The translations under genes and the position numbers were made by a program. From Blastocystis sp. Blastoise (Eukaryota; Protista; Bigyra: Opalinata), in contig JBBPEB010000004.1 of NCBI GenBank assembly GCA_039096225.1, positions 124,001 to 188,000 of the forward strand: a DNA stretch of 64,000 nucleotides, in the 5' to 3' direction. Positions 1-64,000 of the stretch are shown here, one piece after another (position 1 is the first letter of the stretch; every line of letters begins with the position of its first letter). Below the pieces are notes generated by a model. It was not told the origin of the DNA. It did not search any database and saw only the letters and a list, made by a program, of their open reading frames with translations.

Positions 1-71
1 TATGATATAATATGAAAATATAGAAATATTATTTATAAATAATACTAATATAATAATAATAATAAATATAC

Positions 72-491
72 CTTAATAGGATTAGCATAAATAACACGAT
101 CTTGGCCAAGACCTGTTTTAAGAACAGCACTGATCTCATAAGGACTAGCACAATCATAACACATATTAGGAAATGTTGACATAAGATGGACGATAGCTGG
201 CTCAGGATTACACTTTACAGCATAATAAGGTTGAACATCTTTGAATGTATGGAACCATTGTTTGTATTGATCAAGAATCATACTGCAATCAATGAAATAA
301 TAAGTACCAACAAAATCATGAGATTGAATGTAATTTCTTGTGATATCCTCAACACTAATTTGGTCATCAACAACCTCAAGAGAAACCTTTTCAGTACTAT
401 TCAGACTATCAACAAGAAATTTATCCAATAAACACTTATCAACAGACTCAATAGAATCCACCTTAGGATAGCCAGACGTGTAACGATGCAT
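72..491 (-). CDS. ODC1: Ornithine decarboxylase (fold III PLP enzyme), first coding exon; gene runs off the left edge of the window
   Basis: Motifs QPYYAVKCNPEP (PLP lysine), YDCASPYEI and RVIYANPIK, then a GTATAT donor at 71. First in-frame ATG is at 491; the ORF-track start at 497 is TTG. Confidence 0.9.
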
Positions 492-1033
492 CTCCAAAAA
501 GAAATTTCAGAAAGAAACCACCTATCGTTTAAAGAAAACCAAAAAAATGTATTTTATTCCAAAAAAAACGCATAACCCTTTTTCAGTGACGAGTCTCTCA
601 TGAATACCACACATTAATCTACCTGAAATATGCTGAATTTATTTGAATGTTTATTGTGTTCTTTAACATTTTTTAACTTTAGAAACAATAATATAGCATA
701 AAAAAATGCATAAAGTTTGTCTATGTGAATGTATGTGAGTTTATTTACTAGTTTAAATAAGTTAGGCTAAGAAATATATCATAAATAAACAAAACTTTAA
801 AAAAATGTATAGATTATAGATTATGTATAAATTTCTTGAAAGAAGGGTATACATATTGATAGTTGACTTTATGATAAATCAGTAATATAATATGATCCTT
901 TTCTTGAACAAAAAATATATATACAAATAAATATATGTAAAACTACTCAAACAGAAGAAATTTAAAAAAAAAAGTAAATAGTCAATTTTTAAATAATATA
1001 TATAAAAATTATTAGTAAATAATTATAATACAA

Positions 1034-1795
1034 TTAAGGGAATTGACTATTGGTACTAAGAATAATACCTACAATAATACCATAAATACCTAAAGCACTA
1101 GCAAAAATTTGAGCAATAAGTAATTTTGAGAATAGAGCATCATTTTGAGCATGAGCTAAAGCACATGAAGAGCCACAAATACCCACAGATATACTATAGA
1201 GAATAAAAGAATTAAAATAATATTTATAAAATATTTATATGATGAACTGTTGAATGAGAAGAATAGATATATTTTGATTTATATAGAGACATATTATATA
1301 AATCATATATATATAGAATAAATAATATAGAAATTATATATATATTATGCAATCAGAATACTTATAATATATATATATATACCCACTACAAATATTGGAG
1401 AGACCAACGGTGAGACCCGAGGCAAAAATGGAGTAAGCACAGTACCATAATAAATTATAATCATATCCTTTGGGAATACCAGAAGCATTGAATGTCAGAG
1501 GTACTTTTGTCACAAGAACAACAGCAATAATAACACCATAAATGGCATTAGCTTCACAGAAAATAATACTAATCAAGTTCTTAGAACGAATACGAGGTGA
1601 CTTGACAGTAGCACCCATGAGAGAAGAAGCTGCGGTGAAAATACCCCAAGCTGCACCAATGACAGATAAGCAAAGACCACAAGCAATACCAACAAATGCA
1701 AATGTATAAGGAGATATATTAAAGAACACATCTTCCCAATTGGAATTGTGTAAATTGACGATCTTTTCAGTTGTTTCTGGAATAATAAAAGACAT
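1034..1795 (-). CDS. ATP6V0B: V-ATPase V0 proteolipid subunit c'' (VMA16-like); exons 1795-1383 and 1193-1034
   Basis: GAAWGIF, PRIRSKNLISIIFCEANAIYG, GLTVGLSNICSG. The spliced exon 2 reads ISVGICGSSCALAHAQN...SALGIYGIIVGII, ending at TAA 1034-1036. Confidence 0.93.
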
Positions 1796-2070
1796 TTCTA
1801 AAGATATTAAAGAAAATAAATATGTGAATCTTAATGAATTCAGTCAGAATTTTTGGTTTAAGAAACCTATAATCAAAAAACAACTCTATGCTGAAAAGTA
1901 TTTCAGAATTTTTTTGTTTTAAGACAAATTCATAAATGATTGAAAATGACTTAAAGAAAAAACAAAAGAAGAAAGGATTGATTCACTCTAATTTCTGTAA
2001 TAATCATGAAACAAAAAATATAATTTTTTTTTTTATATTTCTAATTGTTTTAAAGTATATTCAATAGAAG

Positions 2071-6706
<4,636 letters not shown>

Positions 6707-7043
6707 TTCGTATCTTTGTTTTATTCATATTTACATCTGTATTATTGTTAGTAATGTAATTATATATACATAACATCGTCATTCTCATTGTTTTCATTTA
6801 TATCCTTGAAACATTTTTTTATACTTATTTTAAAAATATTTGTTATTGTGTTCTTTATGTCTTGTTATATGTATGATAGATATTCATATTGTATTGTCAA
6901 ACAATAATATTTGCTAATTTAAAATTTATATATACATATAATAACAAAACAAAAAAAAAAGAAATTATTAGAAATCATGGAAAACATGTATTTAAGTTTT
7001 AAAAAATACATTAATAAATGCAAATGGAATATTAGTAAATCGT

Positions 7044-7793
7044 TTAAACACGTGATTTCTTGACATTTCGAATACTCTTTTCAACGACTGGCTTCTGAAT
7101 CTTCTTATCCATCTTAAATCCATTCTTTACAGCAGGTTTAGCTTTTGCTTGTTTCTTACAGCAACAACAGCATATACAGAATAAAGAGAATACAGCGATA
7201 ATACAAACACCAGTTATAACACCAGGATAGAAGAAAGGAAGAGTAGTATAACCTATTAACAGATCCATACCGGTCTTACCATCACTATATAGAGAATAAT
7301 AATGAATAGAATATTATATAGAGAATATTGTAAAGTTTAATATATTGATTATTGTAAAGTTTAATATATTGATTATTGTAAAGTTTAATATGTTGATTAT
7401 TGTATAGTGTAATATACATATATATATAATGGTAATAAATAAATATATATACAGAGCTGAGCAAGAGTTAGTGCTGTTGGCCTTAAGAAGAGTGATCGGA
7501 TAGTAGTGAGAGGCTTGAGTATAATCAGACATAAAACGAACATAGGCAGGAGTTACTCCTATATATATATTATTATTATTATTATATATTATATAATAAT
7601 AATATTATCATTATGTATATATATATATAATTATATACCCATAGGAAGTGTTGTAGTATCCATAGCGATAGTAGCTGTAGCAGAGCTTCCAGAACTAATA
7701 TGCATAGGAACATTTACAGACTATACATAATTATACATATATATATATATTAAAAAGATATTTATATAGAATATTATGAAAGTATTAATATAA

Positions 7794-7837
<44 letters not shown>

Positions 7838-8138
7838 TAATAGGACTATTTGAATATCCAATTTCAATTTGATCGATATATAAATCAGCGTCAGAAACGG
7901 AGAGTGACACAGTTTGCGTCATTGAATCACTATTAACCGTAGTGGTAGCATAGGTGGGGATAGAACTAACGGAAGGAAGGGGTTCCTTAACGGAAGCGAA
8001 AGGAATAGTAAAACTAGTATCAATATCTTTAGTAATATTACCCTATAGAATAATTAATAGAAGAATAACTATTATATGAATATTATATATATATATGAAA
8101 AAAAAATTAAATTTATAATCATAATCATAATCATAATC

Positions 8139-8189
<51 letters not shown>

Positions 8190-8960
8190 CGAATAAAGCA
8201 GAAGAGGGAATACTATACATTCTCATGATGGCGCGAATGGAAGCGAGGGCAGAATCGCCTTCTGTTCCCGGGATAATTCTGGCGGCAATAAGAATGGGAC
8301 TAGCTACAGCTTCATCTGCTAAAACGCGGGAAACAGGGAGGGAAACAGCAGCAGCTAATTCTTCACTGAATTGTTTAAGATAAGCAGCCTTCTTTTCAGT
8401 AGTAGAGAAATCAGCTTCACCTTTTATTTGTACTAAGAAGACAATAGTATTTTCTTCAACGGTACAACTGCCTTGAGGGTCGAATGTGAATCCAGGAGAA
8501 CATTCACATTTATTAGTAATAGTATTACAACGTCCAAAACCACAAGAAGTAGAACATTGAAGAGCAAGTGTTTTTAATTCGATTTTAGTATTTTTGATTT
8601 CTGTGCTCATGGCAATAGATTCATCATTTTCAGCATAACAATAAGAATCATAAGTATAATCACTTTGTAAGCCAAATACAGTTAAAAGAGTCGAGGTATG
8701 AGCCGAAACATGAATATAACTATATTTCTGAATATCCGTATCAGAAGGTGTTTTAGCTCCAAATTCATATAATCCGCACCAAACATATCCATTAGTAGAG
8801 AGAGTAAGGTTTAAAGTAAGCGAATGATCCGATAGAGTACCCTTGATAACAGTCAATTCAGGAGCAGCTGAATATAGGTGAAAATAGAAATTCATTTATA
8901 TAATAATAATATTTATAGGAGAAATATAGTATAAAATATAATAAATATAAAATATAATAA

Positions 8961-8996
<36 letters not shown>

Positions 8997-9889
8997 TAAT
9001 AAATATAATAAATATAATAAATCTAATAATAAATAATAATAAAAATAAAATATAAATATAAATACCTTCAGCAGTAGTAATAGTTTGCTTAATATCGCTA
9101 ATTGATTGTTTCATAGCAACACCAGTAGTACTTTCAGCATAACAATAAGCATCATAAGTAGTAGCAGGAGTTAATTCCTTAATGAAAATAGAGTATTGAG
9201 ATCCTGAAGTAACTGCTTGTTTATAAGTTGATTCTTTCATGGTAGAAATAGAGGGAGTTTCGGAGTCTTTAGAGACGGCTAAACAATAGATAGTACCATC
9301 AACAGTAAAAGAAACTAAAGCATTTATTTGATTATTGGAAGAAGTATAAGAAACAGTCAAAGATCCCTTCTCTTCACCTATATAATATATAAGTAGAAAA
9401 ACAAATAAATATAATTATAAAAATATAAATATAATATAAAAAAAAGAATAAAAGCATACCCGTAGTAGAAATAGTCTTCTTTATAGAAGCTATAGTATTT
9501 GTCATAGGGTCCTCAGCTTCATCTTCACCAAAGCAATAAACGGTATATTCAGTTAAACTAGTTAATTCACGAATAACAATATTTTTAGCAACATTTGAAC
9601 TTATACTATCAGTAAAAATAGATTCCATCAATGAGTCAGAAGAAGGAACGGCAGCAGAAGGAAGTAAAGCATTGCACCACACTGTACCATTAGCAGTATA
9701 TAAGGCATTGACAGTGATGGTTGTTTCGTCACTTGTAACAGTAAATGATAATTCTCCAGAAGCTACAAATAGATGAAATAATAAAAGGAGTATAACAAAA
9801 TGAAAACAAATCAGTTTTTATAAAATTATGAACATACCACAAGCAAGAGCTATGAATAGTGCAGCATAAACTAAGAAAATACTCTTCAT
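7044..9889 (-). CDS. Type-I membrane surface protein: signal peptide, three FN3-like repeats, EGF-like module, SEA-like region, TM helix, Cys-rich basic tail
   Basis: ATG at 9889 (MKSIFLVYAALFIALAC). Three ~100-aa repeats GxV(W/Y)C...LxxxTxYxxYC(Y/F)xE, each on its own exon. EGF-like CSTSCGFGRCNTITNKCECSPGF. TM GVITGVCIIAVFSLF followed by CICCCCCKK. Confidence 0.75.
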
Positions 9890-11422
9890 TTTATTTATAA
9901 TGATAAACATAAATGATAAAAAGAAAACAAAGTAAAAAAAATTTTCGATTTAACAATCTTTTTTAGTTCCCACGGGAATGTGTATAGATATAGGTGTTTT
10001 ATTACTAATCTCGATAAGTTATGCCTTTCTCTATATATATGACCAGTAATTCCGTGAATTGATGATAATCATGAAGTGATTGTGATAACGATACAGATTC
10101 ATTTTTAAAAAAGAAATCTATTTGTGTTTTTTGCTTAATTCTATGAATAATGGACATCAATATTTCAGTTTAAAGCATATTACAGACATACAAGAAGGAT
10201 TGCAAGTAAGAAGTATTCTTTAAACAAATATAAAATTGATATGACGATAATTAACTTTTTTAAAGTCGTGTTTCAAAGAAATAAAATATTATTTAGTGTC
10301 TTAAATGTTTTCAAGAAATTAATAAACAATGACTCATATTAATTGCAAATAATTTTACAGTATTTAGAATAAATACTGTACGTTTTATTTTAAAATATGG
10401 AAATAAAAAGAAGATTTAAAAAATACCAATTAAAATATGATTTATTTAAAAATAAGAGAAACGAGAAAGACCATAAACAATAAAAAAGTTAAAAAAAATA
10501 AAAAAAAATGATTACAAAAGTTGAGAAAGCATTTATCCTCTTTATTTTGATTTCATTTGCAAATAAAGCAAATCATATTTATACAATAGTAGTAATTATA
10601 ACATATAAATATGATATAGCATAATATATAAATAAAAAATAATCAAAATGTATTGATGATTTGAATAACATATAATACATAGAAAGGTATTTGAATTGAA
10701 ATTTAAATGAAAAATAAAGATAAAAAAAGAATAATTGAGAATAATCAAATATATTATATCAACTATATTCAAACATATATATATATTGATAAATATGAGT
10801 TGATATATGGAAAAGAAAAAGAAGAATAGAATATTTATAATTGAACAATAATGATCATGTGAAATATAAGAAAAGGCTGTTATATAGTACTCAAAAGAGA
10901 CTATGAAACAAATATATATATAAAAATAAAAACATTATAAGAATAAAGAATAAAAAGGAATAAATAATATTACTTTTAAAATAATCCATAAGAAAAAACT
11001 AAAAAGGAGAGTGAAAAACAAAAAAAAAATGGAAAAACGTAAAAAAAAAATAAAATAAAACCCAAAAAAACAATAATATAAAAAGTGAGTGATACAATAC
11101 ATATATGATAAAGAAAATAAGATCTAAGAAAATTGTTTAAATTTTTGAAATGGCATATGAGAAAAAGAAATAGTATAAATAACAAGAAAAATGAAAAAAA
11201 AACAGATATATATGGTTAGCATCAATTTTGTTGCTTACAATTATAACTATAATTAATAAAAATAGATACAATAAAATAGTTCGATTAACAAAGAGAGTCT
11301 ATAAAAAATAAAATATTGATAATGAATTAAAAAATAAAGGATATAATAGATAATATAAATATGATTGTTCAAGAATATTTTCAAGAAAATAAATGAGTAT
11401 TTAATATTAAATAAGTAATAAA

Positions 11423-14320
11423 TTATACGATATCAGTTTGAGATTGTTCTTTAAGAACAGTTAAGTGTTTACGTCGTGACGCATTCTTGCCTAAACAACA
11501 ATTGGTATCACATGGATGACATGTCATATAAACTCCAAGAAGAAGTAAGAAGAAGAGTACAAGTAAAACACATAGAATAAGAATAGTAAGAATAGTTGTA
11601 GTAGAGAGACGACGTTTGATAACTATATCTTTTCGAAGAGCATATATAGAAGTAATGGATAATTCTGGTAGATGAGTATGAATATCTGTAATAAAGAGAC
11701 TGTTTATATATTGAAGTAATAGAGTAGATATCCCTTGAGTGAATGATTCTTGAATATAGAATCGAAATAGAACAGAAGATCCAAAAATAAGTGATGTTGT
11801 ATTATCATCTAAATCAATCAGATCGGGATTCTTTTCATTTGTAGAATTATTAGTAAGAAAAGGTATATAAAGATGAATCATAGATGTTAGTTTTTCATAA
11901 TAAGATTTAGATTGTGAATGCATAAATAGAATAGAATCAGATTCATTCGAATAAAAATTGGATTCATCTATAGATAGAATACTAAATACAGCATTATATC
12001 CATATTGTGTTAGTTGTTCTTTCATTATTGTATGGATTTTATAAAGAACAAAAGATGAGAAATCAGAAGGTTGAATATTCACAAAAACAACAGGAATATA
12101 TAAATAATTATATCCTTCTGAAGGGATTTCATTTGGATTCGATGTTTTACATAATGATATATCCACATCTTTCCATACCCCTTGCGATCCTTTTAATGTA
12201 CATACTCGTACTTGAGGTGCATAGGGAACGCCATCACATAGAAGTGTAGCTACTGAATTAACTTCAGTTCTAGGCCATTCTCCCTCTGCTGAACATGTAT
12301 ATTGTAGAATAGTAATCGTAATAGATACAGATGTCGATACATCAGGATTACTAGCAGTAATAGTAAAGAGAGAAGCAGAAATAGTCACTTTAGATTGACC
12401 AAAAAGATGTCCTGTCTTTTCATTTAATGATAAACCATTAGGAAGAGAAGGAGAAACTGCCCAAGATGTAATATAATAATGAGTGAGAGGAGTTAAATCT
12501 ACACATATTTCATCTTTATAGAAAACAAGGGATGAGAATTTATAACTTACAATAGGAGGACGATAAGTACATTTATCTATAATAGTATTCCACATAGGTG
12601 GATATGTATTTTTACATTGTCTTGTACGTTTCCCTTGTTTACTAGTATCTGTGCATGGAAGTGTAACTGTTGTATCTACAAATGTAGTTGGCCAATCATC
12701 TTCACTATTACAATAAGGAGCAGTAATACTGATTGAAATAGCTATACTTCCACTATTATGTAGATTACTAGAGACAATTACATGGATTTCACTATAAGTA
12801 GGAATAGAAGGAGTACCAGTGATTATTCCTGTATTTGTATCAAATGAAAGAGATTCAGGAAGAGAAGGTTCAATTGACCATGTCATACATATTCCAATAC
12901 ATTGAGGAATAAGAGGAGCCATAGGAGTAGAATATATAATGTTAATAATACTAGAATTATAATATAGACGAGGAACTTGCATAATACATGTATCGATAAT
13001 AGATCCCCAAGAGACAGGATCTGTATTGCGACATAATCGTGATTGTTTTCCAATATAATATTGAGATGGACAAGGAATAATAGCTGTATCCCCGCGGGAA
13101 GTAGATGGCCATTGTCCTTCTTCAGGGCATGTATCTATAGTTGTATAAATAGATGGAAGTGAATGATAAGAAGATAGAGATTGTACATAGTTTGTGAAGG
13201 AGACGACATATATTTGTAGTAGTGATTCATAGAGTAATGACGTAGTATTCGTCATATAGGAGAGAATATTACTTTGAGGGAAGACTAGGAAATATTTTGT
13301 GATCGATCCAGTATAATAAGTAATAAGATGATTTGAGGAGTCCATAGAAGAAGTAGGAGTAAGAAGATGATTATTGAGATAAAGAGAAGTATAGGAAGAT
13401 ACAGAGAAGAAAGGATATTCGATGAGAAATGAAGTAAAGAATGAAAAAGTTGAATTATAGAAAAATGTGACTGTATAATTATAGAAATCATTAGGTATAG
13501 ATGGTGTAGAATATATATTTATTGGAGATGTTAATGTAGGTATAATGGTATCTTTTGTAGTATTTATAATGGTATCCTTTGTAGTATTTATAATGGTATC
13601 TTTTGTAGTATTTATAATGATATCTTTTGTAGTATTGGATATAGAATAGAAGGAAGAGAGAGAAAAAGAAGGGTTTGAAGACATGTTTTGTCTTGTTTGT
13701 ATATATGAGCTCATCGATATACGGAGATAACGTACTATAAATAAAGATATATAAATAAATAATATTATATATAATGAATAACAATTGATTATTCCTTTTT
13801 AATGTAGAAAAAATATATATATTTATATAAAAAGAATATTATGATTGACAAATATACAATTAAATGTCCATATATAAGCATAATATGTTTCAGAATATGT
13901 TGGTTCTATTGACATATGTAATGTAGACACAGTCATATTTGGAATAGTTGTGAATAAAGAGTCACTATAAAAAAGTAACAAAATTAACTTGTATAATCTA
14001 TTTAAATAATCAAAATCTTAATACATACAGTTTTCTGATTTGAACTTGATATATATCTGAATTCAAACAAAGACTTAAAGACGAAACATTAGTCTCTAAA
14101 TTGTGATGGATTGAAGGAATAGGAATTTCATTATCTTTATTTGTATCTCCATAAATGTGCATATCTTTATCTGATAGAGAAGAAGAATTCATCCAATCTA
14201 TTTCAATCATCAAACATGAGGAGGCTGAAATAAACTGCCCTAAACCTAATAATCATAAAGTCACTAAAAGAAATAAAAGATACATATTGAAATAAAAAAA
14301 CAAAAGAAATATAAAACCAT
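11423..14320 (-). CDS. Type-I membrane surface protein with three Cys-rich (hormone-receptor-domain-like) modules alternating with two He_PIG putative-Ig domains
   Basis: ATG at 14320 (MVLYFFCFFISICLG after splicing). Modules CPEEGQWPST...C...RLC...W occur three times. LPESLSFDTNTGIITGTP and LPNGLSLNEKTGHLFG. C-terminal TM helix. Long final exon of at least 763 codons. Confidence 0.78.
13543..13635 (-). repeat. Coding 24-bp tandem repeat (NTTKD(T/I)II x4)
   Basis: Four NTTKD(T/I)II units, each containing an N-x-T sequon. Confidence 0.8.
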
Positions 14321-15753
14321 GTTATGGTCATAAGAATACTATCTACAATTCAGAAAGAAGAAAAAAATGAAAAAACAAAAATTTTCAAAAGAATTCCAGT
14401 CTATTTAGGGGTATAAAAAAAATTAGTGTTTTAAAATTATATTATTGTGATATTTTAGAATAGATTTGTTTGATATAATGTATTTAAAATGATTTTTAGA
14501 GTCTCAAGGTGAAAACTAAGTTTTTATATTCATTTTTAGCATACAAGAAATATTTATGAGTTTTTGAATATCAAAATCTTTTTTCTCTTGGAGTTTTATA
14601 TGAACTCAATGTAATGCATGACATGGGTAAAGTGAAATAAAGACAATAATAAAATGAATGAAAATGATTTGGAAGAATCCAAAAAATTTCAAAATCATAT
14701 TTATTACGACAAACGTATTTTTTGGTATATAAAATATATTGAATATTAGAAAAAACTAGTTATAAGTTTTTTGAAAGGGTAATTATTAGGATTCCATGAT
14801 GATTGTTGTTACCGAAAAGTTTTTATAATAATTAAAATTAATATCAAATGCTATTAGATATTTAGTAGATATTAAAATCTAAATAATTACAAGTATAAAC
14901 AAAAATCACGTCCTTTCTATTCACGTTGTTTTATTTCTGTGACTTCACTTCAATAGGAAACACTTGCGTTGTTTCTAAGTTATAATGATCTTTTTATATG
15001 AAATATAAACAACAATCAGATTTAACTCCTCAGTTTATTAAAAATAAAAAGCTATGAAAATGATGGAAACACATATAAGAAGACATAAATTTTCAAAATA
15101 CTGAAAAAAATGATAAAAAACTTTAACGATTTACTGACTTCATAATTAAATGTAGTTTTTTATTAAAAAAAAACTATATTATCATATGATTATCGAATAG
15201 ACTACTTGCTATTTCATACGAGTTATTTTATTTAATAAGATAACATTACAAAAAGAAGAAAAAATATAAAAAAGTCCAGTTTGCGCAAGCAACATGACTA
15301 AAACATCATTTATTTCATATAAAATAAGAATAAAATGTAAGTTTTAGCTATATACTACCAAGAAATCCAGAAGTAATGACATAATGATTAGAAGAGAATG
15401 AAAATAAAGCTTAAAAAGTAAAAAGATAAAGATTGTAGAAAACACAAGTTTTTGATCCATTAGAATGGAGACACCAAATTTTATTATAATTGGTTAAAAT
15501 CTTTCAAAGAATGATTAACAAATCTTCATATAAGGGTACTTTTATTTAAATAATCTCTTTATCCTAGTGTTTAGTTACTAGAATCTTCAGAAATTAGGGT
15601 ATATATATAAATAATAAGTCTAATTGTTTTAAGTTCGTCATGGAATACAAATAAACCGGTCAGACCATTCATTCCAACCTGGATAATATTCTTGTTGTCT
15701 TAGTCTTATTGGTAGAAATTCATATTTTAGCCAATAAAATCAAGATTCATTTT

Positions 15754-15761
15754 ATTGGTTG
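15754..15761 (+). repeat. Left 8-bp target-site duplication ATTGGTTG
   Basis: Identical to 31975-31982 and directly abuts the CAGGG terminus. 8 bp is the TSD length of hAT elements. Confidence 0.88.
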
Positions 15762-15819
15762 CAGGGGTCACCACGTAGTTACTCGTTAAGCGAAAGGACC
15801 AAAATTTTTGCGCTTAAAT
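15762..15819 (+). repeat. Left terminal and subterminal inverted repeat of the hAT element
   Basis: CAGGGGTCACCA...TTAAGCGAAA...TTTTTGCGCTTAAAT. Confidence 0.82.
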
Positions 15820-15964
15820 AACAAAGTTACTTTTTTATTACCGTGATTTTCATAGTTATTTTAAGTGATGAAAACACGGGAAAAACAAAAATATAAGGGA
15901 AAATGTTTTGCTAAACCAAAAAGAACATTCTATATTAGATAAACTTTTTTTATTGTTTAAATAC

Positions 15965-18699
15965 ATGGAACAGTACTTTAAAAAATTACAAGTATATTAA
16001 TAGTAATATATATATATATATATAGATTGACAAGTCTACAACAGACGAAAAAAAAAAAGATGATGACATAATTACAGAAGAAACGAATAATAAACCAGAT
16101 ATTAATCCTAAATCCAAATATTATAGTGAAGTAAAAGAAGGAGTTAAAAGATATAATGCCAATCCAGTTGTTTATGGATTTAAAAAATTAACAAAAAACT
16201 CCTATTTTTGTTTAATCTGTGAGTCTACTCTCACGTGTAAAGGTTATGAAGCCTCAAAACTCTTCACTCATTTCAAGAATAAACATGGGTTAAGCAAATA
16301 TACATATGATGACATTCAAGAACTCTTAAAAGATCATAATGAAAACACAGAATACTCAAATTCTCTCTTTAGCTTTTCAGATTTATCCAGTAAGCTTTCA
16401 TATTTCATCGCCTACTCCATTTCAAAGAATGGATACAGCTACAGAACTGGAGAAAAATTAGTTAAACCTATTATTGAAGAATATGAAAGGTTAAAGAATG
16501 TCAAAGTCCTTTCTAATCTTCCGTTATCCTCAAGCAGTATCAAAAGAAAAAGTGATGAAATTGCTTTGACAATTCAACAAGAAGTAATAAATAGGATAAG
16601 ACAATCAGGATCATTTTCTATTCAGCTTGACGAGTCAACTGACATAGAAATGAAATCCTATTTACTCGTTTATGCTAGATACGAATATAATAAAAAGTTT
16701 ACTGAATCATTTTTAAGTATTTTTCAGATTAGTTCCAAAACAGGTGATAATATATTTAACATGGTAGATAATTTCTTTAATAATAATAACCTTCTGTGGA
16801 ATAATTGCGTATCAGCTACTTTTGACGGTGCTTCGAATATGAATGGAGACAAAAACTCCTTCAAAACACGAGTACTAGAGAAGAATAAGAATTGTATGTT
16901 CATCCACTGTTTTCTTCATAGAGAAGAACTCTGTGTAAACTGTTTACCAAAATACTTCACTAATATATTCAAAAGTGCTGTTGAGATAATTTCATATATA
17001 AAGAAGTCTGCTGTTAGACAAGACGAATCCAATAATTACAATATTGATAATGAATATTCATTAACCTCTTCTATCTTCTCTCCTCAAGATAACATACCTG
17101 ATTCCCCTAATAATATATCTTCTTTAGAGATAGAATATAATAAAGTAGTTGAATCCCTTTTAGATACATCTGATACAGATAATAATATAGATAATAATAT
17201 TCATGAAGTTTATAGTAATGATAAGAAGGAAGAAAAAAAGGAAAAAAATATTAGAAGTTATAAACTTCTCCTTTATTGCCCTACAAGATGGCTTTCATGC
17301 CATTCATCAATTAAAAGATTTAATTTACTTAGAAATGGAATAACACTAGTAATAAAAAAGGATAAAGAAAGGAAGGACTTATATAACACCATTATTGATA
17401 CTAACTTCATAGCTTCAATGTTATACCTTGAGGATGTTACCAGTTTATTCTATGATTGTAATAAATCAATGCAAGGACAGCATAGATATATATTTGGGTT
17501 AATAGACATTATGAAGGATTTATTTATAAAATTATCGTTGAGATTAGAAAGACTAATAAATAATAACGATTATTCATCATTTACGAAACTTAAGGATTAT
17601 GTATCTACAACCAAGCTTGATATTAATTCAATCATATTTTATATCAAAAATCATCTAATAACTCTTCGACGTAATTTACTGAATTATTTCCCAGAAATAC
17701 TAAATTATATTGGTAGTGATGAATCGTATCTTCAAGACCTTAATGAATATTTAATAGACCAAGAAAATACACATAATACATCAAATATATCTCATGAAGT
17801 GAATAGTAATGTTAATAACAATACATCAGTAGTATCAAACCAATTTAATATTCTTGGATCATTACAAGGTTGCGTATCTCCAAATGGAGTTGTAAATGGC
17901 TTAATAACCTATGTTGACATAGTTACTCAGCAATTAATAGAAACTCAAGTAACGATTAGAATTGACTTTCCATATTTAGTATATGGATACACTTTAGGTA
18001 GTATTTCTGGTGTTCTTAATAATTTCCCTAATAGTAGTATTCAAGGACAATACAATGGAATCATTAGTAATATAAATATAATTCAGGCTAATATCAATTG
18101 TATAATAACTCTTGGGGCAATCATTCCAAATGAAATAAGTAATAATACAAATCAAGGAGAAGTACAAAAGAATAAAAAGCAGAAGAAAACGAATAGTAAC
18201 ATAAAAAAACCAAAAAATACACCAACAACTAATCTTATTGATCATTCTTTATATTGGATTACTAATCCATTTTCAAAAGTAGCTGACGAAAATAAAATGG
18301 AGTTTCATGTTAAAGAAGAGTATTTCTGTTTACTTGCTGATAAAACATGTAGAGAAGAATTTAATAACGTACCAATAGATGAGTTCTATATAAGCCATAA
18401 GAGTCGTTTTCCATTATTATATGATATAGCCAAGAAATGTTTTCTTCCCTTTGCAACTTCATATCTCTGTGAGAGCGGTTTCAGTCATCTCGTGTATATA
18501 AAAAACAAATACAGAAACACTATTAATCCAACAACCCAAATGACAATTGGATTAACTTCTGATATCATTGATTCTTCATCACTTATAACTACTGTTTTAG
18601 AGCGTATGTATATTATAAGTATTATATTCATAATTCACATAATATAGAATCTATTCTTAATTATATATAGATAAATTAAAGAAAAAGAAACTCGATTGA
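15965..18699 (+). CDS. hAT transposase, Buster/Charlie (ZBED5/ZBED8/SCAND3-like) type, about 877 aa; exons 15965-15991, 16026-18603, 18671-18699
   Basis: Frame is open from 16026. BED-type finger CLIC...KLFTHFKNKH, then GEKLVKP and LPLS. Catalytic SIQLDESTD, TFDGASNM and ATSYLCESGFS, plus HCFLHRE (CxxH) and TRWLS. C-terminal dimerisation region KNKYRN. Confidence 0.93.
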
Positions 18700-19299
18700 T
18701 AACATCTAGCAACAAAATCACTAATCTAATCCAACTACTTAATTACTGTATTTATACTACAAAGTACATTGATTTCTTTTACTATTAATATTTATATATT
18801 TATATTGTTTTCATTATATTAACTATTTGTATTCCATAATGTTTTATTGTTACATTATAATTTGTATTGTTTTAATTAACTCAAGAAGATATACTGTTAT
18901 CTTTTAAATATAATTATAAATAGATGACATTGAATATTCCTTTATATATTTGATTATATCAATAGTATATAGTTTCTTAATTAGAATCACTATTCCTTAA
19001 TAATTTTTATCTATATTTCAATTATTTTTCTAATTATATTCTTTTTCAAGTACTATTATATTCAGATCAAACGAATAACTGAGAAATATTATTACTTATA
19101 TGAAAAATAAATATTATTTTAGAAGTAATTATTTCATATATACTAATCTCTCTAGTATAATACTTTAAAACAATATCCAATACTAATAAGAATCTTTATT
19201 CAATCAAAAGTATAATATACAACTATAAAGTATACTCTTCTTAAATCAAATAGTATATCTAATCAAGAAGATTAAATATATAAATAAATAGCAAAATAT

Positions 19300-22200
19300 A
19301 TTTTCAATCATAATGTATCAATAGAAAGAACCAAATAACTACTAAAATCATTTACCTGACTTATCAATCAAATATCACAAAGAGAGTGATAACAATTGGT
19401 TCCTAAAGAATATACTATTTTCCAAAACATATATATAAAGTGGAATCTTAAATCGTTTACACCAACAATTTTATATTTATACATGAATTCAAAAGGAAAG
19501 AGCAAGATGTGTTATATCTATATTAAGTATCATATGAGGGATTATATATATCCGAAAGAGTATTAGAATATATGATATAATAGAAAGTAATGTGGATTTT
19601 ATATTATAATAGCATGAAATAAGTATTAGATTAAGATTCATGATATTATATAAAGGTTAGCATTTGAAAGATTATCAGAAGAAAAATTATTGGAAAGATT
19701 GACATAGACTTAATGAGAATATATTTATATATGTAGATCATAAAGAAGATAACTAAAAACTTGTAAATAAAATTTGAAGTTAAGAAGAAGGAAGAATGCA
19801 TATATCAACTGAATTTATAATCGGCAGTGATAAATGAGTAGAAGAGACGATAATAATTATTTTTAGTATATTTTTAAAGACAATAACATGAAGAGAGAAC
19901 AATATTCGTATAAAAATATATATAAATCTATAAATAGAAATACAATAAATAAACCATAAGAAGTAATAAGAAGTTGATTTCTATATTATATCATCATGAG
20001 TAAAAGAACAAACGGAGTAAATTGTATATAATAGTTAGACATTGTATAAATAATATGAAGTAACGGCTGATAACGGAAAAAGCAGGTGTAAATATATATA
20101 AGCATATTAATTATGTACATATGCACTTAAGAAGATATAATATCTAAAGTAATAGAAATGAAAATAAATTTAGAAAATAAACAATTCGAGAACTACCTCA
20201 ACCGTATTCAACAAAATAGAAGAAATACAAATAGTATTATAGTATTCATATCAGCATGAATGTAAGATGTATATAGATAATAAGTTAAAGGGAGTTGAAA
20301 TGGTTTAAAGTAAATAGAGATAGTATTTTATTAAATAACAGTACGAAAGAAATATGGAGACATAGATCCTATTATATAATTATATCATTTTTGGAAAATG
20401 AGAGTAATTAGAAATGAGAAAGAATAGAAGGAATAGAAGGTGTAGATACTAGGCTTTTATAAAAAATTAAATAAGAAGAAGAGAATGTACACAATAATAA
20501 TAAATAAGAGTAGCCATATAAATATGTTTAAGTAACAAAAAGAGCAAAACCTTAGAATGAAGAGAAATAATAAAAATATCTTTTGTGGTATATAGATAAT
20601 AGTAATACAACAATGAGAACAAATCCTAACTTTGATTACTAAAATCCATGATGAGTAGTGCCAAGAGAGAAATTGTTGGAAAGAAAAAGAAAGGAAACGA
20701 ACGAGAAGAATTATAAAAAACGATAGTAAGAAATAGGACTAATAAAAATATTCAAACCCATATTATTTAGACAAGAAATGGAAAATGCTTCTGAAATAAT
20801 AACTGTGTAAATAGGAAATACAATAAACATGAGCATTAAAGAATATGAAGAGAGATAATGATGAAGCAGTATTAAAATGAATAAGTCTAATAATGAGCAC
20901 ACAATATACACAATAGAAGCACTAGAAATAAAAGAAAAGTGGATAAAGAAATAGAGATAATGAGGAAGTATAGGATTAAAAATAGGCACAAAAATAAGTA
21001 GACCATGGGATAATATATAGAACATGAGAAAACGAAGAAAACCATAAATGAAGGATATGAATATGTATATGAAGAGTATATTTGAATGAAATATGAAAAT
21101 AAATTAATTGAGTATGTTTTCAATTATAGAAACAAATATAAAAATAAATCTGTTAGAATAATAAAACTAAGATATATAATAATATATAATAGTGAGGAAT
21201 TTGTAATTATTAAAGGAAAAGAAAATCGTCATTAAATCTCATAGTATGTTTAATAGAGAAATATGAAACGACTATTAGAATAACATAAGAACATAAAGAA
21301 TTCTATCATAGGAGAAAAAGGAATATCAACTAAGGATAATATAAAAGTAATATAAAAATAGCACATCTAGAAACTCTTTAATAAAGGGAAAAGAACATGC
21401 AGGTGAAGTATTACGAATGATCACATAATAATTGAAAAGCACCAGAAGAAATGAAGAGTCTAATAAATATAAAGATACCATACGAAGAAGATAGGAAGAG
21501 ACTGAAAAACCAGAAAACTAATACAATTAATGTAATGCTATAATACCTTAAAAGAACAAAAGATGAAATAAGATAAGGAAATAAGATAAGGTTTATAACT
21601 AAAAATTCAATATATAATAGTAGACTAACGATAACATGAAGAGAAGTTGAAGAATAATTAACCAAGATGAAAATATATACAAAGAATAAAAAGAAATTCA
21701 AAAATTTTATACAGAAAACTACAACAAAGAAATATCATATAGATACTTTCCTGTATAATAGCATATTAAAGAATTACACAATAAGATACTAAAACATTCA
21801 AAAACTTATAATAGTAAACTTGATAGAATAAGAGTACATGATAATATTGTAATATAGACAAAAGGATTTAAGGATGAAAAGAAATAAACATCAATTGTTA
21901 CTAATCTGCTACTATCTTCAGTAGAAACTTATGTATGTTAGTAACCATAGTAAGTATTAATCGCAGAGATGAAGTGTTTAAGTATTTATTAAATACTAGA
22001 ATAAGAATAAGAAAATTCATAATAAGTAAATCTATAAGAAAATGTCATCGTTATATATAAATACCATTATAATACAGTATGAAAAAAGGAAGTATCAGAA
22101 AAATAAAAAACAAAAACAAAATAATTAGCACTTATAAAGTAGAACAAGCAATCAAAAGCACATTAGTCGAATAAAATCAAACATACAAACAACATAAATA

Positions 22201-22600
22201 AAGATCTCATTAATCGCAAAGTTACAAAAAAAAAAATGAGTATACTAATTCAAGAAGAGAAGTAAGGAAGTTTGGTGAGTAACCAAATCAGATGTAAATA
22301 ATAAATGGAAGGCAACAAACTGTAAATATTCATAAAATTATACATTGCAAGTAATCATTCCAAGAATAAGTAACTGATAAGTATCCATCACGTAGCACAT
22401 TGTAAGATATGTGTATTGAACACTGATCATAACGAGCAAGTACGTAACAAAGCAATCAACAAACAATGGGAAATCATCATGTAGTAGATATTGACTAGTA
22501 TTTAAGAGGAGTTCACAATGCAACAAAAACCAATATGAATCTTAATGATAAACCATTATTAGTTCAGAAAGCAGATAGAAAGCAAGTTTGAAAAAATATT
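19300..22600 (-). pseudogene. Possible heavily decayed cargo gene remnant(s) inside the hAT element
   Basis: Purine-rich plus strand, as seen opposite host coding strands. Broken minus-strand frames such as LSLRFILVFVAL...VLARYDQCSIHISYNVLRDGYLSVTYSWNDYLQ, followed by an intron-like GTATAA...TTTACAG near 22320-22343. No long ORF. Confidence 0.3.
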
Positions 22601-22983
22601 ATAGGCAATAATCTTATTCTGATTTGAATCTTTAACAAAAGAATGAAATTATCATTGAAATTTTTAAAGAATGACTGAAGTTTTAAAAATAATCAAATAG
22701 TCAGTCCTTTCCTGACTTTGGTGACACTTGCCACCAAATTTTGTGACACTTTTTCAGCCATGCTTAATTCTGCTGAATTTATCAAACACATAAGGAAGTT
22801 TTTTGTAACAAAATATGATACTCATGAGTTTTGTCATCAGACTGAATGAAAGGCTTTTCACCTTATTTGTATACATGGCCATAAATCATAATATTTTTGA
22901 CAAAGTTAACCTAAATACAAAAAATGTCTTTATAAATGAGCAAATAAAGCTATCATTTATTTGATATAAGCCATCAAACATAT

Positions 22984-30084
<7,101 letters not shown>

Positions 30085-30267
30085 AAAGAAAGAAAGTAAT
30101 TAAGTAAAGCAGATTATAAAAATTAAAATAAATACTCAAGGCGAATACTCTTGATAAACTAAGTTAATTAAATTAAACCAAAATAAATGATCGTATCAAG
30201 AGATAATCAAAATAAATATATAAAAGAACAAGTTTCATAAAAAGATGTTTTTCCAAGAAATAAAAAT

Positions 30268-30345
30268 AAAAATGCCTCTTGCGAGATTCGATCCAGCGAC
30301 AATTACCATAATAGCTACAGCGCTGGTCAACTATACCAACCGATT
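30268..30345 (-). ncRNA. tRNA-sized Pol III-like unit, copy 1 (A box + B box + T5); not a foldable tRNA
   Basis: On the minus strand: A-box-like TGGTATAGTTGA (30338-30327), B-box-like GGATCGAATCT (30294-30284) starting 44 nt later, and TTTTT (30272-30268). Confidence 0.5.
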
Positions 30346-30629
30346 TCTCAATTTTATTTTTTCATGTGTTCTATATAATAAGTTTAAAATTATTTGATAT
30401 CTTCAAATATTATATTTATGCTCTTTTATTACATTTATAACATTCTAGAAATACTTAGAATTGTTTTTAAACAATAATTACTATTTTTTGAAAAAAAAGT
30501 TTGTTGATATGTTGATTCTAAACTAAAAAGCAGATATCAATGATGTAAATAATGTTTACAGATAATAAAAATGAAACAAAGTTGATTTTAAATAAAATCA
30601 TTGTAAATAGCAGTCAAAAGAAAAAGTTT

Positions 30630-30708
30630 AAAAAAATAGTTCCTCGTAAGATTCGATCCGTCCACTATGTAAAAATTTTATACGCACTGACCATTTGACC
30701 AAACAACT
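30630..30708 (-). ncRNA. tRNA-sized Pol III-like unit, copy 2 (A box + B box + T7); not a foldable tRNA
   Basis: On the minus strand: A box TGGTCAAATGG (30701-30691), identical B-box-like GGATCGAATCT (30659-30649) starting 42 nt later, and T7 (30636-30630). Confidence 0.52.
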
Positions 30709-31189
30709 CCCTTATAATATTTTTCATCAAGTCATATAATAATTGCAAAGCTAGTGACTACTAACCGTTTTTTTATTTTTTTATTTTTAAACATAAAAAC
30801 AATATATTTTATAATATAAATATTATAAATGTGTTGTGTGACTTATTCTACATATAAAATACATTTTAAAACCATTTTATAAGGCTATTAAAAATCATTT
30901 TGTTGGACGTATTGTTTTTTCAAATCCAGCTTTTGTTCATTGTATTGTTTTTTGTTTGATTTTTGAAAAATAATATTTTAATATGCTTTTCGTTTATTTA
31001 ATTTTTATTACTTGTCAGGATGTATCTGTACAGTCCCTACAAGACTACTTCATGATATTTTATAAAAATAAAAACTTTTTAATTACATTATTATTTTTTA
31101 TAATATTTTTTAGTATTTATTGACATTATTTTTCATTATAAACATAAATAAAAGTCTTTAAAATAATATACAAAAGAATATCTTAAGCA

Positions 31190-31520
31190 ATTGACTTTTG
31201 TCACAAAATAATTTTTATTTGTCACCCAAATTAACACAAATAGTCAAATATAGGAATCATACTTGTTGTTATTTGATGACTTATGAACTTTTAAGTCATG
31301 TATCTGTCACAACATGTGTCACAAAAATCTTCTTAGATGACTTATTTCAAAACATTTATACATTATATATCAAAATAATATGTTTTAAGTTAAAAACTGT
31401 CATGTCATAGTATAATAGTCAATGAATGAATTACTTTTTTATGTCACCCGGTCTTTTTTTCATGAAAAGTGTGTAAATTAATGCGTCTTGATGAGCTGAG
31501 TTTGAAAATTTTTTGACCAC
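31190..31520. promoter_or_regulatory. Dense cluster of TGAC/GTCA(C/T) motifs inside the right arm of the element
   Basis: About 14 TGAC/GTCA cores in roughly 330 bp. Similar clusters precede host genes, e.g. 44840-45230. Confidence 0.4.
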
Positions 31521-31908
31521 TAATAATCAGTATTTAGCCAATTTAAAAGAATTCAAAGTTTTGTAAAAATTTGAAGCATGTATTGCTATTATGATTCTAC
31601 TACTACTATATTATTAAGATCTACACATAATCACGCTTTTTTCCTAATTGTTAAATACTTAAAGACAATCAATCATTATAACTACATGATTAACATTCTA
31701 AAAATGCTAAAAAATTCAATTTGCTCTCTAATTATAATATGTGTAAGGTTATTATTTATTCAACAACAAATCAAATTACATCAACAAACACAAACCTCGT
31801 GTAAAATGTCAAAAACATCATTATTGAGCTTATCTCGATCCTCTAAAAATTATTAAACGTTTTATTCTATGTAGATTTATAAAAATTAAAAGAAAAATGA
31901 AATAAAAG

Positions 31909-31974
31909 ATTTAAGCGCAAAAACAACATCGAAAAGCGCACTTTGCGCTTAAAGCGCAGTTTTGGCACACCCTG
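31909..31974 (-). repeat. Right terminal and subterminal inverted repeat of the hAT element, with four AAGCGCA/TGCGCTT units
   Basis: ATTTAAGCGCAAAAA...AAAGCGCACTTTGCGCTTAAAGCGCA...TGGCACACCCTG. Confidence 0.85.
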
Positions 31975-31982
31975 ATTGGTTG
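31975..31982 (+). repeat. Right 8-bp target-site duplication ATTGGTTG
   Basis: Directly follows CCCTG and is identical to 15754-15761. Confidence 0.88.
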
Positions 31983-32105
31983 GGTTATTTTTTCATTCAG
32001 GTTGGGGTGACGTGTCTTTGAGTTTTTGTCATTCCCTGTGTGCACTGACTACGTATTTTTAATTTACTTCCTTCGTTATATTTTATTTTATATACACTCT
32101 AAATA

Positions 32106-33302
32106 ATGCGTATAGTACTTGTTATTGATCAATGGGATAATGTGAGACATGGAGTTACAGTTGCTGCTAGAAGAACTGTAGAGATCTTAAGAAAACATGG
32201 TCACTATGTAAGAGTCGTTGCTACTGGTCTTCCTGAACAAGATAAATATGTAGTTCCTGAAATTGATGATATCGTTCAAAAAGCTTCAAGTCAACATGCT
32301 TTAAAGTATGGTTATCCTGATGAAGCTGTTCTTCGTGAAGCTTTTGTAGGAGCTGATTTAGTTCATTTTATGATTCCTTATAAGCTTTGTGCTAAAGGTG
32401 CTGATATTGCTTTAGAAATGCATATTCCTATAACTGGTGCTTTCCATGTTCAACCTGAAAATATTACTCATCATTTAAACTTGTATATGTTCCCTTTTGT
32501 TGCGGAGTGTATTTTTGAAGGATTTAAATATTGTTATTACAATAAATTCGAGTTCATTCATTGTCCTACTGAATTTATTGCTAATGAGCTTAGACGTCAC
32601 AACTATGATGCCAGACTTTATGTTATTTCTAATGGTGTTCATGAATGTTTCAAACCTCATCCTGAAATAAAGAAGCCTGCTGAATGGGCTGATAAGTTTG
32701 TCGTTACTATGGTTGGTCGTTATGCTCATGAAAAGAGACAAGATGTCTTGATAAAGGCTATTAAAGGTTCTCCTATCGAAGATAAGATTCAATTAGTATT
32801 TGCTGGAACTGGTCCTTTAGAAGAACATTATAAGAAACTTGCTCATGGTTTAAAGAATCCTGCTCATTTCAGTTGGTATGATAGAGATGGATTAGTTACT
32901 TTATTAAATCAATCTGATTTATATATTCATTGTGCTGATGCTGAAATTGAAGCTATTTCTGCTATTGAAGCTATTTCTTGTGGAGTTGTTCCTGTTATTG
33001 CTGTTAGTAAAAAATCTGCTACTCGTCAATTTGCTCTTGATCAAAGAAGTTTATTTGAACATGCTCAACCTCATCAATTATTAGAAAAAATTACTTATTG
33101 GATTGAACATCCTGAAGAACTTCATGCAATGAAGAGTGAATATACTAAAGAAGCTGAACAATATCAACTTGAATCATGTGTTTACAAATTAGAAGGTATG
33201 TTTATGGATTCTATAAAGTATTATAATGAAACTGTATGGTGTCCTAAACCTGTTATTACTGAAACATCTGGTATTAATGTTACTGGTAGATATACTGCTT
33301 AA
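32106..33302 (+). CDS. cgt: Intronless GT4 (GT-B fold) glycosyltransferase, cholesterol alpha-glucosyltransferase-like (Helicobacter HP0421 type), 398 aa
   Basis: Motifs that I recall from H. pylori CGT: GAFHVQPENI, IHCPTEFIANEL, ISNG, MVGRYAHEKRQDVLIKA, EAISCGVVPVIA, SATRQFALDQRSLFE. No introns, unlike its neighbours. Confidence 0.88.
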   Translation: MRIVLVIDQWDNVRHGVTVAARRTVEILRKHGHYVRVVATGLPEQDKYVVPEIDDIVQKASSQHALKYGYPDEAVLREAFVGADLVHFMIPYKLCAKGADIALEMHIPITGAFHVQPENITHHLNLYMFPFVAECIFEGFKYCYYNKFEFIHCPTEFIANELRRHNYDARLYVISNGVHECFKPHPEIKKPAEWADKFVVTMVGRYAHEKRQDVLIKAIKGSPIEDKIQLVFAGTGPLEEHYKKLAHGLKNPAHFSWYDRDGLVTLLNQSDLYIHCADAEIEAISAIEAISCGVVPVIAVSKKSATRQFALDQRSLFEHAQPHQLLEKITYWIEHPEELHAMKSEYTKEAEQYQLESCVYKLEGMFMDSIKYYNETVWCPKPVITETSGINVTGRYTA

Positions 33303-33773
33303 GAAAGCAATTTTATTTTACTTTCTTTTTTTTGCAGTTTATTGTGTTTATGTTTTATTTAATATATATCTTTAAATTAATAATAATCAATCCTTATTAA
33401 ATAAATATTTATTCTATTTTATAAGGATTCTTTCTCATTTTAATTTTTCTCTGTTTTACCTTTCTTTGTATGTTTCACTATTATTTGTGTCTATTGTTAT
33501 TCATTAGATGTTTCAATTTCTCTTTCTAGTTGTATCTTTACTATGAAGATATTTATGTCTTTTTCTTTTGATAATTATTCGTTTATTAGTAAAAACCTTG
33601 AGTCTTTTATGTATTTTAGTTTTGTTATGATTTTATTAAAAATAAAGTTGTTTATTATTTATAATAATAATATTTTTTATATTTTATGATAATAATAAAT
33701 GATTATTATGATTAAAAAAACAAATTGAAAAAAGAAACACAATAGACTGATAAATAATGATTTTAATATATAC

Positions 33774-36628
<2,855 letters not shown>

Positions 36629-37294
36629 TTTATTCTTGTTATTTCTTATAATATACTTTTTCTTCTATATAGAAACAAAAAGAAGTTTTCTAGTTTTTTC
36701 TTTGTTGAAAAACAAAATATCTGCGATTATTTATCAAAAACCTAGTCATAAAACAAAATGTTTCGTGAATTTTCCTTCGCAATTTTCTTTGTTTCAATAA
36801 CATGCTCTATGAAGGTAAATAATTCTTTCCATTCTTATTTTAAAATAAGAGTAAATATATTTTCTAGTTTATCATGAAATCATGTACTCAGTTATCTAAG
36901 CTACTTTTATATATAGTTTATAGATACGTAGAAGACATGACGATAACAATCATTATAATTTTTCAAAATATTTTGTTGATTTTCCACGAATATATGTATA
37001 AATCTATTTTTTTATGGTTGTTTTGCGAAACATAATCAAAAAATAGGGAGAGAAGACGAATGTTTTATGATTATTCAGTCGAAGTGACCCTAAATTATGA
37101 CTGTTTCAGGGTAAGAAAACCATAGGCAAAAAACATAAATTCCCAGATTTATGTCGTCTTATGAATCGGGAGTTTGAAGGAGAAGGATTTGTATTGTTTT
37201 TATGGTTGAATCTCAACTATAAATTGTTGGTTCATTCTAACAGGGATATCTATTATCGATTCTATTATTCGAATATTTAAATTATCCCCCCAGT

Positions 37295-38218
37295 ATGGCT
37301 AAAGAAGATAAATCTCAAAAGAAAAGTAAGGAAACTGTGGCTACTACAGAATCTACTGTACCTCAAGACTTAGCTATTAAACCTGAAAACAAGGAAGTCG
37401 CTCTCGATACTTCTGATTGGCCTCTTTTATTAAAGAACTATGATCAATTAAATGTTCGTAGTACTCATTATACTCCTATTCCCATGGGTAGTTCTCCTTT
37501 ATGCCGTAGTTTAAAGGAATATATTTCGTAAGTAGTTTTAATTAATTTAATTTTTTTTTGCTTGTTTTTTATTTAATTTAATTCTTTTTTGCTTGTTTTT
37601 TATTTAATTTATTTTTTTTGCTTCTTTTTTATTTAATTTATTTTTTTTGCTTCTTTTTTATTAAATTGTTTTCCTATATATTATTTCCTATTAATATGTT
37701 AAAAAAATCATATATGATAATATCTCATTATTGAAAATTGTTTTAAAACAAATAGAAATTATTTCTAATGTATATATAATATATTTATAGTTATGGTTTT
37801 ATTAATCTTGATAAGCCTGCTAATCCTTCTTCTCATGAAGTTGTTGCTTGGATTAAGCGTATTTTAAGATGTGAAAGAACAGGTCATAGTGGTACTCTGG
37901 ATCCTAAGGTTACTGGTTGTTTAGTTGTATGTATTGATCGTGCTACACGTCTTGTTAAGAGTCAACAAAGTGCTGGTAAAGAATACGTTTCTATTATTCG
38001 TTTACATGATGCTATTCAAGGAGAAGCTCAATTAAAACAAGCTCTTGAAAAATTAACAGGTGCTTTATTCCAACGTCCTCCTCTTATTGCTGCTGTTAAA
38101 CGTCAATTACGTATTCGTACTATTTATGAAAGTACTCTTATTGAATATGATCCTGAACAAAAACTTGGTATTTTCCATGTATATCTTTTTATGATGATGA
38201 TGATTATTATTATATGAA

Positions 38219-38292
<74 letters not shown>

Positions 38293-39843
38293 GAATATTA
38301 TTAATATTATTATTATTATTATTATTATATGAGATATTATTATTTGATAAATACTAATCTATATATATCTATTCTAGGTTAGTTGTCAAGCTGGTACTTA
38401 TATTCGTACTTTATGTGTCCATCTTGGTCTTCTCTTAGGTGTTGGTGGTCATATGCAAGAATTACGTCGTGTTCGTAGTGGTAATATGACTGAAAATGAT
38501 CATCTTGTTACTATGCATGATGTCATGGATGCTCAATGGCTTTATGATAATAGAAAGGTAAGCTTATTATATATATGATTTATATTATTATTATTTATAT
38601 ATTATTATTATTTAATTATTATTTATATTATTATTTATATATTATTATTTATATATTATTATTTATATATTATTATTTATATATTATTATTTATATATTA
38701 TTATTTATATATTATTATTTATATATTATTATTTATATATTATTATTATTTAATTATTATTTATATTATTCTGATTTATATTATATTATTTTTTTCTAAT
38801 ATATATTATGATATCTATAAATATATATATGATTTGATTATTTGTATAGGATGAAGGTTATCTTCGTCGTGTTGTTCGTCCTTTAGAATTACTTCTTATA
38901 AAACATAAGCGTATTGTTGTTAAGGATAGTGCTGTTAATGCTATTTGTTATGGTGCTAAACTTATGATTCCTGGTTTATTAAGATATGCTGATGGTATTG
39001 AAATTGGTGATGAAGTTGTTCTTATTACTACCAAGGGTGAAGCTATTGCTGTTGGTATTGCTCAAGTATATATTAGTTAACAATTTTTAAATATATATAT
39101 TTTTTATAATAAAACAATTTATTTTTTCATAAATATTTATGTATTATTTAATTGGTTCTCTACTTATATATCTATATATATATATAGATGACAACTGCTG
39201 TTATGGCTTCTTGTGATCATGGTATCGTCTGTAAACTCAAGAGAGTTATTATGGAAAGAGATACTTATCCTCGTAAATGGGGTCTTGGTCCTGTTGCTCA
39301 AAAGAAGAAGCAACTTATTCAACAAGGACTTCTTGATAAGGTATATACTATTGAATATCTATATTCTATGTGTTCTTTCTATTCTCTTCTTTTTTATTAT
39401 AATAATATTTTATAAACTATATAAATATATTATTCTACAGAATGGTAAGACTAACGATAAGACACCTACTGAATGGTATAAGATTCAACCTGTCCTTGAA
39501 GTATCTATTTATATCTATTATTATTTATATGTATTCTCTTTATAATAATATTATTATTTATATTATATACTATATACAAACATATATATGTTATATACAA
39601 TATATAAACTTATATTATATACAATATAATATATTTATATAGGAAGTTAAGCCTGTTGAAAAGAAGGAAGAAGAACCTAAGAAAGAAGAAGAACCTAAGA
39701 AAGAAGAAGAAAAGAAGGAAAAGAAGGAAAAGAAAGAAAAAAAAGAAAAGAAGGAAAAGAAGGAGAAAAAAGAAAAGAAAGAAAAGAAGAGTGAAAAACG
39801 TGTTCATGAAGATTCTGAAGATGAAGATAAGAAAGCTCATTAA
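37295..39843 (+). CDS. DKC1: Dyskerin / Cbf5 H/ACA pseudouridine synthase; multi-exon
   Basis: [58 protein letters not shown] domain, [20 protein letters not shown]-repeat tail, TAA at 39841. Confidence 0.96.
37543..37662 (+). repeat. Intronic ~30-bp minisatellite x4 (DKC1 intron 1)
   Basis: Unit AATTTA(A)TTTTTTTTGCTT(G/C)TTTTTTATTT repeated four times. Confidence 0.75.
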
Positions 39844-40327
39844 ATAATAATATCATCTTATTGATAAAGTCGAATTACACAATTTAAGCTTTTTATTTTA
39901 TTTTATTTTTGTTTGTTTTACTATTTGTATTCTTTCTTGTATTAATCATCATAATATCTCCATTATCCTATAAAGATTCTTGAATATATATTTTTTCTGC
40001 TTTTATATTGTATCTTTTTTTTAAATACACTTAATTTGGTATATATAGATATCTATTTCTTAATTAATTTGTTTTTTTATGTAGGCTATTTATAACATTA
40101 AAAACATTTTAGAGTTGCGTTGACTATTCAATTTAAATTATGTATCTAATTATTTAACTAGTGATAAAACAATATATTTAAACCAAATACATAATAATAT
40201 GAAAATAGTTAATAATAAATATGGATAAATTAAAAAAACAATGCTCCTATAGAAGAAGAAGAATTTGTTTATTGATTTTATATATAGCAGGATAATAATA
40301 TAAAATAATATTATTCCTTTGTATTCT

Positions 40328-40780
40328 TTAACCCATAAAATTAGTAGCAACTAAATATAAAAGAAGCATACAGAAAATATATTCTGCTAAAACACGATTA
40401 TCAGCAACATTCTTAAATTCTTCAGAAGTAATACCCATACGAAGACAAACTAAATAAGAAATAAGAAATAAATAATAATTATAAACAAATAAATAAAAAT
40501 AATTGTATTAAAAAGGAAATAATATAATATATAGATATAAAATATGATTTAAAGATATACCAGTTAATACACAAGATCCAATAGAAACGTATAATCCAGA
40601 TAAGAAGGAATTGAATGGGAAAGTACCTACTAAACCACAATAACAAACTTGAACAACTGCAATCACTAAGAAGAATATGATAAAACAATCGACTAATTTG
40701 ACTCTAGAACTCGTATCTTTAGTATATTTAGATAATGTTCCTTCAAGAAGTGTATCTATTTTTTCATAAAGAGAACTCAT
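40328..40780 (-). CDS. DAD1: Oligosaccharyltransferase subunit DAD1/OST2; two coding exons
   Basis: KLVD...QVCYCGLVGTFPFNSFLSG...VLT/VCLRM...RVLAEYIFC...NFMG then stop. Confidence 0.93.
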
Positions 40781-41685
40781 TTCACCTATACGATATTAAG
40801 AGTATTAACATATATATAATACTTGCTAAATACTAACAATAACTATGAAATTACAAATATTGTTTTGTATTCATGTAATTTTTCTTGTTTTCGAGATTTT
40901 TTTTTTCTTAAGACTATTTTGAGTTTTCACAGTAAAGTTACAAAATATTCATGATTATTCAATTCATACTTCTGTTTTTTATATTTTTATAATAAATTAA
41001 TTGATAAATGTATCATTGAAAAACGATACTATGTATTGTATAGATATGTATATATCTATCTATGTAGTATATCAAAATTACCATGATTAATGAAAATGTT
41101 TCAATTCAATATGTTTTATTTCAAGCGATTTCGTATTATTTATATTATATAAAATGCTAATAAAAAAGAAAAGTATATAATCTTCAATCATTTTGAGTAC
41201 ATTTCAGAATTGACACTCTACTCTAATTTATTTCTACAAAATTATGTTTTTACAGACTTTTAGATTTCATTATATTAACGAAAAACATATATAAAACTTA
41301 TTTCAAAGATATATAGAAAGTCAAACAAAATGTAGATTCTCTCTTAGCTAGAATAATAATTAATTGTCAACTAAGAAGAAATATGTATCAATAACATATG
41401 ATAATATTGAGTGATGTTGAGAATATGAGTATCTGACGTTTTTTTTATATCTTGCTTATTTTTATGTAGACTAATCTGTATAATTATAATACTATGGAAA
41501 TTGTTATTTAAAACATTATTACAAAGTAGATTCATTAGATACAAAAAGAAAACTAATAATAACGAAATTAAATTAAAATTTGGCTATTCATTCAAAGATT
41601 CCTATGTTTTTTTAATTTTTTTAGGAAAAGGGATTCTTTTCTAATTCATTTTAAACTGTATAGTAGATAGAGCTTATTTTTGAGA

Positions 41686-42278
41686 ATGAAGGCTGTAATT
41701 CTTTTGTACATCTTGTTTTTAGGATTTGCATTCTCAGAGAAACAAGAGACATTACTTTTCTATCCAACATCTACTAATGAATTTAAAATTGATCGTGATT
41801 TAGATGCTGACACAGCTTCTATAACTACTGAAGATGCTTATCGTTCAAAATATACTTTATCTGATAAGATTTCTCTTCAAGCTCCAAGTGTCTTAAAGGA
41901 ACTTATCGTTACATATTCTTCTACAAAGAATGATGTTGGTTTGTTTTCGTCGACAAAAATTCTTCGTGGATTACATCTTCGTATTAAATTTGAAAATCAA
42001 GTTTCCTTAACTGAGGTTTGTGACGTTTTAACGACTTTACTTCCTTGTGTTTCTTTTCTTCAATGTCCTGAACAACAAGTGGATGCTGCAAACAGCTTTG
42101 GTATTGTTAATTTTAATAATACAGTATGGACTACAGAAAATTATGTACCTGATGATTTTGATAAGTCTGTACGAATAAGTATATACTTTTATATTCTAGA
42201 AAATAGTTATTTTATTGTTTGTATAATTTATAACACTACATTTTGACTTGAAATTTGTTATTTATTGTTTACAAGTAT

Positions 42279-42309
<31 letters not shown>

Positions 42310-43778
42310 AGTGGATAAATCGTTGTTAACTATGGCAAATTTGATAGTCGAAGAATATACACTTCTTAATCATACTTCTACTTGTTTTTCATCTCTAAAT
42401 ACTAATTTCTTGACTTCCGCTAATGGGTAAATATATTATATTAGTATAATAAGTATAGTTTTTTTTGATCATATAATTTTAAATATTTAAAAAGAAAATT
42501 CAAAAATTATTATGTTTACATTATTATTATATTTGTCGTCTATATATACAATAATAAATAATTTTTTTTATGTAGTTTTCTTGGATATCATTCTTCCGAA
42601 AAAGCAAAGTTGAATCATTTCACTATTAGTTTTTCTCCAAAACAAGAAAATAACTTTTTCTTCGAAGATTGTTATACTGTATATATACTATTTGTGTTTT
42701 TAACATAATATATATAATATTTTTATTTTTAAAACAATATATATAATATTTTTATTTTTAAAACAATATATATACTATTTGTTTTTTAAATATATTATAT
42801 ATACTATTTGTTTTTAAATATAATATATATACTATTTGTATTTTAAAATTATAATAATATTTGTATTTAAATATAATATCTATAATATTTGTATTCTTAA
42901 CGTAATAAAATAATATATATATATATAGCTTGAAGGTCCTAGTACAGTCTCTCATATATCTCAATCATTAGCATCTCATGCTACTCGACATTTAGCTTTT
43001 TATAAACATTTGTCGGCTTCTCATAATCTTATTGATATAGAAAATAATTTCATTTCCAATGATCAAAGTCCTTAGTATATTATATTATTATTCTGTTTTT
43101 TTTTCTTCTTCTTCTTATTATTATGATTTTTATATTTTTATTCATTTATATGCGAATAATAATATACATAAATAATAAAATTATTATTTCTTAAACTGTA
43201 TATATATATATATAGTTCTTTATGGTCTGGATCTATAAAAACGGATATTTTCTCGACTAGACCTCCTGGTGGCTTACATAATTCATTATTTATTACTTTA
43301 CAATTACTTATTAAAGAAAATAAACTTATTGATCAATTCTCTGATTCTATTACTCATGTTGGGTTCCTTCTCTATCTTCCTAAAACAGCTTATGTTGATC
43401 TTGATGAATTAGATGTATATTTTATATATATTTACATTTTTTTAGTATTATTATTATTTTTTTTAAAAACTTTTAAAAATTTTCTTTAAATCTTTTTTTA
43501 AATCTTTTTAAATTTTTTGTTTAATTTTTTTTAAATCAAAATACATTAAAATCACTTTAAAAATTAATTTACATATTTTATTGTTAATATATACACTTTC
43601 TATATATATTTTCTAATTCATTTATATCTACATTATATATAAATAGAATTTACGTAATAAGTCTCGTTATCATATCAGTTATGTCGCTTATGAACGATTT
43701 ATAGATATTGAACGTCCTTCTTCTGCTTCTACTCCTCATCTTATATTTATATTTATGGATACTAACTATTTTAATGCG

Positions 43779-43809
<31 letters not shown>

Positions 43810-44398
43810 ATTATAATATATATATTCTAATACATATAAAACAACCTTATAAATGAAATTGATATAATTTAATGGATAATAACTTTAATTCTATCTATAA
43901 ATGTTTCTATAGTATTCACATATAATTATATAATATATATTCTATTTAGTAATTCAGAGATCCATATGGAAGGAACATTTATTATTCCTATTCATTTCCG
44001 TTATCAAGATCCTCATCCTACTGAAGCTTATCAAAAATCCTATATTATCTATCCTGGTGTCTTCCTTCATAATAACTTTATTGATCCTGTATGTATTGTC
44101 ATATTCTATTTTTAATTATCATTCATAATTTTTAATCTATATTTATTCATTAAATATATATATATATCTTTATTATTATTTTATCCAATTTTCATGGATA
44201 TTTGTATAGAATGAAACAAAATGGAGATCTGCTTCTTTCTTATATCTTAAAGATTCTTGTGTTGTCAAGGATGTTCCAGTTGGTAAACTGACTGATGGAA
44301 GAATTGTAGAAATATTCACTTTCCTCATTACTGGAGTTGCTACTTTATTTTTAGTTAAAGATATTTTCAAAAAATCAACAACACCTCTCGAAATCTAA
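41686..44398 (+). CDS. PIGX: PIG-X/PBN1-like GPI mannosyltransferase I subunit; multi-exon
   Basis: Signal peptide MKAVILLYILFLGFAFS. C-terminal GLH...LYLPKTAYVDLDEL...DIERPS...IPIHFRYQDP...DVPVG followed by a TM helix. Confidence 0.72.
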
Positions 44399-45253
44399 TC
44401 ATAAACATCATAGAATATTCTAAATATTTATATTCTTTATCTTTATGTATTCTGTGTATATATATTTAACTTTTTATCCTTTTTCTGTCATCTTTAATAT
44501 TTCTATTTATCATTGTGACATCTATACGGTCTCAAGTACCGTTTGAGCTGTATATGATCTTTTATTGTTGTTTTTTTTTTATCATCCATATATTTTTATG
44601 CATAAAATAAGAAATCTACATATATTTAAGATGAATGACTCTTATAGTATTGTGCCATATACAATAAATATCATTTTGAATCCATTATAAGCAATTATTA
44701 TGAATTAATTAGTAACTGTTTAAGTAGAAAAAATCTTATGATCAAGGTCAAGTTGATCTTCGTCAAGTTTTAAAGCATGAATATACATGAAAACAAATTT
44801 TAATAAGGCATAAAAGTCTAGAAACAATATTAACGTTATTCTGTCATGCACCAAAAAATTCTCAACCATTAGTTTTAGACAAATACAAATGATCTATTTG
44901 GCAAATCAAATCAACGTCTGAGTCACATTAATCAAAAAAAGAACCACAATCATATAACGACTATCTTTAGAAAATCTTGATTATTTTAAAAGAAATGGGT
45001 ATTCTATGATTAAAGTCCTAATAGACGTCTTCTGAAAGTAATGACGCAGTCAATAGTTATGTCCAGGTAGGTAAGGCAACTTTTGGCATATTTTGAGTCA
45101 TTTCATTGGATGAACATTAATTCTCGTCTATATCATTGGTGATCCAAGGTTTCAAACGTATTCTGTGACAACAAAGTTCCTTTCAGATCATATAAATTAA
45201 CAGGAGAATAGCATTACTCTAAGAATCAGTCATTTATTATTTATGTTTACAAA

Positions 45254-45785
45254 ATGTATAGACTTGTCGATTTTGTAAAAGTTTTATTATTCTGTACTGC
45301 GGTTTCTGCTTTGGTTTGTGAGAATGGTGAACAGGCTTTCACCATGGGTAGACAATATGATACTTCTCCTGGTGAAGAATACACTTATGTCACTGATATT
45401 GCAACAAGTGCATTAGAATATAGCAGTGTCAAATATTCAACATCTTACCTTAATACTGCTTTTAGTTGGTGTGGTGCCATTGGTATGAAGAATGTCACTC
45501 TTTATGATAGGTATTTATATATAGTTATTACCATATATTATTGTTTATTATTATTTATTTATTATTATTTTATTTTTTTTTTATTATTTTTATTTGTTAT
45601 TTTGTAATTATTCTTATTTATTTATTTATTTATTATTATTTTATTATTATTTTATTATTATTTTATTATTATTTATTTTATTATTTTATTATTATTTATT
45701 TTATTATTTTATTATTATTTATTTTATTATTTATTTTATTATTTATTTTATTATTTTATTATTTATTTATTTTATTATTTATTTT

Positions 45786-45833
<48 letters not shown>

Positions 45834-48800
45834 TTATTATTTTATTATTATTTTTATTTATTTAATTAATTAACTATAACTTATTTTTAAAAATAATTTA
45901 GTTATGGAGATGGTTGGGGTACTACTTCAAGACCATCTTGGGTTGATCTTTGGGTTGATGGTATTCATCTTCTTACAGATACTTTACCTTATAAATCAGG
46001 AAAAACTCAATATTCTAAAGAAGTCATGCTTTCTAGTATGTTTATATTTATGTTTTTTCAATATAGAAATTTTATACTTTATAAAATATTATAAGAAAAT
46101 ATCTACTATTATTTATATAGCTGTATTTGATAAACCTAAGGGTACGGAGTGGAGTTATACGGATACTCCTCAAAATGATCAAACTTGGACTACTAAAACT
46201 TTCTCTACTTCTGGTTGGTCTACTGCTAATGGTACAGCTTTCCCTTCTTCTACAACTACTACTCGTTATTATCGTACTCAAGTTACATATTCTGGAACTA
46301 GAGATGCTTTATCTACTCTTGGTGTTGTCATTCGTACCGATGCTGGCTATATATTATATGTTAATGGTGAAGAAGTCTATAGACAATCCTTACCTGCGTA
46401 TGCTTTTTTTTAATATATATTTAATTTTATTATCCTTTAAATTTTTTTATATTCATATTATTATATATATATTATAAATAGTACTGGTGTTACTGCTTCT
46501 ACTGCTTCTTTAGTTAGTCCTCTTACTGGAGAAGATATCATGAAAAGGTATTTACATATATATTTATAATTATACTTTTTTTTTTATATATAATATTTAA
46601 TATACTATTATAATAAATACTAATTTACATTATAGTTTTAATTTAAATAAATATTTTGTTCCTACTGATGGTGTTACTACTATTGCTGTTGAAGTTCATC
46701 AAAGTGCTACTACTACTACAGCTGCCGATATCTTTGATGGTGCTGTCAAATTTGTTACTCAAACTTCTCCTTTTACAAGAACTCAAGTTCTTCAAGCTGG
46801 TGAACCTGTTTGTAGTAAAAACCCTACTTCTACTTCTTATGCTTGTGTTTATATCTTTACGGATAAAGCCTCTAAATATTCTTATGTCTCTAATAGCGCT
46901 TGGCCTCAAACTATTACTTATTCCTTACCTAATGTGTATATATATCATAAAATAAGATTTATTATGATTCTATTATTATACAACAATATATATAAAATGT
47001 TTTTTTTCTTGTTAAAATAATGATAATTAGACTTAATTAATATATTGATATATAGCTTTGAATATGTGAATAGTTATCGAGTCATTAATCCTAGTTCTTC
47101 TACTTATGGTTATCCTACGAGTTGGATCTTAAAGGGAAGTAGAGATAATGGTAATACTTGGGAACTGATTGATACTCAAATCAATAATGGACCTACTAGT
47201 ACTTCTGCTGTTAAAACTTATAATGTTGCTAGTAATAAGTTCTCTTATAGTTCATTCCAATTTGAGCTTAGTATGTTTATTTATTCATTATGTTTTTATT
47301 CATGTTTTTTTTTTGTTTTAATTATTTTTATTAGAAAAAATATTTTATGCTTTGTTTTATTATTATTATACTATATAGCTGCTGCTACCAAGTCTTATGT
47401 TGCTCTTGGTGGTTTAGCTTTACAATATACTCAGATGGAATATATTGGTGATGGATTAGTATATCCTGAAACTAGTTATGAACATAATGTTAGTGATGCT
47501 GCTATTACTATTACTCCTGTCTCTAGTGGATTTAGTAGTTATACTTCTACTCCTCCTTTACCTGAAAATATTGATCTTGATGAAGATACAGGTGTTATTA
47601 ATTGCCATCCTTCTGAAAGTAGTTCGGGTACTTATGTTATTTCTGCCATTAACGGTGCTGGTGTTACAAAGACTTTCTCTATTACTTTTACTATTGTTGG
47701 TATATATATATTTATTATTATATTTATTTTAATTATATTTATTTTAATTATGTTTATTTTAATTATATTTATTTTAATTATATTTATTTTAATTATATTT
47801 ATTTTAATTATATTTATTTTAATTATATTTATTTTAATTATATTTATTTTAATTATATTTATTTTAATTATATTTATTTTAATTATATTTATTTTAATTA
47901 TATTTATTACCTATATATATACTATTTATCTATCCATATAGGTTGTGATCAACCTGAAAAAGCTCTTGTGACCTTTATTAAGACTTCCAAGTCTTATGCT
48001 TCTTATGAAAGTTATGAAGTCTATAATTCTGCTGGTACTCTTGTTCATACTGGTTCTGGTTTTACTTCTAGTGGTACTGTCTCTGCTACTTATTGTTTAC
48101 CTGCTGATACTTTATATCGTTTTGTATTAAAATCATCAACTCAAGTTACTTGGTATTCAGGTTCTAAACTTAGTGTTCAAATGGATTATGCTGGATCTAC
48201 TTTTATTATTGCTGAAATGGGTCATTCTGAAGGTGCTACTAGTGAATATTGGGTTAATATTCAAGCTAGTCTTTTACAAAAAGATGCTAATTGGCAATAT
48301 GCTATTGATTCTTTACCTACTGGTTGGGATACTAATAATGCTATTACTGGATTAAGTCCTCTTTCTTTTAGTTCTAAACCTGCTACTACTAGTGGTTTCT
48401 GGATTTTAAGAAATACTTTCAATTTCGGTACAAAAACTAATTATGAAGCTATTGAAATACATGTTTATCTTCGTGCTGGTTATGTCATTAATATTAATGG
48501 ACATGAATTATATAGATATGGTGTTAGTAATACCGATACAATTACTACTTCTACTAAATCAACATTAGGTAGTTCTAGTACTGCTTCTTGGAAAGTAGTT
48601 ACTGCTCCTATTCATTGGATTAATACTGGTTCTAACATTATTACTATTCTTTCTGTTCCTATGTCTGCTATGTCTATAACTAATGTTGATTTTAATGCTT
48701 TTATTATTCCTCTTGGTAAAGGTATTTCTGATTCTAGTAGATATTGGAGTGTTACTACTAGTTGTACTAGTGGTACTGCTAGTTATCTTTTTGATTATGT

Positions 48801-51237
48801 TGCTTATTCTGATTATTCGTATACAACAACTACTGTTGGTAAAGAAATTTATGGTATGGTTAATTTTGGTAGTACTCGTGCTGAATATATGAATAAACAA
48901 TGTATTCGTTCTTCTAATACTAATTTTGAATATGATCCTTCTGATTGGGGTGTATATGGTTATACTAGTAAAGCTACTTATGAATTAATTGGTAATGTAA
49001 CAAATGCTTATTTCTCTGCTAGAAGACAAATGAGATGTTTCTATTTCCCTCAAAATACTAAAGCTTATCAAGGATATCGTATTATGTTCTCTGAAAATGC
49101 TAAACCTACTACTACTACATATGGTTTTAAATTATCTGAAGTTCGTTTAACTATAGAAGATATTGATAGTATTACTATTCCTGAATTAGCACTTACTCCT
49201 AATTCTATTACTTCTTATAAAGGAATTGCATTCCCTGAAGTATCTTCTTCTTCTCCTTATTATAGTAATTTCCGTATTACTCCTGCTTTACAATTACCTT
49301 TAGAAATAGATACTTCTACTGGTTCTATTCGTGGTGTTCCTAATACTGTTATGCCTAAGACTAGATTTACTATTACTGCTACAGATGCTAAAGGTGTTGA
49401 TAAAACTACTACTCTTGATATAGAAATTACTTATTGTCTTCCTCCTAATATTCTTGTTGATATTGTTATTAAAGGTGATTATAATCCTATTCAACAAGGT
49501 TTTATTCTTAGTGATAATCTTGGTAATGTTGTTGCTCAACAAGTAGGTGTTTCTTATAATCAAGAATCTCATTATACTTATTGTGTTCCTGCTAATAGTT
49601 ATAATTTCACTATGACTGATACTGCTGGTAATGGTTGGACTGCTGGTTATGCTAAAATCTTCTTAGAAGATGGTACTCAAGTATTCCAAGGTGCTTTAGG
49701 TCCTAAAGATGCTGCTAAATCTTATCCTCTTTCTTTAGGTTTTGTTGTTCCTCCTCTTTATGGAGAATGGCAATATCTTAATTCTGGTATAGCTGCTCCT
49801 TCTAATTGGAATAGTATTAATTATGCAAATACATGGTCTACTTCTATGAATAAAGATTTCCCTGTTCCTATAGGTACTACTCAATATTATAGACGTGAAT
49901 TTGTTATTAATGATGCTTCTGTATATGCTTCTGCTGAAATTAATGTCAAATCTTCTTGTGGTTTTATTGCTTATATTAATGGATATGAAGTATATAGAAG
50001 TAATTTACCTGATACTGTTGATTCTAGTACTAATGCTATTGAAAAAGTAGATAATACTCAATTACGTTCTTCTACTTTACCTGTTATTCTTGGTAAATTA
50101 TTAAGTGGTAAGAATGTTATTGCTATTGAAGTTCATCAATGTAATTCTACTATTCCTGTTACTTCAAATGATTCTATTTTCTCTTTCTCTCTTATTGCTA
50201 ATGGTTCTTGGAGAGTTATGGATGGTGAAGGTTCTAGCGCTGGTACTACAAATACAAATAATCTTTTTGATAATTCTGTATATACCACTATGGGTGTCAC
50301 TGATTGTGTTGGCTATGAAATTCTTTATACTTATAATAATAATAGAAAAGAATATATTTCTTCTTATTCTTTAAGTAATATGGGTAATTGTAATGTTCGT
50401 ACTCCTACTAGTTGGACTTTATTTGCTTCTAATGATGGTGAGAAATGGGCTACTCTTGATACTCAAGTAGATCATGCTTTTACTGCTTATTATGAAACTT
50501 CTATTTTTGATATCTTTACTATAGAATCTTATAATATGTATAAGATTCGTATTGATGCTTGTGATGCTGTTCCTTTAGGTGGTATTGAAGATGATTCTAC
50601 TTGTTTAGATTCTAATTCTCAACTTGGATTACAATTATCTGATATTTCCTTCTATGCTAAGACTATTAAGGATGCTTGTTCTTCTACTCAAGGATATACT
50701 GGTGCTCTTAATAATACTTTTGCTTTTAAAGAATGTCCTACTTATTATAGTGGTCGTGTTATGGCTCTTTGTGTTAATGGTCAATTTGGTGTAGATACTG
50801 CTGAATGTACTCCTGATGCTCCTTATAAGATCGTTTATCCTTATACTAATATTCAATTAAATCCTAATACTGACTTCTCTTATACTCCTCAAGTTTATGG
50901 TGCTGAATATACTTGCTCTATTACTGGTGATTTAGTAGAAGGTATTTCTTTTGATACTCGTACTGGTACTCTTTCAGGTAAAGTCAACGATGTATTTGAA
51001 TATGTCTCTTATACTGTAAATTGTAAGAATCAATATGGTAGTACTACTACAGATGTCTATATCTCTTCTGTTAAGGGAAGTGGTATTGATACTATTTTAC
51101 TTATTATGATTATTGTCTTAGCTGTTCTTATTGTAGCTATTGTAATCTCTCTCTTAGTTAAATGTGAACCTACCAATAAAACTAAGAAACAAAATACAAA
51201 CAAGAATCCTTCTGAAAGAAAAGGTTTAAAGGTTTAA
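45254..51237 (+). CDS. Large type-I membrane surface protein with repeated jelly-roll (galactose-binding/discoidin-like) and He_PIG domains
   Basis: Signal peptide. Three units WxY...W...YYR/ILR...G(Y/F)xxxxNGxE(V/L)YR...N(V/I)IAIEVHQ. F5/8C-like PTSWxLxxSxDxxxWxxxDTQ. Three He_PIG units (LPENIDLDEDTG, LEIDTSTGSIRG, GISFDTRTGTLSG). TM ILLIMIIVLAVLIVAIVISLLV. Confidence 0.85.
47720..47905 (+). repeat. Intronic 15-bp minisatellite (ATATTTATTTTAATT)n
   Basis: About 12 near-perfect copies. They produce the spurious FILII run in the ORF track. Confidence 0.85.
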
Positions 51238-51916
51238 AAACTTTTATTTTTAATTAATAATAAATGATCTTTCTCATTAAATAGAATTAAATATTTTTTT
51301 TTAATATTTTTATATATTGTTTGTCTAGTTTTCTTTATCATAATAGTTCTTTCCTTTTATTTATAGTATGTATATGTTTTTAAATATTTTATATATATAT
51401 ATATATTTATTTACATATTCTTCTCATTTTTAAAAATAATATTTTACTTGTTTTTATTACATGTTATAGTTCGTTAAAGATATTACATCATTCTTTAAAC
51501 ATACTGTTATTTGGTTATTTTTTTTCTTAAAATCATGATTTTTAATTTTTGTTTCAATTTTCAATTTGTCTTGGTAGTCCTATATTAAGCTACGTATACT
51601 CTCTCAACAACGAAATGACAATCCTTTCAATAAGACAATCAAAAGAACGATGGCATATACATTTTTTGCCATTTTTAAGACTTTTATATATTGTAAAAGT
51701 ATAGTAACACTCATGATATCAAGAATGATTTGTTGTATGTATAATAAGACTTTATAATTATTTCGAAACATACGATTTAAAAAAAGAATTTCTTGTAAAT
51801 TTTGAAAAACTCTATTCCCAAGATTACTATCAAATGTAGAGTAATCTTTTGATTTTTGCAATGAATATTATTATTTATTTTGTTTTTTCTTAACTTGTTA
51901 TTATTTAAGTGAAAAG

Positions 51917-53410
51917 ATGGGTATTCCTAAGTTTTACAGATGGTTATCTGAGAGATATCCTTTAATTAATGAAAAAGTCTCAGATACTGAATACTTACCT
52001 GCTGTTGATGGTTTATATCTTGATTTGAATAGTGTTATTCATAATGCAACACATAAGAAGGATGGTCTAGCTGTTACTAAATCTCCTGAAGATGTAGCTC
52101 AAGATTTATTTAATTACATTGATCACATTGTAATTACTATTAAGCCTTTGAAGACTTTATTCTTGGCTGTTGATGGTGTAGCTCCTAGAGCTAAAATGAA
52201 TCAGCAACGTTCAAGACGTTTTAAGTCTGCAAGTGAAAAAAAATTACAAGAAGATACTTTAGTGAGTTCTGGTATTCAGATTTCAGGTAGTACTTTTGAT
52301 ACAAATTGTATTACTCCTGGTACAGAGTTTATGGATGAAGTCGATCAATATTTTCGTTATTTAGTACATGCAAAAATGACTAACGATCATCTTTGGCAAA
52401 ATATTAATATTATTTATTCTGGACATGATGTACCTGGTGAAGGTGAACATAAGATTATGGCTTATTTACGTGATCAGTATAGTCGTCCTGATTATGATCC
52501 TAAACAACGTCATTGTATATATGGTCTAGATGCAGATCTTATTCTTCTCTCATTATCTCTTCATGATCCTAATGTTATTTTACTTCGTGAAGTTATTGAT
52601 TTTACTTTTTCAGGTAAAAAACATCAATTTGGTGGTGTTCCTGTTGAAGAAAAACAGAAAAAGAATTATGATGTATATATTAGTATTATATATATATTTT
52701 TATTAAGTATATTTATGATATATATAGTAATAATATAAAAATAATTATATATTTATAATATTTTATATTCTATATGTTTATTAGTTCTATATATATTGTT
52801 TTTCTATTTCTTATTATATATTATTCTATATTCTTATTATATATGATAGTCTACATGGGATATATTTCATTTAAGCGTTCTTCGTGAATATTTAAAAATT
52901 GAATTAAAACCACAAGAGCCAATAGAATGGATGAATGAAGAAAAATTATTGGATGATTTTATTTTCTTAATGATTTTTAGTGGTAATGATTTTATGCCTC
53001 AATTACCTTCTTTAGATATTAATGAAAATAGTGTACAAATGTTTATTGATTTATATAGGTATATATATGTTGTTATTATGTGTATTATTATGTTTATTAT
53101 TATTATATTTATTTATTTTTATTATGTTTATTATTATTATGTTTATTTTTTTTGTTTATTTTTATTTTATACTTGAGAATTTTATTATAATAGTATATAA
53201 TAGTATATAATAATATATAATAATATATAATAGTATATAAATATAGATGTTTATTAAAAGACATGGGAGGGTTTTTAGTAGAGGATGCTAAGCCTGTTCC
53301 TACCCGTTTACGAATGATATTACATACTCTTGGAACTAATGAAGAAGATGTATATATGCATTCAGCTTTGAAGAATAAAGGGAATCAAACTGTTGATAAA
53401 CCATTAGATG

Positions 53411-53442
<32 letters not shown>

Positions 53443-54954
53443 ATATTATATATTATATATATTATATTTTATTATTATTATTATTAATATATTTATTATA
53501 TTTATTATATTTATTATATTTATTATATTTATTATATTTAAAATTAATAAACATATTAATTACAATATTTTTATAGAATGCTACTTACGAAGAGATGCGT
53601 CATAATGTGACCCCCAGGGATCTTCCAATCATTCGTTCACAAGAACAAATCGAATCTACTTTGATTCCCCTTGGTAAAAATACATTTAAATATCAATATT
53701 ATCTGAATAAATTTAATCTTATGCCTGGTATATATATAATATATATATATATAATTATAATGTAGTTATATATATATATATATATATATATAGATGATGG
53801 AGAGATGTTAGATACTATATGTACTAATTATTATGAAGGTTTATGTTGGGTAATGCAATATTATTATAGAGATATACCTTCTTGGATTTGGTATTATCAT
53901 TATCATTATGCTCCATTTGCTAGTGATATTATGAATGTTATGGAGTATATATATATATATATATATATATAATATCCTTGAATATTATATATTTATAATT
54001 ATAATAAACATTATGATTTTTTTCTAGTGCTGAAGTTCATTTTACCGTGGGAAAGCCATTCTTTCCTTTTACTCAACAATTAGGTTGTTTACCTCCTCTT
54101 TCAGCTTCTCTCCTTCCTTCTTCTTATCGTCCGTTAATGTTAGACCCTCAATCCCCCGTACATCAATATTATCCAATCACATTCCGAGTAGATATGAACG
54201 GAAAAACAAATGATTGGGAAGGAATCGCGGTTATTCCATTTATTGATGAAACATTATTATTAGAAGCTATTGATCAATATCATTGTAATGAAAAACTTAC
54301 TGAAAAAGAACAATCTAGAAATCATTTTGGTCATGCTGTTTTATATACTTATGATATTAATACATCTTATGAATATAAATCACCTTTAAATACAAATATA
54401 TATGTTAATATTCATAATTGTCATTGTAAAGAAGAACCTTTTACTATATTATCTCCTCAAAAGAATCAAGAAGATGCCTATTTAATTACAGACCATCTTC
54501 TCCCTAACACACCTTCTATCTATAATCTTAATTTTACTTATGAACGTGAAATGATTAGTCTTACTACTATGGGAAGAAAGAGTAAGAAAAACACACTTGT
54601 CTTAACTGTATATATATTATATATATATAATGTATATTATAATATTATTACTTTCATTTTCAGATTAACTTGATTATTTATTATTTTTATACTATTTGTT
54701 TTTCTTAATTATAATATTGTTATATTTTATATAATATTATCATTTTATTGTTTTTTTTATTATATATATATAGATAAAGTCTCCATTTTCGAATTCAAAA
54801 TTTACAAAAGAGAATTATGAGAAGATTGCGCAATTATTATTAAATCATACATGCTGGTATGGATATCCTCATAAACGTACCGCTACTATTATTGGCGCCA
54901 TTGTCGATGATGTATATATTGAAATGAAAAAAGAAGAGACTAATAATAATAAAG

Positions 54955-54986
<32 letters not shown>

Positions 54987-55721
54987 TTTTTATTATTATT
55001 ATTATATATTTATTATTATTATCATATATAGAATATATCTTGTATAACCCGTCCGTGTACTCCTCAAGAATTATCTTCGAAGACATTTATAATTGAATGG
55101 TATAAAACGAATTGTTTAACAGGGAAATCAGGTGCTCTTGGATATGGTGGCGTCCGTATTCCTGAAATACATATTATACTTAAATTATCACCTTTAGTTA
55201 CTTTTAAACGTGATGTTACTACGGGGATTTGTGAACGAATCTTTAGTACTTCTTCTATATTATATCCTATAGATCTTGTCTTATTTGATAATAAAAACTT
55301 ACCTACAGAATTAAATGAATGTAACCCTGTTGCTATTAGTGAATTATATAAACAAGGAATGGAATTTATATATTTAGGAAGTGGTTTATGTGAGAATCGA
55401 CCTTTATTTGGTTGTAAGGGCATAGTTAATAGTACAAATAATAAATTAATTGATGCTACTCTAATGGTACCCAAGAAAGAAGCACCTTTTGGGAAAAATA
55501 TTGTAAATACTTTAAATAAAGAAGAAGAACAATATTATGACTTAAAAACAGCTTCTGCTATGCTGAATCTTCCTGAAAATGTTGTATTTACCATATGTGG
55601 TAAATATATTATTGATTCACAAGCGAATTTAGGGCTCAATTTCTGGAAAGACCAAGAACAACTTACTCTTAGTGGTATATATATTATTTATTTATTTATT
55701 TATCTATTTATTTATTTATTT

Positions 55722-55773
<52 letters not shown>

Positions 55774-57083
55774 TTTTTTTATTTAACTTTTTATGATTAT
55801 TGCTATTATATTATTTTATTAATTTATTATTATATTAATTAATTATTATTCTATAATAAAAATAATAATAATTATTATTATAATATATATATATAGATTA
55901 TGCTCGTGGTTATACAACAACTTCTTCTTCTACATGGCGTTTTGCAGATAAATTTAATGAAATCCCAACTATATATGCATTAGCATTTAAAGAAGAAAGA
56001 CCACAAAATGGAAATAGCCGTAGAAGTCCACGACCCATGGAAAATGATCAAAACCCTCCAACTATATATCAGATAAGTGAGAAAGCCATGAAAGTTATTA
56101 AAGAATATCAATCACAATATCCTGATTTATTTGTCAGCATGATTCAGACAAATTGTTCAACTCATGGAGATGATATTTTTGATACTAATGTATACTGAAT
56201 TTATTATATTATGTTTATTATATTTATTTTTTTATTTATTTATTTTTAGTTTCTTTTATTAAAACTATAGTAAAATGACATATTAAGATTAATATTTTCT
56301 TTACAGTTTTTTAATAATAATAATTATTATATATTAATATAGGCAAGAGACCAGAGAGATGCTCTTAAAGCTTATGTGAATTCCCTTCCTATATATACAC
56401 ATAGTTATATACCTGTTAATGCAGAAATACTTAATAATAATGCTATTGATGCAATTCAAACTGCCTGTATATATATATATATCATTTTTTTATTTATCTT
56501 TTCTTTTATAATAAATAATTAATAGAATATAAATACATAAACTATATAGCATCAACAATATATACTACAAATCAAACTGCATCTGATGCTTATATAAAAG
56601 TTCATATTCAATGTTATCCCGATCAAATATTCCTTTCTCATTATGATCCATGGGTTGTTTATCCCCAAGAAAAAACACCAAATGTCCCTTGTCTTGGTCA
56701 AAGAATCGTGAATATCCGCCATGGAGATAGTTCTTATGGTGAACGTGCTACTATTATTGGTATATATGAAGAAAGAAAAGAAGTTGTAGTTTTATTTGAT
56801 GCCCCCTTTATCGGAAATGATGATTTTGATGGCCGATGTGCTTCTTGCCGTGCTAGGTATATATCTATAGGAATAGATATAAATATATTTTATAAGAATT
56901 AAATATATATAATTATATATATATATATATAGAATATAATTAATTATTATAATCATAATCTTAAAAATTCTTTATGTTTTTATATATTTATTATATAGTA
57001 CTATAAGTTGGCTTTATTGTATATTATTAGAACCTGATTGTGCTGTTAAACCAACACCAAAACTAATTGAACGAATCTTATAA
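51917..57083 (+). CDS. XRN1: 5'-3' exoribonuclease 1; multi-exon
   Basis: MGIPKFYRWLSERYP, LYLDLNSVIH, DGVAPRAKMNQQRSRRF, NCITPGTEFM, VPGEGEHKI, GLDADL, GNDFMP, YHYAPF, DMNGKTNDWEG. C-terminal SH3-like region LGQRIVN...GERATIIG, typical of XRN1 rather than XRN2. Confidence 0.94.
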
Positions 57084-57671
57084 ATATTATTTTATATATA
57101 ATAATAATATATATCTTTTTTTTGCTGTTATTAACAGTTTTTTTTTGTTTTCTTCAATTCATGTAATGTTATATTGTTGTTCATATTATGTTTTAAAACT
57201 AAACATATTTTGGCAGTATTTATTGATTTTTTATTAGCTACAGGAGTAGAACTCTTTATTTTATCATGAATAAAATGTGGAAAGTGTTTCTTATTATTCT
57301 TTTAACGAAAAGTGGACACATTTTGATATATGACTTGTCGAATTCATGTTCTATATCAATCTTCTTATATAAATAACTCTTCTAATGATTCTCAATATAA
57401 ATAGAGAATATATATAAGAAATATGGTGAAGGTTTTGTCATCAATACTTATAATGTACATAAATCTGATTGTATTTGTTTTCTTCTTGATCTTAGAGACA
57501 TTTTATATATATTCACAATGTTGTTTTATTAAAAACAATACACCTTTTTTAATTGGTACACAAATAAAAATGGTATTCATTGTTATTTCATTATTTACTC
57601 TCAGAACTCGAAGATTTCCATGAAATTATTTTGATTCATAATTTTTTGTTTTTTATTTTTGTTGTGGTTTT

Positions 57672-59464
<1,793 letters not shown>

Positions 59465-59468
59465 TTCC

Positions 59469-59532
<64 letters not shown>

Positions 59533-59744
59533 TTTAAAGGTTTTCTATTGTTCAATGGATCTTTTTATATGATCTATTATGCTAACACTCTTTGTATATT
59601 ATTTTTTTCTACTTCTTTTCTTTTCTTGTTATTCTGTGATCGATATTCCTTTGTATTCATAGTTTTGTGTTATTCTTTTATTAAAAGAAATTATTATATA
59701 TAAAACAACAACAATAAGAATAACAATATAAAAACATTTTTATA

Positions 59745-62804
<3,060 letters not shown>

Positions 62805-63728
62805 AACATAAACTTTATTTTATTAAAAATATATTTCAAAAACTAAAGAATTCAATAGAAAAAAATAATTTTTTGTTTGTTTTTTCTACAATACTTTTCT
62901 TTTTATTTTATTTAATATTCTTTTTTATAGGCATATTGTTTGTTAGTAAAAACAACTATTGATATTGTTTCTTGAAGGTTAGTCGATATATCCCGATGTT
63001 TGATAATTATTGTGTCATCATGTCTTCTTTTATTATTTTAACGATATAATAAAACAGTATGAGAATTGAGAACATACGTACAATGATCTGTTTTTATGTC
63101 TAGTTTGAATATTCAAGTGATGAGAGACTAGTTTGTATACTATTTACTAAAAGAGATCAAAATCATATATTGTATTTCTTTAGTAAATAAAAGATATTAA
63201 TAATTAATTCAATCAAGCTGACTTTTTGGAGTTGACTTTTAGTACTGTTGTCTTTTACTAAATTTTTTTGGCATTCTTACAATGTATTATGATGCTAACA
63301 GTAAACGAATATAATTTTGACATTAAAAAAGACTAGTTTGTTAACTTTGATAAAGAGATCACCGAAAATAATTCACTATTAAGTATCATTATTCTTGAGA
63401 TATTACCCATCGATGAGTAGAAATTTATATATATGTGAGAGGGGTTTATATACAATAAGACTCTATTAAAGTTGGGAGTATTGTTAAATTAAAATAAGAA
63501 AAAACATCCTCAATTTTTTGTTTGTGTTCAGACTACTAAAACGTTCCAAAAAAAAAATTTTTTTTTTATGAATCTTTTGATTTTCTCGGTTTTATAGGAA
63601 GTAAAATACACGGTAATATAGTGAGTAATCGAGGTGAATAATTTACTAAAAACTTTTTTGATGAATACTTGGGTTTTTTATGATTTCATTTTCAGTCATA
63701 AATTATTTAAATCTTCTTTAAAGAATAA

Positions 63729-64000
63729 ATGTCCGGTGAATGTAATTGCTATAATATTCTATACTCTACTATTCTATTGATTAATTCTTTTTTATTAATT
63801 CAAATATTTATTGGTATTTGTCTTTAGCTGATGATTCGTATCACTCGTCCAACGACAGTGACTCTGAATATCTTGAGAATGATAAGAATAGCAGAGGCAA
63901 CACTTCTGTGAATGTAACAAAAGTCTTAGGACCTTTTGTAGACAAACAATTACTTGAAGATCCTTCAAAACAACTTGAATATAGGAAACAAATATACTCT
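63729..64000 (+). CDS. 5' end of an unidentified gene, truncated by the window
   Basis: ATGTCCGGTGAAT, then GTAATT...TTTAG intron, then an open frame SDDSYHSSNDSDSEYLEND...YRKQIYS running to the window end. Confidence 0.55.

Follow-up and report, generated by a model that had tools for sequence, protein, structure and literature searches.

Structure, copies and interior of a 16.2-kb hAT transposon with a UTP20 fragment in Blastocystis sp. 'Blastoise'

Positions 15762-31974 of the window (the whole 64-kb stretch of DNA that was analysed) are very probably one copy of a composite, autonomous-type hAT transposon that holds a truncated second element with a fragment of the host gene UTP20. The giant element's own parts would be imperfect terminal inverted repeats (TIRs), AAGCGC motifs, a three-exon transposase gene and at least 2.8 kb of intrinsic non-coding DNA. 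The interior would previously have taken in an 8.8-kb member of a second hAT-like family, of Pack type, which already held the UTP20 5′ fragment and other repeats and then lost its own right end. The transposase would cut and paste the whole 16.2 kb, with 8-bp duplications, because only the outer ends are intact. A very recent burst gave about 18 full copies and one truncated copy.

Termini, genomic copies and age

The 8-bp target-site duplication (TSD) of the window copy, ATTGGTTG, lies at 15754-15761 and again at 31975-31982, directly outside the two termini; other copies have different 8-mers. Between the two, the element runs from CAGGGGTC... (from 15762) to ...CACCCTG (to 31974). Its left terminus, CAGGGGTCACC... 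(15762-15819, plus strand), contains one AAGCGC-type subterminal motif and one arm of a 15-bp subterminal inverted repeat, TTTTTGCGCTTAAAT (15805-15819, plus strand). The element's own right end (31515-31974, plus strand), with the terminus ...GGCACACCCTG, contains four such motifs (31913-31957) and the other arm (31909-31923, minus strand). The TIRs, CAGGG...CCCTG, are short and imperfect, with five perfect bases followed by partial matching. The 15-bp repeat has no other match in the 64-kb window at up to two mismatches (two observed versus 0.35 expected), and five of the eight AAGCGC hexamers in the window fall within 62 bp of the element termini, where they may be putative transposase-binding sites. 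Short TIRs of the (C/T)AG type together with subterminal short repeats are what is seen at hAT ends. The initial annotation had noted the 8-bp TSD, the CAGGG/CCCTG termini, the 15-bp repeat and a transposase frame at the left end, and we see all of them. Scanning for end sequences found no second terminus inside the window. A shorter element, with transposase copies that end near 19 kb and have ends of their own, was also looked for, since it would have spoken against the unit; genome-wide, no transposase copy has a closer right end.

In the 33-Mb genome of 'Blastoise', from the tortoise gut, the left end occurs 19 times and the right end 18 times, in each case at 100% identity over 200 bp. 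The ends form 18 paired copies, 16 at about 16.1-16.2 kb and two longer, and every internal segment is present at the same copy number as the ends. Perfect 8-bp TSDs, as expected of hAT elements, flank 16 of the 18 pairs and are all mutually different; the remaining two pairs are without a clean TSD. Unit structure, copy number and TSDs are thereby established, and the earlier proposal that the whole 16.2 kb is mobile as one unit holds; the check suggested with it, a search of the assembly with the ends for copies with different 8-bp TSDs, gave such copies. Segmental duplication or misassembly as the origin of the 18 copies is next to impossible: the high identity of the copies, and nothing further, agrees with it, but they are spread over 12 contigs, their flanks are unrelated, similarity ends at the same base on both sides and the 16 perfect duplications differ from one another.

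Divergence among the copies is about 0.01-0.05%, with seven singleton substitutions and one shared polymorphism over approximately 63 kb of aligned ends. The shared polymorphism is a T/C site split 10:9 among the copies, which gives at least two sub-lineages. The burst would have been driven by the element's own protein. By analogy with Hermes and Ac, the chemistry would involve a hairpin on the flanking DNA and an 8-bp staggered cut of the target.

The 16 TSDs have T at position 2 in 11 cases and A at position 7 in 12, which fits nTnnnnAn; TA at positions 4-5 occurs in two. Arensburger et al. in 2011 reportedly distinguished an Ac-type target, nTnnnnAn, from a Buster-type target, nnnTAnnn. 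The nearest named homologues of the transposase are, however, ZBED5/EPM2AIP1-like.

The terminal bases of the giant element are also those of a 333-bp miniature element, and the last 96 bp of the giant element are common to this miniature family at 85% identity. One of the two miniature copies that were read has a perfect 8-bp TSD.

The transposase gene and its product

The hAT transposase gene occupies 15965-18699 on the plus strand, with the ATG of exon 1 at 15965, a main exon at 16026-18618 and a last exon at 18671-18699. Both introns are predicted: the first ends at 16025, with its donor at 15973 or 15992, and the second spans 18619-18670 (52 nt). The main frame is open over 16026-18647, 873 codons from stop to stop. 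The program-called open reading frame starts with TTG at 16566, and since the frame is without ATG, GTG or TTG before that position, the transposase needs the short 5′ exon. A deposited NCBI model, P0001 (876 aa), matches 98% of the 873-aa frame at 100% identity. Just inside this frame there is an A10-A13 homopolymer whose length varies between copies. The window copy has A11, in frame only with donor 15992, and the deposited model implies donor 15973 and A12; by homopolymer length, most copies are out of frame with the deposited gene model. Such a run might turn single copies on and off. The full frame (871-888 aa) is kept in 15 of the 19 copies, in agreement with the initial view of the element as having its own, largely intact transposase. 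Two copies, at different loci and with their own TSDs, have the same frameshift at window-equivalent 17241.

The product, described as a DDE-type protein of about 876-882 aa with an N-terminal zinc finger, is a hAT transposase, as first annotated; this is established by the Pfam match, the catalytic and CxxH and RW motifs, the Hermes-like predicted fold and the 8-bp TSDs together. The match to PF05699 (hAT dimerisation, residues 780-837) is a narrow pass, with 22.0 bits against a curated cut-off of 21.4; DUF4371 also matches, and the homologues carry the names ZBED5/7/8/9 or EPM2AIP1. In an alignment with seven homologues, D202, D206, D267, C295, H298 (CxxH), R421-W422 and C815 are invariant, and E816, in an LCExxFS motif, is kept in six of the seven. 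We take D202, D267, E816 and W422 to correspond to D180, D248, E572 and W319 of Hermes, respectively. Relative to ZBED5-like homologues, the protein has two long low-complexity insertions, at approximately residues 340-410 and 575-736.

Searches of PDB sequences with the protein and with its profile gave no matches, and the fold search alone worked. An AlphaFold2 model (mean pLDDT 59.8, core above 80) was compared with the PDB by Foldseek, and each of the ten top-ranked matches is Hermes transposase (E between 1.4e-8 and 4e-6, target TM 0.38-0.52). As in Hermes, the predicted structure has an RNase-H-like catalytic fold into which an all-alpha domain is inserted.

The genome has further hAT transposase loci (C2:16664, C23:490489, C33:278071, C23:217306 and C28:34433), with open frames of 632-773 aa. 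These paralogous families are 34-41% identical to the giant-element transposase, P0002 being the 34% paralogue.

The interior: non-coding DNA, a nested family and UTP20

About 13.3 kb of the element lie 3′ of the transposase. The initial annotation treated some 13 kb of this as passenger DNA with host cargo, but not all of it comes from the host: approximately 2.8 kb are intrinsic to the family and a further 8.8 kb, in which the decayed UTP20 fragment lies, belong to a second hAT-like family. The intrinsic segment, purine-rich, non-coding and present in all copies, is at 18700-21447 (plus strand), with no credible open frames within it. A relative of it, at about 71% identity, directly follows a degenerate transposase relative at G000:C15:593870-597974. 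Next comes a further non-coding segment (21448-22701, plus strand), again present in all copies, that is matched only by copies of the element and has no open frames.

The nested copy of the second family spans 22702-31514 (8.8 kb, plus strand) and begins at the true left terminus of that family, CAGTCC..., an established point. At five or more other loci, both ends of the nested block are found in the same orientation, with a spacing of about 8.2-8.4 kb. Five of these relatives were read, and their termini are CAGTGCC...GTCGCTG; one locus has a full 8-bp TSD, and at the other four the 2-6 flank bases read agree. The relatives continue past the position that corresponds to 31514, so the window copy is truncated; it is without the last ~150 bp of the family, and the true right terminus is absent from the window. 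The right-hand part of the family, at 30261-31514 (plus strand), is matched at 84-87% by about 11 loci. Two tRNA-like remnants on the minus strand, at 30270-30345 and 30640-30700, were recognised by reading the sequence directly; ARAGORN and Rfam scans of the element called nothing, at these sites included. The five relatives rule out AATAATCA, found at 22688-22695 and 31522-31529, as an 8-bp TSD of the nested block itself, the true left terminus being 6 nt from this repeat. A Helitron reading (5′-TC, 3′-CTRR, hairpin, insertion at A/T, no TSD) is also set aside, as the relatives end in CAGTGCC...GTCGCTG, with the full 8-bp TSD at one locus and the agreeing flank bases at the other four. The second-family element could have entered the giant one by inserting into it and later losing sequence to a deletion, or during gap repair that switched templates. 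No giant-element copy without the inner element is present in the Blastoise genome.

Inside the nested copy, positions 23139-25993 (minus strand) hold a piece of the 5′ part of host UTP20 that was taken up as DNA and is frameshifted in every copy. Pfam UTP20_N matches it over profile positions 3-121 and 130-276, in separate frames, and the intact host gene at G000:C34:675944-678284 has a 646-aa frame that covers profile positions 3-363. Aligned over 2993 columns, the two differ by 94 mismatches and 28 gap openings, about 2.5-3% divergence, which makes both the origin and the decay of the fragment plain. Since the giant copies differ from each other by so much less, the capture long predates the burst, and the proposed order of an old capture and a recent jump is borne out. 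Beyond the fragment is a 2.8-kb dispersed repeat block (25994-28785), absent from the host UTP20 locus, which has only 138 bp there; approximately nine further copies, at 80-93% identity, exist outside the giant family. It is followed by a sequence (28786-29634) 88% identical to a region upstream of host UTP20 (C34:679570-680433) and also found beside other copies of the 2.8-kb block. Pfam searches of nine further cargo frames gave nothing besides UTP20_N. The capture of UTP20 was probably second-hand as far as the giant element is concerned, because the fragment is carried by the truncated second-family element.

It is also conceivable that the giant hAT itself copied the UTP20 locus by gap repair, in the manner of Pack-type elements, and that the other loci with this 7.3-kb module derive from the giant element. 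We regard such a direct capture as unlikely. In its favour, the giant element has the longest UTP20 fragment, to 23139, and the module copies on C28 (236-244k) and C15 (700-708k) stop at about 24230; over 991 shared bp, these two, the giant copy and the host gene all lie at similar distances from one another (1.5-2.6%). However, the block begins exactly at the left terminus of the other hAT-like family and its last 1.25 kb are the right-hand part of that family, which fits the second element as the vehicle. The 2.8-kb repeat and its flanking pieces, moreover, occur in many other, more diverged arrangements.

Mobility, related systems and genomic setting

In the public run X1, the type of which is not on record, a contig covers 15762-18844 at a depth of 226, compared with 4-9 for the cargo and 0 for the flank, and this contig keeps both predicted introns. 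The transposase region is thus about 25-50 times more abundant than the cargo, a depth that DNA copy number cannot explain; therefore, in this run of unrecorded type, the region appears to be transcribed. Runs X2 and X3 contained none of this DNA, which has no bearing on the question. We tentatively entertain the possibility that the family is transposing now, as a natural autonomous hAT that moves 16 kb efficiently, cross-mobilises the 333-bp miniature element and disseminates host-gene fragments acquired at second hand.

Somewhat doubtful is the view that the burst has finished, with copies intact merely through youth and an element now silenced or immobile. It would agree with the evidence from reads, which consists solely of one unspliced contig in X1, whose run type is not recorded, and with the 5′ homopolymer, the length of which takes most copies out of the frame of the deposited model. 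It does not sit well with near-zero divergence in the presence of at least two sub-lineages, with the frameshift common to two copies, which implies successive rounds of movement, or with the abundance of the transposase region in X1. That same frameshift bears on the source of the protein: if the mutation is real, some of the movement of these two separately inserted copies used protein supplied in trans. It is very unlikely, though, that giant copies were mobilised by another transposase from the paralogous hAT families, with the resident gene a passenger that is still open. The open frames at the other hAT loci, P0002 and the uncertain start of the frame in the window copy leave room for it, but 15 of 19 copies keep the full frame with its catalytic motifs intact, sister copies of the same family are a simpler source of protein, and the paralogues are only 34-41% identical to it. 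hAT transposases, besides, are usually specific for their own ends.

The concept is already known from the ToxhAT composite, from Pack-type capture of host genes and from the very large cargo of Tol2. ToxhAT, of Bipolaris sorokiniana, Pyrenophora tritici-repentis and Parastagonospora nodorum, is a 14.3-kb hAT-associated class II element bounded by TIRs (PMC6737239), and both it and the Blastoise element are large, composite, hAT-associated and TIR-bounded. ToxhAT, however, is essentially single-copy, its TIRs are 74 bp long, its virulence gene is functional and it is noted for horizontal transfer (PMC6737239), whereas the element described here has about 18 near-identical copies, clean 8-bp TSDs, very short TIRs and broken gene pieces, in a stramenopile gut protist.

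Plant Pack-TYPE transposons, including Pack-hAT (PMC8903248), and fungal hAT-mediated transduplication (PMC6710886, PMC3538342) are likewise cut-and-paste systems in which fragments of host genes are captured at the DNA level and amplified. Pack-TYPE elements are usually small and, by definition, lack autonomy, while the giant element keeps its transposase and has its host fragment within a nested second element. There is a host gene fragment, UTP20, between its ends, as in a Pack-hAT, but an open 873-aa transposase frame is present, so we do not file it as Pack-TYPE; the label 'Pack-hAT' of the initial annotation, which strictly applies to non-autonomous elements, is dropped. It is the nested inner element that resembles a Pack-TYPE element.

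The element resembles Hermes, Ac and Tol2, the canonical autonomous hAT elements, in its 8-bp TSDs, its CAG-type termini, the short repeats near its ends and its DDE transposase, for which a Hermes-like fold is predicted and which has a C-terminal hAT dimerisation domain. A size of about 2.5-5 kb is typical of natural autonomous hAT elements, and the Blastoise element differs from them in its 16.2 kb. Engineered Tol2 donors carry 66-120 kb (PMC2768751), which places a 16-kb unit within reach of hAT chemistry.

The Blastoise genome paper gives bulk transposon percentages only and does not mention hAT elements (PMC12129017), and our literature search found no description of hAT transposons in Blastocystis. 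The element shows a natural hAT able to carry and amplify a unit 3-4 times the usual size, and it would document growth by the engulfing of another gene-carrying transposon. Continued activity, if there is any, would let it shape how the genomes of tortoise isolates vary, and its ends and transposase could then become a tool for the insertion of large cargo, a candidate vector for Blastocystis, which has almost no genetic tools.

The giant family adds up to about 290 kb, approximately 0.9% of the 33-Mb genome. Three of the 18 insertions fall within long open frames, and the window copy lies 124 bp upstream of a glycosyltransferase gene.

Mobility, copies and a miniature relative

The whole 16.2 kb (15762-31974) is one mobile unit. 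The 8-bp ATTGGTTG at 15754-15761 is repeated at 31975-31982, flush outside element ends that read CAGGGGTCACC... on the left and ...GGCACACCCTG on the right, and a 15-bp subterminal inverted repeat, TTTTTGCGCTTAAAT, lies at 15805-15819 (plus strand) and 31909-31923 (minus strand); both features, claimed in the initial annotation, were read directly in the sequence. With up to two mismatches allowed, TTTTTGCGCTTAAAT has only these two matches within the window, against 0.35 expected. Neither terminus occurs a second time in the window, and window self-comparison returned no other internal inverted repeat able to bound a shorter element. The motif AAGCGC occurs eight times in the 64-kb window, five of them within 62 bp of the giant-element termini, and such clustering near the ends resembles the subterminal binding repeats of hAT elements.

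The window is positions 124001-188000 of contig C13, in an assembly of 33.3 Mb (34 contigs). Across this assembly, searches with 200 bp from each end of the element gave 19 loci for the left end and 18 for the right, all at 100% identity. According to their coordinates, 16 pairs of ends are spaced by ~16.1-16.2 kb, one pair on contig C31 by 18.4 kb and one on C16 by 22.7 kb, while the left end at C22:56001 has no right partner. Reading the flanks revealed a perfect 8-bp duplication in 16 of the 18 pairs, every one different; these fit nTnnnnAn, with T2 in 11 and A7 in 12 (P ~0.003 for A7). In one remaining pair the duplication is offset by three extra bases (AGA), and in the other the flanking 8-mers are unrelated, which suggests later rearrangement or recombination between copies. 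The two copies lacking a clean duplication are L004/L024 (C31:218.7-237.1k) and L012/L031 (C16:443.7-459.9k), L numbers being extracted pieces of assembly loci. Segmental duplication and misassembly are excluded, because the flanks are unrelated across 12 contigs. Each internal segment searched is present at the same copy number as the ends. The proposal that the whole 16 kb moved together thus holds for 18 end pairs, 16 of them with perfect, distinct duplications; the opposing scenario named with it, transposase copies with a nearer right end, was looked for among the genome copies and not found.

An open transposase frame of 871-888 aa is kept in 15 of the 19 copies, N-terminal indels are present in two (frames of 787-788 aa), and two, on C26 and C31, have in common an additional A at the equivalent of 17241. 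If this frameshift is real and not a homopolymer error, a defective copy would have been mobilised again by protein supplied in trans. Alignments of 1.7 kb from the left ends (19 copies) and the right ends (18 copies) contain only seven singleton substitutions, and one further site, split T/C 10:9, marks two sub-lineages; a 3.6-kb internal piece has few variable columns, mostly microsatellites, and homopolymer lengths may contain assembly error. The 22.7-kb copy (C16:1139961-1162669) carries a 6.5-kb insertion at the equivalent of 20165, and the truncated copy at C22:56001-67024 has the same insertion point and so was made after that insertion; the 18.4-kb C31 copy has a different one, at the equivalent of 19017.

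The last 96 bp of the giant element also match at least 11 loci at 85-86%. Two of these elements were read (L038:1266-1598 and the same span of L039, the latter on the reverse strand): they are identical, 333 bp long (CAGGGGTCATCAGG...GGCACACCCTG), and match the giant-element ends over the opening 9 bases and, at 85%, over the closing 96 bp. A perfect 8-bp duplication, TTCCTTTT, flanks one of them; at the junction of the second there is a single additional G. Elements of this kind look like miniature derivatives, which could be moved by the giant-element transposase or by one close to it.

The transposase

On domain, motif, fold and target-duplication tests, the giant element is a member of the hAT superfamily. 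The Pfam hAT dimerisation domain is matched at 22.0 bits, just above its 21.4 cut-off; DUF4371 also gives a weak match. Homologues at 25-30% identity carry the names ZBED5/7/8/9 or EPM2AIP1, and a paralogue at 34% identity exists in the same genome. An alignment of seven sequences has D202/E203/T205/D206, D267-G268-A269, C295...H298, R421-W422 and C815 invariant, with E816, the glutamate of LCExxFS, kept in six. PDB sequence searches with the transposase gave no matches; a Foldseek search with an AlphaFold2 model (mean pLDDT 59.8, core >80) returned Hermes transposase as all ten best matches (E to 1.4e-8, target TM ~0.5). Two long low-complexity insertions in the protein (16026-18644), at residues ~340-410 and 575-736, are modelled at pLDDT <50; they are missing from ZBED5-like homologues and occupy the same positions in the 34% Blastocystis paralogue.

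The main frame runs without a stop for 873 codons (16026-18647) and has no ATG, GTG or TTG before 16566. The best protein match, at 100% identity, is the deposited 876-aa NCBI model (P0001). This model, whose exons were considered separately, adds a short exon 1 from the ATG at 15965 and a 52-nt intron (18619-18670) followed by a last exon, in agreement with the DNA read. A homopolymer just inside the main exon (16048-16058) ranges in length between A10 and A13 in copies L001-L019 (A11 in 11, including the window copy; A12 in four), shifting the main-exon frame relative to exon 1; such variation may reflect true slippage or an error of long-read assembly. Since the frame with A11 joins exon 1 through donor 15992 only, whereas the deposited model implies donor 15973 with A12, we can only infer that the window copy encodes the full transposase.

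Composition of the DNA after the transposase

The initial annotation regarded the 13 kb after the transposase as passenger DNA. A host fragment is indeed there, but intrinsic DNA and a nested second element also make up this stretch. The segment 18651-21447, which is purine-rich and has no credible open frames, recurs at ~71% identity right after a degenerate transposase relative (C15:593870-597974; 66-70% aa identity, many stops), and, because of this position 3′ of the relative, is ancestral to the giant-element family and no recent cargo.

Further on, similarity to 22685-22779 occurs at seven dispersed loci and similarity to 30261-31514 at eleven; five places have both, equally oriented and spaced by 8.2-8.4 kb (L070-L079; C17:776.1-784.4k, C13:1008.3-1016.5k, C13:1163-1171k, C20:1051.5-1059.9k and C23:344.9-353.2k). 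All five start with CAGTGCCTTCC... and finish with ...GGAAGTCGCTG; one has a full 8-bp duplication, in the other four the 2-6 bases read from the flanks agree, and no similarity to the giant-element transposase was found at these loci. Such CAG-ended elements of ~8.2-8.4 kb are a second hAT-like family. Exactly at the left terminus of this family (CAGTCC, 22702) the block in the window begins, and its relatives run ~150 bp past the point where the window diverges (~31510), so 22702-31514 is a diverged member, truncated at its right end and unable to move alone. An 8-bp repeat first taken as the target duplication of the nested block was ruled out by the termini of the five relatives. Two tRNA-like remnants on the minus strand (30270-30345 and 30640-30700), with a T-arm-like GATTCGATCC and D-arm-like pieces, fall in the part common to the second family; neither ARAGORN nor Rfam made a call on them.

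The nested block contains a 5′ fragment of UTP20 at 23139-25993, on the minus strand. The intact host gene on C34 covers Pfam UTP20_N positions 3-363 within one 646-aa frame; this frame is broken in the giant element, where two different frames hold positions 3-121 and 130-276. An alignment of fragment and host DNA spans 2993 columns, with 94 mismatches and 28 gap openings, and the giant copies are all identical over the 206-aa frame searched. The adjacent 25994-28785 is absent from the host UTP20 locus and is itself a repeat with ~9 more diverged copies; 28786-29634 is 88% like the UTP20 upstream region. A module spanning 24230-31514 is colinear at C28:236-244k and C15:700-708k (88-95% identity), both without giant-element ends or transposase, and over 991 bp common to all, distances among the giant copy, the two module copies and the host gene are about equal (1.5-2.6%). 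Judged by divergence, the UTP20 capture (~2.5-3%) is at least fifty-fold older than the burst (~0.01-0.05% between copies), in line with the earlier suggestion of an old capture and a recent jump. At least eight older UTP20-like fragments (L060-L069) also exist, e.g., at C14:18.4k, C17:13.5k, C13:1322k and 1346k, C26:1282k and 1302k, C25:1033k and C31:1363k; they carry stops, are ~18% diverged from both host gene and element copy and are nearly identical to one another, and at least four (C14, C17 and two on C13) lie within ~40 kb of a contig end.

Known systems, expression and insertion sites

Tortoise Blastocystis isolates have a GC content of 21-23%, their genomes are larger, and their introns are longer and vary more in length; for transposable elements the genome paper gives just a bulk share, 5.6-7.5% of the genome, with hAT unmentioned (PMC12129017). 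A full-text literature search found no relevant paper on a hAT transposase in Blastocystis. ToxhAT, a 14.3-kb cargo-carrying, hAT-associated element that holds a nested transposon, is likewise composite (PMC6737239); host-gene capture is shown by Pack-TYPE elements (PMC8903248) and fungal hAT transduplication (PMC6710886, PMC3538342); and Tol2, a hAT, moves donors of 66-120 kb with 8-bp duplications (PMC2768751). In principle, therefore, both the size and the cargo of the giant element have precedents; the novelty lies in the family, in the organism that carries it and in the clear view it gives of an autonomous composite unit present in ~18 near-identical copies.

One public run of unrecorded type contains 64% of the sampled words. 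A 3083-bp contig from it corresponds exactly to 15762-18844 at depth 226, the cargo appears in short pieces at depth 4-9, and the host flank has zero coverage; a junction contig extends into sequence flanking a different copy, which is inserted within a 212-aa open frame. Since DNA copy number is equal across the element, the 25-50-fold greater depth of the transposase region points to RNA; as the 3083-bp contig shows no splicing and the type of run is guessed, this reading is no more than suggestive. Contig and window copy disagree at 16301, the T/C 10:9 site of the family, and at 17371, which fits an R-to-K difference from the deposited model; the window copy therefore departs from the dominant form at both.

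The window copy sits between a minus-strand gene ending at ~13.7 kb and an intronless GT4-type glycosyltransferase ORF (32106-33302; Pfam Glycos_transf_1, E 4e-25), inserted upstream of the latter, which starts 124 bp from the duplication. Reconstruction of the empty sites indicated that 3 of the 18 insertions hit long open frames (163-283 aa). The duplicated ATTGGTTG holds a CCAAT motif on the opposite strand.
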